DNA from: a virus
Length of the DNA: 64,000 nt
IMG/VR virus record: IMGVR_UViG_3300021185_002518
Location: 5,749 to 69,748 of that record
Strand: one strand, 5' to 3'
Positions 1 through 64,000 of this stretch are shown one piece after another. Every line of letters begins with the position of its first letter. Positions within the stretch are counted from its first letter, which is position 1. The translations under genes were made by a program, and so were the position numbers. The notes under the pieces are model-generated. The model did not search any database. It was not told the DNA's origin and was given only the letters and a program-made list of their open reading frames with translations.

Positions 1-7031: not shown

Positions 7032-7325
7032 ATGACATACTTATATTACAAGACTAGTACATATACTAGCAACCAAAAACCGAATGAAAAAGAAATTAAA
7101 CAGTGGAACCATTTAGCTAACAAAGCTAATTGGAGAATAACTCAACTGCCAAATGGATTTTTCCAAACTGAATGTTTAACTCCTGATAGTGAAGATACAT
7201 GGCAAGACGTCACTAGAAGAGAAACTATAGAAGGAGCTGAAGCTGCAATTGACGGAAGTATCGATCACTTTGCTAAAAAGCTAGAAGCAACCAAAGGACC
7301 TAAGGTCGTTAAAACATTCAAATAG
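7032..7325 (+). CDS. hypothetical protein
   Basis: ORF track, upstream of groEL. Confidence 0.75.
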   Translation: MTYLYYKTSTYTSNQKPNEKEIKQWNHLANKANWRITQLPNGFFQTECLTPDSEDTWQDVTRRETIEGAEAAIDGSIDHFAKKLEATKGPKVVKTFK

Positions 7326-7351
7326 TATACAATAAAATTAAATTTAATTAA

Positions 7352-8917
7352 ATGGAATATAACCAACCCAGCGAACTCATCAAAGAGCTAAACTTTGGTG
7401 ACGAAGCTAAAAGTAAAATAATTGCGGGTGTAGATAAATTAGCGAAAGCTGTAAAGTCTACTCTAGGAGCATCTGGCAAGTGTGTAATATACGAAGATGC
7501 TAGAGGCAACCCGGTCATCACAAAAGACGGTGTAACAGTAGCCGAATCTGTTGTCTTATATGACCCGGTTGAAAACCTCGGTGCTACTCTAATTAAAGAA
7601 GCCGCTAAAAATACAGTGAAGGAAGCAGGTGACGGTACCACAACGGCAACCGTCCTTGCTGAAGCACTACTAAAAGAAGTTAACAAAGACAAGTACAAAG
7701 ACTTTTCTACACGTTTTATGAAACAAGGCATAAATTCTGCTTTGGAAAAAGTAACAAAACACCTAACAAACAAAGCTATAGCTGTAAAAGGTACTATGTT
7801 AAAAGACGTTAGTAGTATAAGTTGTAATAATGATGGTGAATTAGGAGCTATTATAGCTGAAGCTTACGAAAAAGTAGGTAAAGATGGCGTTGTGTTTATG
7901 GAGACATCAGAAACAGATGAAACATATGTTGATATTGTTGATGGTGTGCAGTTTGATTGTGGTATAACATCACCACACTTCCTTACAGATACTGAAAAAC
8001 ATGAAGCTGTGCTTGAAGATCCACTAGTTTTAATAGTCGGTAGTAAAATACCTAACATACGTAAGATACAACCTATACTAGAACACGTTATAAAGCACAA
8101 AAAAGAGCTACTTATAGTAGCAGAAGTTGATCAACAGCTAAAATCAGCCCTTATGATGAACAAAGTAAAGGGTAATATTAAGGTAAACATTATAGATTTA
8201 CCAGGTTTTGGTCAAAACAAGCAAGACACAGTACAAGATCTAGCATTTTTAACTGGAGCAACGGTAATAAACGAAGAATTAGGTGATGATATGGACTTAA
8301 TCACTGTTGATTGCCTTGGAAAAGCAGAAAAATCTGTTACAAACGCTAAAAATACCGTTATAACTACATTAGAATTAGAAATAGATCTTGAAGAACGTAT
8401 AAAAACTGTAAAAAAAGCCATAAAAAACGAAAAAAATCCGTTTTTGCAAAAAAAGCTTAAAGACAGGCTTGCAATGCTAACAGGAAAAGTTGGTATGGTG
8501 CGAGTTGGCGCTGTATCTAAGGTAGAATTAAAAGAAAAGAAAGATAGAGTAGAAGATGCAATATATGCTACTAAAGCTGCTTTGAAAGAAGGTATAGTTC
8601 CAGGTGGTGGTGTAGCACTATTAAATGCTGCTCAAGAAATAATACCTGAAGGTTGGGGTGAAGAAGCTCTGCTAAGAGCTATAAGAGCACCTTTTTATAC
8701 TATATTAGATAATGCAGGTATAGACAATGTAGATGAACCGTCATCAGGTGAAGGAATAGATGTAACAAACGGAAATGTACATGCTATGGTTAAACATGGT
8801 ATTATAGATCCAGTGCTTGTTACTAAGTCAGCACTTAAAAATGCGGTAAGTGTTGTAACTACTATTATATCTGCAGATTGTATAATTTCAAATATGAGAG
8901 GAAATGAAAGCAGTTAA
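7352..8917 (+). CDS. groEL: chaperonin GroEL (Cpn60)
   Basis: ITKDGVTVA, AGDGTTTATVLA, GIVPGGG, GIIDP motifs; no GGM tail. Confidence 0.97.
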   Translation: MEYNQPSELIKELNFGDEAKSKIIAGVDKLAKAVKSTLGASGKCVIYEDARGNPVITKDGVTVAESVVLYDPVENLGATLIKEAAKNTVKEAGDGTTTATVLAEALLKEVNKDKYKDFSTRFMKQGINSALEKVTKHLTNKAIAVKGTMLKDVSSISCNNDGELGAIIAEAYEKVGKDGVVFMETSETDETYVDIVDGVQFDCGITSPHFLTDTEKHEAVLEDPLVLIVGSKIPNIRKIQPILEHVIKHKKELLIVAEVDQQLKSALMMNKVKGNIKVNIIDLPGFGQNKQDTVQDLAFLTGATVINEELGDDMDLITVDCLGKAEKSVTNAKNTVITTLELEIDLEERIKTVKKAIKNEKNPFLQKKLKDRLAMLTGKVGMVRVGAVSKVELKEKKDRVEDAIYATKAALKEGIVPGGGVALLNAAQEIIPEGWGEEALLRAIRAPFYTILDNAGIDNVDEPSSGEGIDVTNGNVHAMVKHGIIDPVLVTKSALKNAVSVVTTIISADCIISNMRGNESS

Positions 8918-9164
8918 CCATTATATAATCGTAGAAAAAATAAAACAAGGGCCAAAGAAAGTTGGTGGGCTTATACTTACAGAAGATATAGACGAGGACA
9001 ATAGGTATATAAAGGCTAATGTAATATCTGTTGGTAACCTTGTAGAAGGAATTAAAGACAATGATATTGTCTATTATGACAAACATGCTGGACATGGAGT
9101 TCAGTATAAAGAAACATTATATCACGTTATCAGATCTGGTGACGTGGTACTAATTGATACCTAA
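8904..9164 (+). CDS. groES: co-chaperonin GroES (Cpn10)
   Basis: GGLIL mobile loop, VISVG, 86 aa, overlaps groEL. Confidence 0.9.
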   Translation: MKAVNHYIIVEKIKQGPKKVGGLILTEDIDEDNRYIKANVISVGNLVEGIKDNDIVYYDKHAGHGVQYKETLYHVIRSGDVVLIDT

Positions 9165-9228
9165 ACCATAAACCAAAACCTTAAACTTAAAACTTAAAAC
9201 AAATTATTAATTAAAAAAAAAGAAAAAA

Positions 9229-9639
9229 ATGAAAAATTTTTTGTATTTTAGAACAGACGCTGCTGTTGCTGATGATGATGGCTCAGGAAATTCAGTTTTA
9301 TTTCCAGCTACTTCTTTTAGAGGCGCAGAAATGTCAGCTGACACTACTATAGTGTTAAGCTTTGATCCTTCAAAAAGACCAGGTGATACTGGTGTTGCTG
9401 GAGCTGCGGATAGCGCTGCTAATTTACCTTTAGTAGATACTGTAGTTCTTAATATTACAGCTAACAAAGGTAAAGAAGTTTTAGAAGCTATTGTTGGTGC
9501 TATGAATGCTGGATTAAACTCTGGTTTTGTTGTAGTTGCTGATGATGCTGCTGACGCTGCTGGAGGTACTCAGTATATATCTTCTGATATTACATCTTGT
9601 GGTGCAATTACAATCAACGCTGCTTTAACTAACTCTTAA
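9229..9639 (+). CDS. hypothetical Ala/Asp/Gly-rich protein, possible virion component
   Basis: ORF track; composition. Confidence 0.65.
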   Translation: MKNFLYFRTDAAVADDDGSGNSVLFPATSFRGAEMSADTTIVLSFDPSKRPGDTGVAGAADSAANLPLVDTVVLNITANKGKEVLEAIVGAMNAGLNSGFVVVADDAADAAGGTQYISSDITSCGAITINAALTNS

Positions 9640-9645
9640 TAGTAG

Positions 9646-10086
9646 TTGAGATTAACCGCGCAAGATTTGCGTGAAATGAATATCCTTAAGTATTACAGGC
9701 TCACAAGAAAGTGGGCTTGTAAGACTTACGGGATTTTAGACGCAGACTTAGAATTATTATTTTATTTAGATTGTGAAAAAAGATTCACACGAAAAGATTT
9801 CATGGACGGAGCATACACATTTTCTTGGGACAAAGCAAGGTGGGACAGGCTTAGGCAAGATGGCTGGGTAGATGTATGGAGACATAGAAATCGTACCACT
9901 ATAAAGTATAGTGTGTATCAAACATCATATAGATGTAAACAATTAATAAATAGAATATATCGTATATTATTAGGTGAAGAAGACATGCCTACATCTGATC
10001 GTAGTGTATTCTATAATAACAAATCATATACAGACAAGGTTTATAATAAAGCTATAGATGATATGATTAAAGATAAAAATAGATAA
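9646..10086 (+). CDS. hypothetical protein, possible winged-helix DNA-binding
   Basis: ORF track (TTG start); TAATG coupling to next gene. Confidence 0.6.
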   Translation: MRLTAQDLREMNILKYYRLTRKWACKTYGILDADLELLFYLDCEKRFTRKDFMDGAYTFSWDKARWDRLRQDGWVDVWRHRNRTTIKYSVYQTSYRCKQLINRIYRILLGEEDMPTSDRSVFYNNKSYTDKVYNKAIDDMIKDKNR

Positions 10087-10448
10087 TGCCTTATATTCAA
10101 AAAAACAATCCTTATCCAGTTACAAGTTGTGGTAGACGTAGAACGTTTATGCAAGGTGGTGATCCTGGAGATGATAGAACTAAAGAAAGTCCTTTTGGTA
10201 AAAGAATAAGAAAAACAACAAAAGGTAAGGGGCGTAATTTTAGAAGTACATCAGAAGGTGCTGGTATGACAGCAAAGGGTGTCAAGGCATACAAAAGAGC
10301 AAACCCAGGTAGTAAGTTAAAAACTGCAGTTACTGGTAAAGTAAAAGCTGGTAGTAAAGCCGCTGGGCGTAGAAAATCATTTTGTGCAAGATCAAAAGGT
10401 TGGACAGGTGAAAGGGGTAAAGCCGCTAGACGTAGATGGAGATGTTAA
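10086..10448 (+). CDS. basic phage protein with RRKSFCAR motif
   Basis: NPGSKLKTAVT...RRKSFCAR...W C-terminal motif common in marine phages. Confidence 0.7.
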   Translation: MPYIQKNNPYPVTSCGRRRTFMQGGDPGDDRTKESPFGKRIRKTTKGKGRNFRSTSEGAGMTAKGVKAYKRANPGSKLKTAVTGKVKAGSKAAGRRKSFCARSKGWTGERGKAARRRWRC

Positions 10449-10465
10449 ATAACAAAACTAATAAT

Positions 10466-10618
10466 ATGAAAAAAGAATATACACCGTTTAAAATGAAAAA
10501 CGCTAACTCACCTGCAAAATGCTGGAAGACACACAAAAAAGTAGGTATGAAAAAATCGCCATCAGGAAGAACTAAAAATGGCAAGGTGGTTATGGTTAAT
10601 GATTGTGTTAAAAAATAA
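10466..10618 (+). CDS. small basic protein (PFKMK...SPAK-CW...DCVK)
   Basis: Start reassigned to ATG 10466; TAATG coupling. Confidence 0.6.
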   Translation: MKKEYTPFKMKNANSPAKCWKTHKKVGMKKSPSGRTKNGKVVMVNDCVKK

Positions 10619-11037
10619 TGGGATTTAAACTAGGATCAGAAAAAGGCAATAATGCTGTTGGTGGTGAAATACGTAGAAAAATGCGTTTTGGTAAAGAAGC
10701 TGGTGGTGATGCATCTGTGCCAGGCACGCCTGTTATAAGAAAAAATTTAGAACCTGGTATTATGGGCGAGGCTAATATGGACGGCAGTATATTTATAAGT
10801 AATAAAATACAACCAGGTAGCTTTGAAGAAAGACAGGTTTTAAATCATGAGATGGTACATGCTACACAAATGCGTACAGGTAAATTAGAGTATGGTGATA
10901 ACTTTGTTAAGTATGATGGTGTTACATACCCAAGAGAGACTAGAAATGGTAGAGATATGATTAAAATAGATGGTAAATGGACTGAGGCTGGTGGAAACTT
11001 TCCTTGGGAAAAAGATGCTAATTATGGAAATATTTAA
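10618..11037 (+). CDS. zincin-like metallopeptidase
   Basis: VLNHEMVH (HExxH) plus downstream PWEKDA glutamate. Confidence 0.7.
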   Translation: MGFKLGSEKGNNAVGGEIRRKMRFGKEAGGDASVPGTPVIRKNLEPGIMGEANMDGSIFISNKIQPGSFEERQVLNHEMVHATQMRTGKLEYGDNFVKYDGVTYPRETRNGRDMIKIDGKWTEAGGNFPWEKDANYGNI

Positions 11038-11236
11038 AGACAACAACGATTGGAATGAGAAATCTGTAGTGGGTTTTATTGCATTTGCAATAATGTGTGT
11101 GATTATGATAGTAGATCTTATAACCGGTTGGTTAGGTAGAGATCTAATGATTAATGAATTTGTATACGATTCGTTTGTACTTGTGGTGTTAGGTTGCTTC
11201 GGTATAAGTGGCGTGGAAAAATTCGCAAAAAAATAA
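11024..11236 (+). CDS. small two-TM membrane protein (holin-like)
   Basis: Two hydrophobic helices, basic C-terminus; start at ATG 11024. Confidence 0.6.
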   Translation: MEIFKDNNDWNEKSVVGFIAFAIMCVIMIVDLITGWLGRDLMINEFVYDSFVLVVLGCFGISGVEKFAKK

Positions 11237-11241
11237 AAGAT

Positions 11242-11421
11242 ATGTCATTTAAAATGAAAAATAAAAAAGATTTTGACTTTGGTAACAAAGGTAATTTTAA
11301 ATTTAACAAGAAAAACGATTACTCAGCGGACCCTGCAAGAGATTATTCACCTGAAAACATAAGCACTAGAAAAACTGAAGGCACACTAAAAGAGCAAAAG
11401 AAATTAAGAGATGCTAGGTAA
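11242..11421 (+). CDS. small basic protein (MSFKMK), shares a motif with the giant protein
   Basis: Start reassigned to ATG 11242; FxFNKKxDYS motif. Confidence 0.6.
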   Translation: MSFKMKNKKDFDFGNKGNFKFNKKNDYSADPARDYSPENISTRKTEGTLKEQKKLRDAR

Positions 11422-11797
11422 ACTATTTTCAGGTGGAGCAACAGAACTTATAAAAGGTGTTGGCGGTGTAATAGACAATCTACATACTTCTGGTGAGGAA
11501 AAACTAGAAGCAGAACAAAAAATAAAAGAATTAATAGCTAACTACGAAGTTGAGATGGAAAAGAATATCACATCTCGCTGGGAAGCGGATATGAAGAGTG
11601 ATTCGTGGCTAAGCAAAAATGTTCGACCGCTAGTATTAATATTTTTAGTAGTATGTACTATGCTAATAATATTTGTTGATGCTGGTAAACTTAACTTTAA
11701 CGTAAAAGATTCTTACATAGACCTTTTGCAATTAGTATTAATAACTGTGATCGGTGCTTATTTTGGCGGTAGATCATTAGAAAAAGTAAAAAAATAA
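11411..11797 (+). CDS. holin, GTA-type 3TM family
   Basis: RWEADMKSDSWLSKNVRP...YFGGRSLEK signature; TM helices. Confidence 0.8.
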   Translation: MLGKLFSGGATELIKGVGGVIDNLHTSGEEKLEAEQKIKELIANYEVEMEKNITSRWEADMKSDSWLSKNVRPLVLIFLVVCTMLIIFVDAGKLNFNVKDSYIDLLQLVLITVIGAYFGGRSLEKVKK

Positions 11798-11800
11798 ATT

Positions 11801-12193
11801 ATGGGATTAAATTCAACAGAAGTAGCATATGGCTTTGGACAACACGGAAGTGGTCATTCAAAAACTGCAGCTAACACTTTATACGCACCTACTGGAAAGG
11901 TAATTGTAGCTATAGCTTGTTTAGATTCAGTTTCATTTTCAGCTTTAGTAGCTGATACTACGTATGTAAATGTAACAACAAGCGCAGCATTAGAAGATGG
12001 TGTTGCTTACTTTGGGTCAGGTACGCAGGTTTTACCTAACGGTGAAGATAACGATGGAGACACTGTAACAAGTGAGGCAATAGCAGCAACAGTGGTTTTT
12101 CCAAAAGGATCTACTATTTATGGCAGATGGACACGAGTATCATTACAAGCAAACGCGACTAGCGGTATTATAGTTTATTACGGTCCAAAATAA
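11801..12193 (+). CDS. putative virion structural protein
   Basis: beta-rich; FPKGSTIYGRWT motif. Confidence 0.6.
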   Translation: MGLNSTEVAYGFGQHGSGHSKTAANTLYAPTGKVIVAIACLDSVSFSALVADTTYVNVTTSAALEDGVAYFGSGTQVLPNGEDNDGDTVTSEAIAATVVFPKGSTIYGRWTRVSLQANATSGIIVYYGPK

Positions 12194-12993
12194 TGTTAGG
12201 ACTAGGTAACAGCATAATATCTGGTAGCTATCCATCTTGGTCACCCGAAGATATAGACAACCTAACGCTTTGGCTTGGTGTTAACACAAATATACTTGCG
12301 AATCAAGATGCTAGTAATAACACTATATCTCACTCATCTAATGCAGGTGACATGGACGATGACGATCAAATTAACAGATGGGACGCTAATGGTAGTACTA
12401 CTATAGATGCAATACAAACTACACAAGCTGACAAGCCTAGATGGGAAACAGATGCTAATGATCTTGGTGGAGTAAATTTTAAAGCTGGTTTAAAGTTTAT
12501 GGACTTAGATACACAGATAAATTGTACTGGTGCTTGTAGCTTTGTAATTAGATTAAAACCTACAAATTTTAACGCTGTTAGAGCTATTTTAGGATCTACA
12601 AATACTGAATTTTTACAGTATCAATCTAGCGCGCAAATTAGAATAAAAGTCGATAATAATCAAATTAACTTTACACACGACACTGAAACTATACCAACAA
12701 ATAAGTACAGCGTACTTACGTTAACTAGAAATTCTAGCAACCAATGGAATGCATACATTAAAGTTCTAGGTGCATTATCTACAGAGAAACAATGGGGAGA
12801 TGCTAATCAATACGAAAATGCTAGTGATACAAGTCAAGCTGGTACTTTTACAGTGACTAATCTTGGTTGCAAAGCAGATGATAGTGCTAACTTTGATGGC
12901 TTTATAAAAGACGTACTTATTTACAACGGAACAGCTTTAAGCTCGGCTGAAAGAGCTGACATTTTTGATTACATAAAAGATCAAGATTATTAA
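12193..12993 (+). CDS. LamG/concanavalin-A-like domain protein (virion appendage)
   Basis: MLGLGNS start, LTLWL, FDGFIKDVLIYNGTALS motifs. Confidence 0.7.
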   Translation: MLGLGNSIISGSYPSWSPEDIDNLTLWLGVNTNILANQDASNNTISHSSNAGDMDDDDQINRWDANGSTTIDAIQTTQADKPRWETDANDLGGVNFKAGLKFMDLDTQINCTGACSFVIRLKPTNFNAVRAILGSTNTEFLQYQSSAQIRIKVDNNQINFTHDTETIPTNKYSVLTLTRNSSNQWNAYIKVLGALSTEKQWGDANQYENASDTSQAGTFTVTNLGCKADDSANFDGFIKDVLIYNGTALSSAERADIFDYIKDQDY

Positions 12994-13019
12994 ATAACAA
13001 TTAACTTAAATTAAATAAA

Positions 13020-13292
13020 ATGGGAAAAAAGAAAGAAAAGGTTGTAGACCTTAAACCTACATCAGTTACAGAAGAACAACTAAAAAACATACAAGATATA
13101 GTTTCACCTATTAATAATATACAAATGGAAATAGGTAGAATCGAGTCTAGAAAACATGCGCTATGTCACGATGTCATAGAGTTACAGTCAAGACTTAAGG
13201 TTGTTCAAAAAGAACTAGAAGAACAATACGGTACCGTTAATGTTAATATACAAACTGGAGAGATAAACTACGATGTCGAAGCTAATTCGTAA
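13020..13292 (+). CDS. hypothetical coiled-coil protein
   Basis: ORF track; LEEQYGTVNVNIQTG. Confidence 0.7.
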   Translation: MGKKKEKVVDLKPTSVTEEQLKNIQDIVSPINNIQMEIGRIESRKHALCHDVIELQSRLKVVQKELEEQYGTVNVNIQTGEINYDVEANS

Positions 13293-13494
13293 AATATCTA
13301 TAGGTAAAGATTATAAGAATGACGCCATGCACTATGCCGTTGGGCAAGAAGTGTATGGTGGTCATACTATCTGTGATATTATAGAGGAAGATGAGAAGTT
13401 TAGTGTTTATATTAAAAAAGGTAAAGATGTGTTACCATGGAAAGATTTTAATAAAAACATGGCTGTATCTGTAGAGTATAACCTAACATACTAA
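13273..13494 (+). CDS. hypothetical protein of the terminase operon
   Basis: ORF track; overlapping coupling. Confidence 0.7.
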   Translation: MSKLIRKISIGKDYKNDAMHYAVGQEVYGGHTICDIIEEDEKFSVYIKKGKDVLPWKDFNKNMAVSVEYNLTY

Positions 13495-14084
13495 TGAAAG
13501 GTGTTTACAACTTTGTTGTAGCTCCTTTAAAATCTAGATATAATAACACTAAAAATATTGATGGTAACGAGCTTATAGTTAATACAGGTATTTTTAATCA
13601 CCATTATGTTAGTAGAGAAGCTATAGTCAAACAAATTCCTACTGTAGGTGTAACAGATATAAATATAGGAGACACGGTGATAGTACATCACAATGTGTTT
13701 AGAAGATGGCACAATCAGTACGGTGTCGAAAAAAATAGTAGAAGTTATTTTGACGATGAAACATATTTAGTTACTAGTGATCAAATATTTCTATATAAAA
13801 CAAAAGACGTTTGGAAGCCACAGAAAGGATATTGCTTTGTAATACCTTTAAAGCAAACAGACAGCTTTAGTGTTGAGTCTGAAAAACCACTACAAGGTAT
13901 AGTCAAGTATTCAGATGGAACTGTTGAGGTTGGAGATTTAATAGGTTTCAAACCAAGCAGCGAATATGAGTTTATCGTTGATGGCGAAAAGCTATATAGG
14001 GTATTATCTAATTTTATTACAATCAAATATGAACATCAAGGAAACGAAAAAAAATATAATCCAAGCTGGGCACAAAGCAGTTGA
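13494..14084 (+). CDS. tandem GroES-like fold protein
   Basis: Two repeats ending INIGDTVIVH and VEVGDLIGF...EFIVDGEKLYRV. Confidence 0.55.
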   Translation: MKGVYNFVVAPLKSRYNNTKNIDGNELIVNTGIFNHHYVSREAIVKQIPTVGVTDINIGDTVIVHHNVFRRWHNQYGVEKNSRSYFDDETYLVTSDQIFLYKTKDVWKPQKGYCFVIPLKQTDSFSVESEKPLQGIVKYSDGTVEVGDLIGFKPSSEYEFIVDGEKLYRVLSNFITIKYEHQGNEKKYNPSWAQSS

Positions 14085-14301
14085 AGAGTTAATTAAAGTT
14101 GCTAAAGAAGCTATTGTAGATTCTGACGATGACATATCAGCTGACAGGTTAAAAAATGCTGCAGCAACAAAAAAGCTAGCTATATTTGATGCTTTTGAAA
14201 TACTTAACAGAATACAAGAAGAAGAGAATATACTAGAGGGTAAAGAAACTAAAACCGAAGTTAAAGTATTTAAAGGTTTTGCAGAGGGTAGATCTAAATA
14301 A
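14029..14301 (+). CDS. putative terminase small subunit
   Basis: Helical 90-aa protein coupled (TAATG) to terL; positional inference. Confidence 0.45.
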   Translation: MNIKETKKNIIQAGHKAVEELIKVAKEAIVDSDDDISADRLKNAAATKKLAIFDAFEILNRIQEEENILEGKETKTEVKVFKGFAEGRSK

Positions 14302-16514
14302 TGTACGAACAAAGTTTATACAGTATTGTAGAACCTATAAAAAAGACTACTATAAGTAGACTTAATAAGGGTAAAAAGTGGAAGTATGGTTACAACAAAG
14401 AACACGATCTTGTTGTTATATCTAAGACTGGTGAGATAGGTGATATATACGAGATACAAAACTTTCAAATAGCGCTACCTAAAGAGCGTAGTGTGTATAG
14501 CAACAAAGAAAAAAAATGGAAACAGTTTGAATATCCAAAAGAATTAGGTAGACTTAAAAATATATTTGACTGGCGTAGTTATCCTGAAGAAAAGAAAGCT
14601 GACTGGTTTGACTATATAGATGAAGAGTTTAAACGTAGAGAACAAGGTTTCTGGTTTAACAACAACGGTAAAGCAACATATATAACAGGTACACATTATA
14701 TGTACTTGCAGTGGAGCAAGATTGATGTGGGCGCACCAGACTTTAGAGAAGCTAATAGATTATTCTATATATTTTGGGAAGCTTGCAAAGCAGATAAAAG
14801 ATGTTATGGTATGTGTTACCTTAAAAACAGAAGATCTGGTTTTTCTTTTATGTCATCAGCTGAAACAGTTAACCAAGCTACAATATCAAGTGATGCAAGA
14901 TTTGGAATACTATCTAAAACAGGTGCTGATGCAAAGAAAATGTTTACAGATAAAGTAGTACCTATTAGTATTAATTATCCATTTTTCTTCTCACCTATTC
15001 AAGATGGTATGGATAGACCAAAGTCAGAGCTAGCATATAGAGTTCCTGCTAGTAAGTTTACAAGAAAGAAAATAACCGCAAACGAAAAGCTAGAAGATTT
15101 AGAAGGACTAGACACAACGATAGACTGGAAGAACACGGGTGATAATAGCTATGATGGTGAAAAGCTAAAGTTATTAGTTCATGATGAAAGTGGTAAGTGG
15201 GAAAGACCCGATAATATATTAAATAACTGGAGAGTTACAAAAACATGTTTACGATTAGGTAGTAGGATTATAGGTAAATGTATGATGGGCTCAACATCAA
15301 ACGCATTAGATAAAGGTGGAGAAAACTTTAAAAAATTATATGCAGCATCTGACGTTACTAAGCGAAACAGAAATGGACAAACAGCGTCTGGCTTGTATTC
15401 TCTCTTTATCCCAATGGAGTGGAATTACGAAGGATTTATTGACGAGTACGGAATTCCAGTCTTTGATAATCCAGACTATGATGTACTCGACCCACACGGA
15501 GAGTTAATAGACGTAGGTGTAGTAGAAAACTGGCAGAACGAAGCTGATGGGTTAAAGGGAGATCAAGATGCGTTGAATGAATTTTACAGACAGTTTCCAA
15601 GAACTACAGAACACGCGTTTAGAGATGAAACAAAGAATAGTATATTTAATTTAGTAAAAATATACGAACAAATAGATTACAATGAAGAAATGTCTAGAAC
15701 ACTAGGTATTACTAAAGGTAATTTTCAATGGGTGAATGGTGTAAAAGATTCTAAAGTAATATTTTACCCAGATCCAAAAGGTAGATTTAAAGTAAGCTGG
15801 ACACCACCTCAACAGTTGCAAAACAAAGTTGTAATTAAAAACGGTGTGAAACATCCAGGCAACGAACATATGGGTGCTTTTGGCTGCGATAGCTACGATA
15901 TATCAGGTACCGTCGATGGCGTCGGCTCCAAAGGTGCACTCCATGGATTAACTAGGTTTAGCATGGAGGACGCTCCTGCTAACCAGTTCTTCTTAGAATA
16001 TTTAGCTAGACCACAAACAGCAGAGATATTCTTTGAAGACGTTCTAATGGCATTAGTGTTTTATGGGATGCCAATACTTGCAGAGAACAACAAGCCTCGT
16101 TTATTGTACTATTTACGAAGACGTGGTTATAGAGGTTTTAGTATGAATAGACCTGACAAAATATGGAATAAATTATCTGTAGCTGAAAAAGAAATAGGTG
16201 GTATGCCTAACTCTAGTGAAGATATAAAACAAGCCCACGCTGCTGCTATCGAAATGTACATACAAGATAACGTTGGTTTACAACAAGATGGTAGTATTGG
16301 TAGTTGTTATTTTAACGAGCTACTAAATGACTGGGCAAAGTTTGATATAAATAAAAGAACAAAGCATGATGCGTCTATTAGTTCTGGTTTAGCTATAATG
16401 GCTAATAATAGACATCTTTATAGACCAAATGCACCGATACAAAAACCTAAACTAAACTTAAGTATTGCTAAGTATTCAAACAACGGTAGTACATCTAAAT
16501 TAATTAAAAAATAA
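14301..16514 (+). CDS. terL: terminase large subunit
   Basis: KNRRSGFS Walker A-like, LLVHDESGKW Walker B, GSTSN, GCDSYD nuclease; precedes portal. Confidence 0.93.
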   Translation: MYEQSLYSIVEPIKKTTISRLNKGKKWKYGYNKEHDLVVISKTGEIGDIYEIQNFQIALPKERSVYSNKEKKWKQFEYPKELGRLKNIFDWRSYPEEKKADWFDYIDEEFKRREQGFWFNNNGKATYITGTHYMYLQWSKIDVGAPDFREANRLFYIFWEACKADKRCYGMCYLKNRRSGFSFMSSAETVNQATISSDARFGILSKTGADAKKMFTDKVVPISINYPFFFSPIQDGMDRPKSELAYRVPASKFTRKKITANEKLEDLEGLDTTIDWKNTGDNSYDGEKLKLLVHDESGKWERPDNILNNWRVTKTCLRLGSRIIGKCMMGSTSNALDKGGENFKKLYAASDVTKRNRNGQTASGLYSLFIPMEWNYEGFIDEYGIPVFDNPDYDVLDPHGELIDVGVVENWQNEADGLKGDQDALNEFYRQFPRTTEHAFRDETKNSIFNLVKIYEQIDYNEEMSRTLGITKGNFQWVNGVKDSKVIFYPDPKGRFKVSWTPPQQLQNKVVIKNGVKHPGNEHMGAFGCDSYDISGTVDGVGSKGALHGLTRFSMEDAPANQFFLEYLARPQTAEIFFEDVLMALVFYGMPILAENNKPRLLYYLRRRGYRGFSMNRPDKIWNKLSVAEKEIGGMPNSSEDIKQAHAAAIEMYIQDNVGLQQDGSIGSCYFNELLNDWAKFDINKRTKHDASISSGLAIMANNRHLYRPNAPIQKPKLNLSIAKYSNNGSTSKLIKK

Positions 16515-16516
16515 AT

Positions 16517-18937
16517 ATGGCAGAGTCTGTTATAAAAAGTTATTTTCCAAGTCAAGTCGTAAGCGATGCTGAAAAGCTTAGCTACGATTATGGTTTAAAG
16601 GTTGCTAAGGCAATAGAAACAGAGTGGTTTAATAATGACAATAGATCAACAAGATACGATGCGAATCAAAACAATTTTCATGAACTAAGGCTTTACGCTA
16701 GAGGAGAGCAATCTGTACAGAAATATAAGGACGAGTTATCTATAAATGGTGATTTGTCCTATTTAAATTTAGACTGGACACCTGTACCTATTATACCTAA
16801 GTTTGTAGATATAGTTGTAAATGGCTTAGCTGAAAGAATGTATGATATAAAAGCTTATTCGGTTGACCCTTATGGAGTATCTCAAAGAACAGAGTACATG
16901 GAAGCTTTGTTAGAGGATATAAACATGAAGACTTATAATGATTTTGTTAATGCTGAATTAGGTATAGACATATCAAACTCAGATCAAGAAACTTTACCAG
17001 TAAATGAAGAAGAATTAGCATTGCATATGCAGTTAACTTACAAGCAGTCTGTAGAGATAGCTGAAGAACAAGCTTTAAAAGTTTTGATGGATGGTAATAA
17101 ATATGAATTGATTAAAAAGCGTTTTTATTATGATCTTACTGTTTTAGGTATTGGAGCTGTAAAAACAAGTTTTAACACTTCTGAAGGCGTAACAATAGAC
17201 TATGTTGACCCTGCTGACTTAGTATATTCATATACTGAATCACCTTACTTTGATGATATATATTACGTAGGTGAAGTTAAAAATATACCTATTAATGAGT
17301 TAGCAAAACAGTTTCCACATTTAGATGCTGAAGACTTAGATGATATAGTAAAAAATAAAAGTTACAACCAAACTAATAGAAACAACTCTTCAAGTTACAA
17401 TAACGAGGCAGACAATAATAAAGTTCAAGTTTTATATTTTAACTATAAAACATATATGAACGAAGTTTATAAAGTAAAAGAAACTGGTAGTGGTGCTGAA
17501 AAAGCTATTGAAAAAGATGATACATTTAATCCACCAGCTGAAGCTGTTGATTATTCAAGATTACAAAGAAGTATAGAGACTTTGTATGAAGGTGCTTTAG
17601 TTTTAGGTAGTAACAAGCTACTTAAATGGGAGATGGCTAAAAACATGATGAGACCTAAAAGTGATTTTACTAAGGTTAAAATGAATTATGCTATTGTTGC
17701 ACCTAGAATATATAAAGGTAAAATAGAAAGTTTAGTGAGACGTGTAACAGGTTTTGCTGACATGATACAACTTACACATCTAAAGATACAACAAGTGTTA
17801 GCTAGAATGGTGCCAGATGGTGTTTATTTAGATGCTGATGGTCTTGCTGAAATAGATTTAGGTAACGGAACAAATTATAGTCCACAAGAAGCTTTAAACA
17901 TGTTCTTCCAAACAGGTTCTGTTATTGGTAGATCGTTTACAAGCGAAGGCGAAATGAACCCTGGAAAAGTACCTATTCAAGAAATAACATCAGGTTCTGG
18001 TGGTGCAAAACTACAATCACTTATAGGTAATTACAATTATTACTTACAAATGATTAGAGATACCACAGGTCTTAACGAAGCTAGAGATGGTAGTTCGCCT
18101 GATAAAAACGCTTTAGTTGGAGTGCAGAAATTAGCTGCAGCTAACTCTAACACTGCAACAAGACATATATTACAGTCTGGTTTATTTTTAACAGCTGAGG
18201 TGGCAGAGTGTTTATCTCTTAGAGTGTCTGATATTATAGAGTACTCACCAACTGCAGACGCTTTTATACAGCAACTAGGCGCTCACAACGTTGCAACTCT
18301 TGGGGAAATGAAAAACTTACATTTATATGACTTTGGTATATTTATTGAGCTTGCACCAGATGAAGAAGAAAAAGCTTTATTAGAAAACAATATACAAGTT
18401 GCTTTAGCTCAACAAACTATAAACTTAGAAGATGCTATTGATATTAGAGAGATTAAAAATTTAAAACTTGCAAATCAACTTTTAAAACTTAGAAGATCTA
18501 AAAAAGAAGAAAAAGACTTTCAAATAAACCAAGCTAACATACAGGCGCAAGCCCAAGCTAACGGAGAAGCGCAGCAAGTAGCGGCTCAAGCAGAAATACA
18601 AAAAAACATGGCGATAACAGAATCAAAAGTAAGTTTAGCCCAAGTTGAAATGCAGTTAGCGCTTCAAAAAATGCAAGCAGAAGGCGCTCTTAAAAAAGAA
18701 CTAATGGAGCAAGAGTTTAGGTACAATATAGAGCTTAGAAAAATGGATGCTGAAGCTAATAACAATAAAGACAAACAGAAAGAAGATCGTAAAGACGAAA
18801 GAACAAAAATACAAGCAACACAACAATCAGAAATGATTGAACAAAGAAATAGTGGAAAACCACCTAAAAACTTTGAGTCCGCAGGTAATGATATATTAGG
18901 CGGCGGCTTCAATTTAGGCGGCTTTGAACCTAAATAA
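16517..18937 (+). CDS. portal protein
   Basis: 806 aa after terL; PIIPKFVDIVVNG, TGLNEARDG; Q-rich coiled C-terminus. Confidence 0.88.
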   Translation: MAESVIKSYFPSQVVSDAEKLSYDYGLKVAKAIETEWFNNDNRSTRYDANQNNFHELRLYARGEQSVQKYKDELSINGDLSYLNLDWTPVPIIPKFVDIVVNGLAERMYDIKAYSVDPYGVSQRTEYMEALLEDINMKTYNDFVNAELGIDISNSDQETLPVNEEELALHMQLTYKQSVEIAEEQALKVLMDGNKYELIKKRFYYDLTVLGIGAVKTSFNTSEGVTIDYVDPADLVYSYTESPYFDDIYYVGEVKNIPINELAKQFPHLDAEDLDDIVKNKSYNQTNRNNSSSYNNEADNNKVQVLYFNYKTYMNEVYKVKETGSGAEKAIEKDDTFNPPAEAVDYSRLQRSIETLYEGALVLGSNKLLKWEMAKNMMRPKSDFTKVKMNYAIVAPRIYKGKIESLVRRVTGFADMIQLTHLKIQQVLARMVPDGVYLDADGLAEIDLGNGTNYSPQEALNMFFQTGSVIGRSFTSEGEMNPGKVPIQEITSGSGGAKLQSLIGNYNYYLQMIRDTTGLNEARDGSSPDKNALVGVQKLAAANSNTATRHILQSGLFLTAEVAECLSLRVSDIIEYSPTADAFIQQLGAHNVATLGEMKNLHLYDFGIFIELAPDEEEKALLENNIQVALAQQTINLEDAIDIREIKNLKLANQLLKLRRSKKEEKDFQINQANIQAQAQANGEAQQVAAQAEIQKNMAITESKVSLAQVEMQLALQKMQAEGALKKELMEQEFRYNIELRKMDAEANNNKDKQKEDRKDERTKIQATQQSEMIEQRNSGKPPKNFESAGNDILGGGFNLGGFEPK

Positions 18938-18965
18938 CAATTATTAACTATTATTATATTATATT

Positions 18966-20129
18966 ATGGCAAAAAAGAAAAAGGTAACTGAAGAAGTTAC
19001 AAAAGTAGACTTGTCTAAAAAGGTTAAACCTGAAGACAATGTTACTAAAGTAAACCTAGATAAACCAATAGACAATGAAACCAAAGATGAAACTAAAGAA
19101 GATAACCCTGTCGACGAGGGAGTGGTTGGAGTCGATGAAAATGCCGATGCCACACAAGAACAAGAAGAAGTACAGCCGGAAGCTGAAACACAGGAAGAGC
19201 AATCTGTATTAGAAGAAATCACTGAAGAAGAAGTGGTGGAAAAAACAGAAGAATTAACTGAACAAGTTGAGGAAGCTATAGCAGAAGCTCAAGAAACTGG
19301 AAAAGCAATACCGGAGAATGTACAAAAGTTAATGGACTTTATGGAAGACACTGGTGGAACACTAGAAGATTACGTAACACTTAACCAAGATTTTTCTAGT
19401 TATGATGACATGACAGTTCTTAGAGAATATTACAAAAAAACAAAATCTCACTTAACACCTGAAGAGGTAGAATTTTTAATTGACGATAGATTTTCATATG
19501 ATGAGGATGTTGATGAAGAAAGAGAGATTAAAAAGAAAAAAATAGCGTTAAAAGAGCAAGTTGCCGACGCTAAAGCCCATCTGGACAGGCAAAAGTCCAA
19601 ATACTATGAAGAAATTAAAGCTGGGTCAAAGCTGACTAATGAACAACAAAAAGCTGTAAATTTTTTCAATAGATACAACAAGGAATCAAAAGAAAACGAA
19701 GCGGTTCTTGAAAAGCAAACAAATACTTTTAAAATGAAAACTAACAATGTTTTTAACAAAGACTTTAAAGGCTTTGATTATAATGTTGGTGACAAGAAGT
19801 ATAGGTTTAATGTTAAAGACAGCAACAAGGTAAAAGAAAACCAAAGCGATATTAATAATTTCGTCAAGAAGTTCTTGAATGAAAACAACGAAATGTCAGA
19901 TGCTACAGGTTATCACAAATCTTTGTTTACCGCTAACAATCCTGATGCTATTGCAAAGCATTTTTACGAACAAGGAAAAGCAGACGCTTTAAAAACAAGT
20001 GTTGCTAAAGCTAAGAACGTAGATATGAGCCCTAGACAACAACATGGTGTTGTTGAGGCTGGTGGTATGAAAGTAAAAGTACTAGGTAGCAATTCTAATG
20101 ATTTTAAGTTTAAATTAAAAAACAAATAA
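18966..20129 (+). CDS. putative capsid scaffolding protein
   Basis: Acidic coiled-coil protein between portal and capsid genes. Confidence 0.7.
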   Translation: MAKKKKVTEEVTKVDLSKKVKPEDNVTKVNLDKPIDNETKDETKEDNPVDEGVVGVDENADATQEQEEVQPEAETQEEQSVLEEITEEEVVEKTEELTEQVEEAIAEAQETGKAIPENVQKLMDFMEDTGGTLEDYVTLNQDFSSYDDMTVLREYYKKTKSHLTPEEVEFLIDDRFSYDEDVDEEREIKKKKIALKEQVADAKAHLDRQKSKYYEEIKAGSKLTNEQQKAVNFFNRYNKESKENEAVLEKQTNTFKMKTNNVFNKDFKGFDYNVGDKKYRFNVKDSNKVKENQSDINNFVKKFLNENNEMSDATGYHKSLFTANNPDAIAKHFYEQGKADALKTSVAKAKNVDMSPRQQHGVVEAGGMKVKVLGSNSNDFKFKLKNK

Positions 20130-20155
20130 ATTATAAATTTTAAAAAAACAAAATT

Positions 20156-21691
20156 ATGGCAATTACTGCAGGTGATAATTTGAATAGCGTACCTTCTCAC
20201 GTACAGAAGACGTTATCTACAAATTACTTAGACCTAAACTCTTCAACGGGTTGGGCACAACAATATGTTCCAGATCTTATGGAAAAAGAAGCAGAGGTAT
20301 TCGGACAAAGAACTATCTCAGGTTTTCTTTCACAAATAGGAGCTGAAGAAGCGATGACTGCTGACCAAGTTATTTGGTCTGAGCAAGGTCGTTTACATTT
20401 ATCTTACAAAGGTAAGATCGCAACTAACGGTGGTTCTGGTGGATCAGGACCTGGTGGTGCTGACATCGACGGTTCTGGAGCTGGTGGTGCAACTACTCAA
20501 ATTACTATTGAGCAAGACATGGACGGAAATGACAAAACTACTGATCACGGTATTAGAGTTAATGATACTGTTATAGTAGCTAACGCTGCTGGTGTTCACA
20601 AATGTTTAGTTGTTACAGCTGCTGCTGCTACAGCTACTATTGACGTTGCACCTTATGGTGGAGCTGCAATAGCTGATAGTAATGGTACTTTATCATGTAC
20701 TATATTAGTTTATGGTTCTGAATATGGAAAAGGAACTTCTTATATGACTGGTGGTACTTCAACTGCTCAGCAAGATTCAAGAGGAGCTAACGAACCATCT
20801 TTCCAAACTTTCCAAAACAAGCCGATTATCTTAAAAGACTACTACTCTGTATCAGGTTCTGATGCTTCAAGAGTTGGTTGGGTTGAGATAACTGCTGAAA
20901 GCGGTGCTTCTGGGTACTTATGGTACTTAAAAGCTGAAGCTGACACAAGAGCTCGTTTTAATGACTACTTAGAAATGGCAATGTTAGAAGGTGAATTAAA
21001 CGCTGCTGGATCTTTAGCTGATGGATCAAACTTAATTCCTGGATCAACTACTGGTGCTGGTCACGTAGGTACTGAAGGTTTATTTGCTGCTATCGAAGAT
21101 AGAGGTAATTTAACTTCAGGTGTTACTGGTGTTAACGCTGCTACTGATTTAGCTGAATTTGACGCTATCTTAGCTGAGTTTGATAAGCAAGGTGCTATTG
21201 AGGAAAATATGATGTTTGTAAATAGAGCTACGTCTCTTGCAATGGACGACATGTTAGCTTCAATGAATTCTTACGGTGCTGGTGGTACATCTTACGGTGT
21301 ATTCAACAACTCTGAGGATATGGCATTAAATTTAGGTTTCTCTGGTTTCAGAAGAGGTTCTTATGACTTCTACAAGTCTGACTTCAGATACTTAAATGAC
21401 TTAGCTACAAGAGGTGGTATTAACGCTGCTAACGCTGCTAATGCAATCAGAGGGGTTATTGTTCCAGCTGGTACTTCTAACGTTTACGATCAACAATTAG
21501 GTAAAAACCTAAAACGTCCTTTCTTACACGTTAGATATAGAGCTTCACAAACTGATAACAGAAAGTTAAAAACTTGGGTTACTGGTTCTGTTGGCGCTAC
21601 TACGTCTGCTTTAGATGCAATGGAAATACACATGTTATCTGAAAGATGTTTAATTACTCAAGGTGCTAACAATTTCATGTTAATGAAATAA
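20156..21691 (+). CDS. major capsid protein
   Basis: WSEQGRLH, GTEGLFAAIEDRG, LGFSGFRRGSYDF; strong codon bias; followed by terminator. Confidence 0.85.
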   Translation: MAITAGDNLNSVPSHVQKTLSTNYLDLNSSTGWAQQYVPDLMEKEAEVFGQRTISGFLSQIGAEEAMTADQVIWSEQGRLHLSYKGKIATNGGSGGSGPGGADIDGSGAGGATTQITIEQDMDGNDKTTDHGIRVNDTVIVANAAGVHKCLVVTAAAATATIDVAPYGGAAIADSNGTLSCTILVYGSEYGKGTSYMTGGTSTAQQDSRGANEPSFQTFQNKPIILKDYYSVSGSDASRVGWVEITAESGASGYLWYLKAEADTRARFNDYLEMAMLEGELNAAGSLADGSNLIPGSTTGAGHVGTEGLFAAIEDRGNLTSGVTGVNAATDLAEFDAILAEFDKQGAIEENMMFVNRATSLAMDDMLASMNSYGAGGTSYGVFNNSEDMALNLGFSGFRRGSYDFYKSDFRYLNDLATRGGINAANAANAIRGVIVPAGTSNVYDQQLGKNLKRPFLHVRYRASQTDNRKLKTWVTGSVGATTSALDAMEIHMLSERCLITQGANNFMLMK

Positions 21692-21705
21692 GCACTGTTT
21701 ATACT

Positions 21706-21740
21706 AAAGAACCGGGGCTTCGGCCTCGGTCCTTTTATTT
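21706..21740 (+). terminator. intrinsic terminator after capsid gene
   Basis: ACCGGGGC-TTCG-GCCTCGGT followed by CCTTTTATTT. Confidence 0.85.
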
Positions 21741-21764
21741 ATTAATTTTATTATATATTATATT

Positions 21765-22586
21765 ATGGCTAAAAAACAAAAAACACAAGAGGTAGAGGTA
21801 CCTGTTGTTGAAACACCAGTTGTTGAAACACAAAAACCAAAAGTAAAAATTGAACCTAAAAAACCAACTTGGGAAATAAAAGATAGGTTGTATTATTTAA
21901 AAGGTGGTAAAAAACCTTTGTCAAGATCAATAAAAGCTGCAAATGTTTATTATTTTGACGAGGAAAAAGGTTATGAAAGAGAACTTAAGTATTGTCAAAA
22001 TCAAAAAACACCTTTTGTTGATGAGATGGTAGGTGATCAAAGATTAGAACATATTATATTTAGATCTGGTTCTTTATTTGTACCAAAAGAAAAAACAGTT
22101 TTACAAAAACTATTGTCTTTATACCACCCACATAGAGACAATGTATTTTATGAGCATAAACCTCAAGTTATAGCTGAACAACAGTTAAATTCTCTAGAAA
22201 TAGAAGCTGACGCAATAATAGCTGCTAGAAACATAGATGTAGATATGGCTGAAGCGATAATGAGAGTAGAGGTTGGTTCTAGAGTTTCAGAGATGAGTTC
22301 TAAGGAACTTAAAAGAGATTTACTTATATACGCTAAAAACAACCCTTATTTATTCTTAGATCTTTTAGAAGATGATAACATACAACTTAGAAATTTTGGT
22401 ATAAAAGCAACTGAAATGGGATTGTTGAAATTATCTAGAGACCAAAGAACATTTAGTTGGGGTTCTAACAATAGAAAATTAATGAACGTTCCTTTTGACG
22501 AGCATCCGTATACGGCTCTGGCTTCTTGGTTTAAAACTGACGAAGGTATGGAGATTTACACGACTATTGAAAAACAATTAAAATAA
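21765..22586 (+). CDS. conserved hypothetical protein downstream of capsid gene
   Basis: 273-aa ORF. Confidence 0.8.
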   Translation: MAKKQKTQEVEVPVVETPVVETQKPKVKIEPKKPTWEIKDRLYYLKGGKKPLSRSIKAANVYYFDEEKGYERELKYCQNQKTPFVDEMVGDQRLEHIIFRSGSLFVPKEKTVLQKLLSLYHPHRDNVFYEHKPQVIAEQQLNSLEIEADAIIAARNIDVDMAEAIMRVEVGSRVSEMSSKELKRDLLIYAKNNPYLFLDLLEDDNIQLRNFGIKATEMGLLKLSRDQRTFSWGSNNRKLMNVPFDEHPYTALASWFKTDEGMEIYTTIEKQLK

Positions 22587-22599
22587 TCAAACTGTAGAA

Positions 22600-22623
22600 G
22601 CGGTCGCTCTACGGGGCGATCGC
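22600..22623 (+). promoter_or_regulatory. stable GC-rich hairpin with cUACGg loop and no U-tract
   Basis: GCGGTCGCTC-TACG-GGGCGATCGC, flanked by TGTAG/CTACA. Confidence 0.6.
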
Positions 22624-22642
22624 AAACTACAATAAAAAAAAT

Positions 22643-23350
22643 ATGGTAAATATAAACACAGTGTACCAAACGGTATTAGCTTTAGCTAACAAAGAACAAA
22701 GGGGTTATATAACACCACAAGAATTTAATTTATTTGCAATACAAGCACAAATGCAAATATTTGAACAATATTTTTACGACTTAAACCAGTTTTTAAGAGC
22801 ACCTAGTAATAATACATCACATTCTGACATGGTAGACTTGTTAGAAGAAAAAATAAGTTTGTTTGAGCGAACAAACGTAGCTGTTGGAAGTGGTACTCAA
22901 TTACCAAGTGATTTGTACAAGCTACAGCAAGTAATGTGGAAAGAGTTTGGTCAAGGCAATAGCAATCAAATATACGACGTTGAATATGTTAGCCAAAAAA
23001 CATATACTCAAATGAGGAGAGTTAGTCTTGTTAAACCTACAGATGAAAGACTAGTATATATTAGAAATGCATTCGGTATAGCTGTCATAGGTAAAGAACA
23101 AAAAACAATTGGAGTAACTTGTAATTACATTAAAGCTCCTGAAAATCCAAGCTGGACATATGTTGTTGTAGGTGAAAAAGCACTGTTTAATCCAGATGGT
23201 GGAGCTGTAGACTTTGAGCTTCATCACTCAGAACAAACAGAACTTGTGACAAGAATTTTGGGCTTAGCTGGAATAACATTAAAAGACCAAAGCCTTTATC
23301 AAATAGCTTCAAACGAAGAATCTAAACAAATCCAACAACAAAAAAGATAA
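22643..23350 (+). CDS. tail tubular/adaptor ring protein
   Basis: NKEQRGYITPQEFN, YIKAP..P.W, FELH..E motifs; position. Confidence 0.7.
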   Translation: MVNINTVYQTVLALANKEQRGYITPQEFNLFAIQAQMQIFEQYFYDLNQFLRAPSNNTSHSDMVDLLEEKISLFERTNVAVGSGTQLPSDLYKLQQVMWKEFGQGNSNQIYDVEYVSQKTYTQMRRVSLVKPTDERLVYIRNAFGIAVIGKEQKTIGVTCNYIKAPENPSWTYVVVGEKALFNPDGGAVDFELHHSEQTELVTRILGLAGITLKDQSLYQIASNEESKQIQQQKR

Positions 23351-23353
23351 GAA

Positions 23354-24946
23354 ATGACAGTAGATCCAAATAGAATTCAGAAAGACTATTACGAGGGAAA
23401 CAATCACGGTGATTATCAATTTACATCTCTAAAAGATATTATACAGCAATTTTTAGTAGTGTACGTTGGTGAGGGTAAAATAATAAGTAAAGCTAGTGAA
23501 ACAGATGTTTCTTTTCACGCCCAAAGAGCTTTACAAGAACTTTCTTTTGACACTTTCAAATCCATTAAGTCTCAAGAAATAGTATTACCACCATCACTAC
23601 AAATGATGCTTCCCCATGATTATGTTAATTACACTAAAGTTTGTTGGTCAGATTCGTCTGGTATCGAACATACTATGTACCCTACCAGCAAGACATCAAA
23701 CCCAACATCAATAATTCAAAACAACATTGGTGGTTATGATTTCTCTGGAAACGATTTTAACGTTTCAGACTTGCACAACCCGGAGTTCAACACTACTTTA
23801 GACTCTGTTTTAGACTGGACTGCTTCTCCAGCTAGATTCCACCAACAATATTCACCTACTACAACAGATCCAGTAACTGGTTCAACTATAACTAATCCAA
23901 ATTACCCTAGCCCTACAAATCCAAACTCTCTACCTCAAAAAGATATATTTAACGCTGTAAACGGTAAGTTAACGGCAAATATATTTCAAGAAGTACATGA
24001 TCCTAGTGGAGCTAATATTAGTTTTGGTAGACACTACTCTTGCTGGCAAGAAATAAACGTTGATGGTGTTGATGATATTACTATTTCTGGTTTTGGTGAT
24101 GTTCCAGCCGATGGAACTGGTTTTTCTAATGCCACTATAAGGCTTGGTATAAGTTCTACAAAAGGTGATACAAGGACAAATCCTCATATAACCTTTGCAA
24201 ACCCAAGTACAAATGGCCAAACTTTTGGTTTTGCTGGTTACGGGCCAAACTTTGTACCACATAATAATACTGTAGCATTTATACAGTGGAGAGGTGGTTT
24301 TGCAGGTGAGGCAAAAAGAAAAAGCTTGTCTAGTATAGACGTATCTCAGTATCAAACTGTTTTTGTTTTAGTTACCATGTTTGTACCTGGAGATCTTAGT
24401 AATTTACCAGACAACACAAGTGTTGACTTTACATTAGATACTATAAAGGTTGTAGCAACAGGTGAGTATAATAATTTACAGTTAAATCCAGAATCTAAAA
24501 CTTGGGAAAATTTTAAATCATCAAATACTTCTGAAACAAACACTCAAGAATACGATACGGACAATTACGATTTAATTGTTGGTAAAAGATATGGTCTCGA
24601 TCCACAGCATTCTCAAGTTAATGGTTCTTTTTATATTGATAACTTAAAAGGTTTAGTGCACTTTAGCTCTAACATTTCAGGAAAAACTGTAATCTTAAAA
24701 TATATAAGCGATAGTCTTGGTACTGATCAAGAAATGCAAGTACATAAACTAGCTCAAGAAGCTTTGTATAAACATATAATGTACGCTATATTATCAACAA
24801 CTGCAAATATTCCAGAGTATATAGTTAGAAGGTACAAACAAGAAAGGTTTGCAGCAACAAGACAAGCTAAACTAAGACTATCAAATATAAAGCTAGAAGA
24901 AATAACACAAATACTTAGAGGTAAGTCTAAGTTGATAAAACACTAA
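23354..24946 (+). CDS. tail ring/structural protein with inserted beta-rich domain
   Basis: RALQELSFD...LPHDYVNY N-part; ILKYISD...AKLRLSN C-part. Confidence 0.7.
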   Translation: MTVDPNRIQKDYYEGNNHGDYQFTSLKDIIQQFLVVYVGEGKIISKASETDVSFHAQRALQELSFDTFKSIKSQEIVLPPSLQMMLPHDYVNYTKVCWSDSSGIEHTMYPTSKTSNPTSIIQNNIGGYDFSGNDFNVSDLHNPEFNTTLDSVLDWTASPARFHQQYSPTTTDPVTGSTITNPNYPSPTNPNSLPQKDIFNAVNGKLTANIFQEVHDPSGANISFGRHYSCWQEINVDGVDDITISGFGDVPADGTGFSNATIRLGISSTKGDTRTNPHITFANPSTNGQTFGFAGYGPNFVPHNNTVAFIQWRGGFAGEAKRKSLSSIDVSQYQTVFVLVTMFVPGDLSNLPDNTSVDFTLDTIKVVATGEYNNLQLNPESKTWENFKSSNTSETNTQEYDTDNYDLIVGKRYGLDPQHSQVNGSFYIDNLKGLVHFSSNISGKTVILKYISDSLGTDQEMQVHKLAQEALYKHIMYAILSTTANIPEYIVRRYKQERFAATRQAKLRLSNIKLEEITQILRGKSKLIKH

Positions 24947-24949
24947 TAT

Positions 24950-27900
24950 ATGCCAGAAATTAAAAACACTTTTGTTGGGGGTAAGATAAATCAAGACCTT
25001 GACGAAAGAATTGTTCCTAATGGAGAGTACATAGATGCGATGAATATTAAGGTTAATTCATCTGACGACTCTAGTGTTGGTACGGTTCAAAACATATTAG
25101 GAAACTCTAGAGCAGACATAATAGTGCCGCAAGACTATTTGTGTATAGCAACTATTGCTGATGAAAAAAATAATAAGTTATATTGGTTTGTAACAAAACA
25201 ATTGCCAACTCCAATTAACGCTATATTACAGTATGACTTAAATGAAATAGGCTCTGCAGCTAAAATAGTTTTAATTGATAAAAACAACTCTACTTTAAAG
25301 TTTACAACAAAAATTATTACTGGTATAAACATTATTGACAATTTGTTGTTCTGGACAGATGGTGTTAACGAACCTAGAAAAATCAATATAGATGATTGTA
25401 TAGAGGGTACAAAAATATCAAACCCTTCTGTTCAAGACTTAGACACCTCAACTCATACTAGGCTAGTTGTTAACGGTGTTGATAAAGGTGATATTAAAGA
25501 GAAACATATAACTGTTATTAAAACAGCGCCTAGAGTAGCTCCTCTAACAACTTTACTTCCTAACTACGCAAAGCCAGCCGTGCTTTTCGAAAAAGTTTTC
25601 CCAAGATTTTCTTATAGATACAAATACAAAGACGGAGAGTATTCTTCTTTTGGTCCTTTTACAGATGTAATATTTAATCCTATATATAAAGACGAGTACA
25701 ACAATGATAACGCCTACTCGATTGAAGAGGGTAACAACGCTGGTATGGTAAACAACATAAAAGCTATAAGTTTTAAAGGTTTTAGACATGCTAAAATGGT
25801 GCCAAACGTAGTTCAGGTGGAGTTGCTTTACAAAGAAGAAGGTTCTAGCGTTATTTTTTCTGTTAAAAAAATAAACTATGATGACTACGAGTGGTCTCAA
25901 AACAGCTTTGTTTTAGAATCACAAGATATATTTGCGGCAATACCTGAAAATCAATTACTAAGACCTTGGGATAACGTGCCTACTAAAGCTTTAGCTCAAG
26001 AGGTAACAGGTAATAGAATTGTATATGGTAATTACACACAGGGTGAAGATTTAATCTCTAGTGATGGCACTAAAGCGGTATCATCTGTTGAGGCTGACTA
26101 CGAGCAAAGAGACACAGAGTACACTTTAAATGATGACTTCAGTTTAGGTGGTATAAATTCTTTGAAATCACAAAGAGAATATAACGTTGGAATTGTATGG
26201 GGCGATAAGTATGGTAGAGAAACGCCTGTTAATGAAAATGTAGGAAGTGTTGCAATACCTTGGTTTAATGAAGACACGGGTTATCTTACAGCAAGTAGCT
26301 CTACTTCTTTAAAGTTAAACGTTAATGGTAAAAAACCTGCTTGGGCAGATTACTATAAGTTTTTTGTTAAAGAAAACTCAGGAGAATACTATAATATACT
26401 AATGGAAAAAGCTTATTCTACAGAAAAAGTAAATTTCTTTGACAAAACGGACGAGAAAATATGGTTAGGTTTCGTGTCTTCAGATAGAAACAAGATTACA
26501 GATCAAGAATATATAATTCTCAAAAAACAAATTGGAACAAATGAAGGGCAGATACCTTTAGAGAATAAATTTAAAGTATTCGACGTACAAAATGAAGCTC
26601 CAGACGCTATAAAATATAGACATGTAGACATGGGTCGAGTTGTAAAGGGAACTACTGGATCAGCTAATTATTTTGATGATATATTTACTGAAGCGCTCTT
26701 TAGGCCAGACGAAGAAACAGACATGCTTTATATAGATAGGGCCGAGTGGGTTAATGGTGTTGGTGGTTCTTTACAGCAAAGCGCTGACAACAAAGAAATG
26801 TGGGTTGAAACTTTATACACCTCATGGAAAGATACTGTAACTGGTAAAAGCTCTGAAAAATATAGAATAATATCTTCTGTATTTAATGCTACAGGTGAAT
26901 ACATGTTAAAGTTAGATAGAAAGATAAGTACTGATGACGCTGCTATAGCTTTAGACTCAAGTGGCGATCTTAATGCGGACTTAGAGTTTTTAATAGAAAA
27001 AAGAGAAGAGGTAGAGCTAGAAGAGTTTACTGGTAAGTTTTTTGTTCAGATAAGTTCTCTTTCTTCTGTTCAACCAAGTCTTACGGACGAAGAGCTAAAC
27101 GCTAACCACATGCAAGTTGCAACCCAAAAATTATTTTGGTTTTATGACGATTCTGATAACACCGTAAACGAACTATTTGGTAACGTGTCAATACCAAATC
27201 CAGAACCAGCTTTTGCCAATGCAGTTGGTGGTGTAAGTGGTGACTTAACAAACACACATACAGACTATTCTTCTTTAATGGGACAGTTTGGTAATATTAA
27301 CAAAGGATTTTTTGTTGACAACCTATATATGGCTGGTGGCCAAGTACATGATGCTAACTATGCTAAGAGTACCGGTAGATCTTGGATGGGTAAACATGAC
27401 CAGCACGCAGTAACGCCAACATGGGGTTTATTACTACGCGATGGGGATGTATTTGATATTACCACAACTAACGACGAAGTTTATGGTTGGGGTTATGGTT
27501 TTTTTTATGGTCATATTAATCCCTCTCTGCCTGATCCTAGTAGTCCTCATTTTGGTAAAAAATTTCCACTTGTAGATTTATTACAAGGTGGTGGTAATTT
27601 TGCCCATGGTAATGGCTTAAATGCAAATTGGGTGCAAGGTCAAAAGCTTCGACAAAACCCATCTACTCAAAAAATGGTTAACAGTATAGAAGGTTTTGTA
27701 ACCACAACCAATGCTTACTCTTCAATAAATGGAAGTGCTACCGCTTACAGAAGATGGAGAAAACCTGGTTTTACTAACGATTTTGGAAATTATTTTGATG
27801 GAGATCCCGAAGAAACATATGGTACTGAAAATGGTGTTCATTATATGCAAATATCATTTATGGCTCCAGGAGAAGACCTTGTTGGTACTATTGATTCAAA

Positions 27901-30900
27901 CTTAATAGATACTGCACCAAATTTTGGAGACGGAAGTCCTGGTAATTACTTGCAAGCAATATGGGGTGGTGGTATATTTAATGATCCTGTCAATGGTGTT
28001 ACTGTTGAAATGGAAGGTAACTATGATCTTGTTAGCGAAGACCCTTTGAGCGCAAGTCCAGGACCAAACTTTGGCTACGGTTACGATGATACTCTTGATT
28101 ATAGAATTAAACATGAAAACCAATGGAAACCTACTCATGGTTTAAATGCAAGTCAAACTGATGAAATTGAAGATTTTATTAAAAAATTAGCAAAAAATTC
28201 AAAGTTTAAGTTCGCAAGTAATGACGATGAAATATTTACTATTCTTGGTAACCCTATAATTAAAAAAGTATATAACCACACGGCTTGGAATAGAGACTAT
28301 GACTATAAAAATGGTACTTCTTTTGAAGAGGTTGATAGTGTAGAAAAAGCTGCCTTAGCTTGGGCTAACGACAAAACACAAGCAAAGCTTGACGCATTTA
28401 AAGATAAAATCGTGGACTTTGGTAGAGCAAGTAACAGAAGACTTGTTTATATATTTCCTATAAACAAAAACCCTTTAACGCTTGGTGGTATAGACAACTC
28501 TAATTTTGATGCTACTAATGGATTAGATATAAATTTTATAACAGCTGATTCTAGTGAGGTGTTAAACGAAGTTGTAAGAGGCTCTGCGATATGGGAAACA
28601 GAACCAAAAAAAGATAACAAGTTAGAAATTTACTATGAAGCTAGTGACGCTTACCCTACAGAGTTAACTACAGATACAAACATTGATTTTGCTCCACCTG
28701 GTAGTTTTGTAGAGTTTATTGATATTCCTGAAGCTAAAAATGGACAAGTGCTTGTAGATAAAAAATTTATCCTTGGAGCTTGGAACGGAAAAAATAGATT
28801 TGTACTAACAACTAGTAAAACTTCAACAACTGCTAGTGGTGCTAACAAGTTTGACGATGCTAATAATGTTATAGATTATAAAGGTGGTCTAGTTAGGTTT
28901 TATAGAAGAGGCGGTGGTTATACAACAGCTAGAATTAGCTCTGACCCTATAGCTGCAGCTGGAGAAACTTTTACTGAAACGGACCCAGTAACTGGTCAAG
29001 TTTATGTATACACTGCTTCTCCAGAATATTATAACCAGTTTTATATAGAAAAAGATATAGACATTTCTCTAGACACTGGTTTAAATTGGTACAATTGTTT
29101 TTCTTTTGGTAATGGTATTGAGTCAAATAGAATTAGAGATGATTTTAACAACCCTACTATTAGCAATGGTGTTAAAGCATCTATAGTTTTAGAAACAGAT
29201 TACAAAGAAGAAAATAGAAAATCAGGATTAATATTCTCAGGTATTTATAATTCAAACTCTGGCGTTAACAATTTGAATCAGTTTATAATGGCTGAAAATA
29301 TCACTAAAGATCTAAATCCTACTTATGGTAGTATACAAAAGCTATTTCAAAGAAGAATAAGCTTAGTTGCTTTTTGTGAAGATAGAGTTGTTAGTATAAC
29401 GTCTAATAAAGATGCATTATTTAACGCAGACGGTAACTCTCAGTTAGTAGCTACAAATGCTGTCTTAGGTGATGCTACTCCTTTTGTTGGTGACTTTGGT
29501 ATATCTAAAAACCCAGAGTCTTTTGCTAAAGATTCTTATAGAGCTTATTTTGCAGATAAACAAAGAGGTGCGGTACTTAGGTTATCTATGGACGGTATAA
29601 CACCTATTTCAGAAGCTGGAATGGACGATTACTTTAGAGATAATTTAAAATTATCAGGAGAAATTATTGGTAGTTTTGATGCTTATGATAAAAATTATAA
29701 TATTACATTTTCTGGTTTAAAACCAACACAAAGTCTTGTTTTAAATAGTTTTATTGATACTGGTGATGAAAATACTACTCTATCTACTCCTACTTCAATA
29801 ATAACAGATCCACATATTAATTCGTTAACACCTATTACTCTTCCAACACCTCTTGATATAAATAATGGTAATTCAGAGTTAAATAATAGATATTTACAAT
29901 TTAAAACAAACATAACAAATTATGATGAGATAGCTGCAGGTAGCATACAGGCGGAAACATCAACAACAACAACAACGGGTGGTGATCCAACAGTTTTTAC
30001 TACTAGTGCGAATTTAATAGCACAGCTTCAGCTTGATGACCAAGGAGCTGGTTTTCCTTTTATGCTAAACGGTTTTGGTTATGGTGTAAATAAAAAATAC
30101 CAAGTAGGAAGAACTTACACTTCTGATTACACTTTAGCTAGCACTTTAACTGGTGCAATGTTTCCACAAGAAGTAAATCTTGGAATAGCAGCTTCTAAAA
30201 CTGGTAATTGGTATACTGGAGAGGTTAACAACTCTACTCCAACTAACGTTGGTACTTCAGGAGATATTTTTTGGAATCCAATTCGTAACGGTTACGGCAT
30301 GCAAAATGCACCTCTTAATTCAATACTAGATTGGATGCGTGTTTCGTACAACAATGGAAATCAAAATATTACTAATGGCAGTTGGTTCCCGTCGAATCAA
30401 GCACCTTGGTTCCACACAACTTCAGGCACTGCTAGTGGAAAAGGAATTTGTTTTGATGGTACTGATACCACGCAGTTTCTAGCACTTCCTGGAGCTAAAG
30501 CTAATAGTGTTGATGATGTTACTCCAACTCCTGTTTTAACCAAATACTCTGGGGCTGTTCCTACAACAGTGTTTAACGGTGAAGAAATAGAAATTATAAT
30601 TGGTGCTAGAAACCATAGCTATGTATTGCCTTACCCACAAAATGGTGCTATTGGAGAACAAGATTCTGGCACTTCTTCTGATTATCATAGGTATTTAACA
30701 ATACAACTTTATGATGGTAACACAGCTTTGACAGACTCAGTACTTATGGACCCTAGTAATTTACAAGGATCAATAACTCAAGGTTATGCTGACTATCAAT
30801 ACGTACCAGCGCCTAATGGAGCTGGAGCAGATGAGTGTAAAATAGGTTTTCAAACAACAGCTGGCGTAGATTTCCCACTACTAACGCATAATTCAACTAG

Positions 30901-33217
30901 ATCACACCAGATTTGTTTTAAATTTACAAATGGTGTTGATGAAAACGAAGAGATAGTTGTTCAAGATCTGCAAGTTAGAATAAGATTTGCAGGTGGTACC
31001 GACCCCAATAAACTTTACGGTGGAGTTGATGCTTTTTTTATTAAAAAACAACATTATTTATCTGATGTCTCTACTCCTTTAGTAACTACCACGACACTAA
31101 ACGGTGATGCACAGCCACCATTAACAATACCTCCTTTTGTTGAAGTTGATCATAATCATTATCCTTATTGGGCACTACAAGACGCAGCTGGAAACGTTTT
31201 AGATGAAGACCCTTTTGCTGAGGTTGCTTTAGGTTATTATGGGCCTAATCACATAGCGGATTCAGTTACCGAAACTAATAATGATGGTGTGACTAACACA
31301 TGGCCTGTTCCTCCTAGTGGTGTTGTAAGCAACGGTACTACTTTTTATGATGATGGTACTGGTGGTAACGGTATGCATACAACTGGCACGAAAACAACAA
31401 ATGATAAATTTGCGTGGAACGGTGGTAGCGTAGATAATTACTTAATACAAAGTAACACGACAACAAATGGCAACTGGTATGCAATAGCTTTGATGAGAGT
31501 GGGAGTACCAACTGGTGATGTTCCAGTTTTAGAAGGGTACAATGTTAACTTTGAGCTCACACAAGTTCCTTACGAGTTTGTAGAAGGCAACACTTTGTAC
31601 GATGCTTACTTTTGTATATTTGAAGGTGACGACACTATAGCTGAAATAAAAATAAAACTACCTGCTAACGCTGATTTTACAATGTCTACTATTAACATGA
31701 TAGATATAAGCGAAACATGGTCACCAGCAATCACTAATCAAATGACTCATTGGACTACAAATATAGGTTATGCTGGAAACCCAGTTCCACAAAATTTTTA
31801 TGACAAACCAAAGCTTTATGGAGAGGCGTCAAGCGGTATAATATTTGACTCGCCCGTGCCTGGCAACTACATTAGTGTTCGTCAAAATCATGGTGGTAAT
31901 TTTACTGACACCATTAATGGTTGGTTATTACAATTTACTGTATCTAACCACACTAGTGGTACATTAAGTTTTCACATAACAGATGCTAATGGTAATGGTA
32001 TTTCTGGGAATGACGTAATTGATAGGAATGGTTCTTATAGAATTTATTTTGAAGACTTTACTAGCACATACGACGTTCTTATAGATGAAGGCTCTGGTTA
32101 TGCAGCAGTACACACAACTAGCCCTCTTTCTGGATCTTCATATCCAAACTTAATTTGGTTTGCTGACAACGGAGGTATTGAATGTACTGTTAAGTCTATT
32201 TTGCTGACAGACCAAACTCAGACTTTTTCTGGTGGATCTGCTGATAACTTTACTTTTAGTGGTTTTAATGAATTAGTTGATGGTTATATTATTTTTAACG
32301 CAGCAAACCAAAACATTGAGTTTGTTAACGCGCCTATAACGGATTTAGATCAAGTTCAGGTTCAACAAGCTATTACACAAACTACATACGCTGGACAGTT
32401 TTTTAGAGTTCTATTTGAGCATAGTATAACACAGGGAGCTATAAACGGTTATTACTTCAACGATGATGGGTTAGGGTTTAGGTTTGGAACTATAAGCGCG
32501 CCAACATTTCAACAAACTTACAACACTTTGCATACTATAGGAGAAGCAACGTGGGCAGCTGGAGAATTAAAAAACACTTTTGTAATCTTTGTAGAGCAAG
32601 ATCAAACTAGTGGAACTATTGATAATATAATATTTAGACAAGAGTTTAGTTTTCTTGATGAAAATGGTAATGATATGTCAAGCACAATATCTTTTAGCGA
32701 AAGCGTTAGAGGTTGGGTTAGTAGAAAATCATTTGTGCCTGAGCAAGGTGTTAGTTTATCTAGTGATTACTTTACTTTTAAAAACGGTGGTATTTTTAAA
32801 CACAACGAGGAGATAATAGATATTAATAGTGGTGATGATACAAATAGAAATACTTTCTATGGCACGCCGTATCTTTCAACAGTAACTACAGTTTTAAATA
32901 CCGAACCTTCTGTTATAAAGTCTTTTAATACTATTAAATACGAAGGATCACAATCCAAGGTAGAAGCTGGTAACCCTGCTGTTTTAATAACAAATCCAGA
33001 TTTAACCGTTAGCTCTTACAGTACGCTAGAAACTTACAACCAGTACGATAAAGCTGGGTGGAGTGTAGAGTATATAAAAACAGACAAACAAGAAGGTAGT
33101 GTAAAAGAGTTTATAGAAAAAGAAGGTAAATGGTTTAATTACATTAGTGGTAATGAAGAAATAAAAACAAGCGATTTAAGTTTTCAAGGACTAGGAATTG
33201 TAAAAGAAATACAATAA
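24950..33217 (+). CDS. tail stabilisation/muzzle protein (2755 aa, large insertions)
   Basis: F..GK.N.DLDER..PNGEYIDA.N start, LFWTDG.NEPRKIN, GISKNPESF, KEGKWFNYI. Confidence 0.78.
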   Translation: MPEIKNTFVGGKINQDLDERIVPNGEYIDAMNIKVNSSDDSSVGTVQNILGNSRADIIVPQDYLCIATIADEKNNKLYWFVTKQLPTPINAILQYDLNEIGSAAKIVLIDKNNSTLKFTTKIITGINIIDNLLFWTDGVNEPRKINIDDCIEGTKISNPSVQDLDTSTHTRLVVNGVDKGDIKEKHITVIKTAPRVAPLTTLLPNYAKPAVLFEKVFPRFSYRYKYKDGEYSSFGPFTDVIFNPIYKDEYNNDNAYSIEEGNNAGMVNNIKAISFKGFRHAKMVPNVVQVELLYKEEGSSVIFSVKKINYDDYEWSQNSFVLESQDIFAAIPENQLLRPWDNVPTKALAQEVTGNRIVYGNYTQGEDLISSDGTKAVSSVEADYEQRDTEYTLNDDFSLGGINSLKSQREYNVGIVWGDKYGRETPVNENVGSVAIPWFNEDTGYLTASSSTSLKLNVNGKKPAWADYYKFFVKENSGEYYNILMEKAYSTEKVNFFDKTDEKIWLGFVSSDRNKITDQEYIILKKQIGTNEGQIPLENKFKVFDVQNEAPDAIKYRHVDMGRVVKGTTGSANYFDDIFTEALFRPDEETDMLYIDRAEWVNGVGGSLQQSADNKEMWVETLYTSWKDTVTGKSSEKYRIISSVFNATGEYMLKLDRKISTDDAAIALDSSGDLNADLEFLIEKREEVELEEFTGKFFVQISSLSSVQPSLTDEELNANHMQVATQKLFWFYDDSDNTVNELFGNVSIPNPEPAFANAVGGVSGDLTNTHTDYSSLMGQFGNINKGFFVDNLYMAGGQVHDANYAKSTGRSWMGKHDQHAVTPTWGLLLRDGDVFDITTTNDEVYGWGYGFFYGHINPSLPDPSSPHFGKKFPLVDLLQGGGNFAHGNGLNANWVQGQKLRQNPSTQKMVNSIEGFVTTTNAYSSINGSATAYRRWRKPGFTNDFGNYFDGDPEETYGTENGVHYMQISFMAPGEDLVGTIDSNLIDTAPNFGDGSPGNYLQAIWGGGIFNDPVNGVTVEMEGNYDLVSEDPLSASPGPNFGYGYDDTLDYRIKHENQWKPTHGLNASQTDEIEDFIKKLAKNSKFKFASNDDEIFTILGNPIIKKVYNHTAWNRDYDYKNGTSFEEVDSVEKAALAWANDKTQAKLDAFKDKIVDFGRASNRRLVYIFPINKNPLTLGGIDNSNFDATNGLDINFITADSSEVLNEVVRGSAIWETEPKKDNKLEIYYEASDAYPTELTTDTNIDFAPPGSFVEFIDIPEAKNGQVLVDKKFILGAWNGKNRFVLTTSKTSTTASGANKFDDANNVIDYKGGLVRFYRRGGGYTTARISSDPIAAAGETFTETDPVTGQVYVYTASPEYYNQFYIEKDIDISLDTGLNWYNCFSFGNGIESNRIRDDFNNPTISNGVKASIVLETDYKEENRKSGLIFSGIYNSNSGVNNLNQFIMAENITKDLNPTYGSIQKLFQRRISLVAFCEDRVVSITSNKDALFNADGNSQLVATNAVLGDATPFVGDFGISKNPESFAKDSYRAYFADKQRGAVLRLSMDGITPISEAGMDDYFRDNLKLSGEIIGSFDAYDKNYNITFSGLKPTQSLVLNSFIDTGDENTTLSTPTSIITDPHINSLTPITLPTPLDINNGNSELNNRYLQFKTNITNYDEIAAGSIQAETSTTTTTGGDPTVFTTSANLIAQLQLDDQGAGFPFMLNGFGYGVNKKYQVGRTYTSDYTLASTLTGAMFPQEVNLGIAASKTGNWYTGEVNNSTPTNVGTSGDIFWNPIRNGYGMQNAPLNSILDWMRVSYNNGNQNITNGSWFPSNQAPWFHTTSGTASGKGICFDGTDTTQFLALPGAKANSVDDVTPTPVLTKYSGAVPTTVFNGEEIEIIIGARNHSYVLPYPQNGAIGEQDSGTSSDYHRYLTIQLYDGNTALTDSVLMDPSNLQGSITQGYADYQYVPAPNGAGADECKIGFQTTAGVDFPLLTHNSTRSHQICFKFTNGVDENEEIVVQDLQVRIRFAGGTDPNKLYGGVDAFFIKKQHYLSDVSTPLVTTTTLNGDAQPPLTIPPFVEVDHNHYPYWALQDAAGNVLDEDPFAEVALGYYGPNHIADSVTETNNDGVTNTWPVPPSGVVSNGTTFYDDGTGGNGMHTTGTKTTNDKFAWNGGSVDNYLIQSNTTTNGNWYAIALMRVGVPTGDVPVLEGYNVNFELTQVPYEFVEGNTLYDAYFCIFEGDDTIAEIKIKLPANADFTMSTINMIDISETWSPAITNQMTHWTTNIGYAGNPVPQNFYDKPKLYGEASSGIIFDSPVPGNYISVRQNHGGNFTDTINGWLLQFTVSNHTSGTLSFHITDANGNGISGNDVIDRNGSYRIYFEDFTSTYDVLIDEGSGYAAVHTTSPLSGSSYPNLIWFADNGGIECTVKSILLTDQTQTFSGGSADNFTFSGFNELVDGYIIFNAANQNIEFVNAPITDLDQVQVQQAITQTTYAGQFFRVLFEHSITQGAINGYYFNDDGLGFRFGTISAPTFQQTYNTLHTIGEATWAAGELKNTFVIFVEQDQTSGTIDNIIFRQEFSFLDENGNDMSSTISFSESVRGWVSRKSFVPEQGVSLSSDYFTFKNGGIFKHNEEIIDINSGDDTNRNTFYGTPYLSTVTTVLNTEPSVIKSFNTIKYEGSQSKVEAGNPAVLITNPDLTVSSYSTLETYNQYDKAGWSVEYIKTDKQEGSVKEFIEKEGKWFNYISGNEEIKTSDLSFQGLGIVKEIQ

Positions 33218-33218
33218 C

Positions 33219-34475
33219 ATGGAAAAGAAATTAATTAAAAAAGTATCTATAAATAGAGCTAACATGCTAGATTCCGGAGAGAGTAGAGAGCTAGTTGTTT
33301 TTGGAGATGTTGGTGCTGAATTCAATGTTAATGTTATAAAAATAAATGGCAACTTAAAAGAAAGTTATTATAATTTTGTGACAAACACATTTACAGAGGC
33401 TTTTGTTGCTGCTAATAACCTACACGTTACATTAGATGGTGATAGGTTTTCTAGGGTAATTATTTTTCCAGCTGACACAAGTGGAGATGTGTATAGCATA
33501 AAAACCATAGCAAAAGAACCAACTACAAAGCTTAGAAACAATAGTTTTGTTGATACAAAAACAATAAATCAAGTTGGTCAAACTATAATTGCATTTCAGG
33601 TGCCTGATGACTTTAACTCAGATAGTAAACTTACAGCGCTTCCAAACGCTGTTCAAAGTACTGGATCCACAGCTTTGTCATCAACAGTTACAGTTCCCAT
33701 AGAGTGGACGTTTACAAACACAAGTAGTGACACAAAAGGATTTGGGCTGCGACTACCAGGTACGCCAGTTTCAAACGAATTTATTATACCTGATAACTAC
33801 TGGTATTCTCAACAGGTGGTTGTAGTAGATGGCAATCATGTTAGTGTTACCGAGATTACAGTAGATTCTATTGGCAATACTGTTGCCGGCATGGAGTTAG
33901 ATGGTGTTTTAGCTGCAGGAGGAGGTAAAATATTTGTAACATCTATTTCTGGTACTACTATAACATTTAGCTCTGTAGTATCAGCTAACAATAATGATCA
34001 GTTAAAACTTAAGGCTTACGGTCCAAATCTTATAAAAAGTATTTTTGGTCAAGAAGTTGAGTTTAGTAATTTTATAGCTAAAGGTGTGCCTTTAGAAAAA
34101 CAAGTTAGAACAGAGACAACATTTCCACTGTCCACAGGTAATGTTACATTAAATCTTAACGGAACATATGGTGTTGGTGGAGGTGGTCATGTTAGATTAG
34201 AAGGCTTTAACATGAACAATAGTGCAAACAATAATTTAATAACAACTGTTACAGCTAGCTCAACGGCCGGTAGTGTTGTTATAAACTACGCTGGTGGTGG
34301 CGATGACATTACTAAAGTAAATGTTATACCCGTTGGAACAAAGTTAAATGTAATAGGTTCTCATCAAGTAATAACTGTTACCGGTAACGTTAAGATAAAA
34401 AAATATCCTGACGCTAACGCTAAAGTAGTTTTAGACATGACGCAAATTATAACCGCTGGTACAGCTGATGAATAA
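33219..34475 (+). CDS. putative virion structural protein
   Basis: beta-rich 418 aa in tail module. Confidence 0.65.
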   Translation: MEKKLIKKVSINRANMLDSGESRELVVFGDVGAEFNVNVIKINGNLKESYYNFVTNTFTEAFVAANNLHVTLDGDRFSRVIIFPADTSGDVYSIKTIAKEPTTKLRNNSFVDTKTINQVGQTIIAFQVPDDFNSDSKLTALPNAVQSTGSTALSSTVTVPIEWTFTNTSSDTKGFGLRLPGTPVSNEFIIPDNYWYSQQVVVVDGNHVSVTEITVDSIGNTVAGMELDGVLAAGGGKIFVTSISGTTITFSSVVSANNNDQLKLKAYGPNLIKSIFGQEVEFSNFIAKGVPLEKQVRTETTFPLSTGNVTLNLNGTYGVGGGGHVRLEGFNMNNSANNNLITTVTASSTAGSVVINYAGGGDDITKVNVIPVGTKLNVIGSHQVITVTGNVKIKKYPDANAKVVLDMTQIITAGTADE

Positions 34476-34481
34476 TAAAAT

Positions 34482-34805
34482 ATGAAAATAATATTAAAAA
34501 GTAATTTACAAAACTCCTCTCTACAAGTTCATGATAAAGCATGGAAAAGTGTTCCTGATGCAAATGGTTTTGGTAGTGAAAAAGTACTTATTGGAGAAAT
34601 AACAGAAGTAGGGATTAATTATATCAAAATTGATAGCCCTCTTACGTCTGTAGACCCAGACGATTTTATAATGTTTAACAAAGATAACAAGGTGAATAAA
34701 AACAGCCTTGTTGGTTACTACGCTGAGGTTAAGTTTGAGAATAATTCTAATAGCAAAGCTGAATTGTTTTCAATAGGTTCTGAGATAACTGAAAGTAGTA
34801 AATAA
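34482..34805 (+). CDS. small tail-associated protein
   Basis: GYYAEVKFEN...ELFSIGSE..ESSK. Confidence 0.6.
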   Translation: MKIILKSNLQNSSLQVHDKAWKSVPDANGFGSEKVLIGEITEVGINYIKIDSPLTSVDPDDFIMFNKDNKVNKNSLVGYYAEVKFENNSNSKAELFSIGSEITESSK

Positions 34806-34832
34806 CACTTAAAAAATGTAACTATAATAGAT

Positions 34833-35537
34833 ATGAATAACAAAATAAAGAAAAAAAGTCCAGTTAAAAATTTATTTACAGCTTTAGGTACTGCTTTAGG
34901 TGCAGGCGCTACTTTTGCAACTCCAGTTGGTATAGGAGTTACTTTAGCTGGTTATGCAATGTATAAAGCTGGAAAGAAAGATAAAAGATTAAAAGGGCAG
35001 CTTAGCAGCGCTCAAGCTGATTTTGACGAAAGACTCAAGCAGTACGAAGAAATGAAATTCCAACCAATCGACCCTAGCATAGCAGATCAAGAAAATATAT
35101 TTGAAGATATGGAAATTGATACTACTTCTTATGAATTACAGCGTAAAGCTTTTTTGCAACAACAAGCAAACATACTACAAAGTTTACAATCAGTTGGTGG
35201 TTCTTCTGGCGCTGCTAGTTTAGCTACAGCATTAAGCAGAAGCGCTGAACAACAGTCGGAACAAGCAGTGATGACTACTGCTCAAATGATAAATAGACAA
35301 AAAGAATTAAAATTACAAGAACAAGGTAGAATAAACCAAGCAGTTACAAACATAGAGCTTGCTAACGCTGAAGGAGCTAGACAATTTGAGTTAGATAAAC
35401 TATCAACATTGTTAGGTGTTGAAGGTCAAAAGATAGCAGGTATTAGAGGTGATATAGCTGGTAGAAGACAAATGTATGGGCAAATAGCGTCAGGCGTTGG
35501 CTCGGTAGTTGGTGCTTCTATAGGTAAAATGGGATAA
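34833..35537 (+). CDS. internal virion/ejection protein 1
   Basis: Gly/Ala hydrophobic termini, Q-rich coiled coil; position. Confidence 0.6.
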   Translation: MNNKIKKKSPVKNLFTALGTALGAGATFATPVGIGVTLAGYAMYKAGKKDKRLKGQLSSAQADFDERLKQYEEMKFQPIDPSIADQENIFEDMEIDTTSYELQRKAFLQQQANILQSLQSVGGSSGAASLATALSRSAEQQSEQAVMTTAQMINRQKELKLQEQGRINQAVTNIELANAEGARQFELDKLSTLLGVEGQKIAGIRGDIAGRRQMYGQIASGVGSVVGASIGKMG

Positions 35538-35550
35538 TAAAAATAATAAT

Positions 35551-36987
35551 ATGGCAGCCAATCAAACAATAATAAACGCAGCGGGTGCGGCATACAAACC
35601 TGTAAAAGGCCAATACGACATATCTGGCTTTGTAAACGGTATAGCTAGTGTAGCTAACGGACTTGTTACGAGACAGAAGTCAATAGCAAAAAGACAGTCT
35701 TCTGCAAATAAAGTATATGTAAAAACTGACAACGCAACTTTGCAGACTAGAGTAGCAGGTATTACAAATCAGTTTAAAAACTTTAACATTAATGAAAAAC
35801 AAATGCAAAGTGAGATACTTAGAGTAAAAGAAGACAACGCCACTATAAACAGAATAAACAAATTGTTAGTCAATGTAAACAAAGAAGGTCTAGCACTTAA
35901 CGGTGGGCCAATTGAAGAAGCTTGGTATTTAGGTGTAAAAGACGGTTCTCTTACAGATGGTGCACAAGTTAGGATTAATACAAAATCTGGTTCAATTCTT
36001 AAAAGTACATTTTATGAATATGATGAAAATGGAGTTTTATTAATGTTGGCTCCTAGCGGAGAAATGCTACCTGCAACCGAAGTAGAGGCTATAGTAGAGC
36101 AAATGCCAACAAGAAAACTTAAAGAGAAATTTAACTCAAAAATGAGAGATTGGCAAAACGATAATTATGGTATTGGTAAAGAATCTCAATGGGGAGCTAA
36201 AAAAACCTCATTTGTTGGATCAGTAATACAAGATATTTTTAAAGATGGTCAAGCCAAATCAACGATGTACACTTCTCTTATTGACAACATGTCAGGTTTT
36301 GATGTTACAAACGGTAACAATGTAACTAAGAACTTTAATTGGCACGATTGGTATTTAGATCCAAAAAATAACGCTTTAACTGCAGATCAAAAAGCTGAGT
36401 ATGATAGAATTTTAAATGGCTATGACGAAGATGTTCGCGATAGAGCTAAAGGTATAGTTTTAAAAGAAATAATGGACGGAGATAAAAGCCTAATGACTGA
36501 CGTTAAGAAATTTATAAATCAAATCGCTGATTACAAAAAACCTGAAGAGGGCGTTAGTCCTATACCTATTATATCAGAAAAAACCGCAAGATCAGGCTTT
36601 CAAGTAAAAGGCGAGTTAAACAAGTCAGACGCTGAAGATCTTGCAATTATTGGTTCTTTAGAACAATCTATTGTTGATGTTAAAAAAATGGAAACTAGTG
36701 TTGATATAGGCGGAGTTGCTTCTACAGCTAAGGGTGGTAAAATAGAACTTGTTAGAGGTGCTGATGATGAAGGTAAAGAAACGTATTACTTTAGACACGA
36801 TACTGCAGGTAAAAAAGATAGAGATGGAAATATTATAGAAACAAGATTGTCGGCTCCTTTTCTTTTACGCGAAATTAGTGATGAAGGTTACAAAAAACTT
36901 ATGCTAAAAGTTATACAAGAAGCTGGCGTGAGGTTTGGTGGTGACGGTTCAATATACAAACAATATGAAACACATATAACAAAGTAA
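35551..36987 (+). CDS. internal virion/ejection protein 2
   Basis: 478 aa; position before the giant protein. Confidence 0.55.
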   Translation: MAANQTIINAAGAAYKPVKGQYDISGFVNGIASVANGLVTRQKSIAKRQSSANKVYVKTDNATLQTRVAGITNQFKNFNINEKQMQSEILRVKEDNATINRINKLLVNVNKEGLALNGGPIEEAWYLGVKDGSLTDGAQVRINTKSGSILKSTFYEYDENGVLLMLAPSGEMLPATEVEAIVEQMPTRKLKEKFNSKMRDWQNDNYGIGKESQWGAKKTSFVGSVIQDIFKDGQAKSTMYTSLIDNMSGFDVTNGNNVTKNFNWHDWYLDPKNNALTADQKAEYDRILNGYDEDVRDRAKGIVLKEIMDGDKSLMTDVKKFINQIADYKKPEEGVSPIPIISEKTARSGFQVKGELNKSDAEDLAIIGSLEQSIVDVKKMETSVDIGGVASTAKGGKIELVRGADDEGKETYYFRHDTAGKKDRDGNIIETRLSAPFLLREISDEGYKKLMLKVIQEAGVRFGGDGSIYKQYETHITK

Positions 36988-36990
36988 TAA

Positions 36991-39900
36991 ATGGATAAAA
37001 CTTACTATTTAAAAGGAGAGGCATATAGTTTTAAAACAGAAGCGGAGCTGAGCGCGTGGTTAACCAATAACCCTGATGCTAGTGAAACTAACAACGAGGT
37101 AAGCGTTGATAGTGTCGAAAAGACTGATACTGTAGACGTTATAGAAGAAGTTGTTTCACCTAGCTTAAGTTCAAGTGATTTTTACTATAAAGCCTACAAC
37201 ATGGAAAAACCTGTAAAAGTTGTAGAAGAACCTACAGGACCTTTTAATTTTAACAAAAAAACTGACTATAGTAAATCAACCTACGATTTTAGTCCAGACG
37301 CAAAAATAACAGAAGAAAAGCGTATAACTCAACCGGGCTACATGCGAGACAAAGAAGTTTTACAAGACTGGTTAAACAACGAGTATTTTGCTAAAGGCAT
37401 GGCTAAAGATATTACAAGAGGTAATATTGTTGCTTACCAAGCTGGCGAGGCTGATTTAGGTGAACTAAAAAAACATTTTAGAAACGACCTTGGGCAGCTT
37501 AACGTAAGTAGAAACGCATATCCTAATTTAACAGACTCTGATTTAGATAAAATATTTAGCGAAATAGCTGACCAACAGATTAGACTAAGAAAGAAAAACG
37601 AGAGCGTAAAAGATGAGTATGCTAAAATAAATTATATTCTTTCTAAAAAAAATAGCGAACAGTCTGATGCAGAAGCTATATCAAACGCTGTAGATAGATT
37701 AGACAACGCTACTATAAACTCTTACCCAGATGTACTTGAAGCTGAGTTTGCACAAATCATGAAAAGATACAGGGCAGGTGATATGTCTGTTAAAGAACAG
37801 CTAGACCCAAACGTTGTTGGATCTGTAGCTGATCGTTTATTTAATAAAGATGAAACTAAACTTGTAGATGGTATACTTACTTTAACTGGCGGGCGTATAC
37901 CAAAAGACAAAGAGTATAAAATGTTTCATGACCCAATAACAGGAAGAAACATTAAGGTTGGTAAAGATAGAGAGGCGCCACAAGGTGGAACTCTTGTTAA
38001 TATAACTGATTCTTATGAATTATATTTACAAGGTTTTAAAAATACATCTCAAGCTGATTTAAAAAAATACAATCAAAGATTGCTTTTAGAAGAAGCTGGT
38101 TTTGAAATGGAAAATCAACAAAAAGGTGATTATTATGTAGGTGATAAAAATATGTCTAGTTTGTTAAAAGAGCAAGGCTACAAGGTTGATTCAAAAGGTG
38201 TATTTAAAGATGTACCGTTAGGCGTTTTAACAAAATTATCGCACATTCCAGGTACGTCTGATTTTTGGTCACCTGACTCATTTATGTCTAAAGGAGAAAT
38301 AATACCTCAAAGCTTTGAAAATACACCTTATACAAATGAACAAGAGTTTGTAGACTTTTTAGTAGAAAGAAGAAAACAAAACAACGATATAACTTCTAAA
38401 AAAGCTGCCTTGTGGCAAACTTGGTATCTAAATAGAGACCCAGAAACTATAAGTAAAAATAGACTTGGTCAAATTGGTGGTGCTTTCATGCAGGCAATGT
38501 TTGGCGAAGACATAACTATAGAACAATCATCAAAAGACTTTGCTATTCCTATACCTCTTACCAATCAAAAGAAACTTGATATAATAGCTAGTCAAATTAT
38601 ACCAGATTCAGGTGTTGATGTTGCCAAACAACAAGAAGCTTATCTTGAAGATGATTTTTCTGATGAATTTTTTAGAGGATTAGGTGGTCTTAACGCTATG
38701 CTTTTAACATTATCACCTGTAAGCAAATTTCAAAAAGTTTTAGGTATAAATAAGCTTTTAACAAGTTTTAATATTCCAAAATATATTAAAAATGGTAGAA
38801 CAATTACACAAGGCCGAGCAATAAAACTGGCTGCTAAAAAAGGTAAAAATTTAGACGATTGGGCATTAAAAAATGGTTGGAAAACAAAACCAGCCACTAG
38901 CTTAGATAAAGGAAAAGGTATAGTTCTTGGTGGTATATGGGAAGATATTAAAATGCGTGAAATTTTAGGTGCTGTAAACGAAAATATGCAGTTTGAAAGA
39001 GGTGTTGGTTGGGGTTTTTTTGTAGCTCCTAAATTTTTACCAGTTGGATTTGGTAAGTTTGGTAAAGGTAAACCTTTTGGCTATAGTTTTAAGCGTAATC
39101 AAATGAATACCTTTATGCAATCAACGTTTGTTAACGCACCTGCGTTTGCTTTAGCTGTTGAAGGTGGTGATGCGTTAGGTGCTGTTGTAAAAGACTTACA
39201 AGGCAAACAAGAAGTTAGCACTTGGGTAGATAAACACTGGAGTGATTATGATGTTAATTTAAGACGTATAGGGTTAAACCTTATAACTGGTAAAGGATTA
39301 GGTTTAATGCACCTTAATCATCTTGACGTTAAAACAACTGCTGGTATAGGTAAATTTCAAAGAAGATCTACTGAGCTTATTGGCGAGCAGATAGATGTTA
39401 TCCAAAAGAAAGCAGATGCAGCCGAATTTTATAACGACAAGGGTAAAAAAATAAAAATTAAAGACCCACAACAAAGATATGAAACTTGGGTAGAACAAAA
39501 CACTAATAGCAAAGAGGTTTTAAAACTTGAAAAACACTTAGAAGATTTTAACATGTCTTCGCAAGCTCTAAACACTATCAATGAGACTGCGGAGTGGGTG
39601 GATCCTGTTAAAGCTAAAGAAAATTATGACAAACATTACGAGCCGTTAAAGAAAATGTTTGAGTCCAAAGGTAAAGAACTTAAGGTAATTCTTACCGACA
39701 AGCCTATTTATCAAGAAGTTATACAAGAAGATGGTAGCATAGTAAAACAAGAGGTGAATGCTTTATACACTAGAATGGGTAACGGTAAGGTTGGAACAAT
39801 ACAGTTAAACACTAGAAAAGCAAAAGGTAAAGATATTATAAATCACGAAGGTTTACATGCTTATTTAGACATGATGTTCGATGGTAATCCTAGCTTTAAG

Positions 39901-42900
39901 CTTAAGTTTGAAACATCTTTTAAAGCTGCTATGAAAAGTATTAAAACGCCAAACAGTAACTTGTACGAAGATATACTTAAGACTAAAGATATACAAAAAG
40001 AACTTAAGCTGGAAGAAATGATGGCTTATTCTGCAGAGTACTTAAGTAAAGCTGAATATTACACAAACATGGTTAACAGTGGTGCTTTTATTAAAGTTAA
40101 AAAGTTTTGGAATAACTTTGCTAAAAGTACTTTTAATAAAAATGCTGATTTAACTACAAAACAAGATATAATAGATATTTTAGGTAGTTATGGTAAGACT
40201 GGTGATTTTAAAAAGCTAAAAGCGTTAAATGAAATAATAGAGTTTGATCCTACTGGTAAAGCTGGAGAAGCACAGCTTGCTTCAAAAGAAAACATAAATA
40301 AAACTATTGAGAAAATAAAAACTCAAAAAATAGAAGTACAACAGGAAATAAAAGACTTAAGAACAGCTCAAGGTAATACAAGTAAATTTCAAAAACAAAT
40401 AGATAAAAAATACGAGCTTTTTGGTGAGCTAAACGCTAATCAGAAAAAACTAGAAAACAAAGCTGAATTAAAAGAAGTTCAAGAAACTGGTTGGGAAAAA
40501 CAAATTGATAAAGACTACACTGGTAAATACAAAACTAAAGAAGAGTTTCAAGTTAGTGCTGAAAACAGTAGGACACAAAAAAATATAATGGAAAGCTCTG
40601 GTCTAAAAAACATGATCAGACAAGGACAAAGATCTTTAGACATAACAGACAAAGTAGAAGGTGAGTTTATGGAAAATGTTTTATTTGAAATAATAAAAAG
40701 ATTTAATAAAAATTACGATCCAGGTAAAATAAACAAAGAATTTGGAAGAGCACTTACTCCGTTTGAATACTTAACTACAGGACAGCAGTCACAATCGTCT
40801 ATTATATATAGAGCTATTGGTGATGTTGCTATAAAAATGGGTAAACAAGTAAAAACTGTTGCCGCTGACGCTTATGAGGGTGGTTACGGTGCGTTTGAAA
40901 ATATGGTTTCTGAAAGCGGTTATTCCAAGCTTGATAGCCATACAGGTTCTCCAATTGAAGCTAAAGGTATTGTAGTTGCTACTGCACTAAATATAAACCC
41001 TATAACTGTAAAAAGAGCTGCAGGTGACGCTAAAAACTTAAACTTTGAAACAGATGCTGGTGCAAAAGAAAAAGCTAGCTATAAAAACATAGGTAAAAAT
41101 TACAAAGAAACAATAGAAAAAGATATTGTTGTAGATTATTATGGCGTTAGCGAAGTTGTGTATAACAAGATGAAGAAAAACGCTTCAGAGCAATTGAACA
41201 AAGCTGATTTTGAAGCTATTCAAGCAAAGATAAAACCTACAATAGAAACACATATAAAACTAATACCTAAGTGGGGTCAAGTTTCTGTTGACCCAATAAC
41301 TGGCGAAAGTATATCTATGAAAACTGTTTCTGGTGTTAAATCTGAAACTAAAGCAACAGGTATTACAACTGTACTACTTAAAAACAAATTGTTATTTAAT
41401 GAAATACAACAAACAGGTACTAAAGGTTCTAAATACGAGTGGACAGCAGAACTAAAAGAATATCACAAATCAATAGACCCTGTTTTCAAAAAACAATTTG
41501 AGCAAAAAGTTTTAGATTCTTGGGGTATGGGTGAAACCGTGTTTAACAGAGGGAAACTTAGTGGTATATACAAAGCTATAATGACACAGACAGGTAAAGC
41601 TGTTTATTTACAAAGTGTAAAACAAGCAATACCAAACACGCCTTCTTTAAAAATAAAACATATTGTAGCTAACATGATAAACCAGGTCTCTGCTGGTCAA
41701 TCTCCGAGTTTAGCTTCAACAAATATTAATGAATTAATAAAATTAGTACAAAAAACAAAAGTAACTTTAGAAGATATTTCTAATCTTTCAAAAGACATAC
41801 CCGCTGTCAAAGTGTTAGAGGAAATTATAATGGAAAGAGATTCTTTAACAAAAGATACTAAAATTGTTGAATTAAATGAAAAGTTACAAGCAGAACTAGA
41901 AAGTAAAACAACAGCTGAACTAGACGTTGCTTATTTAGAGTCAGTTAACAACTCTAAAAAAGTAGCTATAAAATATAAGCTAAATAAAAAGTTTGCTGAT
42001 CCAAATTACATTGCTAAAAATTCAGCTGAAATTGTTGGTACTAAAATAGTTAATGGTAAAAAAGTAGATGTTACTCTAGGTGAGTGGAGAAAAGATATTG
42101 ACAGACAAGTTATTGAAGAGTTAGGTATTAATCTTAATGACTTCGGATCTTTAACAACAAGAAGCAATCAAAAAAACCACCATGCTTTAGAATCTTTGTT
42201 AGTTGAATTAGGTTTTGGTAGTAAAAGCAGAAAACAAGTACTACCTAATGGCGAGGTTGTTTATTTAAACAAAGAAGGTAAAACTAGCGCTGAAGCCATT
42301 GAATCTTTTTTAGGTAAAAAGTTTACAGCTGTAGAAGGTAAATCTGCTGGTAAGTATAAAAATGTATATAGACCAGACTGGAGCAATTTAAAGAAAAAAC
42401 TAGACGCTCTTGAGAAAAAAATGCTTAGTGAAAATAAAACTGTAGAGCAAATCAAAGATGCTAAAATAGAGCTCTATAGACAAGAAGCTTCTTATAGCGG
42501 TAAATCAAAAGACTTTGAAGCTACAGAACAAGCTAATAGAGAGTTTTTTGAAGATTACTTTACTGCTATGGCCAAAGTAGCTTATAAAAACAAAAACAAT
42601 AACGGTGTTGAATATTTTCTACAATCTAGAGCTATGCAAACTAACCATGCTAAAGGTATAAGCAAGTCTTTAGGATATAAAATGGCATCATTAAACGCTA
42701 TAGGTAGTAAGCCTGGTGAAATACAAACAACTAGTGCAAAAGGAGAAATAAAAACTAAAGACAACAAAGGTGTGAGTAATCACTGGGAGCATGGTTTACA
42801 ACTTTTAAATCAAACAAATAGATTTGTTGATCTTATGCGTAAACATAAAAGTGTTACACCTGCGTTTAAAAAAGGACTTAAAGAGATTTTAGATATATCA

Positions 42901-45876
42901 GAGCAACATTTAATTCCTAAAAATGGCCAGCTATTTAACGACGCTAAAGGTCCTACAACATTTACAAAGTCTTATATTGAAGCTATGAAAAAAGGCTCTG
43001 ATAACCCACTTTTAAATGTTTTTGCAAACAAGTACGCAAGGCTAGATAACAACTTTGTAGTTAGTGGACCTAACAAAGGTAAAAGTCTTTTAGAAGTGCA
43101 AGTAGAAAGTATTGATCTTAACCTTGCTAAAAAAATAGTAACAAAAATTCCTAAAAATAAATGGAGTATTCTTGAGTACATGCTAGACTCAAAAGCTAAA
43201 AACTCTAAGGCGGTTGAAAAACAAGGTGTTGATTTAATAAAGCAGAGTTTAGGTGAAAAAATTGCCAAACAAGTAGCTTCAAAAGATATTAATCAAACAA
43301 TAAAAAATATTGATAAAGCTTTAGAAAACGGTAGAAAAAGAAATAAAAAGTCACAAGGTATGAGTACTTTTGATTTTGATGAAACAGTTGGTGTTAGTGA
43401 AAACTACGTTTTTGCTACTAAAGATGGTAAAAAGAAAAAAATAGCATCTGCAGAGTGGCCTTTTGTTGGTGAAAAGCTAGTTAATGAAGGTTGGAAAATG
43501 GATTTTACAGATTTTAACAGAGTTACAAATGGTAAGCCAGGACCTTTAATGCAAAAAATGAAAAATCAAATAAAAAAGTTTGGGCCTAAAAACGTATTTA
43601 TATTAACCGCTAGAGCTAAAGAAAGTCAAAAAGCAATACACGACTGGTTGAAAAGTGAAGGTGTTGAAATACCTGTTGAAAATATAACTGGCTTAGGTAA
43701 TAGTACTGGCGAAGCTAAAGCACTTTGGATGTTAGAAAAGTTTGCTGAAGGATATAACGATATGTATTTTGTTGACGATGCCTTACCAAATGTTAAAGCT
43801 GTTAAAGATGTATTAAGTCAGCTAGATATTAAATCTAAAGTTCAACAAGCATTAGCTAGTAAAAACTTAAACGAAACTACAAACAAAATATTACAACACT
43901 CTTTAGGTGTGGATGCTAATAAAAACTTTTCAAAAGCAGAGGCAAAAGTTAGAGGTAAAGATATTAAGCGAAGAAGAATATTTATGCGAGATAGCGCTGC
44001 TGATTTAGAATTACTTATAGAACCTCTGTACGGTAAAGGCAAGCAAGGTAACGAAAATAAAAAATGGTTTAAAGAGGAGTTTATAATGCCATTTGAAAGA
44101 GGCACAAGGGATTATAACACAGCTAGACAGTCATCTAAAAACGACTACATGGCTCTTCGTAAACAAAACAAAGATGTTGTTAAAATAATTTCAGACCAAG
44201 TAGAAGGCACTAGCTTTACAAATGACATGGCGATGAGAGTTTATTTATGGAACAAAGCTGGTTATAAAATTCCAGACTTAGCCGCGAAAACAGAAACAAA
44301 GCTTGTTGAGCATATATTAAAATACCCAAGGTTACAAGCTTATGCAGAGCAATTTGGAAAAATTACAAAACAGGAAAAAGGTTTAAAAGAACCAAGCGAA
44401 AACTGGTGGGGAGAAACAATGGCCGGTGAAATTACTAACTTAGACAGAGGTGTTAGTAGAAAACAATACTTACAAGAATTTATAGATATTAAAAATGAAA
44501 TATTTTCTGAAGTTAACTTAAATAAAATGGAATCTCAGCTTGGTACTAGATGGAGAGAAAACATAGAAGATATGTTTGATCGTATGGAAACTGGTAGAAC
44601 TAGATCTTTAAAACTAGATAGAGGTAGTAGTGCTATGATGAACTATTTAAATGGTGGTATTGGTACTATCATGAACTTTAACACTAGGTCTGCTGCTCTA
44701 CAAACTATATCTACTCTTAACTTTATTAACATGAAAGAAAACAACCCGTTTTCTGCTGCTAAAGCAATGGCTAATGTACCTCAGTTTTCTAAAGATTTTA
44801 TGACTATCATGAACTCAGATATGCTGAAACAAAGAAGAGATGGTTTAGCTATAAATGTCACTGAAGCTGAAATTGCTTCTGCGGCAGCATCTTCACCGAA
44901 CATGATACAAAGTGTAATATCTAAAGTGTTAAAAGTTGGTTACACACCCACAAAACTTGCAGATAGCTTTGCAATATCATTTGGTGGTGCTACTTACTAC
45001 AGAAATAGAATTAAAATGTATGAAAAGCAAGGTGTAGAAACTAAAGAAGCTGAAAAAAAGGCTTTTTTAGATTTTCAAGTTTTAGCAGAAAGAACGCAGC
45101 AGTCATCGAGAGCGGATCTATTGTCTAAACAACAAACATCGTTAATAGGTAGAATAGTATTGCCTTTTGCTAACACTCCTATGCAGATGAACAGAGCTGG
45201 TATGAAAGATATACTTGATATAGCTAAGGGCAGAACAAAAGGTTTGAGAAACACGTCTGAAGCTATGGGTAGAATAACTTATTACATGGGAGCTCAGGTT
45301 TCTTTGTTTGCTGGTTTACAATCAGCACTATTTGGTATGTTGTTAAATGATGAAGATGTTACTGACGAAAAAATAGCTAGCACAAAAGCTTACACATTGC
45401 AATCAACTGGTGATTCTATGTTAAGGGGTTTTGGTGTGCAAGGAGCTCTTATATCGTCATTTAAAAATGCTACGCTTGAATTCTTTAAACAAAACAACAA
45501 ATCTGCATTTGCAGCTGATTACAGCGAGGTAGCTGAAGATTTTCTAAATATATCGCCTCCAATTGGTTCTAAATTTGGTCTGTTAGATTCTGCTGGCGAT
45601 AATTTAAAATGGAGCAGAGATACTCCGTTTAAGTTTAAACTAGGTAATCCAAAACTAGAAGCTGGGTTAAAAACTATACAAGCACTTACTAACGCGCCTG
45701 TTTACTCGCCGTACCAAAACATTACTAACATACAACACGCGTTAAGTGATAAATACGAAACATGGCAAAGAATGCTTATGTTTGGTGGTTGGACGCCTTA
45801 TAACGTTGGTATAGAAAAAGAAAAGAAAAAAAGCAAGAAAACAAAAAAATACGAAGGAGTACCTACTATAAAATAA
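36991..45876 (+). CDS. giant polyvalent internal virion protein (zincin + HAD phosphatase-like domains)
   Basis: INHEGLH...EEMMA zincin at ~39844; FDFDET/ILTAR/FVDD HAD motifs at 43369-43780; helical C-terminal region. Confidence 0.75.
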   Translation: MDKTYYLKGEAYSFKTEAELSAWLTNNPDASETNNEVSVDSVEKTDTVDVIEEVVSPSLSSSDFYYKAYNMEKPVKVVEEPTGPFNFNKKTDYSKSTYDFSPDAKITEEKRITQPGYMRDKEVLQDWLNNEYFAKGMAKDITRGNIVAYQAGEADLGELKKHFRNDLGQLNVSRNAYPNLTDSDLDKIFSEIADQQIRLRKKNESVKDEYAKINYILSKKNSEQSDAEAISNAVDRLDNATINSYPDVLEAEFAQIMKRYRAGDMSVKEQLDPNVVGSVADRLFNKDETKLVDGILTLTGGRIPKDKEYKMFHDPITGRNIKVGKDREAPQGGTLVNITDSYELYLQGFKNTSQADLKKYNQRLLLEEAGFEMENQQKGDYYVGDKNMSSLLKEQGYKVDSKGVFKDVPLGVLTKLSHIPGTSDFWSPDSFMSKGEIIPQSFENTPYTNEQEFVDFLVERRKQNNDITSKKAALWQTWYLNRDPETISKNRLGQIGGAFMQAMFGEDITIEQSSKDFAIPIPLTNQKKLDIIASQIIPDSGVDVAKQQEAYLEDDFSDEFFRGLGGLNAMLLTLSPVSKFQKVLGINKLLTSFNIPKYIKNGRTITQGRAIKLAAKKGKNLDDWALKNGWKTKPATSLDKGKGIVLGGIWEDIKMREILGAVNENMQFERGVGWGFFVAPKFLPVGFGKFGKGKPFGYSFKRNQMNTFMQSTFVNAPAFALAVEGGDALGAVVKDLQGKQEVSTWVDKHWSDYDVNLRRIGLNLITGKGLGLMHLNHLDVKTTAGIGKFQRRSTELIGEQIDVIQKKADAAEFYNDKGKKIKIKDPQQRYETWVEQNTNSKEVLKLEKHLEDFNMSSQALNTINETAEWVDPVKAKENYDKHYEPLKKMFESKGKELKVILTDKPIYQEVIQEDGSIVKQEVNALYTRMGNGKVGTIQLNTRKAKGKDIINHEGLHAYLDMMFDGNPSFKLKFETSFKAAMKSIKTPNSNLYEDILKTKDIQKELKLEEMMAYSAEYLSKAEYYTNMVNSGAFIKVKKFWNNFAKSTFNKNADLTTKQDIIDILGSYGKTGDFKKLKALNEIIEFDPTGKAGEAQLASKENINKTIEKIKTQKIEVQQEIKDLRTAQGNTSKFQKQIDKKYELFGELNANQKKLENKAELKEVQETGWEKQIDKDYTGKYKTKEEFQVSAENSRTQKNIMESSGLKNMIRQGQRSLDITDKVEGEFMENVLFEIIKRFNKNYDPGKINKEFGRALTPFEYLTTGQQSQSSIIYRAIGDVAIKMGKQVKTVAADAYEGGYGAFENMVSESGYSKLDSHTGSPIEAKGIVVATALNINPITVKRAAGDAKNLNFETDAGAKEKASYKNIGKNYKETIEKDIVVDYYGVSEVVYNKMKKNASEQLNKADFEAIQAKIKPTIETHIKLIPKWGQVSVDPITGESISMKTVSGVKSETKATGITTVLLKNKLLFNEIQQTGTKGSKYEWTAELKEYHKSIDPVFKKQFEQKVLDSWGMGETVFNRGKLSGIYKAIMTQTGKAVYLQSVKQAIPNTPSLKIKHIVANMINQVSAGQSPSLASTNINELIKLVQKTKVTLEDISNLSKDIPAVKVLEEIIMERDSLTKDTKIVELNEKLQAELESKTTAELDVAYLESVNNSKKVAIKYKLNKKFADPNYIAKNSAEIVGTKIVNGKKVDVTLGEWRKDIDRQVIEELGINLNDFGSLTTRSNQKNHHALESLLVELGFGSKSRKQVLPNGEVVYLNKEGKTSAEAIESFLGKKFTAVEGKSAGKYKNVYRPDWSNLKKKLDALEKKMLSENKTVEQIKDAKIELYRQEASYSGKSKDFEATEQANREFFEDYFTAMAKVAYKNKNNNGVEYFLQSRAMQTNHAKGISKSLGYKMASLNAIGSKPGEIQTTSAKGEIKTKDNKGVSNHWEHGLQLLNQTNRFVDLMRKHKSVTPAFKKGLKEILDISEQHLIPKNGQLFNDAKGPTTFTKSYIEAMKKGSDNPLLNVFANKYARLDNNFVVSGPNKGKSLLEVQVESIDLNLAKKIVTKIPKNKWSILEYMLDSKAKNSKAVEKQGVDLIKQSLGEKIAKQVASKDINQTIKNIDKALENGRKRNKKSQGMSTFDFDETVGVSENYVFATKDGKKKKIASAEWPFVGEKLVNEGWKMDFTDFNRVTNGKPGPLMQKMKNQIKKFGPKNVFILTARAKESQKAIHDWLKSEGVEIPVENITGLGNSTGEAKALWMLEKFAEGYNDMYFVDDALPNVKAVKDVLSQLDIKSKVQQALASKNLNETTNKILQHSLGVDANKNFSKAEAKVRGKDIKRRRIFMRDSAADLELLIEPLYGKGKQGNENKKWFKEEFIMPFERGTRDYNTARQSSKNDYMALRKQNKDVVKIISDQVEGTSFTNDMAMRVYLWNKAGYKIPDLAAKTETKLVEHILKYPRLQAYAEQFGKITKQEKGLKEPSENWWGETMAGEITNLDRGVSRKQYLQEFIDIKNEIFSEVNLNKMESQLGTRWRENIEDMFDRMETGRTRSLKLDRGSSAMMNYLNGGIGTIMNFNTRSAALQTISTLNFINMKENNPFSAAKAMANVPQFSKDFMTIMNSDMLKQRRDGLAINVTEAEIASAAASSPNMIQSVISKVLKVGYTPTKLADSFAISFGGATYYRNRIKMYEKQGVETKEAEKKAFLDFQVLAERTQQSSRADLLSKQQTSLIGRIVLPFANTPMQMNRAGMKDILDIAKGRTKGLRNTSEAMGRITYYMGAQVSLFAGLQSALFGMLLNDEDVTDEKIASTKAYTLQSTGDSMLRGFGVQGALISSFKNATLEFFKQNNKSAFAADYSEVAEDFLNISPPIGSKFGLLDSAGDNLKWSRDTPFKFKLGNPKLEAGLKTIQALTNAPVYSPYQNITNIQHALSDKYETWQRMLMFGGWTPYNVGIEKEKKKSKKTKKYEGVPTIK

Positions 45877-45883
45877 ATAAATA

Positions 45884-46963
45884 ATGAAAAAAATAATTAT
45901 AATACTATGTATAGCATTATCTGCTTGCGCCGTGCCAAAAGATTGTTGCTCGCAAAACTTTAAAAAGTATTTTAAGTTTGCGACGTTTTACGCTGCGGCT
46001 AATGGTGGTAACTCTATATCAGACGTAGACGTGTTTTCTGTAACTAACGGATTAGAAACTGTAACCGTAGAAACTCCTTATGATTATAACCTAGCTTTGG
46101 GTATACGTAAGATCGCAAGGTTTGGTTATGAAAACAGAGCTAGTACATTTTACGATGGAACAGAAGAGTCATGGTCAGATGGTGCTAGTATAGGTAAAGT
46201 ACGTGGGTTAGAATTTTTATTTGAAGTAGATTATAAAAGGCAACAAGGTGATGAATACTTAGACCAACATCACTTTATTAGATATGTAAGTGACGATGGT
46301 TGCGGTAAAGGTTTTTGCTTAAATCATTTTATACTAAAAGGTGAATACTTAGAAGACGGTTTCGCTGATATTAAATACTTTGAAACTTCACAAAGATATA
46401 GATATAAAGTTAATGACAAATTATCATTCAATGCTGGGCTTGCTCAAAGGCTATCCGAACCTTACGGATATGATCCATTAGAAGAGTGGGTGCTCAGCAA
46501 TGGTAATATACATTACACTTACCTAGCACTACAAGAAGGCTACAATGTCGATGTTGCTGCTAGTGAGTATTTTTCTCCAGATGGAGAACTCGTTGCTACA
46601 AGCAAAGAGGTTTGGGAAGAGGTTGTGATACCTACAGTGCTGTCAGATTATACACAGAAAAAGCGTAACGAGCTAAATCAAATCATACAACACTCTGTTG
46701 TTTTAGGTTTTGATTATTATCGCTATACTAAATCATTTTGGTCGCACGCTTGGGCAAGTTTAATGCCATACCATTATGACGACGGTAACGATTACTCTTA
46801 TCATAAATACGAGGGTAAACAATGGCTTGATTATAGTGGTGGTTTAATACTTGGTTATAAAGTAAATAAACACCTAGGTACGTTTGTTGAGGGTAAATAT
46901 AATAAATACTGGAATAGAAAGTGGTATGACTTTAAATTTGGAGTAAATTACGTAATCTTCTAA
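45884..46963 (+). CDS. outer-membrane beta-barrel-like protein with lipobox-like signal
   Basis: MKKIIIILCIALSAC; alternating aromatic strands; C-terminal FKFGVNYVIF. Confidence 0.6.
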   Translation: MKKIIIILCIALSACAVPKDCCSQNFKKYFKFATFYAAANGGNSISDVDVFSVTNGLETVTVETPYDYNLALGIRKIARFGYENRASTFYDGTEESWSDGASIGKVRGLEFLFEVDYKRQQGDEYLDQHHFIRYVSDDGCGKGFCLNHFILKGEYLEDGFADIKYFETSQRYRYKVNDKLSFNAGLAQRLSEPYGYDPLEEWVLSNGNIHYTYLALQEGYNVDVAASEYFSPDGELVATSKEVWEEVVIPTVLSDYTQKKRNELNQIIQHSVVLGFDYYRYTKSFWSHAWASLMPYHYDDGNDYSYHKYEGKQWLDYSGGLILGYKVNKHLGTFVEGKYNKYWNRKWYDFKFGVNYVIF

Positions 46964-46982
46964 CTATAACAAATCTACAAAA

Positions 46983-47258
46983 ATGGCAAAAGAATTAAAC
47001 GAAGATACTGGCTTTAACATAAGTATTAAAACGCTCATAGCGGTTGGCTTTGCACTATCTGGAATTATAGGTATGTGGTTTGCTTTACAAGCTGATATAG
47101 CTGAAGCTAAAGAGTTACCAAAACCAGATGTTACACGCATGGAGTTTAATATGAAAGATGTTAATGTTAGAAATACTATTATGGAAACTAGAGACGACGT
47201 TAAGAAGTTGGAAGAACGTATGATTAGAATAGAAGATAAAATAGACGACTTAAGATAA
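46983..47258 (+). CDS. single-TM coiled-coil protein
   Basis: One hydrophobic helix followed by heptads. Confidence 0.7.
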   Translation: MAKELNEDTGFNISIKTLIAVGFALSGIIGMWFALQADIAEAKELPKPDVTRMEFNMKDVNVRNTIMETRDDVKKLEERMIRIEDKIDDLR

Positions 47259-47263
47259 ATTAA

Positions 47264-47623
47264 ATGGAAAAAATTGACACAGCTTGGAAAATTTTTGGTG
47301 CTTATGTGCTAATTATTTTTTTAATGCTACTTACAAACCTATTGTCAGCACAGGTTGTGGTAACACAGTTTAACGCAGAATGGAACTCTACAAACGATGT
47401 AGAGTGGTTTGGTAAATTATCCGACTGTGATATCGCTAAAGTAGATATAGTCAAACAGCCAAAACTACAAGATAAGCACAAAATAGTCATAGTGCCTACT
47501 ATAATAGTTTTTAAAGATGGAGAAGAAATAAAAAGATACCAAGCTGATCTTAGTTTCAAAATGGAGGCAACAAGGAAAGAGATACAACAATTTATTAATG
47601 AACAAATAATGAGTGATTTTTAA
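47264..47623 (+). CDS. secreted thioredoxin-fold protein lacking CxxC
   Basis: VVTQFNAEWN, VPTIIVFKDGEEI (cis-Pro loop); signal-like N-terminus. Confidence 0.7.
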   Translation: MEKIDTAWKIFGAYVLIIFLMLLTNLLSAQVVVTQFNAEWNSTNDVEWFGKLSDCDIAKVDIVKQPKLQDKHKIVIVPTIIVFKDGEEIKRYQADLSFKMEATRKEIQQFINEQIMSDF

Positions 47624-47624
47624 T

Positions 47625-49847
47625 ATGAAAAATCTAATTTTAATTTTATTTCTACCGTTAGGTTTACTCGCACAAGACTCTTGGGTTAGGTTTCAAGTTC
47701 AGTTTGATTTCTATGCACCTACAGAGTCTAACTTCTTTATGGTTTCAGACGCTTCTGGTGATACTTCTATGTTTTACCAGCCCACAATTCAATATGAATA
47801 CTTAGACACTATTATAAACGTGTTTAGCGGAGATTATACTATATCGTTAAATGACTCGTATGGTGATGGTTGGACATCTACAAATCCCGCTAGCTTTCGC
47901 ATGGGTAACGCTTGTCAAGGGCCAATATTACACTGGGATCCAGTTGTAGGTTCTTTTTTTCAAAGAGACAGTACGGTTACAATATTACCCTGCCCACCTC
48001 CAGGTCCACCACCTGTTTGTGTGCAAACTGTAGTATTAATAAATCTAGATCAATACCCAGAAGAAACTTCTTGGGACATAAAAGACTCATTAGGAAACGT
48101 ACTTCTGTCAGGAGGCGTTTATTCTAATGTTCCTGACTACCAACCACAAGTAATAATTAATTGTTTACCTGTAGGCGAGTTATCGTTCACTATATATGAT
48201 TTATATGGTGATGGGCTTGAAGGTAGTTTATGGGGAGGACAAGATGGTTCATATTACGTAATACAGTGTGGCGATACCTTAGTATACGGAGATGATCCTA
48301 GCTTTGGGCAAGATTCCACTCATGTATTTATATCTGATACCTGTGTTCCACCTCCTCCAGTTTTAGGCTGTATGGACGACGACTACGTAGAATACGACCC
48401 ATCAGCCACTGTAAGTGATAGTAGCTGTGCTACTTTAAAAATATATGGTTGTACAGATGACACAATGTTCAACTACAATCCCATCGCAAATACAATGGAG
48501 AACATCGACCAGTGTTCTTACGATCTAATACTGCATGACCTCGTAGGAAATGGTTGGGTTGGAACTAGACTAGAAATATATCAAGATGGAGATACCTCTA
48601 TCTTTAATATGACTGGTGGTTTTAATCAAGCTTTCACCTTGGATTTGTATGCACCAGCTCAAGTTGGTGCTAAACTATTTGTTAGTCAACAAGCACAGTC
48701 AACTTCTATCGAATGTGGTTTTACTTTAATAGGACCAGAGGGTGATACCGCTATAAGTATATCGCCTCCATTTATAGTTCCATTTGTTTTGTACGAAGGT
48801 TTTACTTATTGTGGAAATATTTGTGAAGAAAAAATATATGGTTGTATGGACTCAACCGCGTACAACTACTCAGACACAGCTAATACAGCTGATTTTTGCT
48901 ACTGGTTCCCAGGTTGTGCTTCACCTGCTTATGTAGAGTATCATAACGATACAACTAATGGATATACAACTGATTTTAATGTTATCGACAGTTGTTTTAA
49001 TTTAGCAACTTTTGGCTGTATGGACTCAACGGCTTATAACTACGATAGCACTGCTAACGTAGATAACGGGGGTTGTTTAGCTTATATATACGGCTGTATG
49101 GACGGAACAATGTTTAACTACAATCCACTTGCAACAGCACCTGACACCTGCATACCATTTTTATATGGCTGCACAGACCCTACAATGTTTAACTACGATC
49201 AACTAGCAAATAGTGATAATGGTAGTTGCACACCTTTTGTTTATGGTTGTACTGATAGTACAGCTTTCAATTATAACCCACTAGCTAATGCTGATAACAA
49301 TTCTTGCGTTCCTTTTATATATGGTTGTACGGATCCTAGCGCTCTTAATTATTCCCCACAAGCTAACACGGAGGATTTTAGTTGTGTTGCTTATATTTAT
49401 GGGTGTATGGATAGTTTGGCTCTTAATTACGATTCATTGGCTAACACGGATAACGGTTCGTGTATTTCTATCATTGTGGGTTGCATGGATCAAACAGCGT
49501 ATAACTATAATGGAAATGCTAATGTTGACGATCCTTTATCTTGTCTTTACAGTGCAGGTTGTGCTACTGGTGATAGCATACCTTACTGGCTTAACGATCC
49601 ATGTTACGCCTGGGTAATAGATATAGACGAATACTGTTGTGAAAATGAGTGGGACACAATATGTCAAGCTACCTATAGCTACTGTGAAGGTACTTGGTCT
49701 GGCCCACTGTTAACTAGAGGGCAAGCTGAGAAAAAATTAGTTGCTGTAACTGATCTTCTTGGTAGGGAAACAAAAATAATAAAAAACAAGCTTCTATTAT
49801 TTATATACAGCGATGGAAGCGTAATAAAACAATTAATAAAAAAATAA
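47625..49847 (+). CDS. secreted Cys-rich repeat protein with T9SS-type C-terminal domain
   Basis: Signal peptide; D.YGDG motifs; ten GC[MT]D..A.NY repeats; TDLLGR...IYSDGSVIKQLIKK tail. Confidence 0.75.
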   Translation: MKNLILILFLPLGLLAQDSWVRFQVQFDFYAPTESNFFMVSDASGDTSMFYQPTIQYEYLDTIINVFSGDYTISLNDSYGDGWTSTNPASFRMGNACQGPILHWDPVVGSFFQRDSTVTILPCPPPGPPPVCVQTVVLINLDQYPEETSWDIKDSLGNVLLSGGVYSNVPDYQPQVIINCLPVGELSFTIYDLYGDGLEGSLWGGQDGSYYVIQCGDTLVYGDDPSFGQDSTHVFISDTCVPPPPVLGCMDDDYVEYDPSATVSDSSCATLKIYGCTDDTMFNYNPIANTMENIDQCSYDLILHDLVGNGWVGTRLEIYQDGDTSIFNMTGGFNQAFTLDLYAPAQVGAKLFVSQQAQSTSIECGFTLIGPEGDTAISISPPFIVPFVLYEGFTYCGNICEEKIYGCMDSTAYNYSDTANTADFCYWFPGCASPAYVEYHNDTTNGYTTDFNVIDSCFNLATFGCMDSTAYNYDSTANVDNGGCLAYIYGCMDGTMFNYNPLATAPDTCIPFLYGCTDPTMFNYDQLANSDNGSCTPFVYGCTDSTAFNYNPLANADNNSCVPFIYGCTDPSALNYSPQANTEDFSCVAYIYGCMDSLALNYDSLANTDNGSCISIIVGCMDQTAYNYNGNANVDDPLSCLYSAGCATGDSIPYWLNDPCYAWVIDIDEYCCENEWDTICQATYSYCEGTWSGPLLTRGQAEKKLVAVTDLLGRETKIIKNKLLLFIYSDGSVIKQLIKK

Positions 49848-49848
49848 T

Positions 49849-50253
49849 ATGGCAACAACAACGGCAACTATAACGCTGAGCAGTACAGACTTATTGTCTG
49901 ACGAATTATCGCTAGCTACAACTTGTACTTTGACAGGTGCTGATAACTCTACTGGAGTAATAGGTACTAGTGGTTTAGCTAGAAAAACAACGGCAAATAC
50001 AGATGAATACACTTTGTTTGCAGCGGCTGATTACACAGACGACAAAGCTCATAAGGTATATTTAAAGAATACTTCAACTACAGCAACTCAATACTTTGAA
50101 ATTCAAGTTGCAGGCACTGTTGTTGGTAGAATATGGGCTGGTGACTGGGCTTTTATACCTTGGTCAGCAGATTCAACAGGTACAAACTGTGATATAGACA
50201 TAACTCCACAAGCGGCAAATATGACGTTGGAGTATATGCTTTTTGAAGATTAA
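49849..50253 (+). CDS. virion protein paralog 1 (MATTTA family)
   Basis: KVYLKN...AGDWAFIPW shared with the next two genes. Confidence 0.7.
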   Translation: MATTTATITLSSTDLLSDELSLATTCTLTGADNSTGVIGTSGLARKTTANTDEYTLFAAADYTDDKAHKVYLKNTSTTATQYFEIQVAGTVVGRIWAGDWAFIPWSADSTGTNCDIDITPQAANMTLEYMLFED

Positions 50254-50276
50254 TAATAACTAAACAATAAATAAAA

Positions 50277-50696
50277 ATGGCAACAACAACAGCAGCGGTA
50301 ACGCTAACTAGTGATCTACTGTCAGATAATATGTCCGTAACTACATCAACAACATGTATGAAAGCGGGTACTACTGCTGACGGTTTAGATCAAATGGATA
50401 TGGGGCACATTGAACTAGCTTCAGGTGCTCAAAAACAATTTATAGACGCTACAGCTTTAAGCGTGGGTAAAGGAAATAAAGTTTATATATGTAATGATTC
50501 TACTGACGAAACTTACTACATTTCAATAATGATAGATGGTATGTTAATAGGTCACTTATATGCAGGCGATTGGATGTTTCTTCCTTGGGACGCAAATGAT
50601 GCAGCGGCAGATATAGAAGTAGAAGCATTCAACGGTACAAATAAAATTGGATACGCTGTATTTCATGAAGGTAGAACTTTACTTGCAGTAGATTAA
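50277..50696 (+). CDS. virion protein paralog 2
   Basis: KVYICN...LYAGDWMFLPW. Confidence 0.7.
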   Translation: MATTTAAVTLTSDLLSDNMSVTTSTTCMKAGTTADGLDQMDMGHIELASGAQKQFIDATALSVGKGNKVYICNDSTDETYYISIMIDGMLIGHLYAGDWMFLPWDANDAAADIEVEAFNGTNKIGYAVFHEGRTLLAVD

Positions 50697-50720
50697 TAAT
50701 AATATAAAAAAAATAATAAT

Positions 50721-51176
50721 ATGGCAACAACAGCAACAATAAGTATAGCTTCAGATATTTACCCAGCATTTGGAGGTATATCAAAGTCTATGACTTTAAC
50801 CAAAGCAGGAACAACAAACGATATAGAAGAAACTACAGGTTTTTCAAGAAGAAAGTTTACAGCTACAACTGCAAAAGATTTAATAGTTATGGCAGATCTT
50901 CAAGTTGAAACAGGTGATAGTAAAGCGGCAAAGCTATTTGTTAAAAACATAGGAGATGGTAAAGGAAACGTTGATAAGTCAGTAGCAGTATCTATTGGTT
51001 TAGGTACAGTAGGTAGTGCTGGAACAACAGCTTCTTACCAAGAAATTTCTAAATTATACGGTGGTGATTGGATGATGATACCTCTTACAGGTATCGATAC
51101 AACTGGTGATGTTCAAGTAGTACCAGCAACTGACGATACTGTAGTTTTAGAATATGTAATGTTCTTCGAGCAGTAA
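50721..51176 (+). CDS. virion protein paralog 3
   Basis: KLFVKN...LYGGDWMMIP...LEYVMFFE. Confidence 0.7.
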   Translation: MATTATISIASDIYPAFGGISKSMTLTKAGTTNDIEETTGFSRRKFTATTAKDLIVMADLQVETGDSKAAKLFVKNIGDGKGNVDKSVAVSIGLGTVGSAGTTASYQEISKLYGGDWMMIPLTGIDTTGDVQVVPATDDTVVLEYVMFFEQ

Positions 51177-51177
51177 A

Positions 51178-51504
51178 ATGGCGTTTGTTCCTTATCATAA
51201 TATAATTGGTAGCAACGGAGTAACTACAACGCTTATTGAGCAGGGTAGTAGGTCTGGTGGTATAAAATCTATTTTGATAACCAACGTTCACGCTTCTGCA
51301 GATGCAGCAGTAACTTTGTTTTTACAGAGCAACCCAACATCAGGGGAACCACAAAGTTTTAATATACTTTCATCGGTAGCAATACCTGTGAATGTTTCTT
51401 TGTTATTAGACAACGAGTCTATGGTTTCTTTTAACAATAGCAAATACGGTTTATATATTACGGTTAGCCCTAGTGATACAGTAGATGTTTTAATAAGCAA
51501 ATAA
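51178..51504 (+). CDS. putative virion structural protein
   Basis: IKSILITN...VTL beta-sandwich pattern. Confidence 0.6.
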   Translation: MAFVPYHNIIGSNGVTTTLIEQGSRSGGIKSILITNVHASADAAVTLFLQSNPTSGEPQSFNILSSVAIPVNVSLLLDNESMVSFNNSKYGLYITVSPSDTVDVLISK

Positions 51505-51505
51505 A

Positions 51506-51961
51506 ATGATAAGTAACCATATAAGTAGTAAAGAAGGAGTGTATAGCAGAACTGCAACAAGGTTGAATATAGATAATACTCCTACAGATGAACATGAGAG
51601 AAACATGGTTTTAGTGGCAGAAGAAATATTTGAACCACTTAGAACCTATGTTGGTGGGCCAATAAAAATTAATAGTTTTTATAGATCACCTGAGCTCAAT
51701 AAAGCTATAGGCGGAAGCTCTAAATCACAACACTGCAAAGGTCAAGCTATAGACATAGATGATACATTTGGTAAAATGAGCAATGCTGAAATGTATGAGT
51801 TTATAAAAGAGAATTTAGACTTTGATCAAATGATATGGGAATTTGGAAATGACAAAAATCCTGATTGGGTACATGTAAGTTATGTGTCACCTGAAAAAAA
51901 TAGAAACAGATGTTTAAAGGCGTACAAAGAAAAAGGAAAGACTAACTATCAAATAATATAA
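51506..51961 (+). CDS. peptidase M15-family endolysin
   Basis: INSFYRS..LN, SQHCKGQAID, WVHVSY. Confidence 0.88.
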   Translation: MISNHISSKEGVYSRTATRLNIDNTPTDEHERNMVLVAEEIFEPLRTYVGGPIKINSFYRSPELNKAIGGSSKSQHCKGQAIDIDDTFGKMSNAEMYEFIKENLDFDQMIWEFGNDKNPDWVHVSYVSPEKNRNRCLKAYKEKGKTNYQII

Positions 51962-51964
51962 TAA

Positions 51965-52213
51965 ATGGCGAAATATATAGGGCAACCAACAACACCTGTA
52001 AATAATGTTTACACTACTGATGCAAATTTTATACACACGCAAGGTACGCCGGCCTCACAGTGGGTTATTAACCATAACTTGGCTAAAAAATGCTCTGTTA
52101 CTGTAGTTGACTCTGCAAACGAGGTAGTTGTAGGGCAGATAACATATAATAGTGTAAATCAAGTTACACTAGACTTTGAGGGTTCTTTTTCAGGAAAAGC
52201 ATTCTTTAATTAA
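51965..52213 (+). CDS. small tail-fibre-associated protein
   Basis: WVINHNL...VTVVDS...F...FSGKA; similar to the C-terminus of the next gene. Confidence 0.65.
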   Translation: MAKYIGQPTTPVNNVYTTDANFIHTQGTPASQWVINHNLAKKCSVTVVDSANEVVVGQITYNSVNQVTLDFEGSFSGKAFFN

Positions 52214-52248
52214 AATAAAACAAAAAAATAACATAAAACAAAAATAAA

Positions 52249-54723
52249 ATGGCAGATGTAAAATTTCTAGCTAATATTGATCTGAATGACAATCAGCTCT
52301 TAAATATGAAGCTACAGCACTTAAGTTCTGATCCTACTGGTGTTGAAGGACAATTATTTTATCATAGCGGTAGTAACGTGGTGAAATTCTATGACGGGTC
52401 AAACTGGATTTCTCTTTCGTCAGCTACTGGTGATATATCAGGAGTAACAGCTGGTGATGGTTTAACTGGTGGTGGTAGTTCAGGTGGTGTAACACTAAAT
52501 GTTGTTGGTGGTACTGGTATAACTGCCAATGCTAATGACATCGCAATTGATTCAACTGTTGTAACAAAAACAGGAACTCAAACGTTAACTAACAAAACTA
52601 TTGCGGCATCACAGGTAACTGAAATATCTAATTTAACTGCTGGAGAAGGTGCACAGCTTGAAAACATCGGTAGTACAACTATATCAGCAGCGCAATGGGG
52701 TTATCTCGGCGCAGCAACAGGCGCTATAACTAACACTGACACTAACACTGTTGATATGGGTGATGGATTTGTTATAGAGGATGGTGATGGTACGGAAGTA
52801 ATAATTACTGAAAACAAAGAAGTTAAATTTGTTGAAGGTGGAGGTATTGATATTAATTGGACAGACGTAGACAGTGGAGCTGATGGTGATCCTTACGATT
52901 TAACATTTACAGTTCAAACTCTTAATCAAGACACAACTGGTTCAGCCGCAACGTTAACAACCGCTAGAACAATTGGTGGTGTGTCTTTCAACGGTAGTGC
53001 CAACATTAACTTGCCAGGTGTAAATACTGCTGGTAATCAAAACACTAGTGGATCCGCGGCTACGCTTACAACAGCTAGAAATATTGGAGGTGTATCATTT
53101 GACGGTAGCGCAAACATAGATTTACCCGGCGTTAACAGTGCTGGTAACCAAGCAACTTCTGGAAATGCTGCAACAGCTACAAAAATAGCAAGTATAACGA
53201 ACAGTAACATTGTACAGTTAACAGCTTCACAAACGTTAACTAACAAAACAATAGCTGCTTCTCAAGTTACAGAGATTTCTAATATTACAGCGGCTGAAGG
53301 TGCTCAATTAGAAAACATTGGTTCAACTACAATATCTGCTACACAATGGGGATATTTAGGAGCTGCTTCTGGGGCTATTACAAACACTGATGTATCTGTA
53401 AGTGCTGCAAACTTAAAAACAACTTTAGGTGGTGTATTTGGTAGTAGTGCTCTTGCTATTGGTACTTCTGCTGAAACCGTAACTGTTAAAGGTGATTTTG
53501 TTGTTGATGGTAGTATAACATTAAAAGGTGATACTGTTTTAGAATCGACTACAAATACAGCCATAAAAGATAAGATCTTACTATTAAACCAAGGTGCTTC
53601 TGGTGCAAACACTAATGACTTAGCTGTATTATGGTCAAGAGGTTCTGGAACAACAAATGGTGAAGCTAATGTAGCTTTAAAATGGGACGAAGGCGACTTA
53701 GAGTTTCATTTAATATGTACTACTGCAACTGGTGCTGAGGCAAATGGAGCTATCGATCCTGCTGGAAGTGGAGAAGATAGTGCTGGAGCTGAAGGTTTCC
53801 AAAGTATAAGAGTAGCTAAGGTTACTGCAACTGGTTTAGGAATGGACGGTAATACTATTAGTGGTATTGATGACTCAGGTGAGTTTACTGATAACGATGC
53901 TCACCTTATGACATCTGCTGCGATTAATGATAGATTTGCTCAGATCAACGCTAATACAACAGGTTCATCTGGCTCATGTACTGGTCTTGCTGCAACAGCA
54001 ACTGCATTAGCGACAGCAAGAACAATTGGTGGTGTAAGTTTCGATGGTACTGCAAATATAAATTTACCTGGTGTAAACTCTGCTGGTAACCAGAACACAT
54101 CGGGCTCTGCTGCTACTTTAACTACTGCGCGCACAATAGGTGGCGTTAGTTTTAATGGTAGTGCTAATATTAATCTACCTGGTGTTAATAGCGCAGGTAA
54201 TCAAAATACCTCTGGATCTGCAGCTACATTAACTACAGCAAGAACTATAAATGGAGTATCGTTTAATGGTAGTGCAAATATTACAGTAACAGCCGCTGCT
54301 GGTACTCTAAGTGGTGCTACATTAAAATCTAGTGTAACAGCCTCTTCATTAACTTCAGTTGGCACACTTACTGGTGGTAATGCAACAGCGATTGTAAGTG
54401 CTGCATCTACAAGTGCTGCTGGTAAAGTTGAACTTGCTACAACTGCTGAAGCTTTAGCTGGTACTGACACAGCAAGAGCTGTAACTGCCGCAGGTTTAGC
54501 TGCAAGAAGTTATAAAGCTACAATTGGTAATGGATCTGCTACTTCAATAGCTGTAAACCACGCTTTAGGAACGAGAGATGTTGTTGTACAAATGTATGAT
54601 GCAAGTTCTTATGAAACCGTGTATGCACAAGTTGTAAGAACAGATACTGCAAATGTTACAGTAGACTTTAATACTGCTCCTGCGAGTAACGACATTATAG
54701 TTTTAGTAACTAAAATAGATTAA
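52249..54723 (+). CDS. tail fibre protein with internal repeats
   Basis: Five TARTIGGVSFNGSANI repeats; GDISGVTAGDGLTGGG; duplicated QTLTNKT module. Confidence 0.85.
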   Translation: MADVKFLANIDLNDNQLLNMKLQHLSSDPTGVEGQLFYHSGSNVVKFYDGSNWISLSSATGDISGVTAGDGLTGGGSSGGVTLNVVGGTGITANANDIAIDSTVVTKTGTQTLTNKTIAASQVTEISNLTAGEGAQLENIGSTTISAAQWGYLGAATGAITNTDTNTVDMGDGFVIEDGDGTEVIITENKEVKFVEGGGIDINWTDVDSGADGDPYDLTFTVQTLNQDTTGSAATLTTARTIGGVSFNGSANINLPGVNTAGNQNTSGSAATLTTARNIGGVSFDGSANIDLPGVNSAGNQATSGNAATATKIASITNSNIVQLTASQTLTNKTIAASQVTEISNITAAEGAQLENIGSTTISATQWGYLGAASGAITNTDVSVSAANLKTTLGGVFGSSALAIGTSAETVTVKGDFVVDGSITLKGDTVLESTTNTAIKDKILLLNQGASGANTNDLAVLWSRGSGTTNGEANVALKWDEGDLEFHLICTTATGAEANGAIDPAGSGEDSAGAEGFQSIRVAKVTATGLGMDGNTISGIDDSGEFTDNDAHLMTSAAINDRFAQINANTTGSSGSCTGLAATATALATARTIGGVSFDGTANINLPGVNSAGNQNTSGSAATLTTARTIGGVSFNGSANINLPGVNSAGNQNTSGSAATLTTARTINGVSFNGSANITVTAAAGTLSGATLKSSVTASSLTSVGTLTGGNATAIVSAASTSAAGKVELATTAEALAGTDTARAVTAAGLAARSYKATIGNGSATSIAVNHALGTRDVVVQMYDASSYETVYAQVVRTDTANVTVDFNTAPASNDIIVLVTKID

Positions 54724-54748
54724 GTTTAACTAATTAAAATTAAATTAA

Positions 54749-55858
54749 ATGCCGGTAAAATTTTTACATGATGTAGAGTCGTCTGGCGAGGTACAAGGTA
54801 CTTCGCTGGACATAAACGGTAACGCTGATATAAGTGGTAACTTAACAGGTTGTGCCTACCAAGGTGATGTTATTGCATCAGCTTATTTAGACTCAGATAC
54901 AATGCACTTAAGTGTTAGTCAAAATATAACTGGGCACAAAGAGTTTCAAGATAGTATACAATGTAGGTTTGGAAACGATCAAGATCTTAAAATACAGCAT
55001 ACTGGTTCTCATGGTTATATAGATAATGAAACTGGTAATTTTTATATAAGAGCAGAGGCTAATGACTCTCACATATACATTCAAGCTGATAACGGTAGTG
55101 GTGCAAACGCTACTTATATAGATGTAGATGGTGCTTCTGAAAAAGTAACATTTAGCAAGGCAATACACATGCCAGATTATATATACCACGTTGGTGATAC
55201 AAATACTTATTTTGGCTTTAGTGGTGCAGATACTTATAAAGTTTTTACTGGTGGAGCTGAAAGGTTAAAAGTAGATAGTTCTGGTTTAACTACTGGACAA
55301 AACATAACAGCTTCAAATATAATTATAGACGATGATGGCCAAATAGGTTCTGCATCTGACCCTGGCGCTATGGAAATTGCTGATGATGGAACTGTAAGTT
55401 TTAATGGTGGTATTTCAGTAAGCGGTAGTATCAAGTCTACAATAAAAACAAGAGTAGGTGCTATAAGTAGTGGTAACGATGCTGACTACAAAATGGGTGA
55501 TGTAGCTTTTTTTGGCAGTACAACATCTATGGACGCTGGTAAAATATATTATTACAACTCAAGTGGTAATTGGGCTTTAATTGATGCTGACGCCGCTTCT
55601 ACATCTACAGGTATGATTGGTGTTGCTTTAGGTTCAGCTTCAAATACTAATGGTGTTTTGTTAAGAGGTTTTGTTACTTTAGATCATGACCCAGGAAGTG
55701 TAGGTAACACGTTGTTTTTATCAACAACAGCTGGTACCGCAACTGCAACAGCACCTTCAGGTAGTGGTGATATAGTTAGAGTTATAGGTTATTGTTTACA
55801 TGCTAGTAATGGTGCAATATATTTTAATCCAGACGGAGCATTTGTTGAGGTTGCATAA
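54749..55858 (+). CDS. tail fibre/spike-like protein
   Basis: HVGDTNTYFGF, GDIVRVIGY...IYFNPD motifs. Confidence 0.7.
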   Translation: MPVKFLHDVESSGEVQGTSLDINGNADISGNLTGCAYQGDVIASAYLDSDTMHLSVSQNITGHKEFQDSIQCRFGNDQDLKIQHTGSHGYIDNETGNFYIRAEANDSHIYIQADNGSGANATYIDVDGASEKVTFSKAIHMPDYIYHVGDTNTYFGFSGADTYKVFTGGAERLKVDSSGLTTGQNITASNIIIDDDGQIGSASDPGAMEIADDGTVSFNGGISVSGSIKSTIKTRVGAISSGNDADYKMGDVAFFGSTTSMDAGKIYYYNSSGNWALIDADAASTSTGMIGVALGSASNTNGVLLRGFVTLDHDPGSVGNTLFLSTTAGTATATAPSGSGDIVRVIGYCLHASNGAIYFNPDGAFVEVA

Positions 55859-56439
55859 TGAGCTATATAGACGAAACATTAATATTTGAATCTGATAAGA
55901 TTTATTATAAGGCTGCAAATGACAGCATCGACATGGAAGTAATGATGGACTGGGAAGATGCTATTATGAAAAAATCTGCTGATTACGTTTGCAAAAATGG
56001 TGGTGATATATTAGAGATAGGATTTGGTATGGGTATAGCAGCAAACTACATTCAAGCTAACTCTATAAATTCTCACACTATAGTTGAAAATCACCCGCAG
56101 ATAATAGAAAAAGCAAAAGCTTGGGCTAGTGATAAACCTAATGTAACTATTATAGAAAGCGACTGGAATACAGTTAAAGACAAAAGAAGAAAAATTTGTT
56201 TAGCTACTTATGATGGTATATTCTATGATACTTTTGCTGACGACAATATGGATAAGTTTAAAAGCTCTTTAGCTAATTTAGCTAACACAGGTTGTAAGGT
56301 TACGTGGTGGAACAGTGTTAATAGCGAAAACAATTACTACAATATTGACGGTGTTACTTATGAAGCTATTACGGTAAACCCTCCTAGCAATTGCTACTTT
56401 AATCACACTACTTATTACTTACCTAAAAAAGAATTTTAA
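55858..56439 (+). CDS. class I SAM-dependent methyltransferase (Rmt2/GAMT-like)
   Basis: VMMDWE..IM, ILEIGFGMGI, HTIVENHP, YDGIFYDT. Confidence 0.82.
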   Translation: MSYIDETLIFESDKIYYKAANDSIDMEVMMDWEDAIMKKSADYVCKNGGDILEIGFGMGIAANYIQANSINSHTIVENHPQIIEKAKAWASDKPNVTIIESDWNTVKDKRRKICLATYDGIFYDTFADDNMDKFKSSLANLANTGCKVTWWNSVNSENNYYNIDGVTYEAITVNPPSNCYFNHTTYYLPKKEF

Positions 56440-57120
56440 ATGGGTACACTAGCATCAAATAGAAAAGGTTTTATAGTAGGAGCAAGCTCTGGTAGTTATT
56501 CAGCTGCACTTAATGCTACTACTGGTACAGCTTATGATAGCTCAACTAATACTCAAAGCGCAATACAATATTATAAATCAACAGGAAGAGGTGGGGGAAC
56601 ATATAGATTTATAAGAACTTTTATACATTTTAATACTTCTGGTATATCAGGTGGTTCTAGTTTTCAACTTCAACTAACTTCTGCTGGTGCAAACGGTGGG
56701 AACAATTCTAATACAAGAGCAATAAAACATACAGCTGGTAGTAGCAATGGTGGTGAGCTTGCAAATGCTGACTTTAACAACATAGATCGTAGCACAGCAT
56801 ACTCTTCTGACACGAGTTTTTCTACTAGTGGTACTGTAACTTTTACTTTAAACGCTGCAGCTGCTACTCAGATTATAAACAACAATGATTTCAATGTAGC
56901 GTTACTTTTGGCTCATGATGCTGGAGAAGAAGAAGAAGATTTATTAGAAGAAAGTGGTGATGTAACCAACCAAATTAATTTTGCTAGCGCTGTAAACTTA
57001 ACATACACAGATCCTGCTAGTGGATATACTCATAAAGTAAATAGTGTTGCTGCTGCTAGTGTTGGTAAGGTAAATACAGTTGCAGCGGCAAGTATAGGAA
57101 AAATAAACACAGTAGATTAA
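56440..57120 (+). CDS. putative virion/tail-associated protein
   Basis: Ser/Thr/Gly-rich; C-terminal KVN.VAAAS repeats. Confidence 0.6.
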   Translation: MGTLASNRKGFIVGASSGSYSAALNATTGTAYDSSTNTQSAIQYYKSTGRGGGTYRFIRTFIHFNTSGISGGSSFQLQLTSAGANGGNNSNTRAIKHTAGSSNGGELANADFNNIDRSTAYSSDTSFSTSGTVTFTLNAAAATQIINNNDFNVALLLAHDAGEEEEDLLEESGDVTNQINFASAVNLTYTDPASGYTHKVNSVAAASVGKVNTVAAASIGKINTVD

Positions 57121-57180
57121 TTAACAATTTCTTAATGTTGTATGTATAAACTATACGATTTATTTAGTGATAGTAGCACT

Positions 57181-57258
57181 ATGGAAACAAAACAAATAGA
57201 TCTTAGTTGGCTAGTATACCTAGTTATTATGATCACTATCTTTACGGTAGCAATATAA
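57181..57258 (+). CDS. 25-aa single-TM peptide (METKQIDLSWLVYLVIMITIFTVAI)
   Basis: Translated by hand; last plus-strand ORF before the terminator. Confidence 0.4.
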   Translation: METKQIDLSWLVYLVIMITIFTVAI

Positions 57259-57296
57259 AAAAAGGGGACAACTTTCGTTATCCCCTTTATTATTTT
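57257..57296. terminator. bidirectional intrinsic terminator at the convergence of late and replication modules
   Basis: Minus strand AAAGGGGATAAC-GAAA-GTTGTCCCCTTT then T-run; T-rich tail also on plus strand. Confidence 0.85.
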
Positions 57297-57307
57297 CTAA
57301 CAGTTAG

Positions 57308-57502
57308 TTAAAACTCAGAATTTTTCTGATTTTGTACTTCAACTCTTAGTTCTTGTGCCAAGCCTTTAATTGCTTGCATTGCTTTTCTGACTCTCGTGCC
57401 TGCAGAGTTATTACCCTCTACAAACTTAGTCATATCTGACTGAGTGTCATTTACTAGATCTTGTAATTGATCATATATTCCTGCACATTTATTAAAACTC
57501 AT
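57308..57502 (-). CDS. histone H1-like (Hc1-family) small protein
   Basis: KF.EGN.SAGTRVRKAM..IK...Q.LR motif. Confidence 0.75.
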   Translation of the reverse strand: MSFNKCAGIYDQLQDLVNDTQSDMTKFVEGNNSAGTRVRKAMQAIKGLAQELRVEVQNQKNSEF

Positions 57503-57531
57503 AATTTAATTTAATTTAATTGATTTATAAT

Positions 57532-57774
57532 TTATTTTCCTTTAACACAAACATCACACAGAAAGAAGTACATAATAAATATCAATGATAAAAGACCAAC
57601 AAAACCGTTAGCTCCTAATTGATTTACCATGTCCATAAAGTTTGCTATGATATTCATACCAAACACTGATGTTCCCGTTAATAATGTCCATAGAATTGTC
57701 ACTGGTACGATAGCCATCATAACCGCAACTAATCCCGAAAAAAATCCTGTTAAATACTTTATTACTTTATCCAT
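57532..57774 (-). CDS. small membrane protein
   Basis: Two hydrophobic segments. Confidence 0.65.
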   Translation of the reverse strand: MDKVIKYLTGFFSGLVAVMMAIVPVTILWTLLTGTSVFGMNIIANFMDMVNQLGANGFVGLLSLIFIMYFFLCDVCVKGK

Positions 57775-57799
57775 AATTGTTTATTGTTTTAAGTTAATA

Positions 57800-64000: not shown

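Follow-up and report, generated by a model that had tools for sequence, protein, structure and literature searches.

A repeated junction motif in a giant polyvalent-type phage protein, with a candidate protease encoded in cis

A short linear motif at the unit borders of a giant phage protein

A protein of 2961 aa (P0001), encoded by a marine podophage that is kin to phages of Flavobacteriia, carries four copies of the pattern (L/V)AS(K/T)x(1-2)(I/L)N, starting at residues 1096, 1574, 2095 and 2288. This short linear motif, under selection as a peptide, lies in the linkers that join the units of the protein, where each copy caps the helix that opens the following unit; its core reads hydrophobic-(A/G)-(S/T)-(K/R/T)-(D/N/E)-hydrophobic, often followed by N. 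Cleavage at the motifs is plausible as a hypothesis; the family supplies a candidate site together with a candidate protease in cis, a zincin-like domain ahead of the first copy. The DNA analysed (the window) is a stretch of 64,000 nt, positions 5,749 to 69,748 of the IMG/VR virus record IMGVR_UViG_3300021185_002518, from a phage genome of 69.7 kb. Features of the gene are collected in Table 1.

Table 1. Coordinates of the P0001 gene and of the domains, linkers and motif copies of its product
Feature	Residues (aa)	Position in window (nt)	Strand	Remarks
P0001 gene, giant polyvalent-type virion protein (putative)		36991..45876	+	single ORF, 2961 aa
N-terminal region	1-599	36991..38787	+	no Pfam/PHROG match; about 1/4 to 1/2 of homologs align
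Conserved helical region and zincin-like domain	600-1080	38788..40230	+	AF2 model mdc73ab46c397
HEGLH (HExxH)	952-956	39844..39858	+	144 residues ahead of site 1
Linker 1	1081-1098	40231..40299	+	predicted coil, pLDDT ~50; ends in copy 1
Motif copy 1 (site 1), QLASKENIN	1096-1103 (LASKENIN)	from 40273 (L1096 at 40276)	+	ends linker 1
Module A	1096-1573	40276..41709	+	opens with long antiparallel helical hairpin, aa 1094-1166
Motif copy 2 (site 2), SLASTNINE from nt 41707	1574-1581 (LASTNINE)	41710..41733	+	short coil, pLDDT 57-62
Module B	1574-2094	41710..43272	+	probably two units: B1 to ~1810, B2 from ~1811
Degenerate fifth copy, MLSENKTVEQIK	1811-1822	42421..42456	+	tentative
Motif copy 3 (site 3), QVASKDINQ from nt 43270	2095-2102 (VASKDINQ)	43273..43296	+	break between helices 2089-2094 and 2097-2114, pLDDT ~72
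HAD-fold phosphatase domain	2120-2283	43348..43839	+	DxDxT 2128-2132, T2206, K2243/K2250, DD 2262-2263
Motif copy 4 (site 4), ALASKNLNE from nt 43849	2288-2295 (LASKNLNE)	43852..43875	+	pLDDT <50 at aa 2283-2288, then helix 2293-2305
C-terminal all-helical conserved domain	2288-2961	43852..45873	+	hydrophobic helix aa 2761-2785

Upstream of the gene lie TerL, portal and MCP-like genes and the gene of a 2755-aa structural protein, and tail fibre genes follow it. This position, together with the label 'structural protein' on positional analogues, suggests that P0001 is packaged in the virion; it is probably a virion-packaged 'polyvalent' protein that is ejected into the host. Homologs fell into 882 clusters, and the family, which consists of uncultured phages, occupied more than 583 IMG/VR loci (a lower bound). 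Searches with the whole protein returned no Pfam family at E up to 1 and likewise none in PHROGs, only chance-level rows by phmmer against PDB sequences, and no tblastn match among 50,697 phage records.

Along the chain, the domain order was N-terminal region, gluzincin-like HExxH...E domain, cassettes A and B, HAD phosphatase and helical C-terminal domain. The C-terminal domain aligned in 113-116 of 119 homologs, with many residues invariant. The C-terminal half of the protein matched, in a BFVD Foldseek search, pieces of phage proteins labelled polyvalent or LPD (TM ~0.3), and the feature-based leads from Atlas were LPD38/LPD39 for the C-terminal domain (0.93-0.95) and LPD5/22/23 (0.86-0.87). 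Neither module A nor module B had a recognisable fold or family in Pfam, PHROGs, Foldseek, VIA-align and relative searches, the relatives of module A being 23 representatives among 1.84 billion, all inside the P0001 family. Module B probably comprises two units: BLAST HSPs started at aa 1830-1840 and fragments at aa 1812-1814, and the degenerate fifth copy coincided with this sub-border. The helix of the fifth copy may resemble the helix after site 1 (NKTIEKIKTQKIE versus NKTVEQIKDAKIE).

Occurrence of the motif in P0001 and in the window

A first-pass annotation of this DNA had picked out the four strings at 40273, 41707, 43270 and 43849, with the first behind the zincin domain, the third and fourth bracketing a HAD domain, and modules of about 480, 520 and 190 aa in between. 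All four strings were recovered in the single ORF, the copies lay as described relative to the HEGLH and to the HAD fold, and their spacings came to 478, 521 and 193 aa. The idea of three effector modules held less well: the HAD domain alone has a basis as an effector, modules A and B lack a recognisable family, and the ~520-aa module is probably two units.

The pattern [LV]AS[KT]x{1,2}[IL]N was observed four times in P0001 against 0.0065 expected, and none of 2000 composition-preserving shuffles reached four; the shorter [LV]AS[KT] also gave 4 occurrences, against 0.32 expected. When the six frames of the window were searched with a looser pattern, a single further match appeared, in a stop-interrupted frame. 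The motif was absent from the other listed ORFs of the window, where the nearest strings were LASTLTG, from the 2755-aa structural protein next to it, and VASTAKG, from a neighbour of 478 aa. The copies remained alike for some 13 residues into a helix of amphipathic character, whose hydrophobic positions are i, i+4 and i+7. Serine was encoded by TCA or AGT and the leading Leu/Val by CTT, TTA or GTA across the copies, and this use of different codons indicates selection on the peptide and not on the DNA. A DNA-level recombination signal was accordingly rejected as origin of the motif, the codons of the copies being different and their longest shared run about a dozen bases. Domain duplication was also rejected, since the modules have no other similarity to one another.

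Conservation in homologs and exchange of modules

In collinear homologs (43-85% identity) the motif stood at the same four places, LATKEIN, VATTDIN and LAKTDIN being among the tolerated forms. The core [LVMIF][AG]S[KR][DN][LIVMF] was observed 119 times in 120 proteins, where 9.0 were expected, and in 192 proteins it occupied 29 distinct flank contexts, compared with 1-8 for six permuted controls; its instances numbered 120, as against 1-15 for permuted controls. P0001 is rich in K, N and I and its coding DNA is AT-rich, a composition from which a chance repeat might arise, but the shuffles, the conservation in homologs and the permuted controls make an artefact of this kind hardly credible.

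The strict form of the motif was confined to a subclade. Counts by zone covered 150 of 189 distinct proteins; to be counted, a protein had to reach 2000 aa, contain a single HExxH and show a recognisable DxDxT behind it. Proteins with HExxxH or HDxxH therefore stand outside these counts. The strict motif was present in 27 and 33 of the 150 at the two HAD flanks and in 7 after the zincin, the zincin itself being universal. A broad [FYWAG]S[KR] occurred after the zincin in 64 of the 150, a modest enrichment over random windows (40.7, maximum 61), and Ser-Lys around the HAD domain persisted in the wider family (88 and 121 of the 150).

The relatives' homology breaks at sites 1-3 are module swaps, judged from sequence alignments. 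Among 14,088 breakpoints of an all-against-all comparison, 10.1% fell at most 15 aa from a motif, against 2.3% for random positions. Ends of BLAST HSPs clustered at site 1 (13 at aa 1067-1070 and 10 at aa 1093-1097) and at site 2 (10 at aa 1576-1591), and 24 HSP starts lay at aa 2088-2097, at site 3. At site 2 the upstream NQxxAGKSxxLAS was conserved and divergence set in directly after 'AS'. Site 4, in contrast, was never a swap point among homologs, so the suggestion that homologs exchange modules at the motifs stands for three of the four sites. Its family-wide consensus is QQALASK[DN]LN, with indels directly ahead of the SK; as the site is never a swap point, this conservation could be purely structural. 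Proteins that appeared to be stand-alone HAD plus C-terminal forms starting at the motif (P0213, P0218, P0192 and P0164) were discarded as evidence in either direction, the short forms being unproven because the same sequence is internal to longer IMG/VR ORFs of 2664-4318 aa.

A short element that floats in linkers and is selected as a peptide could also be a non-proteolytic linear motif, that is, a site of Ser or Lys modification or of binding to a packaging or ejection factor. The persistence of Ser-Lys around the HAD domain in the wider family would suit such a role. The analysis turned up no enzyme or partner as a candidate, however, and close homologs replace Ser-Lys by TT, TK, KT or QT, as would not be expected if modification strictly required the Ser or the Lys; we regard this explanation as improbable. 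A lysine-methylation motif was also considered and dropped, the passages of a Cellulophaga phage proteomics paper (PMC13288928) containing nothing relevant to it.

Predicted structure at the motif sites

In the AF2 predictions all four motif copies lay at helix starts. Sites 1, 2 and 4 were in coil or in dips of pLDDT, and site 3 was a break between two helices, which agrees with the earlier expectation that the motifs mark domain borders and avoid folded cores. The structural alignment of the HAD domain started at aa 2120 and ended at aa 2276-2283, and sites 3 and 4 are therefore outside the HAD fold.

These predictions leave room for more than one reading. The motif may be an uncleaved junction or adapter: behind a flexible linker, each cassette would open with an amphipathic helix whose N-cap and initial turns form the motif, with P0001 staying whole, as the N4 vRNAP is described. 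Its role might then be that of a hinge or structural joint, that of a helix docking to one shared partner (for example the capsid interior, the portal or the C-terminal domain), or that of a standard joint that keeps exchanged cassettes in frame and foldable. The exact placement of every copy at a predicted helix start is in line with this, as is the run of likeness into the helix, which exceeds the usual length of a protease site. Two helices with a break between them (pLDDT ~72), and no disordered loop, make up site 3, site 4 is conserved despite never being a swap point, and there is the precedent of N4, whose giant protein with an HExxH is described as intact. A generic helix cap is, on the other hand, unable to explain why a single six-residue word is enriched 13-fold in this family, in 29 unrelated contexts, or why the phage's other helical proteins lack the motif. 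The distance from the motif to the downstream DKALELG helix or HAD motif I also varies, from about 26 to 41 residues, and site 2 fits a linker signal better than a first helix because its conserved half belongs to the upstream module. Taken together, we consider an uncleaved junction doubtful, although it keeps a substantial share of the probability.

The zincin-like domain and the proposal of self-processing

The reading we find most likely is that the zincin-like peptidase of P0001 itself recognises the motif and cuts there; we put it forward tentatively, at somewhat less than an even chance. In the AF2 prediction, strands at aa 896-940 were followed by the HEGLH helix (aa 948-963) and a Glu helix (aa 1007-1019). 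Across an alignment of 35 sequences, H952, E953, H956, E1009 and E1016 were each kept in at least 90%, and E1009, on the second of these helices, also in at least 90% of 68 sequences; it is the presumable third zinc ligand. The HExxH and the Glu 52 residues downstream were kept in nearly all relatives. Of the homologs, 108 reached 2600 aa; among these, 100 had one HExxH, two had two, five had HExxxH and one (P0039) had HDMLH. Exactly one HExxH was present in 67 of 68 IMG/VR ORFs of more than 2000 aa, a set from which 8 of 80 loci had been left out for want of an exact GYND[MI]YF anchor.

Assignment as a zincin draws on these motifs and on the predicted topology and is tentative. With a profile of the domain, the best peptidase matches among PDB sequences were snapalysin-type zinc proteases at non-significant E-values (0.39-0.41), and single Pfam scans of 68 members gave scattered weak matches to DUF6782 (2), Zincin_1 (1), M78 (1) and M1 (1). 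Foldseek against PDB and VIA-align, run with the whole model of aa 600-1799, listed no zincin, the lists being filled by other parts of the model: generic helical matches in Foldseek, and the hairpin after site 1 in VIA-align.

Under self-processing, the peptidase would first cut in cis at site 1, the remaining sites would be cut subsequently, and cassettes, phosphatase and C-terminal domain would come apart as free units, either inside the capsid or after ejection. We infer proteolysis, the responsible protease, the scissile bond and the timing alike. The broader proposal is that this widespread family of giant proteins in the virions of marine phages works as a delivery platform that cuts itself, in which the zincin recognises a six-residue hydrophobic-A-S-K-D/N-hydrophobic joint between swappable effector cassettes, including a tRNA/RNA-end-healing phosphatase, and releases them as separate proteins; it is possible, and we hold it with a good deal of reserve.

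Several observations weigh against self-processing: the strict motif is limited to a subclade while the zincin is universal, the broad pattern is just modestly enriched after the zincin, the positional analogues in cultured relatives show no motif, and the giant protein of N4 is described as intact. The homolog P0039, in which HDMLH replaces HExxH and four motif copies are nevertheless kept, also counts against it; this protein fits an uncleaved junction, and it would also fit a protease acting in trans, whether of the host or another phage protein, with the HExxH directed at cell-envelope or host defence proteins, for example. Position and conservation of the motif speak for cleavage in trans just as they do for self-processing. 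No such protease was recognised by Pfam or PHROGs among the neighbouring virion genes, and no other virion protein of the phage has the motif, whereas a general maturation protease should have further substrates; a trans-acting protease thus appears quite improbable.

The HAD phosphatase domain

The HAD domain showed the strings FDFDET (aa 2127-2132), LTAR (aa 2205-2208) and FVDD (aa 2260-2263), and D2128, D2130, T2132, T2206, K2243/K2250, D2262 and D2263 were invariant in sets of 63 and 43 aligned sequences. VIA-align matched it to the T4 Pnkp phosphatase (5uj0_B; Z 9.7, rmsd 2.5, 120 aligned), to Pnkp1 (4xrp_A; Z 9.7) and to T4 PNK (1ltq_A; Z 9.0), with about 40 further HAD entries at Z 6.5-8.1. 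The whole model of aa 1800-2961 gave weak HAD phosphatase rows (probability 0.7-0.98) in Foldseek against PDB. Some homologs carried a P-loop kinase of the Zeta_toxin/AAA_33 type, and RadC-labelled variants also occurred. The HAD domain may act on 3'-phosphate ends of nucleic acids, to judge from the order in which the structures ranked and from the homologs with a kinase. For homologs of the P0010 type, a kinase position ahead of the HAD domain and behind the helix of site 3 was rejected, the kinase actually being inserted within the HAD domain. The presence of a Pnkp-like phosphatase in the particle would suggest an immediate-early counter to RNA-cleaving defences of the host.

Comparison with known systems

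Prohead proteases process internal head proteins at a short consensus (T4 gp21 after Glu, phiKZ-like enzymes at S/A/G-X-E), and viral polyproteins have cis-cleaving proteases. Such systems share with the present proposal the short consensus at borders and a protease that first cuts its own C-terminal border. The motif of P0001 differs from those of prohead proteases, and the protease proposed for it, a zincin-like domain, is part of the substrate chain instead of a separate serine prohead protease.

The HAD domain has the fold and the four catalytic motifs in common with T4 Pnkp (5uj0, 1ltq) and with Pnkp1 of the Pnkp1/Rnl/Hen1 RNA repair complex (4xrp). In P0001, by contrast, the domain sits in a giant (putative) virion protein, identity is just 12-13%, and there is no kinase; where homologs of P0001 do have one, it is inserted between HAD motifs I and II and not N-terminal to the HAD domain.

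Elemovirus gp21 (YP_010108907.1, 3694 aa) and UOF82488.1 of MW202828 (3859 aa) are encoded at the corresponding place in their genomes, behind the capsid genes and a large structural protein, and have one or two HExxH each; the terminases of these phages are 45-62% identical to that of the present phage. P0001 had no BLASTP similarity to either protein below E 0.98, and neither contains a copy of the motif. A de novo search of both proteins in a reduced alphabet found no repeated six-residue words above shuffles, a search that also missed the motif of P0001, because site 1 has an extra residue.

For coliphage N4 gp50, both the description and the solved structure are of an intact chain of about 3500 residues, with no processing mentioned in the passages on it (PMC13434306). 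Like P0001, it is a giant podophage protein, ejected in the case of N4, in which an HExxH domain (C1) precedes a large domain made mostly of alpha-helices, which in N4 is without known structural homologue. Gp50 has an RNA polymerase, none being recognised in P0001, and the likeness drawn here is one of features.

Phages and plasmids commonly encode giant polyvalent proteins, and since 2017 their zincin-like HExxH domains have been predicted to cut them up, with autoproteolytic release of domains (Iyer, Burroughs, Anand, de Souza and Aravind 2017, PMC5512222). As described there, such proteins resemble P0001 in being giant multi-domain chains encoded among virion genes, in having an HExxH helix followed by a Glu helix, and in combining unrelated enzymatic and uncharacterised domains in one chain with mosaic exchange; P0001 differs in having no significant Pfam LPD or peptidase model. 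Where that paper deals with linkers, cleavage and cleavage sites, its passages name neither a cleavage motif nor a junction consensus, and 'phosphatase' and 'polynucleotide kinase' are absent from its main text. More generally, the literature passages on HExxH domains of polyvalent proteins contained no defined cleavage site and no demonstration of cutting. If P0001 stays uncut, the motif would be a standard joint of interchangeable cassettes, with a bearing on mosaic evolution. If the family is a self-cutting platform, phages could freely swap injected cassettes that would still be freed as separate proteins, and this would be the first defined protease-site pair for polyvalent proteins. In addition to what has been described for these proteins, the P0001 family offers a candidate for a junction or cleavage consensus.

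A recurrent motif in P0001 and its relatives

All four motif strings quoted in the first-pass annotation were found where it had placed them in P0001, the giant virion-type protein encoded in the window (see table of features). The pattern [LV]AS[KT]x(1-2)[IL]N occurs four times in this protein against 0.0065 expected, a number reached by 0 of 2000 shuffles, and a looser pattern run over the six frames of the window turned up no additional copy within real ORFs. Successive sites are spaced by 478, 521 and 193 amino acids, and the modules that they separate show no other mutual similarity. As a junction element the motif is genuine and conserved, belongs to a widespread family of giant virion proteins of phages, and had not been described before; in the accessible full-text literature, supplements aside, we found neither a defined motif marking cleavage sites or junctions in polyvalent proteins nor a description of the P0001 family.

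Features of P0001, its neighbours and its homologs (nucleotide positions in the window unless otherwise marked; pLDDT from AlphaFold2)
Feature	Nucleotides	Strand	P0001 residues	Description
P0001 gene	36991..45876	+		single ORF, 2961 aa
HEGLH			952-956	zincin-like domain
HDMLH of homolog cluster P0039	39844-39858 (aligned)			replaces HExxH
Motif copy 1 (site 1), QLASKENIN	40273	+	1096 (first hydrophobic residue)	end of 18-residue coil, then long helical hairpin; pLDDT about 50
Motif copy 2 (site 2), SLASTNINE	41707	+	1574 (first hydrophobic residue)	short coil; pLDDT 57-62
Motif copy 3 (site 3), QVASKDINQ	43270	+	2095 (first hydrophobic residue)	break between two helices; pLDDT about 72
Motif copy 4 (site 4), ALASKNLNE	43849	+	2288 (first hydrophobic residue)	after low-confidence stretch aa 2283-2288; pLDDT under 50
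Degenerate motif-like copy, MLSENKTVEQIK	42421-42456		1811-1822	fifth copy
KSKDF	42505-42519		1838-1842	conserved
NHWEH	42778-42792		1930-1934	module B2
HAD motifs FDFDET, LTAR, FVDD				between sites 3 and 4
Kinase insert of P0010, P0017 and P0018	43369-43614 (corresponding)			P-loop, GGAGSGKS
Hydrophobic helix, RITYYMGAQVSLFAGLQSALFGMLL	45271-45345		2761-2785	within conserved C-terminal domain
359-aa protein	45884-46963			right after P0001 gene
286-aa ORF with KLDGVR	G000:C1:3892-4752	-		outside window

The window represents most of one 69,748-bp phage contig, on which genes for a large terminase, a portal, a capsid-type structural protein and a 2755-aa structural protein lie upstream of the P0001 gene and tail fibre genes downstream. 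The terminase and the 2755-aa protein match 87 phage records (Flavobacterium elemoviruses, Cellulophaga, Tenacibaculum and Maribacter phages, and one uncultured podovirus). Cultured relatives carry a giant gene at the equivalent position (3694 aa in NC_055852 and 3859 aa in MW202828), in the products of which neither sequence similarity to P0001 nor a copy of the motif was detected. The true relatives of P0001 are uncultured, comprising 882 protein clusters at E <=0.001 (120 of them listed) and 583 confirmed out of 599 IMG/VR stretches, 80 of which were retained. The 359-aa protein following P0001 has a signal-peptide-like start, and counterparts of 345-376 aa ending in ...NY[TV]IF are found at the same position downstream of the giant gene in relatives (loci L084-L091). 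At one locus (L009:2077-12178) the giant gene consists of two overlapping ORFs of 1566 and 1814 aa, which may reflect a frameshift or an assembly error; the split point is not a motif copy.

Position of the motif at module borders

Each of the four copies was located at a predicted helix start in the AlphaFold2 models. When P0001 was compared with 119 relatives by BLAST (212 HSPs), alignments ended at aa 1067-1070 (13), 1093-1097 (10) and 1576-1591 (10), and 24 alignments started at aa 2088-2097. Of the 14,088 homology breakpoints obtained by comparing all proteins with one another, 10.1% lay at most 15 residues from a motif copy, versus 2.3% at random positions. Helix starts, alignment ends and starts, and the breakpoint excess together support the proposed placement of the motif at domain borders. 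Nearly all of 34 aligned relatives share NQxxAGKSxxLAS on the upstream side of site 2, while the chains directly downstream are unalignable; site 3 presents the opposite picture, with a variable gap of about 26-41 residues from the motif to the downstream DKALELG helix and HAD motif I. Site 4 was never seen as a swap point in the 119 homolog alignments, and its conservation alone is therefore not proof of a junction function.

Relatives of module A (aa 1096-1573) numbered 23 representatives, only within the P0001 family. Module B, of about 520 aa (aa 1574-2094), is probably composed of two units, B1 to about residue 1810 and B2 thereafter. The NHWEH sequence of B2 lies in a consensus, HxEHxxQLLN, that is conserved across relatives (E1933 in at least 90%), and may act in metal binding or catalysis. 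The same module holds the degenerate fifth copy and the KSKDF sequence, at which several homolog alignments start.

Conservation of the motif peptide

The core [LVMIF][AG]S[KR][DN][LIVMF] occurred 119 times in 120 proteins against 9.0 expected. A set of 192 proteins had 120 occurrences, spread over 29 distinct flank contexts, and six permuted versions gave 1-15 occurrences in 1-8 contexts there. Codons differ among the four copies of the P0001 gene, serine being encoded by TCA or AGT. In close homologs SK can be replaced by TT, TK, KT or QT, and the motif still begins with hydrophobic-Ala and ends with D/N/E-hydrophobic-Asn. Only a subclade has the strict form of the motif. Counts in the junction zones of 150 full-length proteins are given in the table below; a histogram of motif positions likewise had two peaks flanking the HAD domain.

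Motif occurrence in junction zones of 150 full-length proteins (random windows scored with the broad pattern, [FYWAG]S[KR])
Zone	Strict core	Broad pattern	Random mean (max)
After zincin	7/150	64/150	40.7 (61)
Just before HAD	27/150	88/150	25.7 (38)
Just after HAD	33/150	121/150	22.3 (36)

Zincin-like domain and possible self-processing

When aa 600-1799 were aligned to 34 relatives, H952, E953, H956, E1009 and E1016 were kept in at least 90% of sequences; a second alignment, covering the 200 residues that surround HExxH at 67 IMG/VR loci, likewise kept E1009 in at least 90%. In the AlphaFold2 model of aa 600-1799 (pLDDT 66.0, pTM 0.38), the predicted HEGLH helix spans aa 948-963, preceded by strands at 896-940 and followed by a Glu-bearing helix at 1007-1019, which matches the layout given for zincin-like domains by Iyer et al. 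(PMC5512222). Pfam and PHROGs assigned no family to P0001, the top peptidase found when PDB sequences were searched with a zincin-domain profile had an E of only 0.39, Pfam scans of single family members gave weak and scattered matches, and whole-model structure searches were uninformative on zincin membership. Exactly one HExxH was present in 67 of 68 IMG/VR ORFs longer than 2000 aa. Among the 108 stored proteins with 2600 aa or more, 100 likewise had exactly one, and six had none, of which five have HExxxH. The latter form, HEVLGH, is one residue longer and was seen in five homolog clusters and one IMG/VR locus (L054).

The motif fits a short linear signal in the inter-module linkers of the P0001 family. 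The first-pass annotation had taken the copies to be self-cleavage sites that free effector modules of ~480, ~520 and ~190 aa after injection; the domain-border part of this reading holds, on structure and breakpoints, while proteolysis at the motif is a good hypothesis that can be tested, rather than a result. Cleavage by P0001's own zincin is a tentative reading, favoured by the near-universal HExxH...E domain in relatives, by site 1 lying closely downstream of that domain and by the confinement of the motif to P0001 among the phage's proteins, and in line with the autoprocessing predicted for polyvalent proteins in PMC5512222. However, the likeness among copies continues into an amphipathic helix for about 13 residues, and site 3 is predicted to be a structured break, not a loop; an uncleaved junction or adapter helix is only somewhat less likely than self-processing. 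Also against self-processing, P0039 with its HDMLH still has four motif copies. Of the giant ejected proteins that bear an HExxH domain, N4 gp50 has been studied best, and PMC13434306 describes its chain as intact. What probability remains falls to a protease acting in trans or to another kind of linear motif.

C-terminal half and comparison with known systems

The HAD and C-terminal domains (last ~870 residues) align in 113-116 of 119 homologs, whereas the middle of P0001 does so in only 23-50, and the catalytic HAD residues are invariant in the alignments. In the AlphaFold2 model of aa 1800-2961 (pLDDT 68.5, pTM 0.58), the HAD part best matched the T4 Pnkp 3'-phosphatase (5uj0_B; Z 9.7, rmsd 2.5, 120 residues), together with Pnkp1 (4xrp_A; Z 9.7) and T4 PNK (1ltq_A; Z 9.0), and many other HAD enzymes aligned at Z 6.5-8.1. 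The structurally aligned range was aa 2120 to 2276-2283, which leaves about 25 residues between site 3 and the start of the fold, and 5-12 between its end and site 4. The HAD identity of aa 2120-2283 is well supported.

Structural matches to the C-terminal half (E 1e-12 to 1e-5, TM about 0.3) also include pieces of phage proteins that carry the labels polyvalent, LPD or MuF, one of these being a Tenacibaculum phage Gundel_1 structural protein. The hydrophobic helix of this half may insert into membranes as part of an ejection protein. Many relatives (P0126, P0174, P0164, P0213, P0196, L084 and L085) have a Cys-rich C-terminal tail, C..GxxC....C.YHD, and the precomputed annotations of P0010 and P0015 include PF19067/DUF5763; P0001 lacks the tail and has a Lys-rich C-terminus instead.

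The 286-aa ORF outside the window carries KLDGVR, presumably a nucleotidyl-transferase (ligase-type) motif, and together with the Pnkp-like phosphatase of the virion protein could point to nucleic-acid end repair. In the homologs P0010, P0017 and P0018 a P-loop kinase, with precomputed Pfam labels Zeta_toxin/AAA_33, interrupts the HAD domain after motif I (FWDFDDT) and before motif II. The order of kinase and phosphatase domains thus differs between T4 Pnkp and the P0010-type homologs.
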